A stretch of 64,000 bases of DNA. Source: a virus. Lineage: Duplodnaviria; Caudoviricetes. Shown one piece after another: positions 1-64,000 of the stretch. The stretch is taken from the IMG/VR virus record IMGVR_UViG_3300047313_000015, positions 1-64,000 of that record; one strand, given 5' to 3'. Every line of letters starts with the position of its first letter. Within the stretch, counting starts at the first letter, position 1. The notes below the pieces were generated by a model, which worked only from the letters and a program-made list of their open reading frames with translations, did not search any database and had not been told where the DNA came from. The translations under genes were made by a program, and so were the position numbers.

Positions 1-160
1 TCCTATCGAGTATCCGGAGGCACCGCAGTGAGCTGCTGGACGATTGGCCGTTGTGTTCACGTTCACGGTACCTATGTAACCCCAACGCCTATCATCCCGC
101 TTCAGCCGGTGAAAATCCCGGCGGCCTTCCGAAAAGCAACCACGCAAAGAGAGGCAGACA

Positions 161-532
161 ATGCAACTGCAACGGGACAGACTGACGAACCTGATGGACA
201 GCATACTGGGAAAAATCAAACTGTCGGATAAGGTCAAGGGAGAGGCGTCCGGCCCTCAGCTTGTCTACGTGATGGGTCCTGACGGGCCTGCGGGCGTTGA
301 CATGGGCTGGCAGTTCACTGTCTGGCTGGAGCATAACAAGCTCCTCGGTCAGGACCCTGTGGGCGTAACAGTCCCGGTGAACATCCTGCTGCCGTCGGAG
401 GATATCGTGAGGGTGGTTACTACGAGGCTGCTGGACGAGGCCCGTAAGATGCGTCATCAGGCAACGGAGACTGTGGCAGCGGAAGGAAAGGCGAGCATGG
501 CGGAGGCGATGAGGCAAGTCGGTAGGACGTAA
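161..532 (+). CDS. hypothetical phage protein
   Basis: 123-aa ORF with GAGAGG RBS, in + strand operon. Confidence 0.75.
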   Translation: MQLQRDRLTNLMDSILGKIKLSDKVKGEASGPQLVYVMGPDGPAGVDMGWQFTVWLEHNKLLGQDPVGVTVPVNILLPSEDIVRVVTTRLLDEARKMRHQATETVAAEGKASMAEAMRQVGRT

Positions 533-580
533 ACCAGTGAGGTAGTCATGGACGGACGAGCCAGAAGAAGAAGGTGGCCC

Positions 581-832
581 ATGAGCAGGCTAGCTCCCCC
601 TAAGGCTGCGGCAAAACCAGCAGAGCAGGTCAAGAGATCGTTCGGCCGCCACTACTGTGACCGCTGCGGTGTTGACCGGGATGGCAACGATATCTCTGCT
701 GCCAGGTACAAGATCATTACCAAGAAAAACGGGCCTCTCTACCTGTGCCGTCATCACTACCTTGAGCACAGCCACATCTTCCTGGCCGCAGATTACCCTG
801 TCTCCCTCGAAGAGGTTGACACCCACGTGTAA
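581..832 (+). CDS. small Zn-binding protein (CDRCG...LCxHH, resembles small actinobacterial DUF7455-like proteins)
   Basis: CDRC and LCRHH motifs; AAGGTGG RBS before ATG 581 (alternative start 548). Confidence 0.65.
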   Translation: MSRLAPPKAAAKPAEQVKRSFGRHYCDRCGVDRDGNDISAARYKIITKKNGPLYLCRHHYLEHSHIFLAADYPVSLEEVDTHV

Positions 833-843
833 GGTGGTACACT
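833..843 (+). promoter_or_regulatory. extended -10 promoter for a leaderless mRNA
   Basis: GGTGG-TACACT followed by 6 nt and then ATG 850. Confidence 0.55.
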
Positions 844-849
844 GGTTCT

Positions 850-1173
850 ATGGACACCACCGAGACTCAGACAGAGCGAGTGTGCGGCTACCGTAGCTGC
901 GGCAAGAGCCTGAAGGGCCGCCACGGCAAGACCCGGTACTGCAACAGCGAGTGCCGCACGTTGCAGCTTACTACCAAGATCGATGACGTGACTGGCGAGG
1001 AGCGCGAGCTTCGCGTTTCGTTCGGCTGCGAAAACCCCCGCGCTCAGCAGGCCGAGATCACGCCACGCTATCAGGGCCGCCGTCACCCCTACGCGGGTGA
1101 CCGTCCTCAGTGGTCTGGCTACTGCGTCTACATGGACTGCGAGTGCTCATGCCATGGAGGCGACGATGCCTGA
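850..1173 (+). CDS. Cys-rich Zn-finger protein
   Basis: CGYRSC...YCNSEC and C-terminal CxxxxCxCxCH. Confidence 0.7.
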   Translation: MDTTETQTERVCGYRSCGKSLKGRHGKTRYCNSECRTLQLTTKIDDVTGEERELRVSFGCENPRAQQAEITPRYQGRRHPYAGDRPQWSGYCVYMDCECSCHGGDDA

Positions 1174-1477
1174 ACCCGGCGGAGACTGGAAGAACTATCT
1201 GCATGTCAATGACGACGGGATGACCATCTCAGTCAGAAACAACAAGAACACACCATGGACCGAAGCCCAGACCTGGTCCCTGAGTGAGGCCGAGCAGCTA
1301 GTCGGTGCGCTCCGGGACACGGTCATGCGTGCTCGCCTGTCCACCCCGTCCGTGAAAAAACTAGCTAACCTGCTTCGTGATCTGGACGGTGAGTCATCCT
1401 TCGAGCACATCGCCCTGACCCTGGTCGATATGGGCTGGCACGACCTAGCCGCCTGCCCTTTCGGCAGATGCAGATAA
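1166..1477 (+). CDS. hypothetical protein
   Basis: GGAGG RBS before ATG 1166, overlaps upstream stop. Confidence 0.65.
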   Translation: MPEPGGDWKNYLHVNDDGMTISVRNNKNTPWTEAQTWSLSEAEQLVGALRDTVMRARLSTPSVKKLANLLRDLDGESSFEHIALTLVDMGWHDLAACPFGRCR

Positions 1478-1490
1478 AAGTGGAGGCAAC

Positions 1491-3272
1491 GTGTCAGAGC
1501 CAGTAGGCTTCGACCTGGAAACCAGTTCAGCGGATCAGCTTTTCCTGGCTGAGCGCGGCGAGTTCATCAGGATAGCCGGTTATACCGAGGGCGACGGGGT
1601 TGCCCATACAACCGATATGGATCTGCTGATCAAGCAGCTAGATACGGCACCGTGGAACTACTCTCATGGCGGGCTTACCTTCGACCTGCTGGCTCTGGCG
1701 CATCACCATGCCAGTCCTGAGTGGTGGGATGAGATCACCCGCAAGTCAGTGGACACGGAAATCCTGGCCCGGCTGGATTACCCTCCCACGGCCCGGGATA
1801 CTGGTGGGTCAGCGGACAAGTACAGCCTCGATATCGTAGCCCAGCGGCTCGGTGTCCAGGGCAAGACAGCAGACCTGAAGGAGATCGCCAAGCAGTTCGG
1901 CGGATACGGGAACATTCCCGTGGACAATCCGGAGTACCTGGACTACCTGGCCGGTGACGTGAATGCCATCCGGGCTCTCATCGGACTGCTGCCGAATTCA
2001 CCTCAGGTCAAAGGTCAGGGTTTTGAATACGCCGCCCGCGAGCACAAGGTGGCCGCACTCAACGGGCGGATGACCCTCAACGGTTTCCGCGTTGATATCC
2101 CGCTGAATGAGGAGCGGATCGCCCAGGGCGAGGAGCGAAAGACCCGCGCACTGGAAACACTGCGGGACATATTCGACCTGCCGCTGGGCAAATTCAACTG
2201 GACCGGCCGTGGTGATGACAAGATCGAGACCTGGCTGGATTTCGAGAACCCGCTGGCCTCACTTGAAGGCCGCAAATGGCTCATCAACGTGTGGAAAGCC
2301 TACGGTGTGCAGAACCCGCCTATCACCGAGACGGGTCAGCTATCCACAAAGGCTGATCATCTGAAGCCAATCGCGGAATCACCGGTCTCGCACCCGGATC
2401 TTCAGTACCTTCTCCAGTTGATGATGATCGTTACCACCACCCGGACGGTCTACCAGACGGTGGCGGATCATCTGGCTGGTGACAGGGTGCACCCGCTGAT
2501 CGTTATGCGGCAGGCGTCCGGCCGTAGTTCGGTTACCGCACCAGGTCTGACCGTGTTCGGCAAGCGTGGTGGCCGCCATGTGGAGCGCGATATCTTCCTG
2601 CCTGAGGAAGGACACAGGCTGCTGTCGGCTGACCTCAGCCAGGTGGACATGAGGGCCGTGGCGGGGCACTGTCAGGACAAGGCATACATGCGGCTGTTCG
2701 AGCCAGGCAATGACCTGCACTCCGAGATCGCCGCACAGGTATTCGGTGATATGCCCCGGGACGCACATGGTAACCACCCTCGTCGCCAGGACGCCAAGGC
2801 GATTGGTCACGGTGCTAACTATGGTCTCGGTGCTAACAAGATGATCGAGAGCGGGTTCGACCCGGAGATCGTGGAAACCTTCTTCACGCAGATGCGGAAG
2901 AGCTTCCCACGGCTGATCCAGTGGCAGAATGAAGTCAGGGCCATAGCAAAGTCAGGACAGCTTCTCGACAATGGCTTCGGCCGTAAGATGCGCCCGGATC
3001 CAATCCGTGCGTACACACAGGGACCGGCTCTCATGGGTCAGGGCGGTGCGTCTGATATCATGAAGCAGGCGCTGCTCAGGATGCCGCCGGAGTTCCGTCC
3101 GTACCTCCGGGTGACGGTTCATGACGAAATCGTGATGAGCGTGCCGGAAGGGGACTTCACCGAGATCGCCAGGGAAGTGCAGAAGGCAATGACCTTCGAC
3201 TTCCGGGGAGTTCCGATTTTGTGTGATGTCTCTCAACCCGGAGCATCGTGGGGTGAGGTCAGTGCCAAGTAG
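1491..3272 (+). CDS. polA: DNA polymerase, family A (3'-5' exonuclease + polymerase)
   Basis: ExoI FDLET, motif A ADLSQVDMR, motif B RQDAKAIGHGANYG, motif C VHDEI. Confidence 0.95.
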   Translation: MSEPVGFDLETSSADQLFLAERGEFIRIAGYTEGDGVAHTTDMDLLIKQLDTAPWNYSHGGLTFDLLALAHHHASPEWWDEITRKSVDTEILARLDYPPTARDTGGSADKYSLDIVAQRLGVQGKTADLKEIAKQFGGYGNIPVDNPEYLDYLAGDVNAIRALIGLLPNSPQVKGQGFEYAAREHKVAALNGRMTLNGFRVDIPLNEERIAQGEERKTRALETLRDIFDLPLGKFNWTGRGDDKIETWLDFENPLASLEGRKWLINVWKAYGVQNPPITETGQLSTKADHLKPIAESPVSHPDLQYLLQLMMIVTTTRTVYQTVADHLAGDRVHPLIVMRQASGRSSVTAPGLTVFGKRGGRHVERDIFLPEEGHRLLSADLSQVDMRAVAGHCQDKAYMRLFEPGNDLHSEIAAQVFGDMPRDAHGNHPRRQDAKAIGHGANYGLGANKMIESGFDPEIVETFFTQMRKSFPRLIQWQNEVRAIAKSGQLLDNGFGRKMRPDPIRAYTQGPALMGQGGASDIMKQALLRMPPEFRPYLRVTVHDEIVMSVPEGDFTEIAREVQKAMTFDFRGVPILCDVSQPGASWGEVSAK

Positions 3273-3450
3273 CGCGATAGAATGCCCGCTGTGCCAGCAG
3301 CAGACAATCCTCCGCAAGGATGGTAAGCTGGAACTGCACGGCAGTACCCCGCCCGGTCATTGCACTGGATCGGGCCACAGTCTGTACCGTGTAAAACGGC
3401 TGGTAGCCACCGGTCAGCAGGATCTGCTGGCGTCATGGCCAAGGGCGTAG
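3262..3450 (+). CDS. small Zn-ribbon protein
   Basis: CPLC...H...CTGSG motif; overlaps the polymerase stop. Confidence 0.55.
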   Translation: MPSSAIECPLCQQQTILRKDGKLELHGSTPPGHCTGSGHSLYRVKRLVATGQQDLLASWPRA

Positions 3451-3455
3451 ATGAT

Positions 3456-3572
3456 ATGATCCTGATTTTTACGATCATCGTATTCTCCCTCAGCGGAGGC
3501 ACGGGACTATGGAGCCTGTGGCTGTTCATAGACTGGGCCGCCCACGGATTCCCGCAACGATTCGAGCAGTAA
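3456..3572 (+). CDS. small membrane protein
   Basis: hydrophobic 38-aa ORF in the operon. Confidence 0.5.
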   Translation: MILIFTIIVFSLSGGTGLWSLWLFIDWAAHGFPQRFEQ

Positions 3573-3592
3573 ACAGAGGCAGGAGAGAGGCC

Positions 3593-3817
3593 ATGAAAGA
3601 CGCTTTCAATACCAAGATCTCAGTAGGCGACTCAGTGGTATTCGTCACGCTGCTGGGGCACAAGCCCGTGCTCAACCGGGCAACGGTTCTCCAGGCCGAG
3701 GAAGAGCGCATTCAGGTCCGGCCCTTCGCCCGGTCGATAGAGCCACGGTACAAGGTGCGGGAAATGCGATGGCTGCATCAGCCCGAGAACACCGTTAAAG
3801 TATCGATGAACGTTTGA
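3593..3817 (+). CDS. hypothetical protein (SH3-like beta barrel)
   Basis: GGAGAGAGG RBS; D..G..I.VGD.V-type start common in phage small proteins. Confidence 0.65.
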   Translation: MKDAFNTKISVGDSVVFVTLLGHKPVLNRATVLQAEEERIQVRPFARSIEPRYKVREMRWLHQPENTVKVSMNV

Positions 3818-3827
3818 CGAGGTGAAC

Positions 3828-4190
3828 ATGACCAACCACACGGACTACAGCATAGACGACTGGACTAACATTCTGGAGCCTTACGGGTACGTGGACATCA
3901 CCACACACGCTCCAGCGTGCCTGCACGGCTCTCCGCATCTGATTAGCATCCGGTTCAATATTGCTCTGAAGGAAGAGACAGTCGATACCAAACTCAACGA
4001 ATGGGAACGGCGCCTAAAGGTGATGAATACCGCCAGGCTTGCCGTAGAGGCAGTGCAAGCGCATGGATTCACTCTCGAAGACGCACCCCGGATAGAGTTT
4101 GGCGGTAACTACTACCACCTCATGGGACGCCAGGAGATTATCTGGAACGCGGAAGCCAGATTGATGTTCGAGGTTTACACTACATACTGA
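3828..4190 (+). CDS. hypothetical protein
   Basis: GAGGTG RBS, operon position. Confidence 0.65.
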   Translation: MTNHTDYSIDDWTNILEPYGYVDITTHAPACLHGSPHLISIRFNIALKEETVDTKLNEWERRLKVMNTARLAVEAVQAHGFTLEDAPRIEFGGNYYHLMGRQEIIWNAEARLMFEVYTTY

Positions 4191-4205
4191 GGAAAAGAGG
4201 CAAAC

Positions 4206-4817
4206 ATGACATTCGTTATAGGGCTTGACCTGGACGGAGTGTGCTACAACTTCGTCCGTACCGCCAATTACATGCTCCGGAAAAGAATTTCGGACAGGGG
4301 CGAAGCGATCCCGGAGGTTCTGACCCGAGACTGGAATTACTGGCACGAGATCGAGGAGAAGATCAGCACCGAGGATTTCATGTGGCTCTGGACAGACGCC
4401 GCAGGGGCGGGGCTCTTCCGCTATGGCCATGTCATCAACGGTGCTATCGAGGGAGTCCGGGACCTCAGCACCTTTGGCGATGTTGTAGCTATTACTCACC
4501 GGCCAAAGGCTGCTGTTCATGACACGCTGGCATGGCTGACGTTTATGTTTGATCAGTCACCCCTCGCTGGCGTAGTGATTCAGTCCCATGGGCAGAAGAA
4601 AAGCGAAGTGCTTCCCACCCCAGACGTGTATATCGATGATGCTATCCATGTCGCAGAAGAAATTCTGGACAATATCGAGTCGGACGTAGTTCTTTTTGAT
4701 CAGCCATGGAACCAGGACTACCCCGGGAATGATCGTCTCACCCGTGCTAAGGGATGGGGCGACGTAATTGAAGCGGTATCGCGCATAAGAGATGAGGCAT
4801 ACTATGCGGGAGTTTGA
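4206..4817 (+). CDS. 5'(3')-deoxyribonucleotidase, HAD superfamily
   Basis: DLDGV motif I, ITHR, YIDD, FDQPWN typical of NT5C. Confidence 0.85.
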   Translation: MTFVIGLDLDGVCYNFVRTANYMLRKRISDRGEAIPEVLTRDWNYWHEIEEKISTEDFMWLWTDAAGAGLFRYGHVINGAIEGVRDLSTFGDVVAITHRPKAAVHDTLAWLTFMFDQSPLAGVVIQSHGQKKSEVLPTPDVYIDDAIHVAEEILDNIESDVVLFDQPWNQDYPGNDRLTRAKGWGDVIEAVSRIRDEAYYAGV

Positions 4818-5364
4818 CACCGGGGCAACCCGGGACAATGACGAGAACAAACTAGATTACGAAGGTTTCCTGTCACCCATCGTGCTGGAACGATTCGCCT
4901 GGTACATGCACCTGCACCGGCAGCAGGCCGATGGTAAGCTGCGTTCGGCAGACAACTGGCAAAAGGGCATGCCGCTCGACGTTTACATGAAGAGCCTGTT
5001 CCGGCACTTCATGGACCTGTGGGCTATCCACAGGGGTGAAGAACAAATCGCCATTAACGTGTACACCGAGGAAGTTCTTTGCGCGATCATGTTCAACGTG
5101 ATGGGTTATCTCCACACGGTGCTGAAGGCGCAGACCCCGGATGACACGGGACAGAAAGCCTTTGCCTCCCGGTTCTCGTCCTACGAGGGTCGCCTGCATC
5201 CGGGTGAAACGGTGTCCGGCCCTGATGGCCGCCTGTACCAGGGACAGGTGATGGTCAGTGGCGCTGACCTGGAGAAGGTGCTGGTCGAGGCGGCTGAGCT
5301 GGTAGGCGGTAAGGACAACGCGGCATATACCCGGCTGCTTGCTGCGGTAGGTGTCCAGCAGTAA
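4804..5364 (+). CDS. dATP/dGTP diphosphohydrolase-like (DUF5664-type) protein
   Basis: FDTGATRD..KLDY, DNWQKGMP, SLFRH, AIMFN motifs. Confidence 0.7.
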   Translation: MREFDTGATRDNDENKLDYEGFLSPIVLERFAWYMHLHRQQADGKLRSADNWQKGMPLDVYMKSLFRHFMDLWAIHRGEEQIAINVYTEEVLCAIMFNVMGYLHTVLKAQTPDDTGQKAFASRFSSYEGRLHPGETVSGPDGRLYQGQVMVSGADLEKVLVEAAELVGGKDNAAYTRLLAAVGVQQ

Positions 5365-5399
5365 TCAAACAACCGTAGAGGCACTTATGAAAGGAAGCC

Positions 5400-6005
5400 A
5401 TGACCATCTTCTACGGAGACTATTCCAGTTTTCAGGCGGGTGTCGATCTGAGCGGCACAGTAGCCGCCTGCATCAAGGCCACCGAGGGAACGTTCTACTC
5501 CAACCCTGCATATGGCGCTACCCGAACGGAAGCCATTATGCAGGGTGCTTATGTGTTTGCCTATCATTTCCTGCGTGCGGGCAATGGTGACGCTCAGGCC
5601 GATTTCTACTATAGCCAGCGCGGGAACCGTCCGGTGATGGTGGACTGGGAGGTAGCCGGTGACGGATCACACCCGAGCCTGACCGACATGTTCAACTTCA
5701 TCAACGGCGTGAACAACCGTGGTGGCCGGTGCCACCTGGCCTACATCCCGCACTGGTTCTGGCAGCAGGTTGGATCTCCTGATCTGACCGGCCTGCGGCA
5801 GTGGCCGGTACGGCTGGTAAGCTCGCAGTATACCGCTTACAGCGACACCGGCCCAGGCTGGTTTCCTTATGGTGGCATGTACCCGCAGATCTGGCAGTAC
5901 ACGGACAACTTCAGCATGAACGGCACCCGGTGTGACTTCAACGCTTTCAGGGGGACCGTTCAGCAGCTTGCCGACATGGCAGAGACCGGAGCACTACCAC
6001 AGTGA
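5400..6005 (+). CDS. GH25 muramidase, catalytic domain only
   Basis: DYSSFQ, IKATEG, AYHF, DWE, WQYT, DFN motifs. Confidence 0.88.
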   Translation: MTIFYGDYSSFQAGVDLSGTVAACIKATEGTFYSNPAYGATRTEAIMQGAYVFAYHFLRAGNGDAQADFYYSQRGNRPVMVDWEVAGDGSHPSLTDMFNFINGVNNRGGRCHLAYIPHWFWQQVGSPDLTGLRQWPVRLVSSQYTAYSDTGPGWFPYGGMYPQIWQYTDNFSMNGTRCDFNAFRGTVQQLADMAETGALPQ

Positions 6006-6139
6006 TCGAGAATGTAAGGGTCGTGATGCGGCGATGGGAGGCCATCGTCTATCTCGGTGAGGATCTCGTCGGGGTGACACTGCGGGCGAGGGTGACGGAC
6101 TGATTTACTACAACTCACTAGAGGCATTCGAGGCAGACT

Positions 6140-6295
6140 ATGGCGAAATCACAGATCCGTAAAACAGTGGAGAAGAAGGTGTTCGGGCCGTGCGGGACTT
6201 GTGGCAGGACTAACACACCCGGCCACACTTGCCGCCTGAGGTTCACCCCGGCAAACGCCGCCAGGCTCAAGAGCCGGATGGACAAGCGAAAATGA
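6140..6295 (+). CDS. small basic Zn-binding protein (51 aa)
   Basis: MAKSQIRK...CGTCG...HTC; GAGG RBS; ATGA overlap with the next gene. Confidence 0.55.
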   Translation: MAKSQIRKTVEKKVFGPCGTCGRTNTPGHTCRLRFTPANAARLKSRMDKRK

Positions 6296-6429
6296 CCAGC
6301 CTCTTCATGGACGTCCTGGATGATCTGAAGGACTGGCTGAGAGAAGAAGAAACCCGGGAAGAACTGGCACCTTCCTCATGTGAGGCCGTCCTGGACAAGA
6401 TCAAGGAACTGGAAGAACTTAACAGCTAA
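6292..6429 (+). CDS. small acidic protein
   Basis: ATGA-coupled to the upstream ORF. Confidence 0.55.
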   Translation: MTSLFMDVLDDLKDWLREEETREELAPSSCEAVLDKIKELEELNS

Positions 6430-6447
6430 CCCCGGAAAGGGAACTGA

Positions 6448-8514
6448 ATGAAAGACTGGGCAGCTATCCGTGCCAGGGAAAAGACCACAAGAGATAGAGA
6501 CGAGGAATTTCATTATCTTAGTTTCCGCATGTCCGATGAATTCTTCCATGAGTGGCAGGATACTGAACCAGACTGGGGCTTTCCAATCGGTGGCAATAAC
6601 ACGCTGGGAGAGTACGCGTGGGTGACCAAATACTCCAGGCTCAAGGAAGACGGAACCAAGGAACGGTTCTGGGAAGGACTGCGCCGGGTAATAGAGGGCA
6701 TGTACAGCATTCAGAAGGACCACGCCCTGCGCAACCGGCTGCCATGGAATGAGTACACCGCGCACAAGAGCGCGCAGGAAGCCTATACCCGTGCGTTCGC
6801 TGGTAAGTGGTCACCGCCCGGCCGTGGCTTCTGGATGATGGGCACGGAATTTGTCAACGGCAGGAATGACTCCTCTGCCTTGCAGAACTGCGCCTTCCTG
6901 TCCACCGCCCGCATAGCGGAGGATCCGGCCAAGGCGTCCGAGCCCTTCTCTACTCTCATGAACATGAGCATGCTCGGTATCGGTGTCGGGTTCGACACGG
7001 CAGGCGCTGGCAAAGTGGAGATCCATGACCCGCGAGAGAGCAATAGCACCTTCACGATTGAGGATAGCCGTGAGGGATGGTGCAAGTCGGTTGACCGGCT
7101 GCTGCTCGCTTACCTTCAACCGAACAAGACGATTCCTGCGTTCGACTACAGTATGGTCCGCAGGGCCGGAAGTCCTATCAGGGGGTTCGGGGGTACATCA
7201 GCCGGACCAAAGCCGCTTAGGAAGCTGCACAGGCAGCTACAGAGCCTACTGAGGGACCGTGCCGGTGAGATGCTCACCTCCACCGACATCGTTGACATCA
7301 TGAACATGATCGGCAAGTGCGTGATCGCTGCCAACGTGCGAAGCTCGGCGGAGATCGCACTGGGCTCATCCGACGATGAGGCCTTCCTGGACCTGAAGGA
7401 CTACCGGGTCAACCCGGATCGCATGGGTCCGGACGGCTGGGGCTACACTTCCAACAATTCCGTTATTGCCCGGGTAGGGGAAGATTACAGTCCACTGGCT
7501 GAAAGGATGGCACTCAATGGGGAGCCTGGTATTCTATGGCTCGATGTGGTACGAAGTCATGGACGACTCGTTGACGGAATCAACACAAAGGATCATCGCG
7601 CAGCAGGTTGTAATCCATGCGGGGAACAACCTCTTGAAGACAACGAACTATGTACCCTGGTGGAAACTTACCCGACCAGATGTTCAGATCTCGATGACTA
7701 CAAGCGCACACTGAAGTTCGCTTACCTGTACGGCAAGACCGTCACACTGCTCATGACCCAGTGGCCAAAAACCAATGAGGTCATGATCCGTAACCGCAGG
7801 ATCGGCACCTCCATGACTGGCATTGCCCAGTTCGCGGAACAGCACGGATGGTCAGAACTACGGAAGTGGCAGGACGAAGGTTACCGGGAGATCCGCCGCT
7901 GGGACGAGATCTACTCCGAATGGCTGGGCGTGCGTGAGTCGATCAGGGTCACCACCGTCAAGCCGTCCGGCACCGTCAGTCTCCTGTTCGGTGTTACGCC
8001 TGGCTGTCACTGGCCGAAGGCGTCAGGCCGCTATATTCGCACGGTAAGAGAGAACGCTGGCAGCCCCATCGTGGAACTGATGCGGGAAGCCGGTTATCAC
8101 GTAGAGCCATCGATCTCCAACCCGGAAACCACGATGGTCATCTACCTTCCCACCGAGGGACCGGAGATGCGCAGCGAGGCAGAAGTGAGCATCTGGGAAA
8201 AGGCATCCCTGGCAGCTCATTGCCAGCGCTGGTGGTCAGACAACTCCGTGTCGGTTACCCTCACCTTTAATCCGGATAAGGAAGCCGATCAGATCGTTCC
8301 GGTTCTAGGTGCGTTCGACGGCCAGCTCAAGTCGGTATCGTTCCTTCCGGACGCGGAGGGTGTCTATGTCCAGGCACCGTACCAGAAGTGGACAACGGCT
8401 TTGTCGCTCGGGCTGAAGAAACTCGACTGGGACCGGCTCTACGATGGCCCAGGCGGTCAGGACGCGCAGGGGGAAAGATTCTGTAACAACGATTCGTGTG
8501 AAGTTTCACGATGA
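6448..8514 (+). CDS. nrdJ: class II (adenosylcobalamin-dependent) ribonucleoside-triphosphate reductase
   Basis: PPGRG, NCAF, NPCGEQ, TTVKPSGTVS, C-terminal CxxxxC. Confidence 0.93.
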   Translation: MKDWAAIRAREKTTRDRDEEFHYLSFRMSDEFFHEWQDTEPDWGFPIGGNNTLGEYAWVTKYSRLKEDGTKERFWEGLRRVIEGMYSIQKDHALRNRLPWNEYTAHKSAQEAYTRAFAGKWSPPGRGFWMMGTEFVNGRNDSSALQNCAFLSTARIAEDPAKASEPFSTLMNMSMLGIGVGFDTAGAGKVEIHDPRESNSTFTIEDSREGWCKSVDRLLLAYLQPNKTIPAFDYSMVRRAGSPIRGFGGTSAGPKPLRKLHRQLQSLLRDRAGEMLTSTDIVDIMNMIGKCVIAANVRSSAEIALGSSDDEAFLDLKDYRVNPDRMGPDGWGYTSNNSVIARVGEDYSPLAERMALNGEPGILWLDVVRSHGRLVDGINTKDHRAAGCNPCGEQPLEDNELCTLVETYPTRCSDLDDYKRTLKFAYLYGKTVTLLMTQWPKTNEVMIRNRRIGTSMTGIAQFAEQHGWSELRKWQDEGYREIRRWDEIYSEWLGVRESIRVTTVKPSGTVSLLFGVTPGCHWPKASGRYIRTVRENAGSPIVELMREAGYHVEPSISNPETTMVIYLPTEGPEMRSEAEVSIWEKASLAAHCQRWWSDNSVSVTLTFNPDKEADQIVPVLGAFDGQLKSVSFLPDAEGVYVQAPYQKWTTALSLGLKKLDWDRLYDGPGGQDAQGERFCNNDSCEVSR

Positions 8515-8657
8515 TTCGCTTTTTGTACTGGGACTCGGTTAATTTCTGGCGCGTAGCACCGCACAAACATGCCGTGTTCCCCAGCCATTGGTACGACAAA
8601 GATTCGACCCGGCGTATATGCGGACGATGCCACCGCTGGTACGAGCCACCTGCATAA
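8511..8657 (+). CDS. small CxxC protein (48 aa)
   Basis: ATGA overlap with the nrdJ stop; CGRC. Confidence 0.45.
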   Translation: MIRFLYWDSVNFWRVAPHKHAVFPSHWYDKDSTRRICGRCHRWYEPPA

Positions 8658-8700
8658 AAACAACCACCTGCGGTACACAGCAGGAAGCCAGTTTTACGCA

Positions 8701-8737
8701 GGCGACCCTCTGATGTATGAGGTCAGGGGGTTGTTTG
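8701..8737 (+). terminator. intrinsic terminator
   Basis: GGCGACCCTCTGA / TCAGGGGGTTGTT stem with T-rich tail. Confidence 0.55.
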
Positions 8738-8747
8738 CTGTCCGGGG

Positions 8748-8777
8748 TTGGCAGCTTGATCGATCTTGTGCTATGCT
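8748..8777 (+). promoter_or_regulatory. sigma70-type promoter
   Basis: TTGGCA-18nt-TATGCT with TG extension, just after the terminator. Confidence 0.5.
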
Positions 8778-8928
8778 GCTTGCAGCCGGACGATACCGGT
8801 GGTACCCTACAAGTGAAGGCCTGCCGCCACTGGGTAGGTTCCGGTCTCCCGGAACCGTGGTGATCAGTACGTAGTTGCTGATCACTTGAAAATCCCGGTG
8901 GGCAGGCCTTTATCCAGGAAGGATAACC

Positions 8929-9441
8929 ATGAGCAACAGTACCATGGAACGTACAAGAACCTGCTCCGTCTGCGGGGAACCGATCACCGAGCGCAACAAA
9001 ACCGGCATCTGCGCCCGGACTTTCGATTGCCGGTCAGCCCTGCAAGGGGTGAGACATGCCAACGCGAAGAGCGGGAAAACCACCCACGTTGAGCTGCTCC
9101 TGCCGCCCGCTTACGAGCTGGAAGACGAGGGCGATGAGTATGCCCGGGATGCGCTGGGTAATCTCATCGAGATGGTAGACGAGACCGCCATCCGGATCGC
9201 GGTGTCCGGTGTCCGGTGCGTACCGATGACCGAACGGGAGCGGCGCATCGCCGTGCAGAAGATGATCGATCTGGGGTACCGTCTCAGAGAGATCGCCGCC
9301 AACATCGGCACCAGCTCCACCAAGATCCGTCCTGTGATCGAGGGCCTGGGCTACGAGCTGATTCCGAGGCGCCATCCAGGAGGTCATGGACTGCGGGAAG
9401 CTACCGAGATCAGAAAAATCAGGGATGAGGTTGCAAGCTGA
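8929..9441 (+). CDS. HTH DNA-binding protein with N-terminal Zn motif
   Basis: CSVCG...C; C-terminal LREIAANIGTS HTH; GGAAGG RBS. Confidence 0.7.
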   Translation: MSNSTMERTRTCSVCGEPITERNKTGICARTFDCRSALQGVRHANAKSGKTTHVELLLPPAYELEDEGDEYARDALGNLIEMVDETAIRIAVSGVRCVPMTERERRIAVQKMIDLGYRLREIAANIGTSSTKIRPVIEGLGYELIPRRHPGGHGLREATEIRKIRDEVAS

Positions 9442-9492
9442 CGCGAGAGCGTGTATGCTGACACTAACAACGATCAGCCAGGAGGCAAGACG

Positions 9493-9684
9493 ATGGCCAA
9501 CGGCCAGACGGCAGGGGCGCACGGTACGACCCGGCGTAACTCACTGCCCCGGGTCAGCTCACCGCAGGGAAGAGCGGCACGTCAGAAGAGGCGAGCCGCC
9601 GCCACCCCTGTCACATCCGACAAGTTCCGGAGCGGCTACACGCGGCCTGGTTCCGGGAACCCTCGCAAGGTGGGGAGAGGCTGA
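9493..9684 (+). CDS. small very basic protein
   Basis: GGAGG RBS; R/K-rich. Confidence 0.6.
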   Translation: MANGQTAGAHGTTRRNSLPRVSSPQGRAARQKRRAAATPVTSDKFRSGYTRPGSGNPRKVGRG

Positions 9685-9686
9685 CC

Positions 9687-9851
9687 ATGCACAAGAACGA
9701 CCTACAGGAGCGCCTGGTGTCCAAGCACCCGGGCAGCAAGCTCCACAAGCGCGGCAAGTCCCTGCGCCAGAAGCACCGGGACAAGATTGTGAAGCTGAGG
9801 CGGATCCGTGAGGCACGGGTCCTGACGGTACGGAGGAAGCGAAATGCCTAA
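9687..9851 (+). CDS. small very basic protein (54 aa)
   Basis: GGAGAGG RBS; MHKNDLQERLVSKHPGSKLHKRGKSLRQKHR... Confidence 0.55.
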   Translation: MHKNDLQERLVSKHPGSKLHKRGKSLRQKHRDKIVKLRRIREARVLTVRRKRNA

Positions 9852-10104
9852 GCAGACCTGGGTGTCACCGCACGTGCTGGCACCGAACGACCGCGTCTAC
9901 CAGCGCTACAGCCCATGGAACACGGGTACGGTCAGCAAGGTGGTGAAGGGTCACACCTTCACAGTGGTCTACGATGACCCTGGCCGTAAGCCAGGTCAGC
10001 CCCGGCAGCGGTACACTTACCCTGCCAGTCTGCAACGGAACTTCCTGGTCGGCAACCCGCCAGATTCAGGGGTTCCAGCTCCGGTCCATGTGGACGAGAA
10101 CTGA
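9844..10104 (+). CDS. hypothetical protein (SH3/Tudor-like)
   Basis: GGAGG RBS, operon position. Confidence 0.6.
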   Translation: MPKQTWVSPHVLAPNDRVYQRYSPWNTGTVSKVVKGHTFTVVYDDPGRKPGQPRQRYTYPASLQRNFLVGNPPDSGVPAPVHVDEN

Positions 10105-10105
10105 C

Positions 10106-10408
10106 ATGGAAGATGAGCAGCTAGAGCTATCGCTAGGATGGCCTGAGGGCAGCTACGAGTTCTACCAGGTGTACTTCGGCCGCGCCGTGAAATGCACCGT
10201 TCCGGTGCCCTTCTGGTCCGATGACTGGCACGATGGTATGCGATCCCGGAGCTATATCGGGAACGTGTGTTCCTGCCACAAGGGCGGGATCTGCCTTCAG
10301 CCACCCATCCGGGAACAGGGGGTCCCGGAGGAAAGAGGTCAGTGTTTCCTGCTTACCTCTGACATGACACTGGAACTACTACCCGGCAAGCTGCGAGATT
10401 ACGAGTAA
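10106..10408 (+). CDS. hypothetical protein
   Basis: follows the upstream stop by 1 nt. Confidence 0.55.
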   Translation: MEDEQLELSLGWPEGSYEFYQVYFGRAVKCTVPVPFWSDDWHDGMRSRSYIGNVCSCHKGGICLQPPIREQGVPEERGQCFLLTSDMTLELLPGKLRDYE

Positions 10409-10423
10409 CAGAGGAGAACGGAA

Positions 10424-10801
10424 ATGATTGAGCTGCCAGAGGCGCAGGAGATAGCGAAGGAAATTCTCCTCTCCAACCCAGACGCACGATTCGGGCCCGC
10501 GAATTGCACGTACTTCGATGATGAGCAGAAGCCACGCTGCGTTATCGGGTATGTATTCGCCAGGATCGGTATTCCGTCAAGCCTCATGAAGCCTCATTTC
10601 ATGGGCCACACCCCGAACACATCCAGGCTGGAATGCCTGATCCGCCCCACCGCCCCTGACTTTCTTTCTGTTCACTGGAACAACAGGGTCAGCCCGGCAG
10701 CCAGCGAACTCTTTGTGAAAATCCAGGATCTTCAGGACACTGGCGCATCGTGGGGCGAGGTTTACGAGCAATTCTTCGGAGGCAGTGATGAAGAGGATTA
10801 A
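10424..10801 (+). CDS. hypothetical protein (paralog of 11975-12328)
   Basis: CVIG..F.RIG and QD.G.SWGEVYE motifs shared with 11975-12328. Confidence 0.7.
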   Translation: MIELPEAQEIAKEILLSNPDARFGPANCTYFDDEQKPRCVIGYVFARIGIPSSLMKPHFMGHTPNTSRLECLIRPTAPDFLSVHWNNRVSPAASELFVKIQDLQDTGASWGEVYEQFFGGSDEED

Positions 10802-11975
10802 CAGCAAGCTTCTCAACTGGGCCAGTATTCTCGACCCAGCCACCCTGCGGCAAGCAGAGATGACGGCGCGCATGTCGTTCATCTATCCCTGGCTGGCCCT
10901 GATGGGAGACGCGCATCTGGGCAAGGGTGCTACGGTCGGCTCCGTCATCCCTACGCTGAACTGCATCATGCCTGCTGCGGTAGGCGTGGACATCGGCTGC
11001 GGCATGATCGCCCACCGTACTCGGTTCACAGTCAACGATCTTAGTCTGGCGGCCGGTGATCTATCAGATCTCCGTGTCGCTATCGAACAGTCAATCCCAT
11101 CTTCGATGGGCCGCTATAACGACAAGGTGACGAGCAAGAACACCCGTGACCTGATCAGTCGGCTGGAGGCTATGCCCGGTATAACTCAGGCGGAGGAAGT
11201 ATCACCTAATTGGCGTATGCAGTTGGGCAGCCTGGGCAGCGGCAATCATTTCATTGAGGTAACCGCTGATGAGGAAGGCCGTATCTGGCTGTTCCTGCAC
11301 TCCGGATCACGTGGTGTCGGCAACAAGCTTGCCATGAAGCACATCAAGGCCGCGCAGGAGTATACGGTGCCAGGCTACGGCAAGCCAGCTAAGTACAAGC
11401 TGGAAAGCCCTGACCTCGCATTCCTGGAGGAGGGCACGCCTCAGTTCGATGCCTACATCGAGGCGCTTCGCTGGGCACAGCAGTTCGCCCTGTTCAACCG
11501 CGAGGAGATGATGGACCGTCTGACCAGGGAGTTCGCCGGATGGATCGGAGAGCCTGTTCTGGTGGATGATAAGATCAACTGCCACCACAACTACACCGAG
11601 CGGGAAGAGCACTACGGCAAGACCGTATGGCTTTCCCGTAAGGGTGCTATCGACGCCAGCCTGGGCCGGATGGGTCTGATCCCGGGCAGCATGGGCGCAG
11701 CCAGCTATGTTGTCAGTGGACTGGGCAACCCGGAGTCGTTCAACTCATCACCGCACGGTGCTGGTCGTGTGCACAGCCGTGGCTCAGCCAAGCGCACCTT
11801 CACCCTGGAGGATCTTGAGACCAGGATGAAGGGGATCGAATGGCGCCATGACAAGGGATTCCTGGATGAGCACCCTGGTGCTTACAAGCCGGTGGAACAG
11901 GTCATGGCTGATTCCGTGGATCTCGTTACCATCGTGCACGAGCTTCACCAGCTCGTTAACGTGAAGGGGATGTAA
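10785..11975 (+). CDS. rtcB: RtcB-family RNA ligase
   Basis: DAHLGKG, VGVDIGCGM, GSGNHFIE, HSGSRG, HHN, HGAGR, AYK, VKG. Confidence 0.95.
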   Translation: MMKRINSKLLNWASILDPATLRQAEMTARMSFIYPWLALMGDAHLGKGATVGSVIPTLNCIMPAAVGVDIGCGMIAHRTRFTVNDLSLAAGDLSDLRVAIEQSIPSSMGRYNDKVTSKNTRDLISRLEAMPGITQAEEVSPNWRMQLGSLGSGNHFIEVTADEEGRIWLFLHSGSRGVGNKLAMKHIKAAQEYTVPGYGKPAKYKLESPDLAFLEEGTPQFDAYIEALRWAQQFALFNREEMMDRLTREFAGWIGEPVLVDDKINCHHNYTEREEHYGKTVWLSRKGAIDASLGRMGLIPGSMGAASYVVSGLGNPESFNSSPHGAGRVHSRGSAKRTFTLEDLETRMKGIEWRHDKGFLDEHPGAYKPVEQVMADSVDLVTIVHELHQLVNVKGM

Positions 11976-12328
11976 TGTCAAGGCTGTCCTACCCATCAGC
12001 CAGGAAGATGCTCCGGGAAATCCTCCTGAGTGCACCGGATACCAGGTATCTGCGTTCCACCCCTCTCAGTGGTTACTACTTCAACCCGCTGACCGGTGAA
12101 CCGTGCTGTGTGGTTGGTCACATCTTCGTGAGGATCGGCGTCGAGTACGAGGATGTCTCGGCGTCCCTGGAAAATAAAACCGCTCTGGAAGCACTGGAGT
12201 GGGTCCGGATTATGGACCGGATGACTGTAAGAGCCATGACTTTCCTGCGTGAGGCACAGTGTATGCAGGATAATGAGCGGTCCTGGGGTGAGATCTACGA
12301 AGATCTATTCGAGAGCGAGGAAGGGTAA
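11975..12328 (+). CDS. hypothetical protein (paralog of 10424-10801)
   Basis: CVVGHIFVRIG; QDNERSWGEIYE. Confidence 0.7.
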   Translation: MSRLSYPSARKMLREILLSAPDTRYLRSTPLSGYYFNPLTGEPCCVVGHIFVRIGVEYEDVSASLENKTALEALEWVRIMDRMTVRAMTFLREAQCMQDNERSWGEIYEDLFESEEG

Positions 12329-12483
12329 TGGGACTCAGGATCAATCTGTGGACGCAGAGCATCGATATAGGTAACAACGTCCGTCTCGGTCTGGAACATG
12401 AGGACGTTTTCCTTCTGGACGAGCACGGTAATCCCTACGCAGTGCTGGTAAACATCAAGCGATATGAGGAGATGAAGGGATGA
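12328..12483 (+). CDS. Phd/YefM antitoxin-like small protein (51 aa)
   Basis: EDVFLLDEHGNPYAVLVNIKRYEEMK resembles the Phd core; TAATG and ATGA coupling on both sides. Confidence 0.5.
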   Translation: MGLRINLWTQSIDIGNNVRLGLEHEDVFLLDEHGNPYAVLVNIKRYEEMKG

Positions 12484-12938
12484 ACCTGGAACAGGCAGAA
12501 TACGCCAGACAGATAGCCAAATGGGCCCAGTCGGGCACCCCGGACTACAATCAGGACGAGTGGATTCTTTATTCCGGTAAAGACGAGTATGGCGATATTT
12601 CCGAGATCGTCTCTATCGAAGTCATCCGGGAGGGAAGTTGCCAGACTACTTCCTGTATCGCTGGCCGGATCGCCCTCGACCGTGCACCGGAAGGAACCAT
12701 GGTCGTAGACGGAGTCGAGCTGGTGTTTCCTGACGGGGCGGAAGTACGCATTGCTGACTTCGCAGCGGATGAGATCGGGATCACTACCGATCAGGCCCTG
12801 GCAATCTTCTGGGTTCCGGTTCCCTACGCGTCCCAGCGTCTGTTCTATGTGGCGGATCATCCAGACGCCAGTCATACCGAGATCAGGGATGCGTTCCCGA
12901 TTACGATCGAGGGAAGCACCTGGCCGGAGTTCGACTAG
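12480..12938 (+). CDS. hypothetical protein
   Basis: YNQDEW...CQTTSCIAG motif seen in actinophage proteins. Confidence 0.7.
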   Translation: MNLEQAEYARQIAKWAQSGTPDYNQDEWILYSGKDEYGDISEIVSIEVIREGSCQTTSCIAGRIALDRAPEGTMVVDGVELVFPDGAEVRIADFAADEIGITTDQALAIFWVPVPYASQRLFYVADHPDASHTEIRDAFPITIEGSTWPEFD

Positions 12939-12971
12939 GCCTCCACGGCGCTGAGAGCCACGGAGACAGCG

Positions 12972-13021
12972 AAAAGCCCCGGACCCTCTCCTACCACAGG
13001 GGGAGGCGTACCGGGGCTTCT
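12972..13021. terminator. probable bidirectional terminator between convergent operons
   Basis: AAGCCCCGG / CCGGGGCTT inverted repeat. Confidence 0.6.
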
Positions 13022-13056
13022 CCGTGCCGCTGAGAGCCGCGCAGGGCTATCTCAGG

Positions 13057-13335
13057 CTAGACGAGCTTCTTGGTCTCCGGGTAGACAGGCTTGGCCTTGT
13101 GACCCAGCAGGAAACCGAGCGCGGGGAACTTGGTCTCCAGCACCCGTGCCACCGCGTAGTACGCACCGGACAGCACAGCGGTCGCCAGAGCGGTGATCGC
13201 GACCTGCGTCGTCGGATTCACGTTCAGGCCCTTGACCGCCAGCCATGCTGCCAGAGCACCCACGCCAATCGGTACATAGGTACGGATCAGTGAAGGTACG
13301 TAATCAGATGCATCAACCTTTGCCCTCTTTGCCAT
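13057..13335 (-). CDS. holin
   Basis: two TM helices, IRTYVP motif typical of actinophage holins, next to the endolysin. Confidence 0.75.
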   Translation of the reverse strand: MAKRAKVDASDYVPSLIRTYVPIGVGALAAWLAVKGLNVNPTTQVAITALATAVLSGAYYAVARVLETKFPALGFLLGHKAKPVYPETKKLV

Positions 13336-13344
13336 CGTCTTTCC

Positions 13345-14247
13345 TTATCTCTTTGTAGTGAAATCGTGATGCGCTCGCGCGCCTCTTCTCGCCTTCAGCG
13401 AGGCAGGATTTGCCAGCACGGTTACCTTGTACCGGTTGCCTCTTCGAAGTCTGTGGAAGGTGACTCTAGGTACGGTGGTCACCTTATGGCGAACCTGCAT
13501 CTTAGGCATCTTCCGCCACAGATTAACGGTGTAGGACTTGGCTCCTACAGCAGGATCCCAGCTAACGTCAGCCTGCGTCGTGCGGGCATCCACCTTGATC
13601 CCCTGAACAGGGTTCCCGATATGATCAGCGGCAGGACGGGGCGCCGGGGGAGCGGGAAGCTTACCAGTGATAGCTATTGATTTGAACTGTGCCAGCGTTC
13701 CCTTATAGGCATTGAAGTCCACGTTGAAGCCATTGAACGGGGTATTGTCACTGTACTGCCATACGGTAGGGGACATTCCGCCGTACTGTGTCCACCCAGG
13801 TCCACCATCACTGTAAGTAGTATAGTTCGAGGACACCAGCAGCATGCCCCGGTCCATCAGCGGAGTCAGGGACGGCGAGCCGATCTGCTGCCAGTACCAG
13901 TGCGGCAGGTAGACAAGATGGATGACCCCGCCCATCCTGCGGTAGGTATCAATGAACGCCAGGCAGTCGGTCATTCCCGGTCGTGAAGAGGACGGCTCGA
14001 AGTCCAGCATAACCGGGGTCTTGCCAGCATGGGCAAGGCACCATCCCGCCTGTGCCGCAGCACTCCCTGCTGACAGGAAATGGTAGGCGAAGAAGAATGT
14101 ACCATGAGATGCGGCGTTAGCTCGCGCCCGATTGTAGTCAGGGTTGAAATATCCAGCACCCTCGGTAACTTTGCAGGCAGCAGCTACAGCTCCCTTCAGG
14201 CTAATCCCCGCCTGGAAGCTGGAGATATCCGGATAGAATATGGTCAC
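13345..14247 (-). CDS. endolysin, GH25 muramidase + C-terminal FN3 domain
   Basis: DISSFQ, KVTEG, AYHF, LDFE, WQYS; Pro linker; FN3-like tail; AAAGGGTGG RBS before GTG. Confidence 0.9.
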   Translation of the reverse strand: MTIFYPDISSFQAGISLKGAVAAACKVTEGAGYFNPDYNRARANAASHGTFFFAYHFLSAGSAAAQAGWCLAHAGKTPVMLDFEPSSSRPGMTDCLAFIDTYRRMGGVIHLVYLPHWYWQQIGSPSLTPLMDRGMLLVSSNYTTYSDGGPGWTQYGGMSPTVWQYSDNTPFNGFNVDFNAYKGTLAQFKSIAITGKLPAPPAPRPAADHIGNPVQGIKVDARTTQADVSWDPAVGAKSYTVNLWRKMPKMQVRHKVTTVPRVTFHRLRRGNRYKVTVLANPASLKARRGARAHHDFTTKR

Positions 14248-14295
14248 GGTAGACCACCCTTTCACATCGGTATTCTTCATTATACGTGCAGTGGA

Positions 14296-14889
14296 TTATG
14301 GTGCGGTTCTCGTCCAGTAACCCATGAACATCGGAACTACACGGCCGGAAATATAACTGGCATTGGCGTTGAAGTTAGTGGAAGTAGTGGCATCCACGAA
14401 CACCTGCAAGGCCACCGTGTCACCTGGGTAAAGACCCATCGGGCTCAGATCAGAGGTGCACTGGGCGGTGTCATTGGCCGTAGTGGAAACGGAGTTACCG
14501 CCACGCAGGCCGAACCGGAATGTACCGCCCGGGGCCAGGTTGGGGTTGTTAGCACCGGCCGTCATCAGGAATGCGATTCTCTCCCCGATTGTAGACGTTC
14601 CCGTCAGAAGCGGGACACAAGCCTCGAAGGCGTAATACCCCTGCGTTTGGATGGTGGGGGCGAAGCTGACACCGGAGCTGAAGAACCCGTCATTGTCATA
14701 GTCCTGCGTTCCGCCTGGCAGTGTAGTCCAGGTGTTAAGGGTAATGGACGCGGTGGCTGTCTTGTAGACCTTGAACATGGGCCGGAAGTCGATATCGGAC
14801 AGGAAACCGATAGCATCGCTGAGCTGCTGTAGCTTGGTAACGCTGGTATCACCAACGGTGAAGGACGGAATGGTAGGAAGTACAGCCAT
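14296..14889 (-). CDS. minor tail / receptor-binding protein (C1q-like jelly roll)
   Basis: TIQTQGYY motif; paralog-like to 14891-15439. Confidence 0.65.
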   Translation of the reverse strand: MAVLPTIPSFTVGDTSVTKLQQLSDAIGFLSDIDFRPMFKVYKTATASITLNTWTTLPGGTQDYDNDGFFSSGVSFAPTIQTQGYYAFEACVPLLTGTSTIGERIAFLMTAGANNPNLAPGGTFRFGLRGGNSVSTTANDTAQCTSDLSPMGLYPGDTVALQVFVDATTSTNFNANASYISGRVVPMFMGYWTRTAP

Positions 14890-14890
14890 C

Positions 14891-15439
14891 TTACACGCTC
14901 ACAAATTCCAGTGCGAAGAATGACCCGACCACCGTGTTGTTAGTAGAGTTACCAGTCGCGTCCGCGATAGCCACGACGAACAGGAAATCACCAGAGTACA
15001 GATAGAACGGCCAGATGCCACTGACCCCGGCAGCCCCTACGAAGGTGGCACCGCTGGCGATGTAACCGCCCCAGTGGTCACCACTGGTGATGCCGTTACC
15101 AGCCGGGTTGTTAGGACCGGTAGTTGACCGGATCTTGGTATTGATGGCATGGCTGCCCGTGGTAGCTATACCGACCCGGAACTTGTACCATCCGGGCGTC
15201 TGGATGGTGAGCTTGGTATTAGCACCGCTCGACCACATCGAGTCGGTATCGTAATCTTTCACGTTGAACGGTATGGTAGTCGCGGTAATACCAATGGCAG
15301 TAGATCCCAGAGAGTCATGGACCCGGGCCGCAGGTTTGGTTAGCTGGAACGTGCAGGCGTAGGCCAGTGCGTTCATCTCATCGGCCGTGGCCACATGACC
15401 GGCGGGCAATGACGGGATGGTCGGGATTACCATAGCCAT
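14891..15439 (-). CDS. minor tail protein (C1q-like jelly roll)
   Basis: DYDTDSMW...LTIQTPGWY. Confidence 0.65.
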   Translation of the reverse strand: MAMVIPTIPSLPAGHVATADEMNALAYACTFQLTKPAARVHDSLGSTAIGITATTIPFNVKDYDTDSMWSSGANTKLTIQTPGWYKFRVGIATTGSHAINTKIRSTTGPNNPAGNGITSGDHWGGYIASGATFVGAAGVSGIWPFYLYSGDFLFVVAIADATGNSTNNTVVGSFFALEFVSV

Positions 15440-15453
15440 CTGTTATTACCTCC

Positions 15454-18400
15454 TTAGACCGATACGGTGTAGGTTATGGTTAGCTGCCATGAGTTAGGGC
15501 CGCCCTTCCAGACTCCGTACTCATCTACCTTTACGGTAGACCCGTTGCCCAGAAGAATGAACTTTCCGCTCCCCTGGAAGTTGGTGGCGAACGCGGACGG
15601 CAGTGTAAAGGTAGCGGACTTACCGACATTGAACCACTGCTGCGTCACGTTACGGTTGGTAACGCTGGTAGCGTCGAATGTTCCTGCCCCCGGCACCTGA
15701 GTAGAGTACCCGAACAGACCGCGAACACCACTGCCCGCGCCAGCGCTTATATTAGTGCCGGTCAGCTTTACCGACTTGATTGCCACAATGGCGCCACCGC
15801 CTGGGTTGAGGTCTGCGTTAATCTGGCTGTACGGGAAAACAATCTGGGTAGATTCAGAACCGTTAGCATTGTTGGGTTCCGGAAGTCCCTGGTACGTGTT
15901 AAGGTCGGTGTTTCTCCTGTTCCACGGGGGATTATTCTGCTTTCCGAAATAGGCATACGTATGAGTGTTCAGGTACGTCTTGGTATTGGTGGTAGTTACC
16001 TTAGCGTTAGTAACCGTACCGCCAGTGATCAGCGAGTTGAACTGCACGCGGTCATCTATCTGGCTCCAGCCACGCCACATCATTGAGAACTTGGATCCAC
16101 CGACTCCGACGCCCGTGTTACGGGCCGCACCGCTGGACTGGAATCCGGTTACCGTTACCATATCGCCAACGCCCAGGTACATGCGGGTGGTCGGGCAGTC
16201 GATCGGGTTCTGGGTAACGACGTTGATCCTGACCTGCTCGCCCACCGGGGCGACATAGGACCCGTTGGTTACCGGGTTCACAGTGCCCGCTGCAAGGCCC
16301 TGAGCGGCAGCCTGAGCCACGCAGATGAGACCAGCGCATGCAAACCCGGCGTTGATGGTTCCTGCGGCCCAGACCAGGCTAGCGTCGATGTCATAGAACC
16401 CAGGGACGGATACCACGTACCAGTTCGGCCAGCCTGGCATCAGCCCCATACCGTTCTCGGTGTCCACGTAGATGTTGTCCCAGAACACCTGCGGGGTGCT
16501 GTTGGTGCCGCTGGGGAACGACTGCGCCTGGTTGGTAGCCCCGACCACCAGCATAGGCGGTGATGTCAGCAGGCTGAGGTTGTCGGTGATACCCCTGATA
16601 TCCAGTCCGCCCACAAACCCGTGACTGTCCGCAGCCGGGTTGTTCATGGTAGCACCGAACTGGGGTGGCCAGTAAGGACGGCCCGCGTCATGATTGGTGT
16701 TCTTGCCCGCTACCACTTCCGGGCCGGAGTCAGCCTGGCTGATACCGATCCTGGTGGTGGTGCCCAGCACGCCATAGGTGCTGTCCCCCGGCTTCCATGC
16801 TCGCTGTGTTTCAGCGGGAGAGCAGTAGAAAGCAATAGTATGTATCTGGTCGGTGATGTTCTCGGAAACGCCCTCGACAAACCATTCCCTGGACTGGCTG
16901 GCATCCGGGAAGGATGCTGGCAAGGTGCCAGTAGGCGCTACCAGTGAGTCGATATCGATAGCATAGAAGCTGCTGGTGCCCAGACCGGTCGAGGTCTTGT
17001 TCAGGGTCTTGAGGTCAATCGTGATTGATGACGGGAACATCCACGGTTCCGACCTTGAGTTAGCTTCCCATGCCGCCCTGTCATCCAGGTTAGGATCCGA
17101 GAAGTAGTAGAAGCTGGTCATGCCGAGAGAACCGAACGCCCTCGACCAGGTGATCAGCGGAAGCTGCAACGGTGAATGAACGGAGTTCTGCGCATAGATT
17201 CCGTAGTTATCCTGACTGGCCTTGTTGATAAATGACGCGCCGGTCTGGAAAGTTTGCGATGAAACGCCCATCTCATTGGTCAGGAACTGGTCGCTGACGG
17301 TCCATCCCATCTGGGTTCCGTCAAAAACATCAGGTCCCAGAAGAAGATCCGGGGATCCCTTTCCCTGGCGCCGGTCCCTGGTGTGGAACGACAGCTTACC
17401 GGTAGCATCTACAAACAGCAGGCCGTTCTCAGCCTTTTCGTATATCTGCATGGATGACAGTGCGGCAGATCCGGCAATGTCCTGGTAGTCGGTCAGTGAA
17501 AGACCGTTATGGTTACCGGTCAATGACAGCCAGAAGCTGGGCGTGTCAGAGAATGACGCGATAGTGGAGATGCAGTCGTCTGTAGTCTGCTCCCACGACC
17601 CGTACTGGCCCATCTGGCAATGGGTTCCGATCTCATTAGGGCTGAGAGCACGGTCATATACAGACGCTAGTGATACTGCGCCCCAGTGACAGCCCATGCC
17701 ACCATAGGTGCCGCCCAGAACGATGTTATCGTAGCGCTGTCCGGAAGGCAGGTTAAAGGTGGCACCGAACTGAAGGCCATCCAGGTAGGCGATGACCAGC
17801 GGCGAGGTACCGCCTATAACCACGATTGCCAGGTGGTGCGGAAGCGGGACGGAATCAGCCGGAAGGTTCTGGCTGATTGACTGGACGGTTGACGGTGGCC
17901 CGTTTCCAGGGAAGTTTTTGCCCAGGAATGCCGGTGGCTGAGCATAGGTGTTCACCTTGAATGAGTGCGGGGAAGCACCGGTCAGGAAGATACCTGCCAC
18001 GAGGGTAGAACCGTCAACCGAGTTTCCCAGCGACAGCGGTACATAAGGTCCGAACTTGGAGGCGATGTTGGTCTTTATGCCCGGGTCCATAGTGAACCAG
18101 CACTCGAATGTATAGTCGCTGGTAGCCGGTGTGAGTGGGACCGGAAGCGGTGACTGTAGCTGATAACCGATGTTGCCGGTGAACCAGTTGACCGCTGTCT
18201 GGGCCGTCAGCTTCGGCACCAGGTAAACAGATCCCTGCGGGGAGGTGAATGGTCCCGCTACCCCAGCGTCCAGACCTCTTACCGCCGTCGTAGGCTGGTT
18301 GGATCCGGGCTGCCAGAACTCTCCTCCGTCTGGTTTTCCCGGAGCCACTGCGTTGGCCAGGGTTTCCACGCCTCCGCTGGTGTCCTGCCACGCAATTGTG

Positions 18401-21243
18401 GCAGTCTTGGTGTTGTCGGAGTTCCATACCCTCAGCGTAGGACCGTTATTACCGCTAGTCTCAGAAGCCATTCCTGATCCACCGGTGTTCCCGGCGTCAT
18501 CCAGGCTCCAGTGATAGATCGGGTGACTTCCCAGAACAGATTCTTTTGTCCATCCCGCGAGCGCATCCTTGCGGCCGAGGAAGGTCAGCACATCACCCCC
18601 GCTGATGTTTACCGACGATACCAGGCCGTTGTTAGTGAAATCGTAGGCGCTGTCCGTCAGCAGGCCATCAGCCCGGGTGTTCCATACGCCGAACTCATCG
18701 GCGACATTGATCTGGTAGCGGCGGGCCAGGGTCATGTTACCACCGATAAGAGCGACAATAGAGGTGCTCTTCCCACGGGTGAACAGACCGGTATCATTCT
18801 GTAGGGTAAAGGATGCGGTAGAGGCCTGGACATCGCTCATAGCATCCTGGCGGCCCCGGGTCATACCGATACCAAGATTCATCCGGACCCACATGGACAC
18901 GTCCATGAAGCTCTGCCCGGCCCGGCTGCCCGCTGCGAATACAGGGTTAACCCAGTCGATGAGAACCTGTACATCTGACTGGGCTATATAGGACAGCTCG
19001 ATATGGTTTACATCACCCTTGTTGGACTCCGCCACTGTATATACCAGCTTGCATTTAGCGGCGGTAACCGGAGACGATCCGGAGAAGGTAAGTGGGATCC
19101 ATGCACTGCCCGGGGACGCGCTGAGAGATCCAGGATCCTGCCGGATGAGAACGTTACCGGAAGTGTACCACTGGACGTTGAGCTGGCAGTCACGCACTCC
19201 TGCGGGCAGCATGAACCCGGATGCTATATACGGCTTATTAGGCTGGACATTGTAGAACCCGGTAGCGATCTGCGTCAGGCCATCAGCAGAGCTAGACCAG
19301 GACAGACTGTTAGATCCGGCCAGTGAAATGGCTGAGTTCTGTGCCGGAGCGCCAGCATTGATATCGGCTGCCCAGGTGAACCCGCCCGTCTCTCCCGTCG
19401 CGTCAGCCGGGGTCAGAAGGTTGTTAGGCAGGGCTGTGATTGGTGCACCGCCCGCACCGCCAGGCAGGATGGTGATAGTCTGCGGGGCGTCACCTGTCAC
19501 GCTGTGAGTGTCCGTTGCACGGATGGTAAACGAGAAGGTGCCGTTCACTGAGGGAGTGCCGGAAATAACGCCTGAGGACAGGCTCAGGCCCGTAGGGAGG
19601 GTGCCTACAGGGATCGTCCACGTGTAGGGGCCGACGCCGCCTGAAGCCTCAAGGGTCTGTGAGTAGGCTTCCCCCTGGACCCCGTTGCACATGTCGAATA
19701 CGCTGATCACCGGATTGACTCTGGTGGTGATCTCACCCACTGACCAGGCGGCGGAGGTAATGGTGCCGCTAGCGGTAAGAGCAGTTGTAGCATTCACGAT
19801 CTGGTATGCCGCGCTTATCCTGGCACCTGCACCACCCTGCACGTTAGCCACCACGTTAGATGACCATGGTGCGGCCCAGGCCGGGACACCACCGGCAGCA
19901 GCATCCACGATAAAGGCGATGGCGTGTTCCTCAGCCTGTGTCAGAGTTCCTGACGATCCCGAGGTAGGAGCGGTGCTGGATCCGGAAGAGGTAGCGAACT
20001 TGTCGATTATGAACACGTTGTTGTCGCCTACTGCAATGGCTCCCTGAACGCTGGCGTTAGACGAGTAGACAACATTGATCGTGTCCACCCCGCCGGTCAG
20101 GACACTCGACTGGTCAGACTGGAATACGTGCTGCTGTGCACCAGCCTGACTAAGGTTACCCAGAATCTCCGTGTAGTTGTTACCGGCCGTGTCCGAGATG
20201 GAAACCGTCACACCGGCAGAAGCAACGAGAACACCGACAACAATGCTGTCCCCGAGCGCCACTGAATTGCTGACCGGAACCGACAGCAATGTGCTTCCGC
20301 CCGAGGGAGCGGAGTTGGATCCGACATAGTAAGGGTTGCCCGGAGTTACCGCAGGGTTGACAATGATCGTCTGTGAAGCCGAACCAGTCAGTGAGTTACC
20401 GTCCGTGGCCTGGATGGTAAAGGTGAATGTACCCGTGCCGGTAGGCGTGCCGCTCCATACGCCAGCGCTGCTGATCGAGATACCAGTCGGCAGGGTACCG
20501 GCAGTCTTTGCCCATGTGTAGGTTCCTGTGCCGCCGGATGCGGTTTCCTGCGGGGCACTGTAAGGGGAGTTCTGGACACCATTAGGAAGCGGGGGGCTGG
20601 TAACGGTAATGGTGCTGGTCGTCTTGAGGGTCAGAACCTGAGCTGTCCACTTGGCTGATGAGATGGTGCCGTTAGCCGTAACAGCAGTCGTGGCGTTGAC
20701 CCGTTTGTACGCAAGGGAAACCCAGTTACCGGTAGTTATGGTGGCACTGGTAAGTTTAGTCCATCCGGCAGCCCATGCCGGATCGCCACCGGAAGGCGCA
20801 CTTCCGATGACTCCGATAACCACCTCAGATGCTTGCGTCAAGGTGGGGGAGGTAACAGAAGGAGATGGGCTTCCCGCCGAATCCGCTACATTTTTCTGAT
20901 CCAGGGAGGTAGTGGATGTACCCGGGACGGCTATCACAATAGCGGTCTTAGTAGGTGAAGAAAGACCGTAGGTCACTGTAATGGTGTCCCCAGCCTGCAA
21001 GGCGGTGGTGGCCCCGTCAGCCAGGAATGTATAGGTAGGGATACCAAGGCCGGGGGTGTCACTTTCCTGGAGGGTGTAGGTATTACCCCTCGTGTCAGTT
21101 ACACCCGTGGCACCACCGGAACCGGAAATGACCGTACTCACAACAATATGGTCACCGGCCGCTGTAGCCTTGGTGACCGTCAGAGGGAGTGTGGTACTAG
21201 CCCAGGTCGAACCTGGATTAGTTACCACGTATGGGTCAGCCAT
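15454..21243 (-). CDS. large tail-tip protein (Ig/He_PIG repeats, carbohydrate-binding and LamG-like domains)
   Basis: 1929 aa right after the TMP; GGxGxYTW...LPxGL...ISGTP repeats; YHWSLDD...RALSPNEI LamG signature. Confidence 0.85.
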   Translation of the reverse strand: MADPYVVTNPGSTWASTTLPLTVTKATAAGDHIVVSTVISGSGGATGVTDTRGNTYTLQESDTPGLGIPTYTFLADGATTALQAGDTITVTYGLSSPTKTAIVIAVPGTSTTSLDQKNVADSAGSPSPSVTSPTLTQASEVVIGVIGSAPSGGDPAWAAGWTKLTSATITTGNWVSLAYKRVNATTAVTANGTISSAKWTAQVLTLKTTSTITVTSPPLPNGVQNSPYSAPQETASGGTGTYTWAKTAGTLPTGISISSAGVWSGTPTGTGTFTFTIQATDGNSLTGSASQTIIVNPAVTPGNPYYVGSNSAPSGGSTLLSVPVSNSVALGDSIVVGVLVASAGVTVSISDTAGNNYTEILGNLSQAGAQQHVFQSDQSSVLTGGVDTINVVYSSNASVQGAIAVGDNNVFIIDKFATSSGSSTAPTSGSSGTLTQAEEHAIAFIVDAAAGGVPAWAAPWSSNVVANVQGGAGARISAAYQIVNATTALTASGTITSAAWSVGEITTRVNPVISVFDMCNGVQGEAYSQTLEASGGVGPYTWTIPVGTLPTGLSLSSGVISGTPSVNGTFSFTIRATDTHSVTGDAPQTITILPGGAGGAPITALPNNLLTPADATGETGGFTWAADINAGAPAQNSAISLAGSNSLSWSSSADGLTQIATGFYNVQPNKPYIASGFMLPAGVRDCQLNVQWYTSGNVLIRQDPGSLSASPGSAWIPLTFSGSSPVTAAKCKLVYTVAESNKGDVNHIELSYIAQSDVQVLIDWVNPVFAAGSRAGQSFMDVSMWVRMNLGIGMTRGRQDAMSDVQASTASFTLQNDTGLFTRGKSTSIVALIGGNMTLARRYQINVADEFGVWNTRADGLLTDSAYDFTNNGLVSSVNISGGDVLTFLGRKDALAGWTKESVLGSHPIYHWSLDDAGNTGGSGMASETSGNNGPTLRVWNSDNTKTATIAWQDTSGGVETLANAVAPGKPDGGEFWQPGSNQPTTAVRGLDAGVAGPFTSPQGSVYLVPKLTAQTAVNWFTGNIGYQLQSPLPVPLTPATSDYTFECWFTMDPGIKTNIASKFGPYVPLSLGNSVDGSTLVAGIFLTGASPHSFKVNTYAQPPAFLGKNFPGNGPPSTVQSISQNLPADSVPLPHHLAIVVIGGTSPLVIAYLDGLQFGATFNLPSGQRYDNIVLGGTYGGMGCHWGAVSLASVYDRALSPNEIGTHCQMGQYGSWEQTTDDCISTIASFSDTPSFWLSLTGNHNGLSLTDYQDIAGSAALSSMQIYEKAENGLLFVDATGKLSFHTRDRRQGKGSPDLLLGPDVFDGTQMGWTVSDQFLTNEMGVSSQTFQTGASFINKASQDNYGIYAQNSVHSPLQLPLITWSRAFGSLGMTSFYYFSDPNLDDRAAWEANSRSEPWMFPSSITIDLKTLNKTSTGLGTSSFYAIDIDSLVAPTGTLPASFPDASQSREWFVEGVSENITDQIHTIAFYCSPAETQRAWKPGDSTYGVLGTTTRIGISQADSGPEVVAGKNTNHDAGRPYWPPQFGATMNNPAADSHGFVGGLDIRGITDNLSLLTSPPMLVVGATNQAQSFPSGTNSTPQVFWDNIYVDTENGMGLMPGWPNWYVVSVPGFYDIDASLVWAAGTINAGFACAGLICVAQAAAQGLAAGTVNPVTNGSYVAPVGEQVRINVVTQNPIDCPTTRMYLGVGDMVTVTGFQSSGAARNTGVGVGGSKFSMMWRGWSQIDDRVQFNSLITGGTVTNAKVTTTNTKTYLNTHTYAYFGKQNNPPWNRRNTDLNTYQGLPEPNNANGSESTQIVFPYSQINADLNPGGGAIVAIKSVKLTGTNISAGAGSGVRGLFGYSTQVPGAGTFDATSVTNRNVTQQWFNVGKSATFTLPSAFATNFQGSGKFILLGNGSTVKVDEYGVWKGGPNSWQLTITYTVSV

Positions 21244-21263
21244 TCACTTTCTTCCTGATCGCC

Positions 21264-24200
21264 TTAACCAATGCCTGTATCTCTTCCGCCCTGATGCCGC
21301 TTATAGTCGCGGATCTTCTGGATGATCCTTCTTGCCGCAGCATCTGGATCGGTATCGCCCTGGACATAGATGTTATATACATCCCCGCCACCCCGGCCAG
21401 CATGGCCGGATCCTGCGCTCATCGGAGCGAAGAACTCCGCACCATTCTCACCAAAAGCGTACTCCTGTCCCGACATCCCCCAGCCAATTACGTGCTCCCG
21501 TAGTATACCACCGGTAGAAAATCCACGGCGTCGGCCATGCGGAATCTTGAACCAGATAGAAGCTTCCTTGCCCAGGTCACGGCCTAGCTGCTGGAACAGC
21601 TTCCTCAGATGGTCACGCTGAGCGAACAGTCCCTGGTAGAACGCCTTTCCGGTCTTCCATTCTCCCAGGTCAAGAGCACTGGCAGCACCCTTGGAGATCC
21701 TGCGCTCTTCCTTGGTTAGCTGGCCTTCCTCACGATTGAGCTGCTTGATGAAGGCACCTCCACCGGAGATCAGCTCCTGCGCGTACTCAAGACCCTGGTC
21801 AGGACCCATGTCAATGATCTGGCGGAACAGTGAGCCTCGAAGTCCCATCTGGTGCAGCTTCTTCAGCGCGTTCCCGAACTTCCGCATGGTGTGTATCTTC
21901 TGGGTAAGCTGTAGCTTGATACCCTGGCCACCAGACAGCGCTACATTGTCACCGACACCAGCGGTCGGGCCGATAGTCAGCCCGGACAGATCGCCGTAAC
22001 CAGCCAGCCCCTGCATGATGTTTCTCTTGTCGGCGTACAGCTTGCTGATCGTCTGACGGTTAGCGTTGACGCGATCACGGATGTTCTCCATCGCGACCAC
22101 CTGGCGGGTCAGGACATTTTCACGCCGTATCGCTGCTGGTCCGGTGGTATACGTTCCGATTAGCGTCAGCATCTTGTCCATTATGCCGACCAGGGTCTTA
22201 TCGCTGGTCTTGCCAACGCTGATAGAACCGATAGAACGAAGAATCTGGATACCGGCTTCAGCTTCCTTGCTGATCTTTGACGTACCGGTAGCGAACATCT
22301 GAAGAGCCTGCATGGTGTGCGTGTTGTTCAGAACTTCTTCGCCACCGCGCATGTGAACCAGCTCGGGACCGCGTTCCCCGACCACTGACCAGCCTGGCTT
22401 TGCGAACGGGGTACCGTTGGCCATGAACTGAAGGTAGGCGCCATTGGTGTAGGTTGACCATGCACCAAGTCCCTGTGACCGCCACTTGTCCACAGCCATT
22501 CTGGCGTTGGTAAACTCGTTGTACGGGTTACCCGGGAACGGCAGGCCAAGAATTTGCCACAGACCAGCAGCACCGGAAGGGTTGTGGGCCATAGCACGTC
22601 CACCGGACTCGGCCATGGCGATAGCCGACATCAGGTGAGCCATGCTAGGAGGGCCACCAGCAGCAATCCATAGCTGGCCAAGCTGGTTTTCCTTGGCGGT
22701 GCCTCCAGATCCACCGCCACCCCGCATGAAGCCACCAGGCGGAATACGGAATCCCATGTTACCGGCAGTGCTGCCCATGACGGTGCCAATACCAGTACCA
22801 GCAGCATCGGCCATCCGGCCATTACCCATGCTGATTCCTACGTGACCCGGCGGCGGTCCACCGGCCGGGGAGTTGAAGAACACCATAGCACCAGGCACGT
22901 CAGGAGAGTGCTGGCCCCAGGTGTACTGCGACTCGGAGGTACGTGGCGGTGCATAGCCAAAGTGCTTGTAGATAAAGCTGGTAAACCCGGAGCAGTCCCA
23001 TCCGCTCGGGCTCATGCCGCCCCACACATAAGGATGGTTGTTACCGGTAGCGAAGGATGCTGCCAGCTTGGCGATAGCCCCGCCACCACCCGCCGCCATA
23101 GCACGCTTCATAGCGTCGAACATGGCGTGTTCCATGGACAGTGTGAACTTGTCCGTGAACCTCTGGTCAAAACCGACCGCAGCGTTGCCGGTAAGAACAC
23201 CCTTGTTACCGGCCATGATAACGCCTTCAGCATAACCAGGTACGCCGTTAGCGGCCAGCCAGGGAGCCACATACGGGGACAGGTGCTTAGGTACGACTGA
23301 CTCGCCACCCTCAAGCAGAGCCGGGAATCTGTCTCCGCCACCAAATCCTGGAAGCACCGTCACACCCTTGGCAAGCAGGTGCCCGCCAGAAGGACCGATA
23401 CCACCCGGGAACTTGGCATTGTTCGGGAAGCTTTCCCTGATGCCGAACTTACCCAGGCCGACCTCGGTGATGGTGATAGCCTTCTTCAGCGGGATATGAT
23501 CCATCTTGGCGATCATTTCCGCGATGGCCTGCTTACTGTCCCCAGCGTTGTGCATGGTCTGGATGATGGACTGGTTCATCACATCTTCGGCGGCCTTGGC
23601 CTGCTTGGACTTAACGCCCCAGTGCGCGATAGCGGTACCGTAGTTATCTACAGCCGTCTTTACCTTGCCATACTTCAGCTCAGCCATGTCCAGTTCACGG
23701 AGAAGCGTGTTAGCAATATAGCCGCCCTGGTCACGCATGGCCGTGGTCAGCAGTGATTCCTGAAGCGTAGCCTGGTCCGTTACATGCTTGACTATCCGGA
23801 GAGAATCATGCGTGTTACCCAGCCATTTCACCAGACCCTGCATCGAGGTGATAGCTGGTGCCCCGCCCTCACGGGCGAGACCGATAAGCTGTGCTGTCGC
23901 CTCAGCGCTTCCACGGGCATACTTGACCAGCGGTGCGATAGAGTCCTTCACACCACGGGTGAACATGTCACTGGTGATACCCGCCTGACGCCAGGAGTCG
24001 ATCATGGCGTTGGTATTGCTGACCTGCGTAGCAAACGCCTGGCTCAGGGCAATACCGGACTTGGACAGCGAGTCGATAGGCGCCCGGACAAGCTGAAACT
24101 TGTCCTTGATCTTCCCTACGGAAACCGATACCGCTGACCCGTTCTTGTTGGCCTTATCAAATGCCGAACTAAGAGTCTGGATACCCTGAACAGTGGTGTC

Positions 24201-26135
24201 GAAGCTGGTCTGAGTGTTAGTAAGGTTGCCGATGAACTGGTCCCATGCCTGGTTAAGCTTCTGCATGGCCTGGTACTGATCGGTGATACCGACGTCCATG
24301 ACCTTCAGGTCATTGCCAAGCGTACCGGACTGCTGGCCCATGGCCTTGTAACCAGCCAGCGTGCCGTTCATCTTCTGAGTCAGGATCAGCCATCCCTCAG
24401 CCGACTTATCCTGCCATTCCTGCTGTGTTACACCGGCCGCCGTCAGTAGCGCGGCAGCATTCTTGGTGCCGCCGTAAGCTCTAGCCAGACCGTTCATCCT
24501 GCCCTGGCTGAACTGCATCTCCGCAGAGAATCTTCTCGTCTGTCCCTGGAGACCCTGCACGATACCCTGCTGCTCACGGTACGCGCCGGAAACAACCCGG
24601 GTAGTCATACCAGTGTGGACATTGACAGCATCCATGTACTTCTGGGTACCGGCCAGCTTAGCCTGAGCCGCATTCAGTCTGTCAGTGGTGGCAGTGAGAG
24701 CGAACTGGGTGAGCTTGAATCCCTGTGACACACTGGAAGCGTTATCGATGTTCTGCTGAAGCGAGTCACCCCATTTCTGTGTCTCGTCCTTGTTCTTGGA
24801 CATCCAGAACGCAAGGCCAGCCAGGGCACCGATGGCGGCACCGATCCAGATCAGCGGGTTATCTGCCAGGAGAGCAAGGGCCCCCGATAGGGCGGTGGAG
24901 GCAGCCGTCGCAATACCCTCAGTGAAGGCCAGAACGGTAATACGGGCAATGAATATGGCGAGGGTCTTGATGGCACCGCCGATAACAGTGGCGCTAAGAG
25001 CGATAATGGCCTTACCCAGGAAGAACGCAGCGGAAGCGCCAAGACCAGCCCAGACGATGAACCCGTGGATACGCAGGCCAAGGCCGATAACAGGTTCCAT
25101 GGCCCGGGTTACGAACTCAGCCAGCCTCAGGAACCCGTCACCGAAGGCCAGCAGAATCTGGGCATAGCCAGGCATAACATGCAGGATGTTACCGATGATC
25201 CCGAACAGGTTACCGAAGGCGTCCGTGACCTTGGCCAGGTCAGGGATGGCGTTCTTCATGAACTCGCCAAATCCCTTACCTGATGTAATAGCCACCGTCA
25301 TACGTGCTGCCAGGTGAGTCATTACCCCGGCAGTTCCGGTAGCCAGCGTCTTGAAGAGGCCAGTCTTCTCGTTCATGATCGTCAGTGCATCACCGAAGAT
25401 CTGGTAAACCGCAGGACGGACAGCTTCGTGGAGCTTCTCCATATTACCCGTCATGGGCTTAATGACCTTGTTGGTCGCGTCCATGACGATATGGAGGTTG
25501 TTCATGTGGTTATAGACTTCACGGGCAGCGTCAGAACCGGCGATACCGAAGGCACCCAGAGCCAGGGTAGCCGGGATAATAACAGCCAGTACCTCAGCGA
25601 TAGCGTCAACCAGCAGGTGAACGGCACCGATACCACCGGCAAGACCGCCGAACAGCGCTACCTTACCGCCGACCAGCCCGCCAAGCAGACCAAACCCCTT
25701 GCCCGGGGTGAACATCCTGGTCAGGCGGGTGCTTTGCTTATCCGCTTCGTTACCGAAATCAGCAACACTTCTTTGCAACTTGCCGAATGCCAGGTCGGTA
25801 GATGCCACCAGCGTGTTAGCCCTGGCTAGTTGATCGGTACTGATCTTAGGTTTGATAAAGATCTTATCCAGCTTCAGGAACGCCTGTTCGACACGGGCAG
25901 CCGCCAGCAGGGAAGGCTTGTCATCAGCATCGATAGTCAGCTTAGTGTGGAGATCCTTCAGGGTCTGTAGTGTGGCTCTCAGACGAGCTAGCTTGGCATC
26001 AGGCGTGTCCGCATCGATCTTGACAGTCGTTTTTGACTTGTCAAGCTTCTCGCGCTCCCGGTTTGTCCAGTCCATCTCCGCGCGGGCATGGCGACCGTCA
26101 CCCATGATCTTCAGCGTGACTATCCTGATCGGCAT
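21264..26135 (-). CDS. tape measure protein with NlpC/P60 and lysozyme-like domains
   Basis: 1623 aa; YVWGG...DCSG...HVGI; AIAMAESGG...GLWQI. Confidence 0.92.
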   Translation of the reverse strand: MPIRIVTLKIMGDGRHARAEMDWTNREREKLDKSKTTVKIDADTPDAKLARLRATLQTLKDLHTKLTIDADDKPSLLAAARVEQAFLKLDKIFIKPKISTDQLARANTLVASTDLAFGKLQRSVADFGNEADKQSTRLTRMFTPGKGFGLLGGLVGGKVALFGGLAGGIGAVHLLVDAIAEVLAVIIPATLALGAFGIAGSDAAREVYNHMNNLHIVMDATNKVIKPMTGNMEKLHEAVRPAVYQIFGDALTIMNEKTGLFKTLATGTAGVMTHLAARMTVAITSGKGFGEFMKNAIPDLAKVTDAFGNLFGIIGNILHVMPGYAQILLAFGDGFLRLAEFVTRAMEPVIGLGLRIHGFIVWAGLGASAAFFLGKAIIALSATVIGGAIKTLAIFIARITVLAFTEGIATAASTALSGALALLADNPLIWIGAAIGALAGLAFWMSKNKDETQKWGDSLQQNIDNASSVSQGFKLTQFALTATTDRLNAAQAKLAGTQKYMDAVNVHTGMTTRVVSGAYREQQGIVQGLQGQTRRFSAEMQFSQGRMNGLARAYGGTKNAAALLTAAGVTQQEWQDKSAEGWLILTQKMNGTLAGYKAMGQQSGTLGNDLKVMDVGITDQYQAMQKLNQAWDQFIGNLTNTQTSFDTTVQGIQTLSSAFDKANKNGSAVSVSVGKIKDKFQLVRAPIDSLSKSGIALSQAFATQVSNTNAMIDSWRQAGITSDMFTRGVKDSIAPLVKYARGSAEATAQLIGLAREGGAPAITSMQGLVKWLGNTHDSLRIVKHVTDQATLQESLLTTAMRDQGGYIANTLLRELDMAELKYGKVKTAVDNYGTAIAHWGVKSKQAKAAEDVMNQSIIQTMHNAGDSKQAIAEMIAKMDHIPLKKAITITEVGLGKFGIRESFPNNAKFPGGIGPSGGHLLAKGVTVLPGFGGGDRFPALLEGGESVVPKHLSPYVAPWLAANGVPGYAEGVIMAGNKGVLTGNAAVGFDQRFTDKFTLSMEHAMFDAMKRAMAAGGGGAIAKLAASFATGNNHPYVWGGMSPSGWDCSGFTSFIYKHFGYAPPRTSESQYTWGQHSPDVPGAMVFFNSPAGGPPPGHVGISMGNGRMADAAGTGIGTVMGSTAGNMGFRIPPGGFMRGGGGSGGTAKENQLGQLWIAAGGPPSMAHLMSAIAMAESGGRAMAHNPSGAAGLWQILGLPFPGNPYNEFTNARMAVDKWRSQGLGAWSTYTNGAYLQFMANGTPFAKPGWSVVGERGPELVHMRGGEEVLNNTHTMQALQMFATGTSKISKEAEAGIQILRSIGSISVGKTSDKTLVGIMDKMLTLIGTYTTGPAAIRRENVLTRQVVAMENIRDRVNANRQTISKLYADKRNIMQGLAGYGDLSGLTIGPTAGVGDNVALSGGQGIKLQLTQKIHTMRKFGNALKKLHQMGLRGSLFRQIIDMGPDQGLEYAQELISGGGAFIKQLNREEGQLTKEERRISKGAASALDLGEWKTGKAFYQGLFAQRDHLRKLFQQLGRDLGKEASIWFKIPHGRRRGFSTGGILREHVIGWGMSGQEYAFGENGAEFFAPMSAGSGHAGRGGGDVYNIYVQGDTDPDAAARRIIQKIRDYKRHQGGRDTGIG

Positions 26136-26137
26136 AT

Positions 26138-26323
26138 CTACCCTCCCCGCTGCTGTTGCTGTTGCTTCCGATGTTCCATTACCTGTTCAACGAAAAGGAC
26201 GAGCTTCGCAAAATCGTGCATGCGCAGCCCGTCCAGTTCACGTGGTCCTATGTGAAGAATTTCAGCGAAGAGGCCGAGGAACCGATTACGCAGCTCCACT
26301 ATGTCTCCGCCCAGTAGCCTCAC
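26138..26323 (-). CDS. tail assembly chaperone, frameshift extension (gpT-like)
   Basis: in the -1 frame reached from slippery CCCAAAA at 26350-26356. Confidence 0.75.
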   Translation of the reverse strand: MRLLGGDIVELRNRFLGLFAEILHIGPRELDGLRMHDFAKLVLFVEQVMEHRKQQQQQRGG

Positions 26324-26343
26324 AGTGTTGTAATCAGGTGGCC

Positions 26344-26652
26344 TTACTCTTTTGGGGCCGCTCCTTCTTCTTCGCTGGCTTCCTTCTCAGCGGCTTCCTT
26401 CTCCACCGCGTCCTGAATGGCGTTCGCCAGCTTCACGATCTTGAAGTTGACATCATCAATGTCCACCCGCTGCCCGGACTGGGTTAGCATCAGCCAGTAG
26501 ACGGCTCTCAGCGCGTCAGGATCGCCCTCGGTAAGACCCGTGTCCAGGGAGAGCAGGGTGAGCCCCAGCTTCCGCTTCAGAACGGTAGCCTGCTGAACGT
26601 CGATATCCTCAAGATCGAAGTTAAGTACCTGATCCTCGTAATGAACCTTCAT
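26344..26652 (-). CDS. tail assembly chaperone (gpG-like)
   Basis: upstream of TMP, ends GCC CCA AAA GAG TAA. Confidence 0.8.
   Translation of the reverse strand: MKVHYEDQVLNFDLEDIDVQQATVLKRKLGLTLLSLDTGLTEGDPDALRAVYWLMLTQSGQRVDIDDVNFKIVKLANAIQDAVEKEAAEKEASEEEGAAPKE
26350..26356 (-). other. -1 programmed frameshift slippery site C CCA AAA
   Basis: X XXY YYZ heptamer; -1 frame is open into 26138-26323. Confidence 0.75.
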
Positions 26653-26667
26653 GCCTCTGCCTCCTAA

Positions 26668-27033
26668 TTAAACGTATCCGGACTCCTTCGCCCAGATGCC
26701 TATTGTTACGTCTGCGTATACATCGGCTGCTTCATCCATCGATTTTTCCGCGCCGATCTCCATGAACGGACGGTAGGGCTGGGTGTACCAGTGGCGTCTG
26801 TTACCGAACAGCGGGTGACGGGCACCGGCTTCCTCGAACATCCAGGCGTTCGGGGCCTCATGACCACCGACACCACCAGCGGTGACGTAAGCAATACCGG
26901 CCCTGATGAACATCCTGATAGTGGGCGGGATCTTCTTCGAGGGCAGGTCTCTTGCGGCCTGCCAGATACCGTCTTCAATGACCGTCGCAGCAGCCTTCAG
27001 GCCCTCATCCTCTGCGGTTCTGCTAAGTGCCAT
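26668..27033 (-). CDS. neck / tail-completion protein (HK97 gp10-like)
   Basis: RHPLFGNR..W..QP.RPF motif. Confidence 0.65.
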   Translation of the reverse strand: MALSRTAEDEGLKAAATVIEDGIWQAARDLPSKKIPPTIRMFIRAGIAYVTAGGVGGHEAPNAWMFEEAGARHPLFGNRRHWYTQPYRPFMEIGAEKSMDEAADVYADVTIGIWAKESGYV

Positions 27034-27298
27034 TTGTCTCCCAGGCCATACCGTTAGCGGTGAGCCATTCGTCGTCCTGCTCAGTCCGGTAGAAATCTCC
27101 CATTGCCGTCCGGGTAGTTACCTTCTTGTTCCCGATGACGGACGCGTGGTTGGCGAACATGTTCCCCTGAAACAGGATAGTCTGCCGGTAAATGGGTGTG
27201 TGCTTCTCCAGCACCCGGCGCCCGCATTCGTAGCAGATCCATTCCCCGACGCCGTTTTCCATGGGACCGTTGAGGTACATCTCGTGAACCCCTGACAT
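27023..27298 (-). CDS. hypothetical protein
   Basis: GGAAGG RBS; CYECG. Confidence 0.55.
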   Translation of the reverse strand: MSGVHEMYLNGPMENGVGEWICYECGRRVLEKHTPIYRQTILFQGNMFANHASVIGNKKVTTRTAMGDFYRTEQDDEWLTANGMAWETNGT

Positions 27299-27327
27299 GG
27301 CACACCTTCCCAGTGCCAGCCTGGCAC

Positions 27328-27705
27328 TTAGACGCGGGCGCTGTTCTGGAAATATAGTCCTGCTGTGTCACCAGTTACAGTACCAGACTTGTCAATCTGG
27401 ATAAGTCCGCTACCATCGTTATAGTTCGAAGGGCCCCATGGTCCCAGAATGTAGGTAGTGCTGGCGGCCACTGCTATGACCAGCGGGGCGGGCAGTGAAC
27501 CATCGGTCGCCCTCGTGAAGATAATGCTGATGTTACCGTTGTTACCAGCGGCCACGACGTACCTCAGAAGGATACCGCCGTTATTGGCAAAGTTAACGCC
27601 AGTGAAGCCGGTGATAGAGGTAGCTTCTGCGGCTGGCAGAGCAAGTCCAGCGCCAGGACCAGGCCCGAGGAACAGCGTAGGGGCTGGAAGTAGGGTACGA
27701 GCCAT
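27328..27705 (-). CDS. virion structural protein
   Basis: beta-rich ORF after the major tail gene. Confidence 0.65.
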   Translation of the reverse strand: MARTLLPAPTLFLGPGPGAGLALPAAEATSITGFTGVNFANNGGILLRYVVAAGNNGNISIIFTRATDGSLPAPLVIAVAASTTYILGPWGPSNYNDGSGLIQIDKSGTVTGDTAGLYFQNSARV

Positions 27706-27747
27706 GTTGGTTTCCTTCTACTTGAGAGCGGCTGGTAGGCTGTCTGT

Positions 27748-28164
27748 ATGAAGATTGATCCTGCCGCGAGAGCGGCCATCCATGAACTACGTGCTACCGG
27801 ACTGACCATGCAGGCCATCGCGGATAAGATTGGGTGCAGCTTGACTACGGTGCACCACATTCTGTATCCAGATCAGGAAGCTCTACGTCAGAGACGTAAC
27901 GCAAAAGACCGAGCCTTCGTAGATCGCCGCCGCAAGAAAATTCAGGACATCAAGATGGCTCGCGGTTGTGCTGACTGTGGTTACAACAAGTATCCTGAAG
28001 CGCTGGATTTTGATCATCGGCCCGGCACTGAAAAGTTGATCACCATCGGTGGTCAGCTTAAATCAGGTACATGGCAGTCTGTACTGGACGAAATAGCCAA
28101 ATGTGATGTAGTTTGCGCGAACTGCCACAGACATCGAACCAAATTGAGAAGATGTCCGATATGA
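27748..28164 (+). CDS. HNH endonuclease with N-terminal HTH, antisense insertion
   Basis: CADCG...LDFDH...CANCH; own leaderless promoter GCTGG-TAGGCT. Confidence 0.85.
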   Translation: MKIDPAARAAIHELRATGLTMQAIADKIGCSLTTVHHILYPDQEALRQRRNAKDRAFVDRRRKKIQDIKMARGCADCGYNKYPEALDFDHRPGTEKLITIGGQLKSGTWQSVLDEIAKCDVVCANCHRHRTKLRRCPI

Positions 28165-28167
28165 CCT

Positions 28168-29244
28168 TTATACGGTATCTAGGCTCTGGTAGGTGATTTG
28201 TATCTGATTGTCTACTTCGTTGTCGAGACCCGTGAAAGCAAGAGCCTGGGTAACCAGCGCAGGACCGCCAGCCTTAGGTGACTCAGCGTCGAACTTGATG
28301 TTCGGGATCAGGATATCCAGCAGTTCAGGAGCACCACCGGAAACACCGACCGTAGGACCAGTGAACTTCAGTTCAATGGCCAGGGAGGTGTCGGCAGCGA
28401 ACAGGTTGTAGTTGGTTGCGGCAGCAAGCCACTCAGCGGTGAAGGAACCGGTGATAGAACGGAAGCCGTTCTCAATCGGCTCAGCGGCGAAACCACCGCC
28501 GCCCAGGAAGTAGCGGGTGTCGTCAAAGGCCAGGGTGTGCTTGATGCTGGCGTCCTTGATGTTGGCCAGCGTGGTAGCACCGGTCAGGGAGGTGACACCG
28601 GCAGACGTGGTAGGAGTACCAGTCAGCAGGTTGGCCTCACGGAAGTGGAAGATGTCCATACCGGGGGTTACCGTATAGGTGGCCAGACCTGGAACGGAGC
28701 CGTTCAGCGGGTCAGAGTTACCCGCACCGCCAAGTTCGTTCCTGCCGTCAATGGTCAGGTCGAGAGAGGCCAGCGCTCCGGTGGCTACCGAGATCGTCCA
28801 GTCGGAAACCTTGCAGCCCACATAAGTAAACGGCATGACTGTTCCGTCTACGGCAGGGACACCCTTCTGGAACACCAGTGAGTGACCACCAAGGTTACCA
28901 GGAGCATGGACTGCCTTCTGGACGGTGGTAGTGCCGATCTGGGTCAGAGTCGCCAGTGCCTGACCATAGGAACCCAGCATAGCGAACAGTAGCTTGTTGA
29001 GCTTCCTGGTCTGGAGGTCCATGGAGATACCGCCACCAGCGTCATAGTTCGTCAGAACCCTGCGCCCTGCGCGGTCATACAGACCACCACCGTGAAGCCC
29101 CTGGCCCTGCACAGTGGTCTTCTTCAGTTCGAGAGTCTCGCTCTTGAACTCAAGCGCCTGTGCAGTAGCCAGTGAGGGAGCCACCCCGTAGGTAGTCTCG
29201 TCCATGTAGACGAGCTGGGAGGCGATACCTGAACCGATAGCCAT
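28168..29244 (-). CDS. major tail tube protein
   Basis: E.TYG start, YVGCKV.W, RSITGSF motifs of phage tube proteins. Confidence 0.85.
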   Translation of the reverse strand: MAIGSGIASQLVYMDETTYGVAPSLATAQALEFKSETLELKKTTVQGQGLHGGGLYDRAGRRVLTNYDAGGGISMDLQTRKLNKLLFAMLGSYGQALATLTQIGTTTVQKAVHAPGNLGGHSLVFQKGVPAVDGTVMPFTYVGCKVSDWTISVATGALASLDLTIDGRNELGGAGNSDPLNGSVPGLATYTVTPGMDIFHFREANLLTGTPTTSAGVTSLTGATTLANIKDASIKHTLAFDDTRYFLGGGGFAAEPIENGFRSITGSFTAEWLAAATNYNLFAADTSLAIELKFTGPTVGVSGGAPELLDILIPNIKFDAESPKAGGPALVTQALAFTGLDNEVDNQIQITYQSLDTV

Positions 29245-29246
29245 TG

Positions 29247-29570
29247 TTAGCCCTCATTCTTTTCTTCGTCGTCCTTGGCTGCTGACTTTGCCTTGCCGCT
29301 TGGCTTGCGGGCGGCGGTCTTGCCTGCACCCGTCAGAGCCCGCTCCTCGTTTTCATCAGGAGTGTCGCTTCTGGTCTTTACGACCGGACCCGGGTCGAAT
29401 TCTTCCCCGTCAGAATGCCTGAGCTGAACGCCTTCCAGCGAAGCCGGGACATGATCAGCATCGAAATCGAGCGGAACGAAGTAGAGATCACTGAACTCGG
29501 CATCGTCGGGGAAATCTCGCACATCACCCACCTGGCACATACCGAAAGCTTGAATGCAAACTACTTCCAT
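29247..29570 (-). CDS. hypothetical structural-region protein
   Basis: AGGAAG RBS, operon position. Confidence 0.6.
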   Translation of the reverse strand: MEVVCIQAFGMCQVGDVRDFPDDAEFSDLYFVPLDFDADHVPASLEGVQLRHSDGEEFDPGPVVKTRSDTPDENEERALTGAGKTAARKPSGKAKSAAKDDEEKNEG

Positions 29571-29579
29571 ATCTCTTCC

Positions 29580-30026
29580 TTATGTTAGGCTGTCAATTCG
29601 CTGCTGGCAGTTGACCTTGAATTCCACGGATCCCAGTGTCTTTCCCGTAGTGTCGGAGCTGGGAATAAAGTCGTAGTCCGTAATCTGAGCCCACCGGACA
29701 ATGTTCCCGAATGTGTAATCATTTCCCACGGCCACGCTGAGGAGCGCCCATGCTGTTTGTGCCTCAGCCATTCTGGCTTCCAGGTCATCGTCACCCTGGT
29801 AGCTGGAGACGCAGCAGTCAATGTCGAAGGTTTCCTCGCGCCTCGCCTGCGGGCTAAGCTCAGCGGGGATCTGGCTGCCCTTGAATCCGTACACCTGCAA
29901 GGTGAGGGGAGCGGAGAAAACCATTTGAGCGCCGCTCTTCCTGAGAACCACGAACGAGTCATCCGGCAGAACTGACCTGGCCAGTTGCAGGAAGTAGGAA
30001 GTGGCTGCGGCGGCTACGCTTGACAT
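29580..30026 (-). CDS. tail terminator-like protein
   Basis: size, position and REETFDI motif. Confidence 0.6.
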   Translation of the reverse strand: MSSVAAAATSYFLQLARSVLPDDSFVVLRKSGAQMVFSAPLTLQVYGFKGSQIPAELSPQARREETFDIDCCVSSYQGDDDLEARMAEAQTAWALLSVAVGNDYTFGNIVRWAQITDYDFIPSSDTTGKTLGSVEFKVNCQQRIDSLT

Positions 30027-30045
30027 CGTGCCTCATTCTTGATCG

Positions 30046-30387
30046 TTAGAATCCGAAGGTAGGCCACTGGATCCGGAGCGTGTCATTGAGTGACTGGGTG
30101 GCTGGTGGCTGCTGCCCGGCCGGTGCGATCCTGATTGAATAGGATCCTGAGATCACCGCACCACCGGTATCGGTCATGGACAGGGTGAAGGTGAACAGTC
30201 CGGGAGTGGTGGGTGTGCCAGTCAGCCTGGTGTGGTCCGCGTTGAAGGTGACACCGGTAGGAAGGGCTCCCGTGCTGACGCTGCCAGCAGTGACAACAGT
30301 GGCACCCGTATACCCGATAGCCTCCTCGTAAGGAACACCGACGAATCCAGGATTCATCTTCACGGTCGTGTATACGATGTCAGGCAT
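30046..30387 (-). CDS. Ig-like (He_PIG) virion decoration protein
   Basis: VGVPY...LPTGV...LTGTPT..G.FTF; C-terminal LRIQWP. Confidence 0.75.
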   Translation of the reverse strand: MPDIVYTTVKMNPGFVGVPYEEAIGYTGATVVTAGSVSTGALPTGVTFNADHTRLTGTPTTPGLFTFTLSMTDTGGAVISGSYSIRIAPAGQQPPATQSLNDTLRIQWPTFGF

Positions 30388-30405
30388 CGATTACTCCTAT
30401 CTGGG

Positions 30406-30753
30406 CTAGCTCAGTGGCCACTGGATTCTTACTTCGGTGGCGGCGGAATAGTTGGTATCCAAGTCGATACCCGGCGTTACCACCCGGATGGTCAGGTTAC
30501 CGGTCTGCGAGGCCCCAGCCGTATCAGTCAGGGTCACCTTGAAGGTAAACAGGCCGTCAACTGTGGGTGTACCGGTAATCCTGGTGAACGGAAGAGCCGC
30601 ATCCAGGGTCAGACCCGGAGGCAATGATCCGGAAGAAACAGAGCTGGCAGTAATCGGGGTAGCGTCACCCTGGTAAGCTAGAGCGGCCTCATACGGAACC
30701 CCTACCTGAGCATCGGGGAAGATAACGGTCTTATGTACGATGTCCGCTGGCAT
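30406..30753 (-). CDS. Ig-like (He_PIG) virion decoration protein
   Basis: VGVPY...LPPGL...ITGTPT; C-terminal VRIQWP. Confidence 0.75.
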   Translation of the reverse strand: MPADIVHKTVIFPDAQVGVPYEAALAYQGDATPITASSVSSGSLPPGLTLDAALPFTRITGTPTVDGLFTFKVTLTDTAGASQTGNLTIRVVTPGIDLDTNYSAATEVRIQWPLS

Positions 30754-30759
30754 GAAATG

Positions 30760-31086
30760 TTACTCCTCGTCGTCACCCAGGTTGATGCCTGGCCACTGAA
30801 CTCGCAGTTCATTTTCTACGGAGTAGTTCTCCGCGAAAGCGTCAGCACCATGGTCAGAACGGATCCCTGGGCGCTTCTCAAGCTTCACGGATTCCTGAGC
30901 CCTCTCGGCCCGCTCTGCGCCATCACCGGCTTTTGAATCCTTCGCCATGGCGGCAGAATCCTTGCTGGCTCCCGTGTCCTTGGCTGCGCTGGTGGCCTTG
31001 TCGTCCTTCTCTTCAGCCTTAGATCCGGCTGCTGCCTTACGGGCAGGAGTCGTTCGGGTGTCCTTGGTGTTCTCGGCATCAGCCAT
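30760..31086 (-). CDS. low-complexity protein with C-terminal LRVQWP motif
   Basis: AAGGAG RBS; K/A/D-rich, predicted disordered. Confidence 0.65.
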   Translation of the reverse strand: MADAENTKDTRTTPARKAAAGSKAEEKDDKATSAAKDTGASKDSAAMAKDSKAGDGAERAERAQESVKLEKRPGIRSDHGADAFAENYSVENELRVQWPGINLGDDEE

Positions 31087-31104
31087 TGCACAATCTCCTT
31101 GGGA

Positions 31105-31539
31105 TTAGCTGTTCTGCGATGGTCCGGTCAGCGGCCACATACGGAGAAGATAATCCGCAACGGGCAGACCAGGGCCGTGATCGACCTGATCAACTGTGGT
31201 CATGGTGCTTCGGTTGGCCTCAGTTCCGTGATAACCCTGTGCGTCTGGACCGTCCGCTGAGTTGTTAACGGCGGTGCTAACACAGGTTCCAGTGGCTGAC
31301 AGTGTGTCAGTTGCGGTAATAGTGGCCGTAAATGTACCGGCTACCAGGGTCGTTGGCCCCCGACCCGCTACAACGGCCTGGTTGTCGTTGATCCTGGTGA
31401 CCGTGAAACCGGCCGGTAGGGCACCAGACGTGACAGCCCATGTGTAAGGACCAGTTCCGCCAGTGGCCGTCAGGGTTAGCTGATAGTGAGCGTTCTTCTT
31501 CGGCGCTGGCAGTGCGGCTGGGGCGACAGAAATGGCCAT
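31105..31539 (-). CDS. Ig-like (He_PIG) virion protein
   Basis: GGTGPYTW..GALPAG; C-terminal LLRMWP. Confidence 0.75.
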   Translation of the reverse strand: MAISVAPAALPAPKKNAHYQLTLTATGGTGPYTWAVTSGALPAGFTVTRINDNQAVVAGRGPTTLVAGTFTATITATDTLSATGTCVSTAVNNSADGPDAQGYHGTEANRSTMTTVDQVDHGPGLPVADYLLRMWPLTGPSQNS

Positions 31540-31551
31540 TTGTTTTCTCCG

Positions 31552-32193
31552 TTATCCTATGAAGGGCGTAGCCCGGTACGCCTTGATCATCTCGATGATC
31601 CTCCAGGGAATCCCCTGGTTGATCGACGTATACTGTGCCCCGCCTGAACGTGGGATTTCCTGGTCAACCGCGCCGTACCCGGAAGCGCTGAGCTGAGAGC
31701 TTGCCCGCTGCTGGGAGTTCTGCCACCAGAAGGCGATCAGTTCCAGTGAGGCCAGCTTGATCAGGGAAGGGATCGGCACCCGACCGGCCGTGTAGGTGAT
31801 CCGGATGTTAGCCTGCCCCGGGTTGAACCGGGTGACCACGTTCCCTGCGGAGCGCCTGGTAAGGATACCTGTCTCGGGATCATCAATCGAGTAGGCGAAC
31901 TGTGATCCGGAGCCGAGAGAGCTTGGCTGGATACCGTCCAGCGTGAAGTTCGCGAATCCCCAGCCTTCCAGGATTCCGTCTACGCTGAGAATAGGTGTGT
32001 GGCGAAGGAAGATGGTGGGCTGACCGCCGTTGTAGACCTCATCGTAGGTACGCGGGATGATCTCCCCGCATTCCTTGCGGATCGCGTCGTCCGAGGCTTC
32101 GATGTGAAGCTGAAGGGCTGCGTCGTCCATGGTGTCCGCGATCGGATAGCGCAAATGCGCCCTAACTTCGTCAAGGCTAACGATGTTTCCCAT
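31552..32193 (-). CDS. head-tail connector (adaptor)
   Basis: VSLDEVRAHLR...DD..L; ITYTAG..P..IKLA. Confidence 0.85.
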   Translation of the reverse strand: MGNIVSLDEVRAHLRYPIADTMDDAALQLHIEASDDAIRKECGEIIPRTYDEVYNGGQPTIFLRHTPILSVDGILEGWGFANFTLDGIQPSSLGSGSQFAYSIDDPETGILTRRSAGNVVTRFNPGQANIRITYTAGRVPIPSLIKLASLELIAFWWQNSQQRASSQLSASGYGAVDQEIPRSGGAQYTSINQGIPWRIIEMIKAYRATPFIG

Positions 32194-32257
32194 AGTTGAC
32201 TTCCTTTACCTCCGGTCGGCTTCCTTGCTGGTACACTGTCCTCAGGAGGTGTGTGTC

Positions 32258-32890
32258 ATGGCCAGAAAAGCCCTGGTTATCCCGGTAGGAACCCACCAGC
32301 CGAACGGTCGTCTTGCCACCGTAGGTGAGACCAAGATCCAGACTGTCGGGGTGAACCCCGTAAAGTATCGTAGTGCTGTGGACTGCATCTGTGACTGCGG
32401 AGCCCTAACTACCATTTCCGCGTCTAAGTTTCTAGATGAAAAAACCAAGTCCTGTGGATGTCACCGACGCGACCACTTGACCCAGATCGCTGTGAGTCGT
32501 CATCTCGGACCTGAATATCGTCGCATCCCGGCTCACTACGGCCCGGCGCTGCTGACAGAACAAGGACTGATTTGTGCATGGCCCTTGTGCAACGAAGCAC
32601 TGACTCTTCCCATCAACGTTGATCACGATAGACGACACTGCGATTCAAGACTTTGCTGTGCCTACTGCCCACGCGGACTCGTACATCAACGGTGCAATAG
32701 TGAAATTACAGTGTTCGAGCGACGACGTAATCTCATCGTACTTCCTGATTCAGTTATTACGTATCTAGATTACCGACGATCTAATCCTCTATCTTCTTCT
32801 GGGCTTACCAGAGCGGACAGACTAGGAGGTTGGGCGGCCCGGCGAGGCATTCCGAGCCACCCTCCCTCGTCTGTGGGTGGCCAGGTTTAG
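32258..32890 (+). CDS. endonuclease VII-like homing endonuclease, antisense insertion
   Basis: CICDCG, KSCGC, VDHD...RGLVH..CN; AGGAGG RBS. Confidence 0.8.
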   Translation: MARKALVIPVGTHQPNGRLATVGETKIQTVGVNPVKYRSAVDCICDCGALTTISASKFLDEKTKSCGCHRRDHLTQIAVSRHLGPEYRRIPAHYGPALLTEQGLICAWPLCNEALTLPINVDHDRRHCDSRLCCAYCPRGLVHQRCNSEITVFERRRNLIVLPDSVITYLDYRRSNPLSSSGLTRADRLGGWAARRGIPSHPPSSVGGQV

Positions 32891-34239
32891 CTAGCCGGTG
32901 CTCGGTACATACTTACGGCGCGCAGGTCATTGCTACGGGAGTCCATTCGGACGAAGCCCAAAAATCCAACCTGTAGAAAATCTGCGTAACGTTCGTCCAA
33001 ACGCATAACGCCCGCCTGGTTAACCTGCCTAACAACCATGCAGGTCTGGAAGTCACCGAAATACATGCCACCGTCAGTTGAAGCGACGGTAGAAATGTCA
33101 CCGATGTTCTGGTCGATCAGCACCGGGTAACCGTAGATACGATCCTCCCCGCCTACCTGCACGTTCGGGTTCCACAGAGGGTGACCCTGAGTGTCGGTGA
33201 TTGAACGGATCTTCCACTGGGTGTTGTCGTTCATCACCCAGGTGCAACGGCCACCGGCACGGTATGCCGGATCGATCTTCGCGGTCATCGCGATAACATC
33301 ATCGAAGCCAGGCGTGCCACCAGCCAGCTTGTTAAGCGGGGTAGCAACGTGACCGATGGTGGTTACCGTACCGGCTGCGGTCGGCTGGTAAACGCCGCCC
33401 TGAGCACCGGTCTTGACGCCGTAAGCGGTAAGCGCGGTCTTAAGACCCAGAAGGGCAGAAGAACCAGTACCGGTGTGAAGCTCAGCAGCGACGAATCGCC
33501 CGATGCTCTCACCGATACGCTCACGGACGAAGGTCTCCACGTCGAACGCGGTGTCGTTGATCGCTTCGATTGAAGCCAGCGCAACGTTCGAGGTGATAGT
33601 CCAGGCATTCATCATGCCCTGACCGAACACGTAGTCCTGGAATCCGAGCTGAGTACCCTGTGCGCCAACGTAGTTACCCACGATAGCGGTCGGGTCAGTG
33701 GTCGGCCATGGCATCGGGTTACCGGTTGAGGTTTCCACGATCTTCGCCACGTTCAGAAGCCCGCCGAACTGCTTCAGCGCAACCTGTAGGTTGTGCCAGA
33801 ACCCCTGCGGAACCAGGAAGCCAGCGTTCGATGCGCCACCCACGGTGTACAGGGCGTTCACGTCGTTCGTAACACGCTGCTCAAGACCTGTCAGTGCACG
33901 GCGGTCCTCACCGGCAAGACCGGCAATACCGTGGCGCAGGTAGTTAGAGAAGGCGCGAGCGTGCGCGTCCTTGCTCTTGGCCTCGTACTCATCACGGGAC
34001 TGGCCTGCGGTGTCCGCAGCGTTCTCGCGAGCGTCGTTGAGCTTGTTGAAGTCAACGATTCGCTTCAGGTCTGAGTCCAGACCACGTAGTTCCTTCTCAC
34101 GCCGGTCATACTCGACCGACTCCTCGGCTGACAGAGAGCCCTCCTCGTTGAACTTCTCCATCAGATCGGCCATGCCACCATAGACGGTGGCGCGCTGCTC
34201 GCGAATGCCCTTCTCGCGGGCTGACATAACTCTAGCCAT
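32887..34239 (-). CDS. major capsid protein (HK97 fold, with delta domain)
   Basis: GFLVP, GTG, IYGYPV, FGDF, RMD motifs. Confidence 0.95.
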   Translation of the reverse strand: MARVMSAREKGIREQRATVYGGMADLMEKFNEEGSLSAEESVEYDRREKELRGLDSDLKRIVDFNKLNDARENAADTAGQSRDEYEAKSKDAHARAFSNYLRHGIAGLAGEDRRALTGLEQRVTNDVNALYTVGGASNAGFLVPQGFWHNLQVALKQFGGLLNVAKIVETSTGNPMPWPTTDPTAIVGNYVGAQGTQLGFQDYVFGQGMMNAWTITSNVALASIEAINDTAFDVETFVRERIGESIGRFVAAELHTGTGSSALLGLKTALTAYGVKTGAQGGVYQPTAAGTVTTIGHVATPLNKLAGGTPGFDDVIAMTAKIDPAYRAGGRCTWVMNDNTQWKIRSITDTQGHPLWNPNVQVGGEDRIYGYPVLIDQNIGDISTVASTDGGMYFGDFQTCMVVRQVNQAGVMRLDERYADFLQVGFLGFVRMDSRSNDLRAVSMYRAPAS

Positions 34240-34353
34240 AGCTAGACCCTCCTCGGGACAGTGCCTCGTTCATTTGGACTATCCCCGGAGTGCTAACGCG
34301 GCTGCCGGGTACGTAACCCTCTTGCGGGTCTCACGACTGCAAGGGCGGGCTTT

Positions 34354-34854
34354 TTACGAATTGTGAACTATATTCCAGACCGGAGCGGTAAACTCAATCA
34401 GGATTCGTTCCACTCTATCCATGTGATCTTCAGACTCACATCTGAAAAACTCCACATGATTAACTTGTTCTCGCTTTACCGGGTCTGACAAATGCTTTCC
34501 CAGTCGAGCGTAGATGTTGGTGCTTTTACCGATATACAACAAGGTGTCGCCTTCCCCAACGAGGAAGTACACGTAGCACCCGTCTACATCGGGAAGCCGG
34601 GAAGATCCGGTAAAGCGTCCTGTTCGCTTACTCAGCGCGTCAACTTCGGCAGAAGTAAGTTCGAGAGTCCGGGCTAGCACACCGGTCCACTCCTGCCTCT
34701 TCTTCCCGGCGGTCTCCCGTCCACTGAGAGCGTGGCTCACATATTTTCGGGAGTATCCGGTAGCGGTGGCGATCTGGGCGATATTGAGCCCGCTGATCTT
34801 CAGAGTCTGGATTCGTTCGGTACGCTTCTGGATCTGGTCAGCGCTGAGTGACAT
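34354..34854 (-). CDS. GIY-YIG endonuclease with N-terminal HTH
   Basis: YVYFL...LLYIGKS..RL..H...E..LI..P.WN. Confidence 0.85.
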   Translation of the reverse strand: MSLSADQIQKRTERIQTLKISGLNIAQIATATGYSRKYVSHALSGRETAGKKRQEWTGVLARTLELTSAEVDALSKRTGRFTGSSRLPDVDGCYVYFLVGEGDTLLYIGKSTNIYARLGKHLSDPVKREQVNHVEFFRCESEDHMDRVERILIEFTAPVWNIVHNS

Positions 34855-34968
34855 TTCACGGCGTCCTTCCGGTACGTGTGGTCCTAGCTACGGTGCCCCT
34901 GTGCGGCCCTGAGCGGGTGCCTGCGGGGATAAAACTGTGGGGGTGCCCTCAGACGAGGGACTTTCGGA

Positions 34969-36429
34969 TTACAGGTTCCTGTCGATGGCCTGAAGCCGTG
35001 CCTTGGCTTCCTCGAAACGAAGCTGCATGTTCTCTGGCTTCATCCACTCCGCGTCCGGCTCATCTTCCGGATCCGGTGCTTCAGCCTCGGCGCGAGTCAG
35101 CTCAGACAGATACGGCTCGGCTCGGTTGAGGATGGTGAGAGCGGCGTCCGTAGGCGGCAGGTTGACAGCGGCCTCATAGATGGCGGTCATGTCACGCACC
35201 GCATCATCACTGGCGACGGCACCGATCTGACCGGCTGGACCCCAGTATTCCGGTAGGAGATCTGCCAGGCCAAGATTGCCAGCCAGATCGATAGCGGCCA
35301 TGCGGGTCGGCGCGTCACACGCAGCCTTGATCGCCTGTGCCAGCTTGTTAGCGTCATCAGCTCGCACGTATGCGCCTGGACCGACCCCAAAACTCACGTC
35401 GTTCAGATCTCCTTCAGAGTCCTGCCCCTCGGTCATCTCACGGAAGTCGCAAAGAAGCTGCCAATCCTCAGTTTTCTTCTCGTCACCGATCTTGACACCG
35501 AACTGGGTCAGAGCGGCACGGATCTTGGACTTGATGCTGGCTAGCTGCTGTGCGGTGTACTCGGCGGCGTTGTCACCCTGATTGATGTAGCTCCAGGCTG
35601 CCTTTGCCCTCTTCTTGCTGTTCAGCGGGTAACGCTTCTTGCCGTCCTTCTGGTAGCCGGGGTCAGCGTACTTAACGTCACCATATGGCTTCTTGGCACC
35701 GTTACGGTTCTCGCAGACGTGCTCCTCAGACCGGTCTTCAATTTCAGAGCCGCATGAAGAGCAGTAGTTTCCAGCAGGCTGACTTGATGACATGGGCTCT
35801 CCGCAACTTGTGCAATATTCTCCGTACTGGCTGGTGGAACCGCATTCACCACAGGTGGCCAGGTCCCCGTATGTGGCAGCGGCAGCTCGTTCGTCCTTAA
35901 CGCCCCTGGCTGAGTTGACCTGGGCGCGAGCGGATACCGTGGTATCGCCGTAAGCGGGGAAGGTGCAGACCGAGATCTCATGGACCTTCATTTCAACGAT
36001 CTCACGATTGGTTCCGTCCAGCGCTGTAGCTGGGTTCCCATCGTCGTCGGTCCACTTGTCCTTGATTACCTCAAAACCGAAAGAACAACCACCGTAATTA
36101 CCCGCTCTAACGTTCTTAACAACGTCTCTGGCATAAGATGTGTCGGTAACTTTAGCATTCCAGTCACCGCCATTTGATCCATCTGTTAGCACTAGTGTAC
36201 CAGCCGACATTCTTGCCAGCGGCTGATGGGTCTGGTGATTGTCAAGAAGCACGATGTCACCATCGTTAATGCTCTTCTTCCCGGCCCCCGTCTTAATGAC
36301 TTCACGGAAGCCATAAGGGCCCTTCCCGATCATCGTTGGCGACCCATACGGCCACGCGCGGCCATGAAGGGAGTTGTCGTCACCAGCTTCAGGTGCGGCC
36401 CTGCGCATGTAGCGGTATTCTACGGTCAT
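34969..36429 (-). CDS. HK97-family prohead protease with long C-terminal extension
   Basis: NH, GCSFGF, EISVCTFPAY; then CxxC repeats and KRYPL...AWSYIN. Confidence 0.9.
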   Translation of the reverse strand: MTVEYRYMRRAAPEAGDDNSLHGRAWPYGSPTMIGKGPYGFREVIKTGAGKKSINDGDIVLLDNHQTHQPLARMSAGTLVLTDGSNGGDWNAKVTDTSYARDVVKNVRAGNYGGCSFGFEVIKDKWTDDDGNPATALDGTNREIVEMKVHEISVCTFPAYGDTTVSARAQVNSARGVKDERAAAATYGDLATCGECGSTSQYGEYCTSCGEPMSSSQPAGNYCSSCGSEIEDRSEEHVCENRNGAKKPYGDVKYADPGYQKDGKKRYPLNSKKRAKAAWSYINQGDNAAEYTAQQLASIKSKIRAALTQFGVKIGDEKKTEDWQLLCDFREMTEGQDSEGDLNDVSFGVGPGAYVRADDANKLAQAIKAACDAPTRMAAIDLAGNLGLADLLPEYWGPAGQIGAVASDDAVRDMTAIYEAAVNLPPTDAALTILNRAEPYLSELTRAEAEAPDPEDEPDAEWMKPENMQLRFEEAKARLQAIDRNL

Positions 36430-37775
36430 TGCTGCTTTCCTCCGATGCCGTTTCCTCCGACGCCTGCCGGTGCTTTGGGTTGCATGGGTGATGCTGGTAC
36501 TGCCTGCTTCGCGGGAAGTGCTCCTGGCTGCATATGCTCAAGATCTCCTGGTCCCATGTTCAGTGCGATGATCGGCTCATCCAGACCGTCAAGTGGCTCC
36601 ATGTTTTCCTTGGTCCTTGCTTCGTTACGGGTCAGCCACCCGGCTGAGATGCCCTGCGTGTAAGCGGCGAATCTTTCGGTCATGCTGCCCCGCAGCAGAT
36701 GGTCAAGGTCGAACTCACTGTACTGCTTGCGGATGTTGATGATCTCCCGGCTGACCCGCTGCTCAATCCTGTTCGTCCAGCCTGCTACGGTATAGCTGAC
36801 GAAACCGGTGTTCTGGGTCTCGATACCAGTACCCCAGGAGGTTGACTTCTCGACATCGCCCACAAGGTGCGGTGGGATACCGAAGATACGGGCGATCTCG
36901 TTGGTCTGCCATCTACGTGACTCAAGGAACTGCATTGCGTCAGGGTCGATGGTCAGCGGCTGGAATTCAGTTGCTGCATCCAGGACGCCAACCTCAGCGG
37001 CGTTACCTACGCCGCCCATCTTCTGAAGCCACTTGGCACGAATAGAATCGGCCTGCGTCTGGTTAGCCAGCGGGGCCTTGACCTTGATGATACCGCTCAG
37101 GATGGAACCCTTTGAGAAATACCGGGCAGCCAGCTTGTCACCGGCCATAGCGGTACCGAATGTCCTGGCCGCCCACATGATAGGGCTAAGACCCTTCAGT
37201 CCGTCATAGCCCAGACCCGGGATGTGCATAACCTCGAAGTCAGTGAAAATAATAGGGCGCATATCCGTAGGCTGCACATCTTCCGGGAAGACCCGCTTCA
37301 CCTCGAAGATCTTATTGCCTTCACGGTCACGCTTGACATCCACGCGATCCGGGTAGATCGGCTGCAAGTCCACGATCTGGTCCGTGAGCGGGTTCCTGAT
37401 CTTCCGGATGTATGCGTTGCCCCATAGGCAAAGATGGACAACTACCAGCTCCCACAGCTCATACTGAGTGTAAGCCATCTCGTTGTTGCCACGGTCAAGC
37501 AGCGCGGGGAAAACCTCAATCTTGCCAGGGTCACGGTAGGTACGGATCGGGCAACCGGCGATAACCGTCCCCAGCAGGCCCACGCAGCGGAACACGGTCG
37601 GCAGGACCATGGAGTTCTCGGGGGTGACAGCCTCACCGGAGTCGGTGGTGGTCATGCCGCCGAAGATGTTGTCAAGACCGACAGAAGTCAGCGGGAACGC
37701 TGGATTTTCAAACGGATTGAACGTGCCACCGAATCCACTGGAACGCTGCTCGGTACGTGCGTTGAACAACGTCAT
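36426..37775 (-). CDS. portal protein (HK97 family)
   Basis: GNAY, GLSPI, IARIFGIPPHLVG, NEAR..EN. Confidence 0.95.
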   Translation of the reverse strand: MTLFNARTEQRSSGFGGTFNPFENPAFPLTSVGLDNIFGGMTTTDSGEAVTPENSMVLPTVFRCVGLLGTVIAGCPIRTYRDPGKIEVFPALLDRGNNEMAYTQYELWELVVVHLCLWGNAYIRKIRNPLTDQIVDLQPIYPDRVDVKRDREGNKIFEVKRVFPEDVQPTDMRPIIFTDFEVMHIPGLGYDGLKGLSPIMWAARTFGTAMAGDKLAARYFSKGSILSGIIKVKAPLANQTQADSIRAKWLQKMGGVGNAAEVGVLDAATEFQPLTIDPDAMQFLESRRWQTNEIARIFGIPPHLVGDVEKSTSWGTGIETQNTGFVSYTVAGWTNRIEQRVSREIINIRKQYSEFDLDHLLRGSMTERFAAYTQGISAGWLTRNEARTKENMEPLDGLDEPIIALNMGPGDLEHMQPGALPAKQAVPASPMQPKAPAGVGGNGIGGKQQ

Positions 37776-37778
37776 GGA

Positions 37779-38048
37779 TTACTGCCTTTCTGCCACCACG
37801 ATGGCTCCGATACCGCCGACGACAAGAGCAACCGGCGCCGAGAACAACAGGGCAAGCCCGACAAGAGCCATAGCCGCACCGGCTGTCTGGAGAGCGGTCA
37901 TCCTGAGGCTCTTGTGGGCTACTACGAAAAGCGTGGTATTCAGGCTGGCAATTTGCAGTCTCTTCCTGATTACTACAAATCTATCACGCCAATTGTTAGG
38001 CTCCTCAGGAGGTCCCTGGGTCAGAGCCACTGGCCGTATATCAGACAT
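37779..38048 (-). CDS. membrane protein
   Basis: hydrophobic C-terminus, between TerL and portal. Confidence 0.65.
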   Translation of the reverse strand: MSDIRPVALTQGPPEEPNNWRDRFVVIRKRLQIASLNTTLFVVAHKSLRMTALQTAGAAMALVGLALLFSAPVALVVGGIGAIVVAERQ

Positions 38049-38059
38049 GCCGCCTCAAA

Positions 38060-39643
38060 TCAGTAGACAAAGCCGATCTGACTGACCGGCTTACTGTGCT
38101 CATTGCCTTCCTCGTCCTTCCAGGTATAGACAGGCTCATCAAAGATTTCCTGAGTAAGCCAGTACCCGGCGCGGTCTGTAGCCATGACGCCTGCGACGGC
38201 GAGGTCAATCTTCCTGGGGGACTGGCGTGCGTCCTTCATCAGCCTGGACCCACGGGAGTCAGTCTTGAGCTGGGCGTTCTCCAGATGACGGGCCAGTCTC
38301 GGGTCACCATCATGGGAGATCTTCCTGGTAGAAACCATCTCGTAAAAACGTTGCGTGGCCGGTCCCATTCTGCCCAGCGTCTGCGGGAACACAACGACCG
38401 GCAGTCCCTCATCTTCTAGATCCTCCGCCGCGTCCAGCCATAGGTATTCGTCCCAGGCGATCTCACGTACACGGTAGTCCCGGCAGGCCTGGCGGATAGC
38501 GTCCTTGACAACACCTCGGGGCACGCGCCAGTCCGCATCATCGGATGGTTTCTCCCACAGGCCTATAACTTTGATTCTCGGGTCCGACTCGATGGTGACC
38601 GCGACAAGAGCAGTGCAGTCCCCGTTCTTCGAGCCGTCGAATCCGAGAACAACACCCTTACGGGGCTGTACGAAACCACGGTCGGAATCACGGCAGGCTT
38701 CCCAGCTTCCCTGCGGGAGCCATGCCTTCGCCTGGCTGACCCACTGGTTGAGTCTCTTGGTCCTGAACTCGTTCTCATGAACCTTCCTGACAACGGAGGA
38801 GAAGTCCTCTGGATCGATAAGATCCCCGTAACCCGGATTTGCGGCTTCCCAGACGGCGGGGTCACGGTGGTCTGCGCCTTTCGGCGCCCCGTACCACACC
38901 ATGAAGAACGTGGGGTCTGTCTCTTCGCCATTGGCGATCTTCTCGCCGTGCTGGAAACGGCGGTAGCAAATGGAGTCACCACCGGTCTGGTCCGTTTTTA
39001 CCCCGGCGGTTGTGATGATGATCAGCAGCGGGTCCTTGCGGGCTCCGAAAGCCTGTACCATAACGTTGTACAGCTCGTCGGTGGGCGCTGCGTGAAGCTC
39101 GTCGTAGATGACTACGGAAGGGTTAAGACCTTCCTTCGTGAAAGCCTCGGAAGAAAGAACCTTATAGATGGAACCGTTCTCCGTGTACTCCAGTGCGTCC
39201 CGGTAGATCTTGATCATGCCACCCTGGGAGGCGTCCAGCTCCGGGTCCAGTTCCACCATCCTGCGGGCGACGTTAAAAACGATCCTGGCCTGGTCCTTGT
39301 CCGCAGCACAGGAATAGACCTCTGCGCCAGGGTCACTGCCAATAAGACCGTAGAGGCCATAGGAGGAACCAAGAGCGCTCTTTCCGTTCTTACGGGGAAG
39401 GCCGATCAGTGCCTCACGATGACGAAGCCTGCCATCAGGACGCCTGGCAAAAACACGGGCGGTATCGATGGACTGCCATGGCCGCATTCGCAGCAGCGTA
39501 CCGGCGGATCCTCCCCAGGACTCCTTGGTAATCCGGCAGTAGGACTCTATGAATTCCGTGACAATGGCACCTTCGCCGCGCTCGATATCAGCGTCGGGCA
39601 CCGGGGTCATGATCAGAGGAACAGCAGACATTTCAGAATTCAC
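38060..39643 (-). CDS. terL: terminase large subunit
   Basis: PRKNGKS Walker A, YDELH Walker B, GFDGS, KIDLAVA. Confidence 0.95.
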   Translation of the reverse strand: MNSEMSAVPLIMTPVPDADIERGEGAIVTEFIESYCRITKESWGGSAGTLLRMRPWQSIDTARVFARRPDGRLRHREALIGLPRKNGKSALGSSYGLYGLIGSDPGAEVYSCAADKDQARIVFNVARRMVELDPELDASQGGMIKIYRDALEYTENGSIYKVLSSEAFTKEGLNPSVVIYDELHAAPTDELYNVMVQAFGARKDPLLIIITTAGVKTDQTGGDSICYRRFQHGEKIANGEETDPTFFMVWYGAPKGADHRDPAVWEAANPGYGDLIDPEDFSSVVRKVHENEFRTKRLNQWVSQAKAWLPQGSWEACRDSDRGFVQPRKGVVLGFDGSKNGDCTALVAVTIESDPRIKVIGLWEKPSDDADWRVPRGVVKDAIRQACRDYRVREIAWDEYLWLDAAEDLEDEGLPVVVFPQTLGRMGPATQRFYEMVSTRKISHDGDPRLARHLENAQLKTDSRGSRLMKDARQSPRKIDLAVAGVMATDRAGYWLTQEIFDEPVYTWKDEEGNEHSKPVSQIGFVY

Positions 39644-39680
39644 CTTTTAGTATACCAGCCATGATTGTTACCGGCGTCAT

Positions 39681-40016
39681 TTATGTAACTTTTGGCATAG
39701 GCCCGGAGTCATCCCCGTTAGCCTGTGACCTCCTGCGGAGCCTGATGTTCTCTCGGTTGAGCCGGATAATCTCATCGTTCTGGTCAGTGAGCTGGCTGCC
39801 CTGACGCTGGACTTCCCGCTCTAGCTGGTCGATGGTGCCCTCATAGATGGTTTTCGCACGGCCCCATGCGTCATTGTCCACCGAACGGAAATATGACCCA
39901 GGATCCTGCTGAGTCACCTGAGTAGATACGGCACGGGTAGACGCCATCCAGATAACAACTGTGATTGCAATTCCGATGACACCGATGATAAGAGCTACGA
40001 GAGTTCCTGGGTCCAT
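39681..40016 (-). CDS. membrane-anchored coiled-coil protein
   Basis: N-terminal TM helix then heptads. Confidence 0.65.
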   Translation of the reverse strand: MDPGTLVALIIGVIGIAITVVIWMASTRAVSTQVTQQDPGSYFRSVDNDAWGRAKTIYEGTIDQLEREVQRQGSQLTDQNDEIIRLNRENIRLRRRSQANGDDSGPMPKVT

Positions 40017-40421
40017 TTACCGATCCTCCACCTTAAATCTTCTCTGCTCAGGCCAGAAGGAAACGATGCCGGTCAGCATGGCGAAGCCCAGGAAAACCGT
40101 GGCGGTAATCCACCCGTAGGGGTTGGAGCCATTGAACCAGGCCACGAACATCTGCATTCCCCAGAGGAACTGAATAAGAACGGACAATGAGAAAGCCAGC
40201 CTGTCCCAGATTGCAAAAGCCTCCACCAGGCATATGACCCCCGCCATAATCCACGCAATGCCCCATGCCAGAGATGACGGGAAAAGGTGGATAACAGCGA
40301 GTGCAGGATTGGTGATCGAGATCAGTGACCACCCGTAAACAAAATCAATCAGGGCGAGGAACAGAAGAAAGCTTCCTCTCCGCCCCACGCGGACTACCAG
40401 TCCCCTCAGCTTGTTCAGCAT
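40017..40421 (-). CDS. 4-TM membrane protein
   Basis: GRRG then four hydrophobic segments; common actinophage membrane protein type. Confidence 0.7.
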   Translation of the reverse strand: MLNKLRGLVVRVGRRGSFLLFLALIDFVYGWSLISITNPALAVIHLFPSSLAWGIAWIMAGVICLVEAFAIWDRLAFSLSVLIQFLWGMQMFVAWFNGSNPYGWITATVFLGFAMLTGIVSFWPEQRRFKVEDR

Positions 40422-40930
40422 CAGCTTGCCTTTCCCTTGCGTTTTTCACTTATCTTTTTCTGGAGACCGGCCATCTTGGACTGACGCTCAATTTCGGCCA
40501 GGCCAAGACGTGCCCTGTCAGTGGGACTGAAGCCTATGGTTGAAAGGCATTTACGGATCACTGCTTCCGCGTCACGGATCTCACGGAGCAGCGGGTTGGC
40601 GGCCATATGACCGGCGTACCCCTTTACGATAAGGCCGGTCTTATCGATCTCCTCGCGGAATGCCGTGATGTCGTCATAGGCCCGGGAGACCATTTCCACC
40701 CAGTGGTAATCCTGGTCCGGGTGCAGCCATATTCTACCAGCGGTCCATACCTTGTGCCATTCCTCGACTCCCCTGGGGCCAAGGCCATCCGGAGGGTCTG
40801 GAGTTACCGCTACCACTTTCCCGGTGACTACCATATCGGTGCCAGGGCGGTGACCGCCCGGGAGCAGGCCGTCTCCCCGGGCTGATATCTCCCGGCGCTC
40901 TCTCGGGATTGGCGGTCGTCCTGCTGGCAT
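40421..40930 (-). CDS. terS: terminase small subunit (P27 family)
   Basis: GRPP start, NPL, GFSPTDRARLG. Confidence 0.88.
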   Translation of the reverse strand: MPAGRPPIPRERREISARGDGLLPGGHRPGTDMVVTGKVVAVTPDPPDGLGPRGVEEWHKVWTAGRIWLHPDQDYHWVEMVSRAYDDITAFREEIDKTGLIVKGYAGHMAANPLLREIRDAEAVIRKCLSTIGFSPTDRARLGLAEIERQSKMAGLQKKISEKRKGKAS

Positions 40931-41271
40931 TAAACCCTCTTAATGATCTCTACCGGATTGGAAGTGTTACCGAAATCGAACCACTCCCCGTCCGGGCGGA
41001 TTCGTTCACGGGAGAAATGCTTATGCAGCCAGTCCTCATACTGAAAGGAGTCAGGACGGTACATGATCGCCTTCACTTCCAGCCGCCACGGGCATCCCGT
41101 CTGAAGAGTAGCCAGCCGCTTTTTAAGATCCTTCGTAACGCCGATCTTGACGATACCGTTGAAATGAGGATCCTCGAAGCCGATGATATAGAGGCAAAGG
41201 CTGGATGCCGGTTCCCTCCTAGTAGTCGTCGTCCGGCTGCTCGATCTGAATAGTATGTCTCGTAGTGCCAT
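40930..41271 (-). CDS. GIY-YIG (T5orf172/MUG113-like) nuclease
   Basis: LYII...VKIG...RL..LQTG...E..LH...GEWF. Confidence 0.8.
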   Translation of the reverse strand: MALRDILFRSSSRTTTTRREPASSLCLYIIGFEDPHFNGIVKIGVTKDLKKRLATLQTGCPWRLEVKAIMYRPDSFQYEDWLHKHFSRERIRPDGEWFDFGNTSNPVEIIKRV

Positions 41272-41569
41272 TACCGTTGCCTCCCGATATCTTATGACTA
41301 ATTATAGTGGCGGAGATCACCTGGTTCCCTTCCTGGGCTTTTGTCAGCGCGCCTTCAAGAATCTTCCAGCTTGTCACAGTGTCCAGCCGAATGCGAAGAA
41401 TGAACCCGAGGGCTGTAACGAACCCGGTAGCCATGCTGATAACGGCAATAGCAAGAAGCATCAGGATAGATCCCTGGAATATCACCGCTACGATTGAGGC
41501 GACAGTGATTCCCAGAACCAGTCCTATCACGCTAGCGGTGATGGTCAGCCTGGATATTATCTTACGCAT
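41219..41569 (-). CDS. 2-TM membrane protein
   Basis: two hydrophobic helices, coupled to the FtsK gene. Confidence 0.65.
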   Translation of the reverse strand: MRKIISRLTITASVIGLVLGITVASIVAVIFQGSILMLLAIAVISMATGFVTALGFILRIRLDTVTSWKILEGALTKAQEGNQVISATIISHKISGGNGNGTTRHTIQIEQPDDDY

Positions 41570-43358
41570 TCTCGTACCACCTCATGATGCCGTCCTTCGG
41601 GTAGATGTGAGGTGCCCTCGGCCCGTTCCCCCTGCGTCCCACCGACTCGGGGAACTTACCGTCCATTGCGGCTACGCTCCTGTCTCTTGCCTTCCGGATA
41701 GCAGCCAGGGTCTTTCCTGAACATAGACGCTGAGCCTCCGCCAGGGTTACTGTCTCCAGCGTTGGGACTACCTTAACGTCGTCCTTAACGATCTCCCCGG
41801 TGATCACCGGTATCGCGGGAAGTGGATCACTTACGACAGCAGGCACTGATGTCCATGTCGGGAAGGGGGTGACGGTTCCATTGCTGGCCAGCTCCCTGGC
41901 CTCCGCCCCGGTCAGGTAGGCCACCTGGCACATCTGGATCTTTGATGTCACGACCTGAACCCGGCCAGGCTTCATTGACCTCGGTGGCATATCATGCTCG
42001 GGGACCAGCATCTTCCAGGCATTGCGGGTATAACGGCCGAGAATACGGATGCCCATATTCTCACGGGCTGCTCCTGAGCCTGCCGCGAGTGCCGTCATCA
42101 TCTGCGCTACAGCGAACATGTTGATTCTCACCTGACGGCCCATGAAGAGCGCGCCCTCCAGGGCCTCGATAGCCGGTGACTTCTTCCCCTCATCCTTGGC
42201 CCGGTTGTCCGTCCAGTAGCGACGGAGCCTTGCCATTCCCTCGTTCATCTCCTCCGCGATAACCAGGATTCTCGGTCCTACGTTAGCATGGACTTCACCT
42301 TCAAGGTCCACACCTACATCGGCCACCTGGGTACGGCGGTTAATCTCATGCTCCAGCCATAGAAGTGCGTCATGAATCTCCTTGATAGAACGTGCATAGC
42401 GGACGTTCGGAAGATCTCTGGCCCAGGTATGGGAAAGTCGCTTGATGTCGAGGATCATGACGATACCGCCATTGTGGAGGATCTGTGCTGCGGCAAGACG
42501 GGCCAGTTGTGACTTGCCTCCGCCTGCTGCGATGGATAGGCCGAAGTGGGGCGAATCCGCCGCGATGCTTACCCTTACCACTTCGTTACCACGGCCAAGT
42601 CCAAGCACCACACTGTCCTGGGTGCTGGCCTCGATAGCCGGAACGATGTCGGCCAGGGAGACCTTCTCCGGTGGTGGCTCCTGGGACTTCACTTCCACCC
42701 AGGATGAGTTGTCTTTCAGGTTCCAGACTACGGCGGAGTCATCAGCCATTCCCACCGTTTCCCTGATTATGTTCGTGATCTTGGTTCGGTCACCGTCACC
42801 AGGATGGAAGTTCTTGGGCAGGAGGGCGCGAACGGTGTTGCGGTCAGAGGAAACATTGATCCACTGCCTCGGCTTGGCATTCAATGGGACACCCACTACC
42901 GGGGCCAGTGTCTTGTGGAGAGGCTTGGCCACAGTCTTATCGTTCTTGAACCGGACCCGGATCTTCGTCACTCTCCAGACGAACTCGCCAACGATCATAA
43001 AGACACAAGCCACAAGAAACAAATCCCATCGAAAAGCAAAGGTGGACCCGGGAAGGTACACGTTAGCTAGCCAGGTGAAGAGGGCGACTGGCGGGCCAAG
43101 GGTCCATCCTGTACGCTGGAGCGCTTTGTGCACACGGATCTTAGCCTCGTAGCCCCCCTGGTTAGGATCATAGACCGCCTTATAGCGGTGTTTGTTATCC
43201 TTGCTGATACCGTGGTGCTGCCGCCCGGAGAACCAGCGGTAGAGAACAGGCAGAAGCCCATGACGGCGCACATGCGCCCGGAAGGACTGGTACAGTCCAG
43301 CGATAACGATCATGATCACGCCTAGCAAGATCAACGCCGCAAGGATCATGAGACACAC
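41562..43358 (-). CDS. FtsK/SpoIIIE-family DNA translocase (TraB-like)
   Basis: N-terminal TMs, SPH...GGGKS, LDIK, ILVIAEE, GR.VRI...Q, PGR; C-terminal HTH-like domain. Confidence 0.8.
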   Translation of the reverse strand: MCLMILAALILLGVIMIVIAGLYQSFRAHVRRHGLLPVLYRWFSGRQHHGISKDNKHRYKAVYDPNQGGYEAKIRVHKALQRTGWTLGPPVALFTWLANVYLPGSTFAFRWDLFLVACVFMIVGEFVWRVTKIRVRFKNDKTVAKPLHKTLAPVVGVPLNAKPRQWINVSSDRNTVRALLPKNFHPGDGDRTKITNIIRETVGMADDSAVVWNLKDNSSWVEVKSQEPPPEKVSLADIVPAIEASTQDSVVLGLGRGNEVVRVSIAADSPHFGLSIAAGGGKSQLARLAAAQILHNGGIVMILDIKRLSHTWARDLPNVRYARSIKEIHDALLWLEHEINRRTQVADVGVDLEGEVHANVGPRILVIAEEMNEGMARLRRYWTDNRAKDEGKKSPAIEALEGALFMGRQVRINMFAVAQMMTALAAGSGAARENMGIRILGRYTRNAWKMLVPEHDMPPRSMKPGRVQVVTSKIQMCQVAYLTGAEARELASNGTVTPFPTWTSVPAVVSDPLPAIPVITGEIVKDDVKVVPTLETVTLAEAQRLCSGKTLAAIRKARDRSVAAMDGKFPESVGRRGNGPRAPHIYPKDGIMRWYENA

Positions 43359-43575
43359 CTCATCTGGAGGAGGCCTTCTGTCATGATGTTTCTTGGTATG
43401 TTTCGGTTAGTTTGCCTCATGGTTAGTTCTAAGCCCTCTCGCCTCTCTCACGCTGGCAAAAGCCATTAGCCAGGCTAATGAGTCTTGCTAACTAAGCCAT
43501 TCTTTTCCGGCTGCAAAAACCATTAGCACGGGTAACTACCGCCGGTTTGACTTCCGGGGCTCCAGCGGGTAATCT

Positions 43576-43824
43576 CTAGGTATGAATACCGCACCGAGGA
43601 TCACAGCCCGCACCTGCAACGGTCACCTGCATGTCAGGGTCCGGCACGGCTGGATAGACGCCGAAGGACTGACCGCAGTGATCATTATTATCATTATAGT
43701 GGCCGCACGAATCGCGCGGGCGCTTGTGCTCATGATGACCAGGATAACCGTCCGTGCCATCATGCTCATCGTCCCGGTGGCCGCGCGGCTGGTCAAGATC
43801 GTTACTATATGGTCTGCCCGCCAT
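43576..43824 (-). CDS. hypothetical His/Asp-rich protein
   Basis: operon orientation; weak support. Confidence 0.4.
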   Translation of the reverse strand: MAGRPYSNDLDQPRGHRDDEHDGTDGYPGHHEHKRPRDSCGHYNDNNDHCGQSFGVYPAVPDPDMQVTVAGAGCDPRCGIHT

Positions 43825-43856
43825 CTGGCCGGTATCGTTCTGGCCTTCCGCGCTTT

Positions 43857-44405
43857 CTACGTGCCGTAGTGGTTATCGAGGATGAATTTCTCCCAATCGG
43901 CCGGAGTGACATGCCGGTAATCCCTCGGTGACGGGCACGGCAGATTAGCCCGGTCATACCCGTATGCGGCCAGTGAGCTGCACACGATATGGCCGGGCAG
44001 TTTGCCGTCCACCTTCTCATGCCAGATATCCGCCAGCCCGAATTTACGGGAGAATATCTGCCCGCCATCCTCAGCTATAGCAGCCCAATCGTAGGCCGTA
44101 CCTATCATCGCTTCCATGATGACGGCAATGGACATTCTGGCCTCATCGGTAATCGCCTGGCTTGTGTTGGCAACGGTCAGCGGGTGAGCGATGTATTTGG
44201 CGCAGTCCACCCATCCAACACCCCCTGGGCGGCCCTCTATGCCCCACAGAACGCCGTTGGGCGCGATGTGGTGGACTACTGCCACATGATGCGCTGCGGG
44301 CTCACCGTCGAATACAGCGCCGATCTCGATCGACTCAGCGACGACAGAGGATCCTCCGCAGATCACCAGAATGCTGGCGGGTTTGAGGTCTTTGGTGTTG
44401 ATCAT
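43857..44405 (-). CDS. permuted papain-like amidase (YaeF/YiiX, C92-like)
   Basis: HVAV...IEG, IGTAYDW, VCSSL, TPAD; AAGGAG RBS. Confidence 0.7.
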   Translation of the reverse strand: MINTKDLKPASILVICGGSSVVAESIEIGAVFDGEPAAHHVAVVHHIAPNGVLWGIEGRPGGVGWVDCAKYIAHPLTVANTSQAITDEARMSIAVIMEAMIGTAYDWAAIAEDGGQIFSRKFGLADIWHEKVDGKLPGHIVCSSLAAYGYDRANLPCPSPRDYRHVTPADWEKFILDNHYGT

Positions 44406-45079
44406 GGTTTTACTCCCTTGCGGATATTGCATCCCAGATGGGCCGCTTGCACATTATCCCAGACATGCCCACCACCCCTGGACATGGCAATAATGTGATC
44501 AATGGAACCGTATCCCGGATCCGGGTATTTGACATCTCTCCTGATCACGGGAAAGTCACAGCCAAGCTGACATAGCCAATTGTCACGGTCTAGGACATCC
44601 TCTCTAGTGATAGATCGATCGAACGGGACACCAAAGCGTTTGGCACGGGCACGGTGGTTTTTGGGAAGTGGAATGTAGTCTGCCCATTTGATCCGATTGG
44701 CTTCACCCGCGCCGCGAGACGCCCTTTTCTGGGCGCATGGACGGCTGCATGTCATAGCTTGGTTCCGTTTTGCCATGAATATTTCGCCGCATTCGGGACA
44801 GATTTTCTCGTATTTGGCTATTTCATGATCATGACGCCATGTATTCCGGCAGATTCGAGAACAAAACCGTCCTACAGGGTTTCCTCGGGTGTAAACCGAC
44901 CCGCACCGGTCACAATTTCTAGTTTGGGGTCCTCTGTAACCTTTCCGGATTCGCTCTTGTTCTTGCCGTGCTGTTTTTCGGCATACGTCCGAGCAATATC
45001 GGGTCGGGCGACCCGCTGATGCAATGACCTGCTGAAACTCTGCTTCGCAGTAGCCGCAGATCAATACCTTTATCTTCAT
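44402..45079 (-). CDS. HNH endonuclease with Zn-ribbon repeats
   Basis: RDNWLCQL, IDHII...GG.H...N.Q.AH..CN..K. Confidence 0.88.
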   Translation of the reverse strand: MKIKVLICGYCEAEFQQVIASAGRPTRYCSDVCRKTARQEQERIRKGYRGPQTRNCDRCGSVYTRGNPVGRFCSRICRNTWRHDHEIAKYEKICPECGEIFMAKRNQAMTCSRPCAQKRASRGAGEANRIKWADYIPLPKNHRARAKRFGVPFDRSITREDVLDRDNWLCQLGCDFPVIRRDVKYPDPGYGSIDHIIAMSRGGGHVWDNVQAAHLGCNIRKGVKP

Positions 45080-45149
45080 AAATGCAGTATATCAGCGGTG
45101 ATGGGAGTGGGGAGGTGGGTGCATAACTATGCAGGTCAGGACCATGATC

Positions 45150-45245
45150 ATCTAAAACCGGGAAACATACGGCGCAAAGTGTACAGACTGGCGAAGCACG
45201 GGTCCGTAAGGCCATTGTTTGGCGACTTTTGACCCCCCTACCCCT
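45150..45245 (-). other. candidate cos / packaging-initiation region
   Basis: minus strand GGGTAGGGGGGTCAAAAGTC...GACCCGTGCTTCGCC resembles the G-rich signature beside cos in HNH/P27-TerS phages; boundary of divergent transcription. Confidence 0.45.
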
Positions 45246-45299
45246 GCCATTCCCCTATTGGTATGCAAATGACTGCATAACTATGCACAGTGCCATTGT

Positions 45300-45925
45300 A
45301 TCTGCCTGCCTGATGAATGGCACGTGATAGGCACGGGCACGGCACCCTATTGGCAGGTCATAGGCACAGTGGCCACGGTGCCCGGTCACCATCCCTACTG
45401 GCATTGGGCACGGCTGAGTGGTGACCATGGCAAGCATGCCTATTTACCTCCGCTATGCATGGTCACTGATGACCATGGTTGTTAGCTAGGCTAATGGCAT
45501 GCTATGCGCATATAGGGACTGCCCGCCTATGCATAGGGACTGTCACCCCATCACCAGTGGCCAGCCTGCCTGCTATGCACAGACCATGGCCACGTATGGG
45601 CACAGTGCCAGGCCACTAGCTGGGCACGGTGCGCACTGGTGGCCAGCCTGCCTGCCCTACTGCCTGCCCGGCCCGCTAGCTACGGCCAGCCTGCCTGCCC
45701 TGCGTGCTAGCTGCGCGGCCCCACATGCCACGGTGGCAGCCTGCCAGCCTGCCCGGGTGCACCGGCCCTAGGTCGGTAGCTAGTCCGCTCTGCCTGCCCC
45801 GTGGTGGGCATGCGCGACCAGGTAGCACACATGAGAGTGACTCTCACTTACATAAGGCCTGGTCAGGGGGCCGCCGGGATAGCTGTATCTCGATATTCAG
45901 TGGCCAGCCTGCCGCTAGCCTGCCC
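45300..45925 (+). repeat. oriented 8-mer repeats (A/T)GCCTGCC in a noncoding region
   Basis: AGCCTGCC at 45563, 45645, 45688, 45738, 45746, 45906, 45917; TGCCTGCC at 45303, 45661, 45791. Confidence 0.7.
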
Positions 45926-46104
45926 TCCCACGTATATGCAGGTCAGAGGGCATGCTCACTATGCGGTAGTTAGTTAGCAGCAGTAACGACTGAACCGGAC
46001 ATATGGGTGCATAATCAAGATCAACAAATAAAGTTTCAAGATTCTTTAGCGGACGTTTCCGCAGGTCAGACGGGGTGATACCCGTGGAATCGGACATATC
46101 GGTG

Positions 46105-46133
46105 TTGACTCTGCCCAGATATCTACTTAAGCT
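46105..46133 (+). promoter_or_regulatory. strong sigma70-type early promoter
   Basis: TTGACT-17nt-TAAGCT. Confidence 0.8.
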
Positions 46134-46139
46134 CAGCGT

Positions 46140-46570
46140 AGCTTCACAGAACGGCAGCAAGGCAAGGCGGTTGGAACAGCCGCCGGGTTCGCGGGTAAGG
46201 CCCCGATTCACGGGCACGCCAGCACCGGCCAGACTTTCACCGCACCGGGGCTACAACTCCCATGCAAAACGCGAGTATGGGATCCCCCGCCACAAGGGCA
46301 ATGCCTGAAAATGACACCCCTCTTGCTAACTGGCACATCGTGAGATTCCGCCTCTGTTCAGCGCGTGACCGTTCGGGCTATCTGCCCTGGTCCGCATGCG
46401 CAACGTGTGCACGGGAATCTCTTCCGAACTAACGTTTTACCGCTTTTCCAGATAGTTTCACCGATCACAACCTAGGAAGATACAGCGCACCCAATCCGGC
46501 AGACTTAACCGTCTGGTGGATTGCTAGCCTGTTGATTGCCTGGCACGGTTCGCGACCGATTGTGATCGCT
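46140..46570 (+). ncRNA. candidate structured leader / ncRNA
   Basis: no credible ORF; several nested stems. Confidence 0.5.
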
Positions 46571-46572
46571 AC

Positions 46573-46636
46573 GGCAACGCTGCGCATGGTGGCCAGCGGA
46601 TGATAGCCCGTGACGGTTCGATTCCGTCCGTTGCCA
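46573..46636 (+). ncRNA. tRNA-like element with stunted anticodon arm
   Basis: GGCAACG/CGTTGCC acceptor, GACGG-TTCGATT-CCGTC T arm, discriminator A. Confidence 0.65.
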
Positions 46637-46659
46637 CGTAAGGCAGAGAATCACTTGAG

Positions 46660-46715
46660 CTAGTGCTCTTACTGGCGGATAGGCACCATGCCTATCCGCT
46701 CGGTATGTCCGCTAG
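46660..46715 (+). promoter_or_regulatory. conserved intergenic hairpin, copy 1 (CTAGTGCTCT...TGTCCGCTAG)
   Basis: same ends as the copies at 48373 and 48731. Confidence 0.7.
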
Positions 46716-46737
46716 ACCAACCAAGCGAGGGGCAAAA

Positions 46738-47019
46738 ATGGACATCACCGTCAACGTCTATGTCGGGGCGGATAACGCTACCGGCACAATCGACACTGAC
46801 AAGATCGCTGCAATTGCCGCACGCAGGCACGATGGCTTCACTATCCTGCCCGCGCTTGGCTACTGGCAGGGACAGTCCGAACCGTCCGTCATGATCGTTA
46901 TCGCTGACGACAGTGACAAGATCTCTGCCACCGTCAGCGACCTGGGCCGCGAATTGGCGCAAGACGCCATTGCAGTTCAGACCGTCAACCCACTCACTTT
47001 CGTGAGCGATTACCGCTAG
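46738..47019 (+). CDS. putative SAM lyase-like (T3 0.3-like) small protein
   Basis: GYWQGQSEPS...LAQDAIAV matches the G(Y/W)..E.S...Q(D/E).V pattern; first gene of the cassette. Confidence 0.5.
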   Translation: MDITVNVYVGADNATGTIDTDKIAAIAARRHDGFTILPALGYWQGQSEPSVMIVIADDSDKISATVSDLGRELAQDAIAVQTVNPLTFVSDYR

Positions 47020-47067
47020 CTGATTTGTCCGGGCACGGTGCGAACCGTGCCCGTTCATGTTCGCTAG
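47016..47067 (+). promoter_or_regulatory. intergenic hairpin variant (CTAGC...TGTTCGCTAG)
   Basis: CGGGCACGGT-GCGA-ACCGTGCCCG upper stem. Confidence 0.6.
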
Positions 47068-47090
47068 ACCCAACGATGAAAGGTACTGAC

Positions 47091-47426
47091 ATGACATTCC
47101 GCACCGGCGACCGTGTATGGTCCGCTAACGGCAATCTCGGCACCGTGACCAACGTTTCCGACGGTAGCCTGCTGGTCTCTGTCCTGCTGGACACCGGGCA
47201 CACCGTTACCTGCCTGGCCAGGCTGTGCACGGTTGCGCCATACGTGATCGATCCCGCCAACCTCACCGATGCGGAGATGGCCGCCGGTATCCAGCGCGGA
47301 CTGTCGGACGGTTCGCTCATCGACGCAGCCGACTGGATGGCGGCGAACGCGCCGGAAAGCCACCCATTCAACGATGATGGCAGCGATCCCGGCAACTGTG
47401 CCACGTGTCATTTCTTCCACAAGTGA
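47091..47426 (+). CDS. hypothetical protein
   Basis: GAAAGG RBS. Confidence 0.7.
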   Translation: MTFRTGDRVWSANGNLGTVTNVSDGSLLVSVLLDTGHTVTCLARLCTVAPYVIDPANLTDAEMAAGIQRGLSDGSLIDAADWMAANAPESHPFNDDGSDPGNCATCHFFHK

Positions 47427-47437
47427 GGATAGACGCC

Positions 47438-47611
47438 ATGCGTAAGCCCACCAGCGTTCAGCTAGCAAACGCTCGCAGGTCCATTCCTGTGCATCACCCG
47501 GCAACGCCGGACTTGCGCGAGTCATGGTCCGTGGATAACCCGCACGGTGCGGAAATCCACTACCCAACGCACGATGAGGCAGCCGCAGCGGCGCGCACCG
47601 GTATTTACTGA
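47438..47611 (+). CDS. hypothetical protein
   Basis: GAGGA RBS. Confidence 0.55.
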   Translation: MRKPTSVQLANARRSIPVHHPATPDLRESWSVDNPHGAEIHYPTHDEAAAAARTGIY

Positions 47612-47702
47612 CCGGTAGTGAGCACGGCGCACAATCTCCCGGGAATGTGCGCGGTGTCCTTTACCGGACCAACCAAAAATCCTGCACATGAGAGGCCCTA
47701 AA

Positions 47703-48254
47703 ATGAACACCAATCGAATCGCAGAAATGACGGCACGATTGCACACCGCATGGAATGCCGCCACTGATGACCAGATTGCACGCGGGCGGGTATGGTATCC
47801 AGTCGCGCATGACCTGGCAGAAATGATCGGCAACGGCGATGTCCGTACCGGTGCCGGTATCATCGCGGCACTGTCCCCCCGCATGCAGTGGGACCGTAAC
47901 GCGCGGCTGGCCATCGATGCTGGCAACGGCAACGTGCACGGCGCGATGGGAGCGAGTCTGACAAAGGTCCAGCGCATCATAGACGGTGAGGATCCGGCCG
48001 ATGTTCTGCCCGCCGACGCCAAAACCGGGCACTTTTTCCAGAACATCCTGAACCCGGCCGACCCTGCCTATGTCACGATCGACGCGTGGGCATATCGCGC
48101 CGCTACCGGCGACTGGTCCGCAGCCGGGCCCAAGAATGCGCGTGACTATGCGGAGGTTGCCGCTGCCTACATCGCATTCGCTGATGACATTGGCGAGATT
48201 GCCAGCGTTGGCCAGGCCGGTGTCTGGATCTGGGCACGGGAGACCAAGCACTAG
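47703..48254 (+). CDS. DUF7178-like phage protein (possible HhH glycosylase-related fold)
   Basis: GRVWY, AALSP..W..N, KT..F..NI, VTID.WA, QA..W motifs. Confidence 0.65.
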   Translation: MNTNRIAEMTARLHTAWNAATDDQIARGRVWYPVAHDLAEMIGNGDVRTGAGIIAALSPRMQWDRNARLAIDAGNGNVHGAMGASLTKVQRIIDGEDPADVLPADAKTGHFFQNILNPADPAYVTIDAWAYRAATGDWSAAGPKNARDYAEVAAAYIAFADDIGEIASVGQAGVWIWARETKH

Positions 48255-48265
48255 AGAGGAGCATC

Positions 48266-48376
48266 ATGAAGCGATCAACCGTCCGCGCGTTTGCCATCCT
48301 GGCACTTATCGCTCTTACCCTGGTTATCATCGCTATTCTGGCATTTCTCGCCATTAGCATAGCGCTGGTGATCTAG
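48266..48376 (+). CDS. small membrane peptide (36 aa)
   Basis: GAGGAG RBS; single TM. Confidence 0.6.
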   Translation: MKRSTVRAFAILALIALTLVIIAILAFLAISIALVI

Positions 48377-48426
48377 TGCTCTCAATCGTGATCAGCCTCA
48401 CGGCTGATCTCGGTTGTGTCCGCTAG
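48373..48426 (+). promoter_or_regulatory. conserved intergenic hairpin, copy 2
   Basis: CTAGTGCTCT-CAATCG...CGGTTG-TGTCCGCTAG. Confidence 0.7.
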
Positions 48427-48449
48427 GTCGAAATGAAAGGACAGAAACA

Positions 48450-48734
48450 ATGGCCAGCACCGAACTATGCAGGCGATTCCCCTCACATCAGGGATTCGCT
48501 ACCAAGTATGACATCCCTACCAACACTGACCTGACATCATATGCGCTTACCGCGCATATGGACGGACGGCTAAGTGATCACCGGCTGGCGCTGATTCTCA
48601 CGTCATTCCGGTTGTATGCCGATAACGATCACTGGGCATCGATCGGAATCCGTGATCGCGCGCTACTCATGGCGGACGGTATGGGATATCAGGCTGAGCT
48701 AATCCGGATTGAGGCCACTGTCCGGCAGAGCTAG
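48450..48734 (+). CDS. hypothetical protein
   Basis: GAAAGGA RBS. Confidence 0.65.
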   Translation: MASTELCRRFPSHQGFATKYDIPTNTDLTSYALTAHMDGRLSDHRLALILTSFRLYADNDHWASIGIRDRALLMADGMGYQAELIRIEATVRQS

Positions 48735-48825
48735 TGCTCTGCATGGCAACCTAGGTAAGCACGGTTATAGACCGTGACAAGTAGGCGACATATTGCCTAG
48801 CCTAGGTTGCCGTGCTGTCCGCTAG
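48731..48825 (+). promoter_or_regulatory. conserved intergenic hairpin, copy 3
   Basis: CTAGTGCTCT-GCATGGCAACCTAGG...CCTAGGTTGCCGTGC-TGTCCGCTAG. Confidence 0.7.
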
Positions 48826-48867
48826 GTCCGTCAGCGATAACCGCTGGCATAATGAAAGGATACGGAC

Positions 48868-49767
48868 ATGTCCGCAGAGGGTCAGGACAAGATCTATACC
48901 ATGATCACCGACAAGATCATGGACGCACTGAAGAATGGCACCGTGCCATGGCGTAAGCCCTGGACCGCTGGTGGATGGCTGCCAGTGTCGATGTCCAGCC
49001 GTAAGCCGTATCGTGGCGTCAACATATGGCTACTGGCCATGGAGGCCGCAGAGCGTGGATATGACTCACCGTTCTGGGGCACATTTAAGCACATTGCGGA
49101 ACTGGGCGGCCAGGTCCGCAAAGGCGAAAAATCGTCAATCGTGGTTTTCTGGAAAAGAATCATGGTGGATGACAAGAATGCGCCTGACGGCAAGAAGGCC
49201 TTGTTCATGCTCCGCTACTATCGCGTGTTCAACGCCTGCCAGGCTGACGGTCTGCCGGATCGGTTTTACCCGGCTAAGGACAGTCCAGACAAGCCCGTAG
49301 AGGTGCTGGATGACGCGGAGGCCATCGTCAAGGGCTATCTGTCCGGTGACGGCCCTAGGCTGGTCAAGGTGGTTGGTAACCGTGCATTCTACACACCCGC
49401 TACGGACACGATCACGCTGCCAGAAGATGGGCAGTTCAGTTCAGCGGGCGGACGGTACTCGACCGTATTTCATGAGTGCGCCCATTCCACGGGTCACGCA
49501 TCCCGGCTGAGCCGTCCCGGACTGACCGATTTTGATCACTTCGGTTCCGGTCAGTACGCGCAGGAAGAACTAGTGGCTGAAATGACTGCTTCCTACCTGG
49601 CCGGTGTCTGCGGTATTGACACCGAACTAGACCAGAGTGCGGCCTATATCGCTAGTTGGCTCACGAAACTAGCGAACGATCACAAGATGGTCATCAGGGC
49701 CGCTGCGCAGGCACAGCACGCCGCCGACCTTATCCGTGGAATCAGTCACACGAATAACGAGAGCTAG
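48868..49767 (+). CDS. ardC: ArdC-family antirestriction ssDNA-binding protein with metallopeptidase domain
   Basis: PWRKPW, YRGVN, VRKGEK, VFN..Q, HE..HSTGH..RL.R, YA.EELVAE, SAAYI.SW. Confidence 0.92.
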   Translation: MSAEGQDKIYTMITDKIMDALKNGTVPWRKPWTAGGWLPVSMSSRKPYRGVNIWLLAMEAAERGYDSPFWGTFKHIAELGGQVRKGEKSSIVVFWKRIMVDDKNAPDGKKALFMLRYYRVFNACQADGLPDRFYPAKDSPDKPVEVLDDAEAIVKGYLSGDGPRLVKVVGNRAFYTPATDTITLPEDGQFSSAGGRYSTVFHECAHSTGHASRLSRPGLTDFDHFGSGQYAQEELVAEMTASYLAGVCGIDTELDQSAAYIASWLTKLANDHKMVIRAAAQAQHAADLIRGISHTNNES

Positions 49768-49926
49768 AGGGGTTTGATCGGGGCCAGCCCTGACGGTACA
49801 GCCTGGACTAGTTCTGTGCGGCCCTCAGCGTGGAGCTGAGGGCTTCGCAGTGCCAGCCCTAGGTCATCACAAGGGTTCGCAGATCGATCTTGTCAGGATC
49901 GCTTACAGAGACGGGAGGTGGGCACA

Positions 49927-50124
49927 GTGCACGCTGTGAAGGAGGCAGACAAGAAATTCCGCTGGCAGGTATGCCCACTGGACGGCTGCGGCAAGCGATA
50001 CAAGCAATTTGCCGGTGCGCCGCTGGGCGCATGCGATGAATGCCTAGGTCGCTTGTGCGATGAATTCTGGATGGTCTACAACCGGAACCATCCAGCCAAG
50101 CACTCAACAGAGGGAGCAACGTAA
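49927..50124 (+). CDS. small Cys-rich protein
   Basis: GGAGG RBS; CPLDGC...CDEC. Confidence 0.55.
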   Translation: MHAVKEADKKFRWQVCPLDGCGKRYKQFAGAPLGACDECLGRLCDEFWMVYNRNHPAKHSTEGAT

Positions 50125-50537
50125 TGCGCCTGGTCAGAAACCATGTCCGTGTCGTCACGATTTTTGGGGCGGTATTCTCCAGTGCTGCGGCAACGCTGGC
50201 CGCGCTGGCCGCTATCGGCGTAATCGCGCCTCCGGCCGGTGCAGCCACCAGCCCGAAGCTTCCGGAATGGGTGCAGGTGGAGCACTACCGCTACAAGTCC
50301 AGTGGTGAGGCTTGCGTCCTGGTCGGCACAGCCGGGCACAAGCACGTTGGCGCGGTCTGCCGCGATGGCAGCGCACACCGGCTGCCGGACAGTACGCCGC
50401 ATAACGCGCTCATCTCACCAAGTGCGCTGCCGCCCTGGCTTCACTCCTGGGGTGGTGGCCGGGTGATCGTGATCGGTGGCGGTAACGCTGACAGCACTCT
50501 GCGCCTCCGGGTGACCGGAGGTGTGGCTGAGAGCTAG
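50124..50537 (+). CDS. secreted / membrane protein
   Basis: signal-peptide-like N-terminus. Confidence 0.6.
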   Translation: MRLVRNHVRVVTIFGAVFSSAAATLAALAAIGVIAPPAGAATSPKLPEWVQVEHYRYKSSGEACVLVGTAGHKHVGAVCRDGSAHRLPDSTPHNALISPSALPPWLHSWGGGRVIVIGGGNADSTLRLRVTGGVAES

Positions 50538-50654
50538 ACACTGCCTATCGGGGTGGTCCGGACTGTCGGACCACTCTGGTAGAGTGTGCCTAGATAAGCA
50601 CACCGGCTAAGGCAGCAAGCATGATGCCGCTGCCAGGAAGAGAAGAGGAATGTC

Positions 50655-51746
50655 ATGTCAAAGGAATTTCTGGGCGAGGTCAAGGTCTGCCGCAGCGCCT
50701 ACGCTGTGGACCGTTCGGAGCCGCTGTTCATTTACCTCGGCGTGTGCACCGTGCATAACCGGCCGGTTCGGGTGGACATGAACCGGAACTTCGGTTCATT
50801 CACACAGATCCCGTGCCCGGAAGGCGACACGGTGAAGGGTGAGCGGCTGAACGCGGTCACCACTACGCTGGAATGCGACGGATCATGCCGTTCCGCATTT
50901 CACTCCGAGTGCGTCTGCGGCTGCGGCGGAATGAATCACGGGCTGTCATTCCTTAACAAGCTGATCGCGGAGTCTGGTGGCACTCATTTCGTTACCGGTG
51001 CGGTGCTGGATGAGCAGCACGTCACCGATTCCGCGCTGGCCACGTGGCGCGTTCGCCGCCAGAAGGTGGAAGAGAAGCGCGTGCAGCGGCAGGCCGCAAA
51101 GGCTGACCATGCGCGTGTCGCCTTTGACGAGTGGGCGGAAGTGCACAGCGATGTCGTCCGTGCCCTGGACGGCTGGCATGAGCACCGTACCGACACGGCG
51201 TGGCAGGACGCTACCGGCGTTAAGTGGGGTGCCCACATTCTGGTGGACTTCGCTATCCAGACTCACGGCGGCTGGAACGGCAAGCCCAAGCCGCTGACTG
51301 AGAAGCAGATTGCCCTGGCATTCAAGCTGCTCGGTGAAGGTGCGGAGCGCGTGTCCAAGAATGCTGCACGGGCCGCCGACGCCAAGCCCGCACCGGAAGG
51401 CCGCGTCACGATTGACGGCACGATTGTCAAGGTCACGGCCCGTGAGGGATTCAGCTACGACCAGATTCAGCATCAGATGATCGTTTCGAGTGACGGATTC
51501 GCTGTGCTGATGACTCTGCCTACGGCGATAGCGCAGGAGGCCTACCGGCTGAGCACGTCCAGCACTCTGCGGGATTCTTACGACGGTCCCGATTACGAGG
51601 CCATCGGCGCGCGGCTGACCGGCGTTCTGAAGGGTGCTTTCATCCGGGTTACCGTGAATGTCGAGCGATCCCGCAAGGATGAGTCATTCGGCTTCGGGAA
51701 GCGTCCCAGCGTCGTTAGCTGGGAACTGCCTGGCAAGCAGAACTAG
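50655..51746 (+). CDS. hypothetical protein (Cys-rich N-terminus, OB-fold-like C-terminus)
   Basis: CDGSC..A....C.C.CGG.NHG; LTEKQ; FGFGKRP. Confidence 0.75.
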   Translation: MSKEFLGEVKVCRSAYAVDRSEPLFIYLGVCTVHNRPVRVDMNRNFGSFTQIPCPEGDTVKGERLNAVTTTLECDGSCRSAFHSECVCGCGGMNHGLSFLNKLIAESGGTHFVTGAVLDEQHVTDSALATWRVRRQKVEEKRVQRQAAKADHARVAFDEWAEVHSDVVRALDGWHEHRTDTAWQDATGVKWGAHILVDFAIQTHGGWNGKPKPLTEKQIALAFKLLGEGAERVSKNAARAADAKPAPEGRVTIDGTIVKVTAREGFSYDQIQHQMIVSSDGFAVLMTLPTAIAQEAYRLSTSSTLRDSYDGPDYEAIGARLTGVLKGAFIRVTVNVERSRKDESFGFGKRPSVVSWELPGKQN

Positions 51747-51798
51747 GCGGTAAGGTGGCCGGGTGCAATGCCCGGCCACCTCGATCAGAGGGGAAGCA

Positions 51799-52269
51799 AT
51801 GAGAGACATCGATCACTACCGGCAATGGAACCGGGCATTCGATAGTGCCCGCGCCGCTGCGGCGGAAACTCTCGCCAATGACAGTGCGCTGGTCCTGCGA
51901 TCAATACACGCCGGGCTCCAGAGTCATCTGTCGGAGAACCCGAACGACGCTCGCTCGCTGGGCTTGTGCGCCGGTATCACTGACGTGCTGGATCAGAGAG
52001 TGCAGCAATTCGAGCCGGAAGGGCCACAGGAGCCGGAGCGTGTTTACTACGTTCAGGTGAAAGCCAGCCCGCGAAGTCACACGCTCACTTACAAGGGCCC
52101 TTTTTTCATCCCGGTGGGGAGTACGGTAACGCTCCCGCCACTTCCGTGGATGAACCACGAATGGACCGCCGAGGTTATCGGCACCGATAAGGGTGAGGGG
52201 TACAACGGCGAGGGGTACAACGGCGATATCAAGTCCGTTCTTTCCGCTACCTTCAAGCAGCGGAACTAG
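51799..52269 (+). CDS. hypothetical protein
   Basis: GAGGGG RBS. Confidence 0.65.
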   Translation: MRDIDHYRQWNRAFDSARAAAAETLANDSALVLRSIHAGLQSHLSENPNDARSLGLCAGITDVLDQRVQQFEPEGPQEPERVYYVQVKASPRSHTLTYKGPFFIPVGSTVTLPPLPWMNHEWTAEVIGTDKGEGYNGEGYNGDIKSVLSATFKQRN

Positions 52270-52275
52270 TTCGTA

Positions 52276-52448
52276 AGGCACGTTACAGATACCACGTCCG
52301 TGTCCGGGGCTTGGGGATAGTGCCAGCACGCTACGCGACTGGCACGGTTACCGGTACGTAGTTGCCGGTAACTGATTCACCTGGGAGGTTTCGCAATGCC
52401 AGGCCATTAGGTGCCTGGTAAACAGCGGCCGGTAATGTGGGAGTGCCT
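52276..52448 (+). ncRNA. candidate multibranched structured RNA
   Basis: closing AGGCAC/GTGCCT plus at least three internal hairpins. Confidence 0.5.
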
Positions 52449-52485
52449 GTTCTCGATAATTCAGCAAACGGAAGGAATGTGGAAA

Positions 52486-52611
52486 ATGACACACCCAATC
52501 GTCACAATTGACAGTTTCAACCGTACGTGGGTCGGCGGCCGATTGCTGACTGCGGATGAGGCCCGGCGTTACTGGCTGGACCGGGACGCCGACCGCGCGA
52601 AACTACGCTAG
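52486..52611 (+). CDS. small hypothetical protein (41 aa)
   Basis: GGAAGG RBS. Confidence 0.5.
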   Translation: MTHPIVTIDSFNRTWVGGRLLTADEARRYWLDRDADRAKLR

Positions 52612-52658
52612 GAGAGAGTGTCAGGGGGTGCCGGTACACTGGTGCTGGCACCCTTCAC

Positions 52659-52737
52659 GGGACTGGGCGGTATCGACGGATAAGGAAAACCGCACGCGGA
52701 CCTTATCCGGACCTGGGTTCGATTCCCAGCAGTTCCA
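52659..52737 (+). ncRNA. mini-tmRNA: tRNA-like domain only, no mRNA-like domain
   Basis: GGGACTG/CAGTTCC-A with G3.U70; D-loop GGTATCGAC; P2 CGGATAAGG/CCTTATCCG; GAC linker; T arm CTGGG-TTCGATT-CCCAG. Confidence 0.8.
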
Positions 52738-52752
52738 CGTAATTGCATAAAG

Positions 52753-53015
52753 TGTGTGCCCTGTTGAGGGTGTGCGTGCGGGCTAGCGAAAGCTAGCGGG
52801 GCCAGAAGCAAGCGCAAGACGCCTGGTCGCGCCGGATTTATCCGGCCCATGGTGGGGAGAAGCCCGAAAGGGCCTAATCGCATGTAAAGGCTGCATGCAG
52901 ATCCTTTGGCAACGTCAATAAGACCATAGGTACGACGGGTTGGCCGGATTTGTGTGGCGGTAAGGTCTACTGCCCTGTCCCACGTGCCGCACGTACAACC
53001 CCATCGGGGCACACG
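52753..53015 (+). ncRNA. candidate ~260-nt structured ncRNA
   Basis: long closing stem, two GAAA tetraloop hairpins, no credible ORF. Confidence 0.6.
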
Positions 53016-53040
53016 TAAACCAATGAGAGAAGGAAACGGC

Positions 53041-53463
53041 ATGACCATTATAGAGATACGGGCTCAGCTAGACGCTCAGATCGCCGAGCCGGTTAACATC
53101 AGGGGCATGACCCGTGACCAGCGCCGGGCGGATATGGACCGCTGGCTGGCGGACTGCCTGGCACAGAGCGAGCGGCTGGATGAGGAGCATTTGCTCCTCG
53201 GGATCGGCCGTACTGCTGCGGTTAACATGACGCACGAACTCATCTGGGAATGGCAGTATGCCACATCCTCCAGGTGGTTCCTGGCTCTTCCTGAGCGTTA
53301 CATGACTCCCGATAGTATGTCTCGCCCGGACTGGGATCACAGCCACTACCCCCACGACGAGCACGGGAACATTGGCCGGGTTGCCACTCTTCAGCGCCCA
53401 GAGACCGCCGAGGATCGACGCGCTGCGGAGATGGTCCGCGCTGCGCTTGCAAGTAACGACTAA
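53041..53463 (+). CDS. hypothetical protein
   Basis: GAAGGA RBS. Confidence 0.65.
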   Translation: MTIIEIRAQLDAQIAEPVNIRGMTRDQRRADMDRWLADCLAQSERLDEEHLLLGIGRTAAVNMTHELIWEWQYATSSRWFLALPERYMTPDSMSRPDWDHSHYPHDEHGNIGRVATLQRPETAEDRRAAEMVRAALASND

Positions 53464-53500
53464 GCGCAACCGCGCTCTACGGAATCAGAAAGGTCAGGTC

Positions 53501-53692
53501 ATGATTCTTACCTTCACCGAAACACCACTCAGTCCCGAAGATGCTTACGCCGCGCTGCGGGCGCTTGGATACGGCAGTAGGTTCGCCGGGCAGGCTGTCG
53601 CGGAGGCTGAGGCTGAGGGACAATTCTACGGCCCCGATCTCGAAGTCACCTCAAGTGACGCCGGGATCATGTTCACCGTTCGCAGCATTTAG
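53501..53692 (+). CDS. small protein with RuvA C-terminal-like motif
   Basis: EDAYAALRALGY. Confidence 0.55.
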   Translation: MILTFTETPLSPEDAYAALRALGYGSRFAGQAVAEAEAEGQFYGPDLEVTSSDAGIMFTVRSI

Positions 53693-53701
53693 GGAGGCAG
53701 C

Positions 53702-53860
53702 ATGAAGGTACGTGTGGTCCTGGTGGTCGAGCTTGACCCGAAGGCCTGGCAGGAAGAGTACGGCGTGACCGATGTCCGCGAGGATGTCCGCGAGTACGTG
53801 CTGAACATGGCACAGAGTGAGATAGCACGAACCGGCGTTAGCGTTACGTTGGGAGGGTGA
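53702..53860 (+). CDS. small hypothetical protein (52 aa)
   Basis: GGAGG RBS; MKVRVVLVVELDPKAWQEEYG. Confidence 0.6.
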   Translation: MKVRVVLVVELDPKAWQEEYGVTDVREDVREYVLNMAQSEIARTGVSVTLGG

Positions 53861-53866
53861 CTGACG

Positions 53867-54013
53867 ATGATAGCCCTAGGGCATTTCATCCTGGTCCTGA
53901 TGGCGATATCCTTTGTGGCCGGTATGGCACATGAGATCTGGACTAAGATCCAGGCTGCTAAGGTAGCAAAGGCAGAAGCGGCAGAGCGGGACACCGAAGA
54001 GAGCACCCGGTGA
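53867..54013 (+). CDS. small membrane protein (48 aa)
   Basis: GGAGG RBS; single TM. Confidence 0.55.
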   Translation: MIALGHFILVLMAISFVAGMAHEIWTKIQAAKVAKAEAAERDTEESTR

Positions 54014-54095
54014 CCAGCTACTGCCCCCGGTGCCACCGCCCCTATGTGGACTGGGACCGGCACCTGAAGATCTGCACGGGAAGGAAGAGGTAACG

Positions 54096-54452
54096 ATGGC
54101 CGGGTGCACTTGCGCGATGGGCCAGGGTCAGTGCGGGATCAACGCCTGTCACTGCACTACGACAATCATGGACTGCATTGTCCATGGCACAAGCGAGATC
54201 GCGCAGCGGGAGCGTGAGCTAGCTGAACCCGCACTGGTGCTGGTGATCGCTCACGACTACCGGGATTACGTGACCTGGTGCCGGGAGAACCCGGATACCT
54301 ACCGGGACTGCCGCGTTATCTATGCCCGGGACGAGCGGTCATTGCAGGGCCTGGTGGGACCGGCTGAGGTAATCACGACTATGCGCGGCTACTTCCGGCG
54401 GGACATTATGGATATCCGCCGCGCCGTCCGTGTCGTTCAGCAGCATGCATAA
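54096..54452 (+). CDS. hypothetical protein
   Basis: GAGG RBS; Cys-rich N-terminus. Confidence 0.6.
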   Translation: MAGCTCAMGQGQCGINACHCTTTIMDCIVHGTSEIAQRERELAEPALVLVIAHDYRDYVTWCRENPDTYRDCRVIYARDERSLQGLVGPAEVITTMRGYFRRDIMDIRRAVRVVQQHA

Positions 54453-54457
54453 CAGAG

Positions 54458-54488
54458 AGGGCCGCCCCGAGAGGGGCGGCCCTTTTTT
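54458..54488 (+). terminator. intrinsic terminator ending the early cassette
   Basis: GGGCCGCCCC-GAGA-GGGGCGGCCC-TTTTTT. Confidence 0.9.
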
Positions 54489-54629
54489 ACTGTCTGAAAC
54501 TAGTTGCTGATCGGCAAGCAAGGATCGCGGCCCTGAGAGCCCCTGTAAGCCCCGTAAATTCTGGACCCACCCGATCACCCCACCCCGGTGCCTTCAGGCC
54601 GTCTCCGTGGATCTGGGGGCCGGGAAGAG

Positions 54630-54975
54630 CTATCTGTGTCGTCTGCGCCAGGCTGAGTTGCACTTGAAAGTGAGCCGGGGCCAGATTACCTAGATCATTC
54701 CCACCCCCAAGGCGTTTGGGCACCAGATGCTCGGCAGTGATCATCTCTTCCAGCCCGAACGGCTGGCCGCAGATCACGCACGGGCGGCCGGTCTCCCTGG
54801 TATGCCTGACCATGGCACGGCGATTCTGGTCATACTCCGCGTCATACCCGCGAGCCTGCCGGGACGGACGGTTAGCCGGTTGCCTCCGCTGCTGTGGCGG
54901 GCGCAATGCCAGGCACGTATCGCACATCGAGGCCCGTACCGGCGTGCCACATACGAAACATGGCCGCTTAAGCAT
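54630..54975 (-). CDS. packaging-associated HNH endonuclease, split by a +1 frameshift
   Basis: RPC..CG, RGYDAEY, C..CG, EH...GG...NL.PAH; final CN lies in the +1 frame after CAC TTT C (54667-54669). Confidence 0.75.
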
Positions 54976-55307
54976 TAGCTCGCCTTGATCGTCAGAGGCC
55001 CGTAGAACACGACGAAAATCGCGTTATTGGTATCGGTGAGAGTGAGTTTCCACCATTGCACACCTGAAGTTGTAACGTTGGCGTGCGGGATAACAAGCTT
55101 AAGCTGACCGAGTGCAGAACTTACGATTGTCAGCCCGGAACCCACCTGGTAAAGAGTGGCCCCGCTGTCGAGCGCGTCCTTGGTGGCTTTCTGGTATGCC
55201 TTGGGAGTAAAACCTGTCAGCGGGAGAATTGCACCGTTCAGTGTGACATTAAGATTGAACGCGGTGTCACTGTTGGCCAGAACCATCAAAGGGAAGTATT
55301 GCGACAT
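54975..55307 (-). CDS. virion structural protein (BppU N-terminal-like Ig fold)
   Basis: beta-rich 110 aa, follows the repeat protein. Confidence 0.6.
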   Translation of the reverse strand: MSQYFPLMVLANSDTAFNLNVTLNGAILPLTGFTPKAYQKATKDALDSGATLYQVGSGLTIVSSALGQLKLVIPHANVTTSGVQWWKLTLTDTNNAIFVVFYGPLTIKAS

Positions 55308-57392
55308 CTAGGTTTTCGCCCCTCCCAATCGGTCAGTAGTAATTGTCCCGCCGTGCCTGTCGGTTGCTATCTTCCCGCCGTAATTTACCGAGGCCGTATC
55401 GATAGAGCCCGCGAAACTATCATGCGAGATCGTGCCTGAGTAGTGGTCGGCCTGTGTGATCGTCCCGCCGAGGCCGGTGGTCAGCGTAAGGATAACCCCG
55501 ACCACGGCAGCCAGCGTGTCTGCGCCTGCACCGGTATCAGCCAGGAACACGTGCACGGCCAGCGTCAGGATGTCCGAGCCCGCACCTGCCTCTGCCAGCG
55601 GCACAGCGGCACTGGTAGCCAGCGATGAGGATCCCGTCCCGGAATCGATTAGCTGTATGCCGGGTGTCAGTGTGTCCGCGCCGGAACCGCTATCAGCGAA
55701 CGATACAGTCACCGTGACGGTAAGCGTGTCAGTCCCGGTGCCCGTATCCGCCAGGCCTGCCGTTGCCGTAACGCTGAGAGCGTCTGTACCGGTGCCGGAA
55801 TCCGGGAGAGCCACCGGAGTACCGGTCGCTACTGAAAGGCTGTCAGATCCAGCCCCAGCGTCGGCCAGGGCTATGGCCGCGTTCGTGCCCAGCGAGTCGG
55901 TGCCTGTACCTGCATCAGACAGACTGACCGTTACAGTCAGCAGATCCGTGCCGGTGCCGGAATCGGTCAGGAAGGTTGTCAGGCCGGTGGTGAGCGAATC
56001 GCTGCCAGTGCCAGAATCAGATAGCGGAATACCGATCTTAAGAGAATCGGATCCCGAACCAGAATCCGTCAGTGGTGCGGTGGCTGTCAGTGACAGCGCG
56101 TCAGATCCTGCACCCGAATCAGTTAGCTGGACAGTAATAGCCAGCGAGTCGGTGCCTGTACCTGAATCAGATAGCAAGGTCTGCTGACCGGATAGCAGGA
56201 TATCGCTACCTGTACCGGAATCAGAGAGTGCTATCCCGATGATAAGGGAATCTGCACCCGCGCCGCTGTCCGTTAGCTGGACCGAAGCCGAGGTGGTAAC
56301 CGCGTCGGTGCCAGTACCCGAGTCAGATAGCCGGTTGGTTATTGCCAGCGCATCTGCGGCAGTGCCTGAATCGGTAAGTGATACCGCTGCACTTACCGCA
56401 AGGGCATCGGAGCCAGAGCCGCTATCTGTAAGGTTTACAGATACTGACAGTGCGTCCGTACCGGTGCCGGTATCTGCCAGCGGAACAGCGACCGATACCG
56501 TTAGCACATCGGAGCCGGTTCCCGCGTCGATCAGTGATTGTGCTGCCGCCGTGCTAAGTGCGTCTGTTCCTGCGCCTGAATCGGAAGTCCCAATCGCCGC
56601 ATCGGCGGCTAGCGCATCAGCGCCCGTACCCGAGTCAGCAAGGGAAATGCTGGACGTGCCGTTAACGGCATCCGGAATGACCGGAGTAAGTCTCTTGCGT
56701 CCGCTTCGGTTCTGTCGCCAGTATTTACCCCCGTGCGGAATCGGGTAACCTGGGGGAGCCGCAGCCGCGCCCAGTACCTCGACCGCGACAATACCCCAGA
56801 AGTCCGAGTTAGACTCGGAGAATCCAGTAGTTACGGTTCCGCCGGTAGTAGTCCAGGTGCCACCGGCTGTGTTGTCGGCGGCAGTATTTCCGTCGCCACC
56901 CTGACTCCAGCGGGTAGTAGCCCCAGTGCCAGTTGCAGATATAGATCCGGCTAGGGAACCAACGCTGGCCGTTGCTGCTATCAGGTTGCCGCTGGTCGTA
57001 CCGGTAACGTTGACCGATACCGAAGTACCCGACGTGAATGAAGTGAATACGGTGCCGAACCCGGAAGCACCGGTAAAGGTGATCGAGCCACCGGTAACAT
57101 GGTTAGCACTGACATCAGAAAAGGTTACCGATACCGTGTTAGAACCTGTCGGCAGCGTATCTGATTTCAGTCCCCAGAAATCGATACCGCCAGGACCGAC
57201 ATTGTTAGCTGCTATCTGGCCCAGCCGGGAGAGCGCAACACCGCCATAGGAAACGGCGGTAACGGTAGAGCTTGTGCCGGTTCGGTAGTTGACGCCAACT
57301 ACAATTGCATTACCAGCATTGGAATGCAGCCAGGTGCCGGGGCTAGTGGTTATCGCGGCGCCGGAAGCAGTAACGGCATCGAAGGCGACCAT
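55308..57392 (-). CDS. repeat-rich virion fibre protein
   Basis: roughly 25-30 tandem 13-15 aa units LxDSGxGxDxL. Confidence 0.8.
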   Translation of the reverse strand: MVAFDAVTASGAAITTSPGTWLHSNAGNAIVVGVNYRTGTSSTVTAVSYGGVALSRLGQIAANNVGPGGIDFWGLKSDTLPTGSNTVSVTFSDVSANHVTGGSITFTGASGFGTVFTSFTSGTSVSVNVTGTTSGNLIAATASVGSLAGSISATGTGATTRWSQGGDGNTAADNTAGGTWTTTGGTVTTGFSESNSDFWGIVAVEVLGAAAAPPGYPIPHGGKYWRQNRSGRKRLTPVIPDAVNGTSSISLADSGTGADALAADAAIGTSDSGAGTDALSTAAAQSLIDAGTGSDVLTVSVAVPLADTGTGTDALSVSVNLTDSGSGSDALAVSAAVSLTDSGTAADALAITNRLSDSGTGTDAVTTSASVQLTDSGAGADSLIIGIALSDSGTGSDILLSGQQTLLSDSGTGTDSLAITVQLTDSGAGSDALSLTATAPLTDSGSGSDSLKIGIPLSDSGTGSDSLTTGLTTFLTDSGTGTDLLTVTVSLSDAGTGTDSLGTNAAIALADAGAGSDSLSVATGTPVALPDSGTGTDALSVTATAGLADTGTGTDTLTVTVTVSFADSGSGADTLTPGIQLIDSGTGSSSLATSAAVPLAEAGAGSDILTLAVHVFLADTGAGADTLAAVVGVILTLTTGLGGTITQADHYSGTISHDSFAGSIDTASVNYGGKIATDRHGGTITTDRLGGAKT

Positions 57393-57408
57393 AGGTTACC
57401 GCCTTCTG

Positions 57409-58011
57409 TTAGTTCTCCCCATAGAACTTGTACCGGTCCATGCGGATAAGGTTGGCAGCGTTGGACGTGTTGCAGGCTACGCCAATGTGCAGGTCGTAGG
57501 TTACCGACTGCGAATAGTTGGTGATCGTGTTGGTGGATACGTTGTTGTCAGGCAGAGTTGCGAAGAAGGGGGAGATAAATCCCTTAGGTGATTTGATCTC
57601 TCCGAATGTGGTGAACTGAGATGTACCAGTAGCACCGCTGTCCTCATTGACGTTATCCATCCACATGTCCAGCTCCAGGCTATATGGATCCAGAGTTTGT
57701 GACGCGACCATTTGGAGTGTTGCGAAAGTTCCCAACAGCAAACCACCGCCCGCGCTGAATGCCGTACCGTGCGCAAATAGCCGGGGAGTGATCGTGAAGA
57801 TAGGGCCGGTAGTGGTCGAGCCCATCTTGCCCCACGCCTTGAACTTCAGGGTACGGCCAACGGAAGTGTTGTTAAAGAAGTAATAGGCCGGAATCTTCGG
57901 GATCAGAATACCACCCATCAGGCTGGCTTCGGTGGTAAAGGTTGCCAAAGTAGTTCCAGCAGCGATAGACGCCGATAGAACTTCGTTCTTAGTCGGGGTG
58001 TAATCACTCAT
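57409..58011 (-). CDS. virion structural protein
   Basis: beta-rich, in a structural cluster. Confidence 0.6.
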   Translation of the reverse strand: MSDYTPTKNEVLSASIAAGTTLATFTTEASLMGGILIPKIPAYYFFNNTSVGRTLKFKAWGKMGSTTTGPIFTITPRLFAHGTAFSAGGGLLLGTFATLQMVASQTLDPYSLELDMWMDNVNEDSGATGTSQFTTFGEIKSPKGFISPFFATLPDNNVSTNTITNYSQSVTYDLHIGVACNTSNAANLIRMDRYKFYGEN

Positions 58012-58014
58012 GGT

Positions 58015-58290
58015 TTATCCCGGAAGAAAATTGATATCTAGGTGTGGATCGAGAAGTAGGTCTCGAAGAAATTGTGCGATGGCCTCCCGAATAGCCTGAT
58101 CGGAATCTCCATAGTGCAATGGCACTGCCATACTTCCGGGATTGGCACCGTTGTCTGGTAGTGTAGCCAATGTATCATCAGGCCGCAGGATCAAAAATGA
58201 CACAGATAGACCCACTGGCTGGATGTCCGGAATATCTGTTCGCCACCCAGCGTCCATAATTTGCACATATGCCTTATTGTTCTGTGTCAT
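58015..58290 (-). CDS. hypothetical protein
   Basis: GGAAGGA RBS. Confidence 0.6.
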   Translation of the reverse strand: MTQNNKAYVQIMDAGWRTDIPDIQPVGLSVSFLILRPDDTLATLPDNGANPGSMAVPLHYGDSDQAIREAIAQFLRDLLLDPHLDINFLPG

Positions 58291-58304
58291 GGAATTCCTT
58301 CCGA

Positions 58305-58949
58305 TTAGGTAAAGCTAAGGGTTGCGGTAGCGGTCCAGGTTCCGCCTGCCTTGGTTCCTGCGCCAATGTTGGTCGAATGGTTCATCATCGGTGCGGTAGC
58401 GGTAACAGTCGGGCCTGCACTGGAGGTTCCCTGATCAACAGCGAATTCATTCCATGCGCCAACGGCATCGGTTGCACCGAAGGTGGCAACGAATACCACC
58501 GTGCCGGGGGTAGCTGCGGAGGTAACGGTCGGGAGCGCGCCGCAGAGCTTCCAGTTGTTACCGGTAAGGCTGGCTACCGAGCCCAGAGCGGTATCTGTCG
58601 CTGCGGCTGCGGAGACTGACGTACCGATCCCAATACGGCCCACGGTGGCTGAGAACAGCGTTGGGGAGCCAACCGTAACGGCCTTGAACAACTGACCCCA
58701 GCCAGCCTGGGTGATCAGGTTGCCATTATAGGTGAACTCCTCATACGGCTTAACACCCGCCTCCGCGAAATGATGCGGCTTAAGTATGATTGAATTTACT
58801 GGGATGCCGAATCGCATAAAAGCCCAGTTGGTCTGCTCCTCATCCCACTTCTGGACTACCAGCTTAGTGCGTTCACGGCCACTATCCACCATGGGAGCGG
58901 TCGCCTGGATCGCCATGTGGTCGAATCCAAACCCCTTGTCGATTGCCAT
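58305..58949 (-). CDS. tail-fibre/baseplate-like structural protein
   Basis: NLIT.AG...IGIGT...DTAL...WNE.A motif of phage tail-collar-type proteins. Confidence 0.65.
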   Translation of the reverse strand: MAIDKGFGFDHMAIQATAPMVDSGRERTKLVVQKWDEEQTNWAFMRFGIPVNSIILKPHHFAEAGVKPYEEFTYNGNLITQAGWGQLFKAVTVGSPTLFSATVGRIGIGTSVSAAAATDTALGSVASLTGNNWKLCGALPTVTSAATPGTVVFVATFGATDAVGAWNEFAVDQGTSSAGPTVTATAPMMNHSTNIGAGTKAGGTWTATATLSFT

Positions 58950-58960
58950 GTGTTCCTCTC

Positions 58961-59302
58961 CTAAATGGATGTGGGCGTCCAGCCCGATGCTTTTAGTACG
59001 GTATAGAGAACCTGGCTAGCGCCAAGCGAGAAGTTTACCGGGAAGCTGTGAACCTCTATGAATGGCAGACCCTGCACCCGGATAAAACAGGTCCACAAAA
59101 GCTGACCCGCACTGAAGTTGTCGGACGCCAGCAAGGACGCGGAAAGGATACCGGTTCCTCCGGGCATATTGTTTCCCCGGATAATAGGGGTAACAATTGC
59201 CGCGCCGGTATCATCCGCCAGTGTGCCGCCAGCCACGAACAGCCAGTCGGCCGGTACGCCCGAGCCGAAGGCCTCAGTGAGAGTGACCAGATTGGCAGTC
59301 AT
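58961..59302 (-). CDS. hypothetical structural protein
   Basis: TAATG-coupled to the protease gene. Confidence 0.6.
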   Translation of the reverse strand: MTANLVTLTEAFGSGVPADWLFVAGGTLADDTGAAIVTPIIRGNNMPGGTGILSASLLASDNFSAGQLLWTCFIRVQGLPFIEVHSFPVNFSLGASQVLYTVLKASGWTPTSI

Positions 59303-60225
59303 TAGGCTAGCCCGCTGTCAATCTCCCACTGCTGGATAGCCGCTGCCAGGTTTCTGTCCCGGTGGCTGTAGTGGTAACGACCGGCCCATGGGCCAGCTAC
59401 CGTGTCCAGCGTAACGTCCTTCAGCAGCGGGCCTGACGGATCCGGAGTCGGCGTAGGGTCAGGCGTAGGAGTGGGGTCTGGCGGGACCGGAGTCGGCGCA
59501 GGAGCGGTTACCGGAACCGGGACGGTGCAATCGCCCTCCTCGGCCAGCAGGCGTTCCATGGTGGCGTAGGAGAAGCTGAAGGTGCCATTCAGTCCCCAGG
59601 ATTCTCCCCAGGAGTTTACCGCATAGAAAACCTTAGCCTCGGGATCTATGCCAAGAACCTCGACCTCATGGCCGCCACGGACATATGCGCTCTTGCCAAT
59701 GGCCACATAACCGTTAACATCCGGTACGTCGAAGCTGGAATACCAGTTCATCCCGATTGCGGTTGGGCCATTCTGAAGAGCCAGCTCCATTGTGGCAATG
59801 TCGGTGCAGTGCGTATATCCGGATAGCATGCCCATCTGCACAGCAGCTTTGCATCCGTCGATTCCGTCCGAGCCGGTGTCGTTCGGCGGGTATGCGCCCG
59901 GGTACGGGTCGAGGGTAGTGGCCAGCGAATAGACCTTGACCGCCAGCGCCTCGTCCAGCACCGGATGATCCTTCAGCAGGTTCTCAAATACCGGTGTCGT
60001 ACCTGTACATCCAACCACCGCATTACCGACACAGGATCCGCGATTACCCTGATCCAGCACGGGAATGCGGCGTGTCCATGCCTGAGCCACAATTCCACCG
60101 CGAGGTACTTTCGCCTGGAATGGGTAAAACGCACTGCGGGAGTCAGTATGGACATGACGGCCGAGTGGCATCCCGGCGATCTTAATCTCCGGGATGCGGC
60201 GGCGATAAATTGTTACGGTGGCCAT
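59302..60225 (-). CDS. papain-like (C1) cysteine protease
   Basis: DQG.RGSCVG (Gln/Cys), GGHEV (His), NSWGESWG.NG (Asn). Confidence 0.88.
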   Translation of the reverse strand: MATVTIYRRRIPEIKIAGMPLGRHVHTDSRSAFYPFQAKVPRGGIVAQAWTRRIPVLDQGNRGSCVGNAVVGCTGTTPVFENLLKDHPVLDEALAVKVYSLATTLDPYPGAYPPNDTGSDGIDGCKAAVQMGMLSGYTHCTDIATMELALQNGPTAIGMNWYSSFDVPDVNGYVAIGKSAYVRGGHEVEVLGIDPEAKVFYAVNSWGESWGLNGTFSFSYATMERLLAEEGDCTVPVPVTAPAPTPVPPDPTPTPDPTPTPDPSGPLLKDVTLDTVAGPWAGRYHYSHRDRNLAAAIQQWEIDSGLA

Positions 60226-60234
60226 TGGTTATTC

Positions 60235-60360
60235 CTATCGGGCGATGGTAAAGATCAGGAAGATCAGGACGACGATGAACAGAATCCACAGCAGGTGGAT
60301 GCTGAATCCGCCAAAGCCGAATAGCATCAGCAGCAGGATGAGGACTAGAATCAGGGCCAT
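60235..60360 (-). CDS. small hydrophobic membrane protein (41 aa)
   Basis: MALILVLILLLMLFGFGGFSIHLLWIL... Confidence 0.55.
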   Translation of the reverse strand: MALILVLILLLMLFGFGGFSIHLLWILFIVVLIFLIFTIAR

Positions 60361-60363
60361 TAC

Positions 60364-60843
60364 CTATTTCCTTTCCTTATTTGCGGACCTATCTTTCGCG
60401 CATTGCTTACACTGACGCACTTCTTTTCCATTCCTCATCCGGGTGTAGAAGTCAGCATTGCTGTCCAGCCGATGTTTTCCGTTACCGCACAAGTGAGGAA
60501 GGCTTTTTCGTATAACTGCGTCGAATTTTCGGTGGCAGGAGGCACACATGGATACATATTCATCTTTGTCGCCCTGTTCACCTATTCGGTGCGCCCATTC
60601 ATAAGGCCCTTCATGACCCCATGGGCAAGAGTTGGCGTTACCTAGAGCACGGTATACTCTGCCGTGCAGAGCACCGTATCCTGCATTATCGCCCTTCCAG
60701 ACTGGATTAGCGTTTCCAAGTCGGGAACAGGTGCGAGAGCAGTACGTTCTTCTAACCTGGATCCATTTACTAACCGTACAAGCAGGACAGGTCTTGATTT
60801 CGTAGGGATGATGGGTGTCCCCATCAAAATATTTGTAAGTCAT
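60364..60843 (-). CDS. HNH-like endonuclease
   Basis: WKGD...Y..LH..V, YEWAH, MCASCH..FD; leaderless GGTGG-TATAAT promoter. Confidence 0.8.
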   Translation of the reverse strand: MTYKYFDGDTHHPYEIKTCPACTVSKWIQVRRTYCSRTCSRLGNANPVWKGDNAGYGALHGRVYRALGNANSCPWGHEGPYEWAHRIGEQGDKDEYVSMCASCHRKFDAVIRKSLPHLCGNGKHRLDSNADFYTRMRNGKEVRQCKQCAKDRSANKERK

Positions 60844-60872
60844 GGGTACATTATACCACCCGTATGCGTGAC

Positions 60873-61064
60873 CTACTGACCTCCTTTTTGTTGATACCCC
60901 TTTACAAACGCTTCCGCATTAGGCTCAAGAACCGCATCGATTTCGTCAAGGAGGTCATCGACATCCTCGGTTAGCTTGTCGTTCTGGATATTGGCTACCT
61001 TGTCATCGGTCTTTTCGGGCTGCCTGGTTTTCTGGACCTGAACTTGCTTCTGCTTCTGGTGCAT
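60873..61064 (-). CDS. pup: prokaryotic ubiquitin-like protein Pup homologue
   Basis: 63 aa ending KLTEDVDDLLDEIDAVLEPNAEAFVKGYQQKGGQ-stop; GGAGG RBS before ATG 61064. Confidence 0.92.
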   Translation of the reverse strand: MHQKQKQVQVQKTRQPEKTDDKVANIQNDKLTEDVDDLLDEIDAVLEPNAEAFVKGYQQKGGQ

Positions 61065-61164
61065 AACCCACCCTCCGCGTACAAAAAGGGGACGGGACCG
61101 GATGGTCTCGCCCCTTGGCACAATTCCAGACTTTTCCCTTCACTCAACAGTGGTGAACTTTTAT

Positions 61165-61240
61165 TGGCTGCTGGAGCTGGACTCGAACCAACATTGTCCT
61201 GACTCAGAATCAGGAGGGCTACCGATTACCCCACCCAGCA
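61165..61240 (-). tRNA. tRNA-Gln(CTG)
   Basis: full cloverleaf, CCA encoded. Confidence 0.88.
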
Positions 61241-61313
61241 TTGGAGGTGTTTCGTATGGAGTCGAACCAAAGAGAGAACCGCAGAACTCCTGCCGATTTA
61301 GTACGGCCCATAG

Positions 61314-61390
61314 CTGGCAAGTGGCGGATCGAACACCTTGAGCGCGGGGTTGGAAGCCGCGACCGGCCCAGCCGGTTTATCTACTCACCA
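61314..61390 (-). tRNA. atypical tRNA-Trp(CCA)
   Basis: TGGTGAG/CTTGCCA acceptor, loop TTCCAAC, long D hairpin, C-C mismatch in the anticodon stem. Confidence 0.5.
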
Positions 61391-61425
61391 TTGAGAGAGC
61401 TGATTTTCAGCTCTCTGTCTTACTG

Positions 61426-61605
61426 TTAGCCGAACAGGCGCTTGGTGGCTTCGCGACGTGCCGCACTGTAGGCGTCACGTGCTACCTGCAAGTCAGCCGC
61501 TGCCGCCTGTACTGCCGGGTCTGCGCTGATCTCGGCTGCCGGGTTCGTATGAGCGGCATCCCACTCTGCACTAGCCCGTGGACTGAGGGTGTCCTTAAAC
61601 AGCAT
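61426..61605 (-). CDS. small Ala-rich protein (59 aa)
   Basis: GGAGGAG RBS; MLFKDTLSPRASAEWD... Confidence 0.6.
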   Translation of the reverse strand: MLFKDTLSPRASAEWDAAHTNPAAEISADPAVQAAAADLQVARDAYSAARREATKRLFG

Positions 61606-61669
61606 TTTCTCCTCCTATCAACCGGTCTGCGACCGGTAACGTTACGGCCTGTTTTGGCCGTACCATTTG

Positions 61670-61741
61670 CTGACCTAGCTGGATTCGAACCAGCACCTTC
61701 CGGATTAACAGTCCGACGCTCTGCCGTTGAGCTATAGATCA
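61670..61741 (-). tRNA. tRNA-Asn(GTT)
   Basis: canonical cloverleaf. Confidence 0.92.
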
Positions 61742-61893
61742 TTATTGCGGGAGTACCCTTCCCGCTCCAGGGCGACAAGTTACCACCGGTTTCCCGGCCG
61801 CTCCCCTTGCTCCCCCAGACAGCGCGCGTTCTGCCTGGGCTACCCTGCCCGAGTCTCTGATGATTCGATGATACGTTTAACTAATCATTCTGG

Positions 61894-62100
61894 TCACGAC
61901 GAGTGGTGGTGCCCTGCATCCGGCACGCAATTCCACGTGTCATCCTGCGTCAGGTGGCTATGATACTCGGCGTGCTGGTGAGCCGGGCAGTGATCGGAAC
62001 CCCTCGTACCAAGCGGACTGCATCCACCACCACCAGATACCAGGGCCACCCCAGCGGCCACCGCTGCCAGCTTCATAACGATATGGTGCCTCAGCCACAT
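61894..62100 (-). CDS. small putative lipoprotein
   Basis: hydrophobic signal then GGGC; GAGAGG RBS. Confidence 0.5.
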   Translation of the reverse strand: MWLRHHIVMKLAAVAAGVALVSGGGGCSPLGTRGSDHCPAHQHAEYHSHLTQDDTWNCVPDAGHHHSS

Positions 62101-62190
62101 CTCAGTTCCTCTCGTAGGGTCTGTGCGGCCCTCAGATCGTCTGTAAGGCCCTGAAACTCGCTGGGCTAGGGAATCACCCTACCCCGGGTT

Positions 62191-62292
62191 CTACAAGTCG
62201 CCAGCGGCCAGCTCAAGCCCGCGCAGCCACCATGGAGAGCCTTCGGGGTTCTCGTCCATCAGTTCCCAGCCTCGCTCTTTCCATGCTTCCAT
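62191..62292 (-). CDS. small protein (33 aa)
   Basis: GGGAGG RBS; MEAWKERGWELMDENPEGSPWWLRG. Confidence 0.45.
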   Translation of the reverse strand: MEAWKERGWELMDENPEGSPWWLRGLELAAGDL

Positions 62293-62310
62293 GCTTGCCT
62301 CCCTCTTACG

Positions 62311-62399
62311 TGGACCTGGCGGGATTCGAACCCGCGAGCACCACAGCGTTCAGGCGAGGGGTCTCGCTTCACCGCTGACGACTAGTCGGTTTCAGGCCC
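62311..62399 (-). ncRNA. Ala-identity, anticodon-less tRNA/tmRNA-TLD-like RNA
   Basis: GGGCCTG/CAGGTCC-A (G3.U70), T arm GCGGG-TTCGAAT-CCCGC, long hairpin in place of the anticodon arm. Confidence 0.7.
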
Positions 62400-62403
62400 T
62401 TAG

Positions 62404-62486
62404 ATGCGGAGGCGGGATTTGAACCTCTTAGCTGCGATCTCCAGATTATGAGTCTGGCGAGGACGACCGAACTCCTCTACTCCGCA
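62404..62486 (-). tRNA. tRNA-Met(CAT) with an insertion in the T stem
   Basis: CCAGA-CTCATAA-TCTGG; T stem 5' strand GC[AGCTAAGA]GG. Confidence 0.75.
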
Positions 62487-62503
62487 TTGATCTTTCACTG
62501 CTT

Positions 62504-62514
62504 AGTATACCAGC
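62504..62514 (-). promoter_or_regulatory. extended -10 promoter in the tRNA array
   Basis: GCTGG-TATACT. Confidence 0.5.
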
Positions 62515-62519
62515 AGTAG

Positions 62520-62590
62520 AAGCCCCAGCCGGGTTCGAACCGGCGTAACCTGGGTTGCAGCCAGGCACCTCACCACTCGGCCATGGGACT
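62520..62590 (-). tRNA. tRNA-Cys(GCA)
   Basis: canonical cloverleaf, U discriminator. Confidence 0.9.
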
Positions 62591-62812
62591 TAGCCTGCCT
62601 ACCGTAGGTGCGGGGCTGATCATTGTCAGCCGTCTAACTGGGGTAGGTCAGGACCTTTCGAAAAATACGCTGATCGGAGTTCCCGCCATCTGATCAGGAG
62701 CAGCGGCCACGGCAGTGACCACGGGTTGCTGTGAACGGGCTCATACGAGCTATTACCGTTCCGCGTAATCAGGTCTGCCGACCTGTCTCGTGAGGTCCCC
62801 TGGACCTCTTAG

Positions 62813-62889
62813 CGCGGGTGATGGGATTCGAACCCACATGCATCCAGTTACCTTTTCGACTGTTTAGGAAACAGAGAGGATACACCCGT
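62813..62889 (-). tRNA. non-canonical tRNA-Arg(CCT)-like RNA with rewired D/anticodon topology
   Basis: acceptor and T arm normal; anticodon hairpin CTGT-TTCCTAA-ACAG precedes the GGTAA D-loop-like segment. Confidence 0.65.
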
Positions 62890-62952
62890 GTGTCTAAACG
62901 ATCTTGAACTTTTGTACCTCCGGAGCGGGCCGGAAGCCCGGAATTCATTCCG

Positions 62953-63031
62953 TACCCCCGCTAGGAATCGAACCTAGCTTGCCAACGGCGTGAGTTTTAC
63001 AGACTCACTGCTGCACCAGCAGCACGAAGGT
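62953..63031 (-). tRNA. tRNA-Tyr(GTA)
   Basis: GTGAGT-CTGTAAA-ACTCAC, short variable arm, T arm. Confidence 0.8.
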
Positions 63032-63032
63032 G

Positions 63033-63104
63033 TGGTGACGAGCCAGCCATCGAAGGACAACGCTTGAGAGTTTATGAGGCTCTCTCGGCCAACCTGCGCC
63101 CGTC
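63033..63104 (-). tRNA. degenerate tRNA (CAT; Met or Ile2)
   Basis: GACGGGC/GCTCGTC-ACCA, CTCATAA loop, weak D and T arms. Confidence 0.5.
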
Positions 63105-63109
63105 TTGTG

Positions 63110-63182
63110 TAGACCCGGTGGGACTCGAACCCACGATTACCTGTTTGTAGGACAGGAGCCCTTGCCGCTGGACGACGAGTCT
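63110..63182 (-). tRNA. tRNA-Val(TAC)
   Basis: cloverleaf; loop CCTACAA (C33). Confidence 0.85.
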
Positions 63183-63196
63183 GTATTTTTACTGCG

Positions 63197-63271
63197 CACT
63201 CCTGACAGGGGTCGAACCTGCATGATCCATTACCCTTTCATCTGGTTCGAAGCCAGAGGGGATACAGGAGC
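63197..63271 (-). tRNA. non-canonical tRNA-Arg(TCG)-like RNA with rewired D/anticodon topology
   Basis: same architecture as 62813-62889; CTGG-CTTCGAA-CCAG. Confidence 0.65.
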
Positions 63272-63283
63272 CTATATCTTACG

Positions 63284-63357
63284 CGCACCCAGAAGGACTC
63301 GAACCTTCACAAGACGCGGCTCCGCAAGCCGCCGCACGTCCCTCGTGCTGTGGATGC
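63284..63357 (-). tRNA. tRNA-Arg(GCG)
   Basis: GCGGC-TTGCGGA-GCCGC, complete cloverleaf. Confidence 0.8.
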
Positions 63358-63430
63358 TAGCCCGGAGTCTCTCTATATCCCGCCTGTCGGCTCTCCGGAT
63401 CACCTTTCGGTGCTGCCCTGCGGCAGGGGA

Positions 63431-63564
63431 CAAATGGAGGGGCGTTCTCTCCGCTGAACTATCACTCGTAACTGCACCGATATCAAATGCAGCCTCCCAG
63501 CCTACTTGCGCGCTTACTCGGCGGGAAGAGAGTGAGCCGGATTCGAACCGACGTTTCCCCTTTG
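63431..63564 (-). ncRNA. circularly permuted tRNA mimic (YrlA Y-RNA-like topology)
   Basis: order GGGG-AAAC-T arm-TCACTC...GAGTGA-TA-D arm-G-CCCC. Confidence 0.7.
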
Positions 63565-63638
63565 CGGTGACTACGGGATTTGAACCCGCGATCTTCCGGG
63601 TGACAACCGGGTGCTCTGCCTGACTGAGCTAAATCACC
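63565..63638 (-). tRNA. tRNA-Asp(GTC)
   Basis: canonical cloverleaf. Confidence 0.9.
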
Positions 63639-63724
63639 TTGGACAGTTTTGTTGTAAGGACTTCTGCCAACCTTCAGGCGGGTACTTCCATCGCAGTTTA
63701 AGAGCTACTAGTATCACCGCTTCG

Positions 63725-63805
63725 AGCCAGGTACGGGAATCGAACCCGCGCCGCTAATCCGGGGTGAAAACCCGGCGACTCCTAAGCCAACAGAGTAAAC
63801 CTGGC
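63725..63805 (-). tRNA. tRNA-Glu(TTC)
   Basis: CCGGG-TTTTCAC-CCCGG; enlarged variable loop. Confidence 0.8.
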
Positions 63806-63809
63806 GGGA

Positions 63810-63894
63810 GTGAGTGCTCTTTATCGCTCTGAGCTATATCCGGACTCGCCTAGGTTACCGGTAATAGGAGCGCGCGACTGCTCCGACCTCTCAC
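63810..63894 (-). ncRNA. second circularly permuted tRNA mimic, degenerate T loop
   Basis: GTGAG-AGGTC-GGAGC..GCTCC-closed acceptor-TA-GCTC..GAGC-A-CTCAC. Confidence 0.55.
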
Positions 63895-63896
63895 CG

Positions 63897-63973
63897 TACC
63901 GATGACCGGAATCGAACCGGCAACTCCTCTGCTTGAGGGGCAGGGTGCGAACCACCAGATGGCGCGCATCGGC
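63897..63973 (-). tRNA. tRNA-Glu(CTC)
   Basis: GCCGATG/CATCGGT, loop CCCTCAA, T arm. Confidence 0.8.
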
Positions 63974-64000
63974 TTGAGTCCAGCAACAACCGTACTGGAC

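Follow-up and report, generated by a model that had tools for sequence, protein, structure and literature searches.

[quoted passage not shown] Bacteria rescue ribosomes chiefly through trans-translation, a pathway that is also an antibiotic target. The window that we analysed is a stretch of 64,000 nucleotides, which forms the first 64 kb of a 97,339-bp IMG/VR virus record with an estimated completeness of 87%.

Architecture and genomic setting of the element

The element occupies positions 52659-52737 on the plus strand, and direct reading of its 79 nucleotides gave exactly the sequence that had been described in an earlier, sequence-only reading of this DNA. In an Rfam cmscan the tmRNA model RF00023 matched positions 52659-52740 with 56.1 bits (E 2.5e-19), above its gathering score of 47 bits, and the same result was obtained when the whole 97-kb record was scanned. 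This match spans model positions 1-374 with about 294 internal positions deleted, and the deletion falls exactly between the two strands of P2b. The sequence-only reading had described a tmRNA TLD without any mRNA-like domain and had predicted that the Rfam model would match at its two ends only; both statements agree with this alignment, in which the middle of the model, and with it the resume codon, the tag ORF and the in-frame stop, is absent. A covariance model of our own, R1, scored the element at 90.4 bits, with the element itself being part of the R1 build set, and comparison with homologues from Streptomyces phages revealed sharp edges of conservation at both ends. We are highly confident that 52659-52737(+) is a tag-less, TLD-only tmRNA gene of the type listed for Mycobacterium phage DS6A (see below).

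The 5' strand of the acceptor stem, GGGACUG (52659-52665, with G3 at 52661), forms seven of seven possible pairs with positions 52730-52736, and its 3' strand CAGUUCC is followed by the discriminator base (together 52730-52737, with U70 at 52734 and A73 at 52737). The alanine identity elements G3.U70 and A73 are therefore intact, as had been claimed. The same reading had named the stemless D-loop, the GAC linker and the T arm as tmRNA hallmarks, and the RF00023 consensus alignment places all three accordingly: the D-loop with its GG and UCGA at 52666-52676, the GAC junction, within a conserved GGAC, at 52710-52712, and the T arm at 52713-52729, the latter with a 5-bp stem (CUGGG/CCCAG) and a loop of the tmRNA type (UUCGAUU). 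Helix P2a, apparent from the sequence and from covariation in the family, consists of 9 bp between 52677-52685 and 52701-52709. By alignment, the D-loop holds the equivalents of U17 and G19 of E. coli tmRNA, and the A of the GAC junction corresponds to A334, which occupies the Trp pocket of SmpB; all three nucleotides are SmpB contacts in E. coli tmRNA (PMC8363625).

The two strands of P2a are separated by only 15 nt (52686-52700), and this cap stands in place of PK1, the tag ORF and PK2-PK4, so that none of the pseudoknots PK1-PK4 is present in the element. That P2 is capped by 15 nt had been noticed before. The cap is indeed there, but it is not an arbitrary closure: in the RF00023 alignment it corresponds to the P2a/P2b internal loop (AAAA at 52686-52689, opposite a single A at 52700) and a P2b stub of 3 bp (52690-52692 with 52697-52699) closed by the tetraloop CACG, and this arrangement is conserved in the family. 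CCA is not encoded, as CGU comes after A73, and two of the three reading frames of the element lack a stop. A minimum free energy fold of the single sequence (z = -2.5) recovered the acceptor stem and P2 and mispaired the T arm; the full structure thus rests on the covariance models and on covariation rather than on thermodynamics.

A canonical tRNA was considered and rejected. The element shares G3.U70, A73 and the T arm with the phage's own copy of tRNA-Ala (record positions 69374-69446, minus strand), but unlike this tRNA it lacks a D stem, an anticodon arm and an anticodon. ARAGORN, which called nine tRNAs elsewhere in the window, made no call at the locus, and the top-scoring member of the Rfam clan at this position is tmRNA and not tRNA. 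Directly upstream lies a GC-rich hairpin of 9 bp (52626-52653, plus strand), separated from the gene by 5 nt. The hairpin is without a T-run and was not called by a terminator scan; it is possibly a terminator or processing structure of the small upstream ORF at 52411-52611, and it may or may not belong to the mini-tmRNA element. Downstream, the 216 non-coding nucleotides at 52738-52953 did not fold significantly (z = -1.4) and held no tag-like ORF.

A two-piece tmRNA, in which the element would be the acceptor piece and a partner elsewhere in the genome would encode the tag, had been named in the sequence-only reading as the finding that would speak against it, and we searched the 97-kb record (~87% complete) for such a partner. 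No tag-encoding piece was found: there was no second tmRNA-family match above threshold elsewhere in the record, and neither the element nor its vicinity encodes a peptide resembling a tag. What could be put forward for a partner are partial matches to the permuted-tmRNA models (RF04321, RF01850 and relatives), at 62208-62335 on the minus strand (20.7-21.7 bits) and at 52703-52792 on the plus strand (16.3 bits), against cut-offs of 47-84 bits for these models. The first of these was rejected as a chance match, being far below the cut-offs and overlapping a small ORF with a strong Shine-Dalgarno sequence. In addition, since P2 is closed by a tetraloop, no free strand is left to pair with a coding piece. 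We consider the chance of a two-piece arrangement to be negligible.

The structural genes of this phage (terminase, portal, prohead protease and major capsid protein) lie at 33-40 kb on the minus strand, and the stretch at 1.5-8.5 kb codes for DNA polymerase and ribonucleotide reductase. The minus strand alone carries the tRNA genes, about 29 of them at 61-72 kb with a normal tRNA-Ala(UGC) among them; the record also carries two further anticodon-less tRNA-like genes. The element itself belongs to a rightward, plus-strand block of small genes at ~47.6-54.5 kb. This block, which includes a protein of an 'antirestriction / primase' family, may plausibly have an early or host-takeover role, in line with the 'early cassette' of the sequence-only reading. 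Among nine neighbouring ORFs, Pfam identified only an HNH endonuclease and a weak RuvA_C match, and a scan of 52000-53300 for Sigma-70 promoters and terminators returned nothing relevant. The terminase is nearest to those of phages of Actinobacteria (38-46% identity), and the antirestriction/primase-like protein was uninformative for host assignment. Public sequencing runs that match the record are soil and rhizosphere metagenomes, none of them RNA, and DNA contigs from four runs, one of them probably from the source sample, are identical over the element. The source is probably an uncultured soil phage infecting an actinobacterium, towards which the terminase points weakly. No gene for SmpB, a CCA-adding enzyme, peptidyl-tRNA hydrolase (Pth) or a tyrosine integrase was found in the 97-kb record, and from the lack of the first three it follows that the mini-tmRNA must use host factors.

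Homologues, covariation and occurrence in phages

A megablast of the 3.5-kb region around the element against phages gave no match. In a search of lower stringency, the element alone within these 3.5 kb resembled GenBank phage DNA, with homologues in the Streptomyces phages GiJojo, pSt2308 and LuckySocke (~114 kb) and, in part, in Alone3 and BRock. In the first three phages it is embedded in a tRNA array on the same strand, flanked by tRNA-Val and tRNA-Ser, and it is annotated as the hypothetical protein gp44 in GiJojo and left without annotation in pSt2308 and LuckySocke. A four-way alignment of Streptomyces-phage-type sequences showed that conservation starts at G1 and stops at CCAC, that pair 4:69 covaries (A-U, U-A, G-C), that P2a is variable but compensated, and that the cap is invariant.

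To sample the family more widely we used a degenerate search pattern (TCGAC, 18-48 nt, GGAC, T arm) in which the acceptor stem and A73 were left free. Viral contigs yielded at least 119 matches, and 13 of the first 15 loci carry an RF00023 match of ~80 nt above the gathering score. Among the matches listed, a perfect 7-bp acceptor stem was present 8-19 nt upstream in 100-105 viral cases, G3.U70 in 106/109, A73 in 109/109 and an encoded CCA in 28/109. Arm lengths from TCGAC to GGAC cluster at 28-31 nt, though the pattern allowed 18-48. Model R1, which was constructed from the window element and 26 viral sequences in the same register with DS6A left out, gave 89 matches at E < 1e-6 among 100 viral sources. 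ARAGORN, in turn, called 2 of 100 family members. These searches indicate that the TLD-only mini-tmRNA is common in phages but unannotated; a full-text literature search found no paper that describes a wide distribution of such an RNA in phages. Because ARAGORN is blind to the element and GenBank phage records either omit it or, as for GiJojo gp44, call it a protein gene, annotation pipelines under-report it.

Support for the structure was sought in an alignment fitted to R1 (A4; 75 distinct rows), which derives from the pattern-defined sample among the matches listed and contains related sequences that are not independent. Standard pairs make up 96.7% of the cells, compared to 39-53% in controls slid by 1-3 columns, although pair counts in an alignment fitted to a model lean towards the structure. 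Changes on both sides were seen in 16 of 22 pairs, with a covariation score of 0.66 versus 0.05-0.08 for the slid controls, and the homologue covariation that the sequence-only reading had suggested looking for is thus present. Pairs 4-7 of the acceptor stem covary across the family while G1-C72 and G2-C71 are kept, six of the seven modelled P2a pairs have double compensatory changes, and the two outer pairs of the T stem covary. The third acceptor pair behaves differently from its neighbours: G3.U70 is G.U in 74 of the 75 rows and never G-C or A-U. A73 is found in all 75. Likewise kept are the D-loop GG (71/75), the P2b stub and, in 51-65 of about 70 sequences, three A's within the internal loop; the search pattern forced none of these. 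The unforced conservation of G3.U70, A73, the D-loop GG, the A-rich loop and the P2b stub indicates selection for being recognised by alanyl-tRNA synthetase (AlaRS) and for an SmpB-binding elbow.

As a control, we ran the same pattern on one genome per bacterial and archaeal species. A closed mini-TLD was formed by 100 of 119 matches in viral contigs as against 1 of 122 in bacterial genomes, among the matches listed, and R1 scores were 50-96 bits in the former and at most 42 bits in the latter. The bacterial matches were therefore rejected as instances of the same element; our guess is that they are the 3' ends of ordinary tmRNAs with a chance TCGAC. Together with the covariation, this comparison describes what on sequence grounds is a real and conserved RNA gene, phage-specific in the samples, with the AlaRS identity set and a predicted SmpB-binding elbow.

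The surroundings of the element vary across the family. At 78 of 100 loci there is no tRNA gene in the flanks examined, and at 17 loci there is a tRNA within 150 nt, always on the same strand. Pfam searches of the 121 nearest flanking ORFs turned up neither an integrase nor SmpB, and no one partner recurred. In a subset, the element is associated with the head module, with a prohead protease upstream in five cases, a major capsid gene downstream in 6-8, a portal gene in three and a terminase gene in three. These positions, between prohead protease and major capsid or beside portal and terminase in long late operons, would suit a module that works outside trans-translation, either as a 'punctuation' site at which RNase P/Z would cut polycistronic phage transcripts or as a decoy for a host enzyme or defence nuclease that acts on tRNA or tmRNA, such as RNase R. 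The two additional anticodon-less tRNA-like genes of the window phage could be counted in the same direction, and a weak lead comes from the anti-CRISPR protein AcrIIIA1: fragments of host t(m)RNA, as opposed to a phage-encoded TLD, can bind RNase R and join a phage anti-CRISPR complex (PMC11662646). Processing by RNase P/Z, however, needs neither G3.U70 and A73 nor the tmRNA-type D-loop, the GGAC or the P2 module, all of which are conserved, and the large share of loci with no nearby tRNA, as well as the lack of a recurring neighbour gene family, also argues against such a module. We regard it as improbable.

Relation to DS6A and to other tmRNA forms

The sequence-only reading knew of no such form in a phage, and this part of it does not hold. 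A tmRNA of 'Mycobacterium phage DS6A (TLD only)' was listed by Hudson, Lau & Williams in 2014 (PMC4131195), was restated in the 2025 tmRNA database paper (PMC11915505), and corresponds to tmID 11587 / Phage__Mycobacterium.9 of the tmRNA Website; it was described as 'little more than the TLD' (PMC4131195). Although built without DS6A, R1 finds this element at JN698994 28478-28557 with 61.1 bits, in a GenBank record where it is unannotated. Like the element in the window, it is ~80 nt long with the same order of parts, with G3.U70, A73, a stemless D-loop and the run from P2a to the T arm, and both have the identical cap motif GAAAACCGCACGCGG. They differ at the junction (GCAC in DS6A, GGAC in the window) and in the T stem, and DS6A scores below the Rfam gathering score whereas the window element scores above it. 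The phages themselves are also dissimilar: DS6A, a phage of the M. tuberculosis complex, is temperate, has 60 kb and no tRNA genes, and carries the element flanked by gp33 and a DNA pol III beta-like gene, while the window phage has at least 97 kb, no integrase and ~29 tRNA genes. A TLD-only phage tmRNA has thus already been published, and by sequence comparison the window element is a homologue of it.

Full-length tmRNAs of phages, such as gene 190 of Streptomyces phage Starbow (tag ANSNVASAYALAA) and those of the mycobacteriophage Bxz1 group, have the same TLD, including a GGGG.. acceptor with G.U, the D-loop GGUUUCGAC, the GGAC junction and the T arm, and they too are phage-borne without a phage SmpB. 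These RNAs keep the resume codon, the tag ORF, the stop codon and the pseudoknot region (279 nt in Starbow), all of which the window element lacks. As larger Streptomyces phages such as Starbow have the full-length tagged form, phages of one host genus carry either form.

The existence of full-length tagged tmRNAs in larger related Streptomyces phages brings up the possibility that the mini form is a non-functional remnant, left by decay of such a gene or, as an attP-type sequence, derived from host ssrA. It counts in favour of the latter origin that integration into ssrA leaves a phage with the 3' part of this gene. In the window, on the other hand, the TLD is complete in its two halves, which join precisely, and no integrase was found in the record; an attP fragment of host ssrA was rejected on these grounds. 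Against a remnant of either origin, compensatory changes keep every helix across the 75 distinct sequences, no integrase occurs among the 121 flanking ORFs elsewhere, and bacterial genomes hardly ever contain the mini form (the 1/122 among the matches listed). For DS6A, integration takes place at tRNA-Lys and not at ssrA (PMC10865867), and its element is accordingly not an attP site. We consider a remnant very improbable, and the remnant, attP and two-piece readings are all essentially excluded.

Reduced tmRNAs are also known from organelles, namely CDS-less plastid forms of ~65 nt in Mallomonadaceae and tag-less mitochondrial forms (PMC11915505). In the mitochondria of jakobids and oomycetes (RF02544), MLD-less tmRNAs persist alongside an imported SmpB, and a role in coping with incomplete mRNAs has been suggested for them (PMC11915505, PMC3985003). 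These organellar RNAs resemble the phage element in their working, each being a TLD that has no tag frame and relies on an SmpB whose gene lies elsewhere, but they are independent reductions in another lineage and setting. A search of the entire record with the RF02544 model gave nothing at E <= 1, and membership of the mitochondrial family was rejected on this basis.

The closest artificial counterpart is a laboratory TLD construct in which the 5' 25 nt and the 3' 34 nt of Thermus thermophilus tmRNA were joined by UUCG (PDB 2CZJ; PMC3985003). Constructs of this kind, which have served for co-crystals with SmpB and for assays of early steps, are bound by SmpB and imitate a tRNA's upper half (PMC3985003); their design is essentially that of the window element, with both TLD halves connected by a tetraloop on P2. 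What sets the natural element apart is a longer P2a with the internal loop and the P2b stub, an arm of constrained length, and its maintenance by evolution.

Candidate roles in the infected cell

Given these features, the RNA, which could be charged with alanine, may well bind SmpB in competition with host tmRNA and so block ssrA tagging, and we give this reading an even chance. In this mechanism RNase P would mature the 5' end of the transcript and host enzymes its 3' end, as for a tRNA, with CCA added, and the host alanyl-tRNA synthetase would charge it with alanine via G3.U70 and A73. The elbow formed by the D-loop and T-loop would bind host SmpB. With resume codon, tag ORF and stop codon all missing, the RNA could not carry trans-translation to its end. 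It would instead vie with host tmRNA for SmpB and probably for two further targets, EF-Tu and the empty A site of stalled ribosomes. The predicted outcome during infection is less ssrA tagging and less proteolysis of tagged products.

We place the competitor reading at this level mainly because it is the only one with any experimental support, which is heterologous. As relayed in PMC4131195 and PMC11915505, citing Mao et al. 2009, a similar molecule strongly inhibited tmRNA in E. coli whether or not it was chargeable, perhaps by titration of SmpB. It counts against competition that a phage has no obvious advantage in shutting down ribosome rescue. A pure SmpB sponge, moreover, leaves the near-absolute conservation of G3.U70 and A73 unexplained. 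This conservation and the constrained length of the arm would both be needless for a sponge, and the sequence pattern suggests that the RNA must be charged and must enter the ribosome. For the same reason, tag-free rescue or a block at the level of the ribosome stays the main rival of simple competition.

According to this main rival, the alanylated mini-tmRNA would, with host SmpB and EF-Tu, enter ribosomes stalled on truncated mRNAs and accept the nascent chain. The resulting peptidyl-Ala-RNA would then leave by drop-off and hydrolysis by Pth, through an Arf-type release factor, or after further rounds, so that ribosomes would be freed and phage proteins would carry no degradation tag. Cutting of mRNA by phage or defence nucleases makes truncated mRNAs plentiful, and the strongly kept AlaRS set (G3.U70 in 74/75, A73 in 100%) is needed for entry into the ribosome but not for sponging of SmpB. 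The narrow arm length and the retained P2a/loop/P2b module are what would be expected for a confined site. In the model described in PMC3985003 the TLD and SmpB suffice for the early steps as far as peptidyl transfer, and the persistence of the MLD-less mitochondrial tmRNAs alongside imported SmpB (PMC11915505, PMC3985003) is in line with such a role. Conversely, canonical release is impossible for an RNA with no stop codon, neither Pth nor another release factor was found in the phage record, and the E. coli experiment, as cited, gave inhibition and not rescue. Tag-free rescue appears to us somewhat unlikely, while still deserving to be weighed seriously. A decoy inhibitor and a tag-less rescue RNA are the same two functions as discussed in the literature, and the two could be facets of one activity.

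If the family antagonises or re-routes trans-translation, phages would routinely manipulate this pathway, and its members would be natural inhibitors or probes of ~80 nt for SmpB, AlaRS and EF-Tu. The element in the window adds one more member, by itself a modest gain; it is the family-wide picture, together with conserved features that the sponge model does not explain, that makes an experiment worthwhile. A more far-reaching and rather doubtful proposal is that these RNAs are, instead of passive SmpB sponges, alanine-charged effectors that enter stalled ribosomes, with the fixed-length arm of P2a, A-rich loop and P2b serving as a docking module, and that they add a single alanine or repeated untemplated alanines. 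Rescue would in that case be reprogrammed, either into tag-free recycling or into an exploited dead-end block, and the mini-tmRNA would be one of three anticodon-less tRNA-like RNAs with which the window phage retools host translation quality control.

Surroundings of the mini-tmRNA gene in the window

The 79-nt mini-tmRNA gene (52659-52737, plus strand) is preceded by a 9-bp GC-rich hairpin on the same strand (52626-52653). The stop codon of the small ORF at 52411-52611 lies just ahead of this hairpin, whose 3' edge is 5 nt before the 5' end of the mini-tmRNA. The hairpin is not followed by a T-run, and could serve either in termination or in RNA processing. On a larger scale, the plus-strand block containing the mini-tmRNA was found to be bracketed by two minus-strand HNH endonuclease genes (44402-45079 and 54487-54975), identified by PHROG and Pfam matches. 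Both may encode homing endonucleases situated at module borders.

Further tRNA-like genes in the tRNA array

A second anticodon-less tRNA-like gene was observed within the tRNA array of this phage, 3 nt past tRNA-Met (window 62311-62399, minus strand). Its acceptor stem, GGGCCUG/CAGGUCC-A, carries G3.U70 and A73, and its T arm is perfect. Only in its body does this gene, whose 3' end resembles that of full-length tmRNAs of Streptomyces phages, depart from them: the GG..UCGAC D-loop is missing, and there is a long hairpin interrupted by a symmetric internal loop. The gene scored 23-32 bits with the Rfam tmRNA model RF00023, which is under the cut-off, and 27 bits with R1, our own covariance model of the mini-tmRNA family.

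A third such gene follows tRNA-Ala(UGC) after a gap of about 60 nt, at 69234-69314 (minus strand) of the whole 97-kb record (L130:5234-5314). Its topology is TLD-like, with an acceptor stem, a GG-bearing loop, a 7-bp P2-like helix and a T arm, and its wobble pair is G2.U71 rather than G3.U70. This gene was called by neither ARAGORN nor Rfam, and scored 25 bits with R1. In addition, ARAGORN predicted a suppressor-type tRNA with anticodon UUA, reading UAA, which adjoins tRNA-His (record 69801-69874, minus strand; L130:5801-5874) and is absent among the Rfam tRNA matches at gathering score.

Mini-tmRNA loci in other phages

In Streptomyces phage GiJojo (PP725410), the mini-tmRNA gene (R1, 91 bits at L008:2501-2578) is overlain by the start of a GenBank CDS, gp44, annotated as 'hypothetical protein' (17023-17265; L008:2499-2741). 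This CDS is most likely a mis-annotated RNA gene. The mini-tmRNA of Streptomyces phage LuckySocke is flanked on both sides by unannotated stretches (L010:2366-2500 and about 2620-2722), which include good T-arm sequences as well as a 5' part that resembles a tRNA but carries a long insertion in place of the anticodon loop. These flanks may hold further non-canonical tRNA-like genes of the array.

In a subset of the viral loci L011-L129, the mini-tmRNA has the prohead protease gene on one side and the major capsid gene on the other, or else neighbours portal or terminase genes (for example, the flanks in alignments A5 and A6). These head-module mini-tmRNAs lie within long late operons, and not in tRNA arrays or early regions.

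Follow-up and report, generated by a model that had tools for sequence, protein, structure and literature searches.

A structured foldback element next to a TLD-only tmRNA-like gene in the early region of a phage genome

A 263-nt intergenic element in the genome of an actinophage-like virus (positions 52753-53015) is bounded by inverted-repeat ends that enclose 205 nt, and it is unusually structured, most strongly as RNA of the + strand. The element is non-coding, occurs in a single copy, and is missing from kin that share the neighbouring TLD-only tmRNA-like gene (mini-TLD). We rate it as a structured spacer of the foldback kind in the early operon of a phage and not as an established tertiary RNA or a partner of the mini-TLD. 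Our best reading is tentative, with a probability of about 0.4: a non-coding foldback insert specific to the lineage, which would be transcribed together with the early operon and whose stem would act as a module for dsRNA processing or 5'-protection. All positions refer to the window, i.e., the whole 64,000-nt stretch of DNA that was analysed. This window covers the initial 64 kb of a 97-kb IMG/VR record, has a GC content of 0.575, and includes a block of tRNA genes at 61-64 kb.

Table 1. Features of the foldback element and its surroundings (window positions)
Feature	Position	Strand	Basis or remark
TLD-only tmRNA-like gene (neighbour, outside the element)	52659..52740	+	Rfam RF00023, 56.1 bits
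TAAA, left flank	52748-52751	.	one base ahead of the element; 4-nt match, AT-rich flanks, weak
Closing stem, 5' arm (left inverted repeat)	52754..52781	+	repeat search; pair probability 0.87-1.0
Hairpin A, GCUAGC-GAAA-GCUAGC, stacks on the closing stem	52782..52797	+	probability 1.0
Hairpin B, GGCCAG/CUGGUC	52800..52828	+	probability: outer stem 0.99, inner stem 0.76
Hairpin C, GCCGGA-UUUA-UCCGGC	52831..52846	+	probability 0.96
Distal 139 nt, overall fold uncertain	52848..52986	+	z -1.2 alone; positional entropy
Distal hairpin GCCC-GAAA-GGGC	52862-52873	+	
Distal hairpin GCAUGUA/UGCAUGC	52880-52898	+	
Distal hairpin GGCGGUA/UACUGCC	52956-52974	+	
Closing stem, 3' arm (right inverted repeat)	52987..53014	+	repeat search; pair probability 0.87-1.0
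TAAA, right flank	53016-53019	.	directly after the element
140-aa gene, no function assigned (neighbour)	53041..53463	+	own RBS; 25 nt past the element

The two arms of 28 nt are complementary at 82% of positions by Watson-Crick pairing and at 93% when G-U pairs are counted. The inverted repeat that they form ranks third longest in the 64-kb window among repeats with arms within 400 nt. In the MFE fold the arms make a closing stem of ~26 bp, which has two 1x1 mismatches, one bulge and 3 G-U pairs on the + strand. The stem leads into a junction bearing hairpins A, B and C and into a distal domain with three hairpins. Hairpin B has an A-rich 6-nt bulge (AAGCAA) and an inner part GCG-CAAGA-CGC. 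The word GCCGGAUUU of hairpin C is found again at 52943-52951, and the resulting alternative pairing is 9 kcal/mol worse. Only four hairpins with a GAAA loop and a stem of at least 4 bp exist on the + strand of the whole window, and two of these four are inside the element. The TAAA pair on the flanks could be a target-site duplication.

A sequence-only reading of this DNA had described the element as a compact multi-junction RNA starting about 15 nt after the mini-TLD. Every stem that it listed was found in its place. The spacing is 12 nt from the end of the Rfam match and 15 nt from the discriminator base. Two of its pairings, ATGGT/ACCAT and TCCGGCC/GGCCGGA, did not survive folding: the complementary words exist, lie outside the MFE fold, and forcing them to pair costs ~9 kcal/mol.

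Folded as + strand RNA, the element reaches an MFE of -131.5 kcal/mol (z -6.1), and 0 of 200 shuffles were as good. The RNA of the minus strand reaches -111.8 (z -4.3). All 263-nt windows of the 64 kb were also folded on both strands, and the energies were regressed on GC. In this GC-corrected scan the element lies at -4.0 SD on the + strand, second of 1203 windows, and at -1.7 SD on the minus strand. The confident helices contain 5 G-U pairs on the + strand versus one position that is G-U only on the minus strand (one-sided p ~0.1 for this 5:1 count). The preference for the + strand is moderate. With DNA energy parameters both strands are significant (z -3.9 for + and -3.1 for minus).

The fold signal is distributed unevenly along the element. 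When the inner 139 nt are folded alone, z is -1.2 and 18 of 200 shuffles do as well; the mean positional entropy of these 139 nt is 0.68 versus 0.1-0.2 elsewhere in the element. Hairpins A-C give z -3.4, and about half of the fold signal comes from the closing stem together with these three proximal hairpins. Since the inner 139 nt are no better than shuffles, the multi-junction interior has no statistical support. The weak distal fold and the cost of the forced pairs indicate that the signal is carried by the closing stem with the proximal hairpins and not by an ornate interior. The earlier proposal of a structured RNA is partly supported: the strong + strand fold bears it out, and a large tertiary-structured RNA stays unproven.

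In the same scan, the + strand of the window is most strongly structured at 8640-8950 (-5.0 SD). This stretch is intergenic, lies upstream of a gene starting at 8929, and bears one copy of a conserved-loop hairpin that is described at the end of this text.

The element is not inside a gene: it is separated by 12 nt from the complete TLD upstream and by 25 nt from the RBS and start codon downstream. A coding reading was rejected. The + strand of the element has stops in all three frames. On the minus strand there is an ORF of 146 aa (52608-53048), which overlaps the TLD gene too, and it has no GC3 bias (0.60/0.60/0.55 versus 0.64/0.46/0.73 in the neighbouring genes). No relatives of its protein were found among 5.8 billion predicted proteins. 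The absence of coding function assumed in the sequence-only reading is thereby upheld, and a conserved ORF does not explain the region.

The genes that flank the element have no Pfam or PHROG function and all point rightward. Neither a sigma-70-like promoter nor a + strand terminator-like site was found in 51700-53700. Because the element has the same orientation as the flanking genes and there is no promoter- or terminator-like site, read-through transcription is the simplest expectation. According to the inverted-repeat search and the window-wide folding scan, the early block holds many other + strand intergenic stems; the element has no sequence similarity to these other stems of the same phage.

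The upstream neighbour is of a known kind. TLD-only tmRNA was first noted in mycobacteriophage DS6A and was proposed there to titrate SmpB (PMC4131195). The likeness to DS6A concerns only the neighbour at 52659-52740, and TLDs of this type occur without the 263-nt element in the kin and in 18 other contigs; the element is a separate unit. In the RF00023 match 6 nt stand in for 294 model positions, and the TLD is closed, i.e., its own 5' and 3' ends are already paired. A role of the element as the tmRNA mRNA-like domain, or as the coding piece of a two-piece tmRNA, was rejected: RF00023 covers only 52659-52740, and the partial match to RF04321 (tmRNA coding piece) scores 16.3 bits with E 0.56.

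TLD-only tmRNA-like genes are widespread in actinophage-like contigs: 18 IMG/VR contigs (L005-L022) and three Streptomyces phages, GiJojo, pSt2308 and LuckySocke (L002-L004). They share a short AAAGCCGCACGCGGA-type cap that replaces the mRNA-like domain. The TLD of GiJojo is overlain by the beginning of a CDS annotated as "hypothetical protein" (gene 44), and those of pSt2308 and LuckySocke are unannotated. In the window the TLD cap at 52690-52697 (CCGCACGC) could pair without a mismatch with 8 nt (52774-52781, GCGUGCGG) in the closing stem's 5' arm; CCGCACG is repeated in the 3' arm. This complementarity is probably a coincidence, with ~0.3 such matches expected by chance.

By sequence comparison, the element is an orphan outside every described RNA family. 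At the gathering threshold, the covariance models of Rfam 15 identified no family in 52753-53015, in agreement with the earlier inability to assign one. With E up to 10 only chance-level matches of 13-16 bits appeared (plasmid antisense, miRNA and lncRNA models). Neither blastn nor nhmmer identified a second copy in 26 related loci. The element was unmatched in phage and plasmid collections by "distant" blastn, and megablast of 10 kb gave no homologue of it. In the collection of isolated phages the sole DNA-level matches by blastn are to the TLD, in Streptomyces phages; the plasmid matches of the ArdC gene are to Bacillota plasmids only. A single-sequence covariance model of the element (R1) was applied to the window, to 43 loci and to 10 related IMG/VR records in full length, and recovered only the element itself and its own reverse complement at 29 bits. 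Scans with patterns built on the inverted repeat, on hairpins A, B, D and G, and on a clade-specific TLD anchor gave 0 matches in collections of viral, species-genome and metagenome contigs. In particular, a degenerate pattern of the terminal inverted repeats (TIR) had 0 matches in 2.9 million viral contigs and 185,579 species genomes.

Several known classes were considered and rejected. There is no match to RF00028 at E up to 10 (group I intron) and no covariance-model match to ROOL or GOLLD. As to retrons, Y RNA and omega/reRNA, the 97-kb record, which is ~87% complete, has no PF00078, PF05731 or PF07282 (the controls responded).

Kin of the phage were reached via protein anchors, namely the genes of 140 aa, 168 aa, 363 aa and 41 aa, which led to two lineages. 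Both lineages keep the TLD at 80-89% nucleotide identity and are without the element. In the first one (Logan contigs L030-L033) identity to the window is 86-89% across the upstream structured stretch, the small ORF and the TLD; after ...CAGCTCCAC follow 20-odd bases including an RBS and then a 108-aa gene. In the second one (JGI contigs L035-L041) the TLD is 80% identical and is followed by CGTAATT..., the same first bases as in the window, and immediately past them by an RBS and a homologue of the 168-aa gene of the window phage. All 18 further viral contigs with a TLD also lack the element. In a separate assembly of this phage from Logan, the gap between the 41-aa and 140-aa genes is likewise 429 nt; therefore the element is not an assembly artefact.

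Since the kin keep the TLD without the element, it is an add-on module and an indel, neither part of the TLD gene nor an obligate partner of the mini-TLD. The downstream gene differs among all three lineages, and together with the absence from kin this points to an indel at a recombination-prone junction. The suggestion that the element is co-processed or acts jointly with the mini-TLD is thus not supported: TLDs of the kin are directly followed by an RBS and a gene, and the other 18 contigs do without the element. Any function that it has is dispensable, as the kin live without it.

The structured stretch 52276-52448, noted in the earlier reading, is kept at 84-87% identity in both kin lineages, unlike the element (its counterparts are L030:4086-4260 and L035:5147-5230), and would be a better covariation candidate than the 263-nt element. 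The 140-aa gene, with more than 160 metagenomic relatives, behaves like a cassette that can move; at L030:2501-2926 it is located between two copies of an intergenic stem that matches window positions 50529-50624.

An RNA-level module fits best with the strand-biased stability, the clustering of GAAA loops, the non-coding status and the stem-rich early block. Transcription, processing and a benefit to the phage are what we infer, and they would proceed as follows. The early polycistronic RNA would include the element, whose ends would zip into a quasi-continuous stem of ~26 bp stacked on the GAAA-capped hairpin A, with small and very stable hairpins decorating the interior. A stem of more than two helical turns would thereby be offered to an RNase III-type enzyme. 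Cleavage, or the structure alone, could let the upstream tRNA-like RNA mature independently of the downstream message. The mRNA of the 140-aa gene would be left with a structured, nuclease-resistant 5' end, and a compact RNA of ~210-260 nt would be released.

Double-stranded RNA stems longer than two helical turns are classic substrates of RNase III; examples are the precursor stems of rRNA and the sites in T7 early mRNA. The predicted stem of ~26 bp is within the length range of such substrates (~20 bp or more). Like the stems of rRNA precursors and the T7 intergenic sites, the element has a long double-stranded stem with small internal loops that flanks an RNA segment, and like the T7 sites it separates genes within an early polycistronic unit of a phage. 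What it encloses is different, namely a hairpin-bearing segment of 205 nt in place of an rRNA or a plain loop. The length of 263 nt far exceeds the need of a processing stem or a 5' stabiliser, and this counts against our best reading. So do the lack of homologues, and hence of conservation or covariation behind any helix, the shuffle-level fold of the inner 139 nt, the dispensability in kin, and a strand preference that is moderate, with DNA folds significant on both strands.

A different account treats the element as a MITE-like foldback transposable element or a remnant of one. The repeats would then be transposase-binding ends, and the fold would be a by-product, neutral or incidental to the transcript. 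We consider this account unlikely. In prokaryotic MITEs the TIRs span 23-29 bp, the targets are intergenic and AT-rich, and the transcripts are thermodynamically stable; the anatomy of the element agrees with the review that describes them (PMC10969869). It shares with them imperfect terminal repeats (28-bp arms, 82% complementary), small size without a transposase gene (263 bp with no coding capacity), an AT-rich intergenic target (here an AT-richer spot with TAAA on both flanks), a stable transcript fold, and presence or absence among close relatives, being found here and missing in both kin lineages that share the TLD. The element differs from them in that one copy is known and the target duplication is doubtful. 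Multiple dispersed copies, which are expected for MITEs, were not seen: the 97-kb record holds a single copy, the TIR pattern has no matches in the viral contigs and species genomes mentioned above, and BLAST was empty in phage and plasmid collections. The TAAA repeat is only 4 nt long with the left copy offset by one base, and the downstream gene differs in each lineage, so that there is no empty site to compare. In addition, clustering of GAAA tetraloops on one strand is unexpected for a neutral DNA element. Mobile elements of mycobacteriophages (MPME) are ~440 bp in length and carry a small ORF, in which the element, 263 nt without an ORF, differs from them. An origin as a mobile insert and a use of the RNA structure are mutually compatible, so the MITE-like account and our best reading are not exclusive.

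The sequence-only reading favoured a new trans-acting structured phage ncRNA, which would be released from the early transcript and bind a factor of ribosome rescue, tRNA repair or defence. The strong + strand fold is in line with this view, and so are two C(GAAA)G tetraloops and an A-rich bulge, which are common in RNAs with tertiary contacts. The surroundings of the element are also a patch of RNA genes that includes the TLD-only tmRNA, 12 nt upstream, and the structured stretch 52276-52448. The large ornate phage RNAs ROOL and GOLLD likewise occur near tRNA islands (PMC12286853). The element resembles them in being phage-encoded, located beside tRNA-type genes, rich in hairpins and of unassigned function. 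It differs in size (263 nt versus roughly 580 to more than 800 nt) and in having no covariance-model match to them; it belongs to no family and hence has no covariation-supported fold. Against a trans-acting RNA are the lack of any homologue in the Rfam, BLAST, nhmmer, R1 and pattern searches, the interior that is no more stable than chance (z -1.2), and the absence from kin that keep the TLD. Rfam matched it neither to ROOL or GOLLD nor to another family, and the phage record is without RT, Ro60 (TROVE) and TnpB as candidate partners. We therefore regard this view as improbable. Its most specific version is slightly more so: that the element is the first member of a new compact (~260 nt) class of tertiary-structured phage RNAs, acting in trans on the translation-rescue or tRNA machinery beside the TLD-only mimic, with relatives too diverged or too rare to be found.

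Least probable of all is a DNA-level site that works in single-stranded or cruciform form, as a priming signal, a replication or recombination site, or a cluster of protein-binding palindromes. In its favour, both strands fold significantly with DNA parameters, most hairpins are perfect palindromes, hairpin A includes GCGAAAGC, reported from phage origins as an unusually stable DNA mini-hairpin, and the junction is recombinational, with a different downstream gene in all three lineages. Against it, the RNA signal of the + strand exceeds both DNA signals, none of the adjacent genes is for replication or recombination (they lack any Pfam or PHROG function), neither iterons nor an AT-rich stretch suited to unwinding is seen, and the kin are without the element.

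If our best reading is true, the element is one more structured spacer that controls RNA processing between phage early genes. This would be unsurprising, and it would help to annotate the early regions of actinophages. Phage RNAs that lie beside tRNA-type genes (ROOL, GOLLD, TLD-only tmRNAs) are an open functional problem. Should the element prove to be a stable trans-acting RNA, it would be a small and tractable member of this group beside a tmRNA mimic, and thus an easy experimental handle. The mini-TLD and the element are separable, so models in which they form one system are unsupported.

A recurring hairpin was observed in the window and in the kin. It has a conserved 12-nt loop, GTACGTAGTTGC, and its stems are unrelated in sequence yet mutually complementary. 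The sites are 8860-8885 and 52347-52372 in the window, ~4194-4220 in L030, and ~5281-5300 and ~5533-5556 in L035, where one such hairpin is directly 5' of the mini-TLD. A looser variant of the loop, GTACACTGGTGC, precedes the TLD of the window (~52626-52653). With two exact copies of GTACGTAGTTGC in the window versus 0.12 expected, the hairpin seems to be a genuine recurrent motif, which may serve as an RNA hairpin for protein binding or as a phage-specific signal.

What the first reader, a model, noticed from the sequence alone, without database searches (positions are those of the whole stretch)
62813..63271. Two tRNA-Arg-like RNAs with the anticodon hairpin placed ahead of the D-loop-like segment
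Seen: A (62813-62889) ACGGGUG-UAUCCUCU-CUGU-UU[CCU]AA-ACAG-UCGAAAAGGUAACUGGAUGCAU-T arm-CACCCGC-G. B (63197-63271) GCUCCUG-UAUCCCCU-CUGG-CU[UCG]AA-CCAG-AUGAAAGGGUAAUGGAUCAU-T arm-CAGGAGU-G. Both lack a D hairpin before the anticodon arm; a GGUAA D-loop-like segment and GGAU (complementary to the 5' AUCC) come after it. The acceptor stems differ but pair, CCU/AGG versus CCC/GGG covary, and both carry canonical 7-nt loops with Arg anticodons. Inference: an alternative connectivity that rebuilds the L-shape, possibly a functional tRNA class that evades host tRNases and is missed or called pseudo by tRNA finders.
Basis: partly seen in the sequence, partly recalled or inferred. Interest (0 to 1): 0.78.

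Follow-up and report, generated by a model that had tools for sequence, protein, structure and literature searches.

The report
Phage arginine tRNAs with permuted core
Two unannotated genes in this phage's tRNA cluster are very probably working arginine tRNAs (anticodons CCU and UCG) whose D-arm pieces are joined in a different order from the textbook cloverleaf; well over a hundred phage sequences share this layout, tRNA finders miss it, and I found no paper that describes it.

Summary
They belong to a large, almost phage-only family. I found 127 distinct members in IMG/VR loci, plus copies in Streptomyces, Microbacterium, Rhodococcus, Mesorhizobium, Salmonella and Vibrio phages. A strict family pattern hit only 8 contigs in 185,579 cellular genomes, all MAG contigs.

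The conserved fold has a 7-bp acceptor stem, U8 A9, and a 3-bp helix "X" that encloses the anticodon arm. A canonical D-loop string (A14 A15 .. G18 G19 A20 .. A21) follows, then a T arm. In effect, tRNA positions 22-48 come before positions 10-21. Helix X pairs in 99% of cells and shows many compensatory changes.

Anticodons are almost all Arg (UCU, ACG, CCU, UCG, GCG), with a few Ile. This phage has a third member (UCU) just outside the window. With one cloverleaf tRNA-Arg(GCG), the four genes read all six Arg codons without overlap. In two related Streptomyces phages, cloverleaf and permuted Arg tRNAs of the same anticodon occupy the same syntenic slots.

There are no expression or charging data, and evasion of nucleases is untested. 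This scan has flagged the same class on other genomes. I found no published description.

The parts
62813..62889 (-). Permuted-core tRNA-Arg(CCU), gene A: 77 nt including discriminator G at 62813
   Evidence: Sequence; R1 covariance model 85.1 bits, E 1.3e-21, full length; not called by ARAGORN; Rfam tRNA 24.7 bits, below the 29-bit cut-off
62883..62889 (-). A: acceptor 5' strand ACGGGUG; pairs with 62814-62820 (CACCCGC); 1:72 is an A.C mismatch
   Evidence: family acceptor helix 98.7% paired, all 7 pairs with changes on both sides
62877..62879 (-). A: helix X 5' strand CCU (equivalent to tRNA positions 23-25), preceded by U8 A9 U at 62880-62882
   Evidence: Pairs with AGG at 62851-62853; helix X 99.3% paired, 43/33/15 cells changed on both sides; 81/81 perfect in the unbiased set
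62859..62875 (-). A: anticodon arm UCUGU-UUCCUAA-ACAGU; anticodon CCU at 62866-62868; 27:43 is U.U
   Evidence: U.U at 27:43 in 64 of 96 Arg members
62854..62858 (-). A: 5-nt linker CGAAA between the anticodon stem and helix X 3' strand
   Evidence: Alignment A1; the length and sequence vary between subfamilies (5, 8 or 11 nt)
62851..62853 (-). A: helix X 3' strand AGG (equivalent to positions 10-12)
62838..62850 (-). A: U13 plus D-loop-like string AACUGGAUG (A14 A15 C U G18 G19 A20 U G), then CAU ending in U48
   Evidence: Alignment A1: AA 95/96, GGA 96/96, U48 96/96 in Arg members; near-identical to the D loops of cloverleaf phage tRNA-Arg
62821..62837 (-). A: T arm GUGGG-UUCGAAU-CCCAU
63197..63271 (-). 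Permuted-core tRNA-Arg(UCG), gene B: 75 nt including discriminator G at 63197
   Evidence: R1 83.2 bits, E 4.2e-21; not called by ARAGORN; Rfam best hit is tRNA-Sec at 22.1 bits
63259..63261 (-). B: helix X 5' strand CCC; pairs with GGG at 63233-63235
63241..63257 (-). B: anticodon arm UCUGG-CUUCGAA-CCAGA (5 bp, U27:A43); anticodon UCG at 63248-63250
63222..63235 (-). B: helix X 3' strand GGG, U13, D-loop-like AAUGGAU and CAU (U48)
63205..63221 (-). B: T arm GCAGG-UUCGACC-CCUGU
63283..63357 (-). Cloverleaf tRNA-Arg(GCG), the only Arg tRNA that ARAGORN finds in the genome. Together with A, B and the third permuted copy (UCU, genome 64253-64326, outside the window) it completes the Arg decoding set

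Best explanation
A and B are genes for functional elongator tRNA-Arg (anticodons CCU and UCG) with a circularly permuted core.

The 5' and 3' ends form a normal 7-bp acceptor stem stacked on a normal T arm. After U8 A9 the chain runs straight into the strand that corresponds to positions 22-25 of an ordinary tRNA. It continues through position 26 and the anticodon arm, then crosses a short linker. Only then does it supply the strand corresponding to positions 10-13, followed by a canonical D loop (A14 A15 Y Y G18 G19 A20 N A21). Three nucleotides (CAU, ending in U48) lead into the T stem.

The D stem (helix X, with G10:C25 kept) therefore closes the anticodon arm instead of the D loop. Every element that builds the tRNA elbow and core is still present: U8:A14, A15:U48, and G18/G19 with the T loop.

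Inferred steps, not shown: the RNA folds into an L-shape; RNase P and the CCA-adding enzyme mature it; the host ArgRS charges it through A20 and C35; and it reads AGG (A) and CGA/CGG (B) for the phage.

The likely origin is a tandem duplication of the central domain of a tRNA-Arg followed by loss of the outer halves. The design would then have spread among phages, with anticodon switches within Arg and occasionally to Ile.
For: (1) Family and covariation. The same layout occurs in Streptomyces, Microbacterium, Rhodococcus, Mesorhizobium, Salmonella and Vibrio phages. It also occurs in 127 distinct IMG/VR sequences.

I took 98 distinct hits to a pattern that does not include the helix X 5' strand. 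Of these, 81 fit the register, and 81/81 have a perfect Watson-Crick helix X, using 14 different triplet pairs. On alignment A1 (101 sequences), helix X is 99.3% paired, with 43/33/15 cells changed on both sides. The whole structure is 95.5% paired against 62.0% in shuffles, and 0 of 500 shuffles reach the observed value. RNAalifold predicts the same fold de novo.

(2) Canonical tertiary and identity positions are kept: UA at 8-9 in 101/101, A14 A15 in 95/96, U48 in 96/96, and GGA (G18 G19 A20) in 96/96 Arg members. Three of the 4 Ile members have GGU instead. That A20 and C35 are ArgRS identity elements is established knowledge for E. coli.

(3) Anticodons among the 127 distinct sequences are UCU 56, ACG 43, CCU 13, UCG 9, GCG 1, Ile UAU 3 and GAU 1. 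U33 and A37 are conserved.

(4) This genome carries three permuted Arg tRNAs: CCU, UCG, and UCU at genome 64253-64326 (51.7 bits). It has one cloverleaf Arg(GCG). These four non-overlapping anticodons cover all six Arg codons. The permuted ones would serve 900 of 1566 Arg codons.

(5) Streptomyces phages Stanimal and Mildred21 share three syntenic slots. Each slot holds a cloverleaf Arg in one phage and a permuted Arg of the same anticodon in the other (UCG, ACG, CCU). Within the stretches examined, each phage has exactly one gene per anticodon. The D-loop strings are nearly identical between the two forms.

(6) Re-ordering the pieces in silico turns 0/101 ARAGORN calls into 101/101, and 98 of those carry the family anticodon.

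(7) The family is almost virus-only. All 8 are MAG contigs, and most of them carry several tRNA genes close by.
Against: No 3D model was possible with the tools here.

The anticodon stem usually has only 4 Watson-Crick pairs plus U27.U43. Helix X has only 3 pairs plus a U.U. It is unknown whether EF-Tu, the ribosome and modification enzymes accept the rewired core.

Gene A has an A1.C72 mismatch and G in place of A21. In A and B the alternative AUCC:GGAU pairing competes in single-sequence folding.

Most family members were collected with patterns that demand GAAA, TAA and GGA, so conservation of those letters is partly built in. The blastn-derived members from isolated phages, and the extra copies found in the fetched loci, were not selected by those patterns, and they also carry GGA.
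Confidence: 0.8

Rival explanations
1. tRNA-like decoys or regulatory RNAs. They fold like tRNA-Arg and present an Arg anticodon loop, but they are not charged or not used in decoding. For example, they could act as sponges for a tRNA-Arg-directed nuclease or modifier, or as processing punctuation within the tRNA array.
For: The family is virus-restricted. The anticodon stem-loop and elbow motifs are the most conserved parts. No charging data exist. Some phages carry a cloverleaf tRNA-Arg gene directly beside the permuted one (L003).
Against: A decoy would not need a covarying 7-bp acceptor stem, a discriminator that is A or G in 87 of 96 Arg members, or one gene per Arg anticodon that complements the cloverleaf set. 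Cloverleaf and permuted genes of the same anticodon replace each other at syntenic slots. The loss of A20 in Ile-anticodon members fits aminoacylation identity rules.
Confidence: 0.12
2. Decaying pseudo-tRNAs: remnants of rearranged tRNA-Arg genes with no function.
For: This phage's array does contain low-scoring and fragmentary tRNA-like pieces. A has an A1.C72 mismatch.
Against: Compensatory changes maintain all four helices across phages of Actinobacteria, Alpha- and Gammaproteobacteria. The anticodon loops are intact. More than 120 distinct sequences keep the same register.
Confidence: 0.03
3. A precursor that RNA processing (cleavage and religation, for example by phage RNA ligase) re-orders into an ordinary cloverleaf tRNA.
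For: Several carrier phages encode RNA ligase, polynucleotide kinase and a nucleotidyltransferase near their tRNA arrays. Permuted tRNA genes that mature through circular intermediates are known in the red alga Cyanidioschyzon merolae (established knowledge).
Against: Here the ends are already in the normal place. Converting the order would need two cuts and two ligations inside the core. No bulge-helix-bulge or other splice motif is conserved at the joints. The joints themselves (U10'/U13, C26, CAU) are conserved as if they were part of the mature RNA.
Confidence: 0.03

Closest known systems
Canonical class I bacterial/phage tRNA-Arg (Rfam RF00005), e.g. the cloverleaf Arg(UCG) and Arg(ACG) of Streptomyces phage Stanimal and E. 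coli tRNA-Arg(ICG)
   Same: 7-bp acceptor stem and 5-bp T arm with a UUCRANY loop. U8 A9, G10:C25, A14, A15:U48, G18 G19 and A20 are kept, along with a 7-nt anticodon loop with U33 and A37 and the Arg anticodons. The D-loop string is almost identical (AAUGGAUA). They occupy the same genomic slots and the same place in the decoding set.
   Different: The order of the core segments differs: 22-25, 26 and the anticodon arm come before 10-13 and the D loop. The D stem therefore closes the anticodon arm, and the secondary structure is a three-way junction rather than a four-way one. There is an extra 5-11-nt linker. The 27:43 position is usually U.U. Scores fall below the Rfam and ARAGORN thresholds.
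D-armless metazoan mitochondrial tRNAs, e.g. mt-tRNA-Ser(AGY) (PMC9427863; review PMC7609411)
   Same: There is no D hairpin between the acceptor and anticodon stems.
   Different: Mitochondrial D-armless tRNAs have lost the D stem, G18 G19 and the canonical T-loop contacts, and they need adapted partners. Here all of these are retained but relocated. ARAGORN's mitochondrial mode does not call A or B.
Circularly permuted tRNA genes of Cyanidioschyzon merolae and some archaea (established knowledge)
   Same: A circular permutation of tRNA sequence, probably arising from tandem duplication plus loss.
   Different: In those genes the whole gene is permuted (the 3' half lies upstream of the 5' half), and processing restores an ordinary cloverleaf. 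Here only the inner domain (10-48) is permuted, the termini are normal, and the mature RNA is expected to keep the new connectivity.
Other natural non-standard tRNAs: tRNA-Sec (8/5, 9/4), tRNA-Pyl, allo-tRNAs (PMC7609411)
   Same: Functional tRNAs that depart from the 7/5 cloverleaf and are missed or mis-scored by standard models.
   Different: Those keep the usual arm order and change stem lengths. Here the stem lengths are standard (7/5) and the order changes.
Engineered tRNA with a non-canonical fold evolved in E. coli (PMC11551756)
   Same: It addresses whether bacterial translation can use a non-cloverleaf tRNA.
   Different: That work is a laboratory construct, and its abstract states that all known bacterial tRNAs are cloverleaf. 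The present family would be a natural counter-example encoded by phages.

Membership tests
tRNA (Rfam RF00005 / canonical cloverleaf) | 7-bp acceptor stem closed by the 5' and 3' ends, plus a discriminator | tested here: met
   A and B; family helix 98.7% paired with compensatory changes at all 7 pairs
tRNA (Rfam RF00005 / canonical cloverleaf) | T arm: 5-bp stem and a 7-nt loop UUCRANY | tested here: met
   (99% paired; TTC and A invariant)
tRNA (Rfam RF00005 / canonical cloverleaf) | Anticodon arm: 5-bp stem and a 7-nt loop with U33 and purine 37 | tested here: met
   Loop met in A and B. The stem is 4 Watson-Crick pairs plus U.U in A and 5 bp in B. The family 27:43 position is unpaired in 72/101
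tRNA (Rfam RF00005 / canonical cloverleaf) | D arm: a hairpin between position 9 and position 26 | tested here: not met
   There is no hairpin there. The strand that pairs with nt 11-13 lies after the anticodon arm
tRNA (Rfam RF00005 / canonical cloverleaf) | Score at or above the curated threshold, or called by tRNA finders | tested here: not met
   A scores 24.7 bits against a threshold of 29; B has no RF00005 hit reported and its best hit is tRNA-Sec at 22.1 bits. ARAGORN calls neither at default, -ps90, -ps80 or -mt
tRNA (Rfam RF00005 / canonical cloverleaf) | Core tertiary nucleotides U8, A14, R15:Y48, G18 G19, A21 | tested here: met
   All are present and conserved, but in permuted order. 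Their 3D contacts are inferred, not shown
tRNA-Arg identity (bacterial ArgRS) | C35, U/G36 and A20 (established knowledge for E. coli) | tested here: met
   Anticodons are CCU and UCG. GGA is present in A and B, and in 96/96 Arg members against 1/4 Ile members. Charging itself was not tested
Functional tRNA (any) | Mature 5' end, added CCA, aminoacylation and use on ribosomes | not testable with these tools
CCA is not encoded after either gene
D-armless mitochondrial-type tRNA | Loss of the D stem and of the G18 G19 / T-loop elbow contacts; short connector | tested here: not met
   The helix X, GG and canonical T loop are retained. ARAGORN -mt makes no call
Circularly permuted tRNA gene (C. 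merolae type) | 3' half upstream of the 5' half, with termini inside the gene; processing restores a cloverleaf | tested here: not met
   The acceptor strands are at the gene ends. Only positions 10-48 are permuted
   A 85.1 bits, B 83.2 bits, third copy 51.7 bits; ordinary tRNAs score no more than 32 bits

The most novel reading that the evidence does not exclude
These are fully functional elongator tRNAs with a natural non-cloverleaf core that the bacterial ArgRS, EF-Tu and ribosome accept. Phages keep the rewiring because it makes their tRNA-Arg (and tRNA-Ile) invisible to a tRNA-directed defence or shut-off enzyme that recognises the D-arm/core of cellular tRNAs. The phage can then keep reading Arg codons while host tRNA-Arg is destroyed or inactivated.
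Probability: 0.2. Interest if true: 0.92.

Novelty: new variant of a known kind. Interest (0 to 1): 0.82.

Why it matters
If these RNAs are charged and decode, they are a natural, widespread exception to the rule that tRNAs used by bacterial translation are cloverleaves. They would show that the L-shape can be built from a different strand topology.

That bears on how synthetases, RNase P, EF-Tu and the ribosome read tRNA shape rather than connectivity. It offers a ready-made orthogonal scaffold for tRNA engineering.

It also means that tRNA inventories and codon-usage analyses of many large phages are incomplete or wrong. Examples seen here include a member annotated as tRNA-Phe, one as tRNA-OTHER, one with a tRNA-Val annotated at its position, and one lying under a 'hypothetical protein' CDS.

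The restriction to viruses raises a testable question about tRNA-targeting defence and counter-defence.

Tried and rejected
It is present in A and B and appears in the single-sequence MFE of A. Across the family it is only 69% paired, with 0/3/0/2 compensatory cells. I rejected it as the conserved pairing.

(2) A reading in which the anticodon hairpin is an insertion inside a normal D loop. I rejected it because the D-loop string follows the 3' strand of helix X rather than lying inside the helix. G10:C25 and A14 also fit the permutation model.

(3) ARAGORN with relaxed thresholds and in mitochondrial mode. A and B are still missed; the third copy is called 'tRNA-???' only at -ps80.

(4) The in-silico re-ordering test. 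It shows that all parts of a cloverleaf are present. A control with the two X strands swapped is also called, so the test cannot decide the strand assignment.

I ran one pattern scan of cellular genomes instead.

(7) HNH homing endonuclease adjacency as a DNA-level explanation. An HNH gene lies beside the permuted gene in A3Wally, SSBI34, Vibrio F100 and one Mildred21 slot. It is absent at the other two swapped slots and absent here. I keep this only as a lead.

(8) Seven full-text literature searches and one review found no description. Subscription journals are not covered.

(9) No close relative of the whole phage exists in the phage collection.

Full report
**Context.** The window is the first 64 kb of a single 97,339-bp virus contig with 57.9% GC. 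It encodes a large terminase and an ArdC-like protein and has a portal-like region. It has no close relative in the phage collection. A minus-strand tRNA array runs from 61165 to 72282. ARAGORN finds 29 tRNAs there, and only one of them is Arg (GCG, 63283-63357).

**Observation.** Each has a 7-bp acceptor stem, UA at positions 8-9, and no hairpin before the anticodon arm. Each has a canonical 7-nt anticodon loop (anticodon CCU in A, UCG in B), about 20 nt containing GG, and a canonical T arm. ARAGORN misses both, even at relaxed thresholds and in mitochondrial mode. Rfam scores them below its cut-offs: tRNA 24.7 bits for A, tRNA-Sec 22.1 bits for B.

**Relatives.**
- blastn of A and B against isolated phages found the same layout in Microbacterium phage A3Wally and a close relative (anticodon ACG).
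- It found it in Streptomyces phages Francob, Stanimal, Mildred21 and many of their relatives.
- It found it in Rhodococcus phage NiceHouse (ACG), Mesorhizobium phage Cp1R7A-A1 (ACG), Salmonella phage SSBI34 (UCU) and a group of Vibrio phages (UCU).
- Most of these copies are unannotated. Others are mis-annotated. The Mildred21 copies are labelled 'tRNA-Phe(gaa)' and 'tRNA-OTHER'. In Yaboi a tRNA-Val is annotated at the matching position. The NiceHouse copy lies under a 'hypothetical protein' CDS.
- A covariance model (R1) then found 148 matches of at least 59 bits in the fetched loci, which reduce to 127 distinct sequences.
- The same strict pattern hit only 8 contigs among 185,579 cellular species genomes. 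All 8 are MAG contigs, and most of them carry several tRNA genes close by. The family is therefore essentially viral.

**Structure.** It is a 3-bp helix (X) between nt 11-13 and the triplet that precedes a conserved UAA.
- In an unbiased set, the search pattern specified neither the helix X 5' strand nor any pairing. There, 81 of 98 distinct hits fit the register, and 81/81 have a perfect Watson-Crick helix X using 14 different triplet pairs.
- On the 101-sequence alignment A1, helix X is 99.3% paired, with 43, 33 and 15 cells changed on both sides. The whole structure is 95.5% paired against 62.0% in shuffles, and 0 of 500 shuffles reach the observed value. Sliding the partners by one column drops pairing to 47-48%.
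- The AUCC:GGAU alternative is 69% paired with almost no compensatory change.
- RNAalifold predicts the same fold without being told it.

**What the fold means.** Read against standard tRNA numbering, the order is:
- positions 1-7, then U8 A9;
- U plus the X 5' strand (= 22-25, last base usually C), then C26;
- the anticodon arm (27-43, with 27:43 usually U.U);
- a linker (UGAAA in the main subfamily, 8-11 nt in others);
- the X 3' strand plus U (= 10-13, first base usually G);
- A14 A15 Y Y G18 G19 A20 N A21, then C A U48;
- the T arm and positions 66-73.

G10:C25, a non-Watson-Crick 13:22, U8 with A14, A15 with U48, and G18 G19 facing a canonical T loop are all as in ordinary tRNAs (the roles of these positions are established knowledge). 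The inner domain 10-48 is circularly permuted so that it starts at position 22. The three new joints are 9 to 22, 43 to 10, and 21 to 49. They connect residues that lie close together in the known tRNA core. That closeness is my inference from textbook tRNA structure, not a model. When the pieces are put back in standard order in silico, ARAGORN as tRNAs, 98 of them with the family anticodon, against 0/101 for the native order. The D-loop strings are nearly identical to those of cloverleaf tRNA-Arg in sister phages, for example AAUGGAUA.

**Evidence that they work as tRNA-Arg.**
1. Anticodons in the 127 distinct sequences are UCU 56, ACG 43, CCU 13, UCG 9, GCG 1, Ile UAU 3 and GAU 1, with one misaligned.
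2. A20, an ArgRS identity element in E. coli, is present in 96/96 Arg members, but 3 of 4 Ile members have U there. The search patterns enforced GGA for many Arg members. The blastn-derived members and the extra copies found in the fetched loci were not selected by those patterns, and they also have GGA.
3. R1 finds a third member in this genome just past the window end (genome 64253-64326, minus strand, anticodon UCU, 51.7 bits). Its helix X is of the NiceHouse type. The phage's Arg set is therefore GCG (cloverleaf) plus UCG, CCU and UCU (permuted). These four non-overlapping anticodons cover all six codons. The permuted ones would serve 900 of 1566 Arg codons in the long ORFs.
4. Stanimal and Mildred21 share three syntenic slots: after tRNA-Lys(UUU), after tRNA-Thr(GGU), and before tRNA-Ile(GAU). 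Each slot holds a cloverleaf Arg in one phage and a permuted Arg of the same anticodon in the other. Within the stretches examined, each phage has exactly one gene for each of ACG, UCG, CCU and UCU. That is what interchangeable, functional alleles would look like.

**What is not shown.** The 4-bp anticodon stem and the 3-bp helix X are weak. A has an A1.C72 mismatch and G in place of A21. Restriction to viruses is compatible with it, but also with simple descent and horizontal spread within phage tRNA arrays. An HNH endonuclease gene lies next to some copies but not consistently.

**Comparison with known kinds.** This is not a mitochondrial-type D-armless tRNA, because the D stem, GG and T loop are retained. 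It is not a C. merolae-type permuted gene, because the termini are normal. It is not a tRNA-Sec or allo-tRNA type, because the stem lengths are standard. Seven full-text searches and a review of non-canonical tRNAs turned up no description. A 2024 paper states that all known bacterial tRNAs are cloverleaf (PMC11551756 abstract).

**Earlier notes of this scan.** The scan's own earlier notes report the same class on other genomes. I reached the permutation reading before seeing them and re-tested it here. They are not independent evidence.

**Verdict.** The best explanation is a pair of functional permuted-core tRNA-Arg genes (confidence 0.8). This is a new structural variant of a known kind of molecule. 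Interest is high, because a simple tRNA-seq and charging experiment on any of several culturable phages would settle it.

Noticed in passing
L130:253-326 (-) = genome 64253-64326, just outside the window: A third permuted-core tRNA-Arg (anticodon UCU, R1 51.7 bits). Its helix X is AUG[G]C:GCAU, and its acceptor stem is identical to that of the Rhodococcus phage NiceHouse copy. ARAGORN calls it 'tRNA-???' only at -ps80.
   Followed up: yes
window 62952-63031 (-): tRNA-Tyr(GUA) with a 6-bp D stem, a 4-nt D loop and a 6-bp anticodon stem. It matches Rfam tRNA-Sec (37.5 bits), and no tRNA-model hit is listed for it.
   Followed up: partly
window 63283-63357 (-): The only cloverleaf tRNA-Arg (GCG) has C8 instead of U8, and its D loop (GAGGGAC) lacks A14 and A21. 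The Rfam tRNA model reports no hit for it.
   Followed up: partly
window 61313-61390, 62310-62388, 63896-63973 (all -): Further low-scoring tRNA-like genes, called only at relaxed ARAGORN thresholds. One has a 9-nt anticodon loop (CUUCCAACC; read as Gly UCC or Trp CCA; the genome has no other Trp tRNA). One is read as 'Phe GAA'. One is 'Glu CUC' with C33.
   Followed up: partly
window 63358-63563 (-): The spacer after tRNA-Asp starts with a T-arm hairpin plus an acceptor 3' strand (UCACUCU). About 60 nt later there is a matching acceptor 5' strand, UA and a canonical D arm, but no anticodon arm. This could be a fragment pair, or a gene-level permuted or tmRNA-like tRNA domain. The fold z-score is about 0. 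Unexplained.
   Followed up: partly
window 62591-62812 (-): A 222-nt spacer between tRNA-Cys and gene A folds much better than shuffles (z -3.2; 0 of 200 shuffles fold as well). No Rfam match.
   Followed up: no
window 52659-52740 (+): An 82-nt match to Rfam tmRNA (56.1 bits, above the gathering score) that covers only the ends of the model, that is, a tRNA-like domain without the tag region. ARAGORN finds no tmRNA.
   Followed up: no
L130:5801-5874 (-) = genome 69801-69874: ARAGORN calls a 'tRNA-Stop(UUA)', a putative ochre suppressor, but the loop has A33 instead of U33. TAA is the commonest stop among the long ORFs (51/104).
   Followed up: partly
L008, L009, L180 (Streptomyces phages Stanimal and Mildred21): Cloverleaf and permuted tRNA-Arg of the same anticodon alternate at three syntenic slots. 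A permuted tRNA-Ile(GAU) sits directly after the tRNA nucleotidyltransferase gene in both phages. Public annotations label permuted genes as tRNA-Phe(gaa) or tRNA-OTHER, or leave them out.
   Followed up: yes
L001:2583-2945, L004:6102-6461, L005:6283-6840, L009:20932-21366: HNH endonuclease genes lie directly beside the permuted tRNA genes in A3Wally, SSBI34 and Mildred21, and about 200 nt downstream in Vibrio F100. This may point to mobility or a DNA-level advantage. No HNH gene lies beside A or B.
   Followed up: partly
window 48868-49767 (+): An ArdC-like anti-restriction protein with a zincin metallopeptidase domain (Pfam ArdcN 1.5e-34, MPTase-PolyVal 2.1e-33).
   Followed up: no
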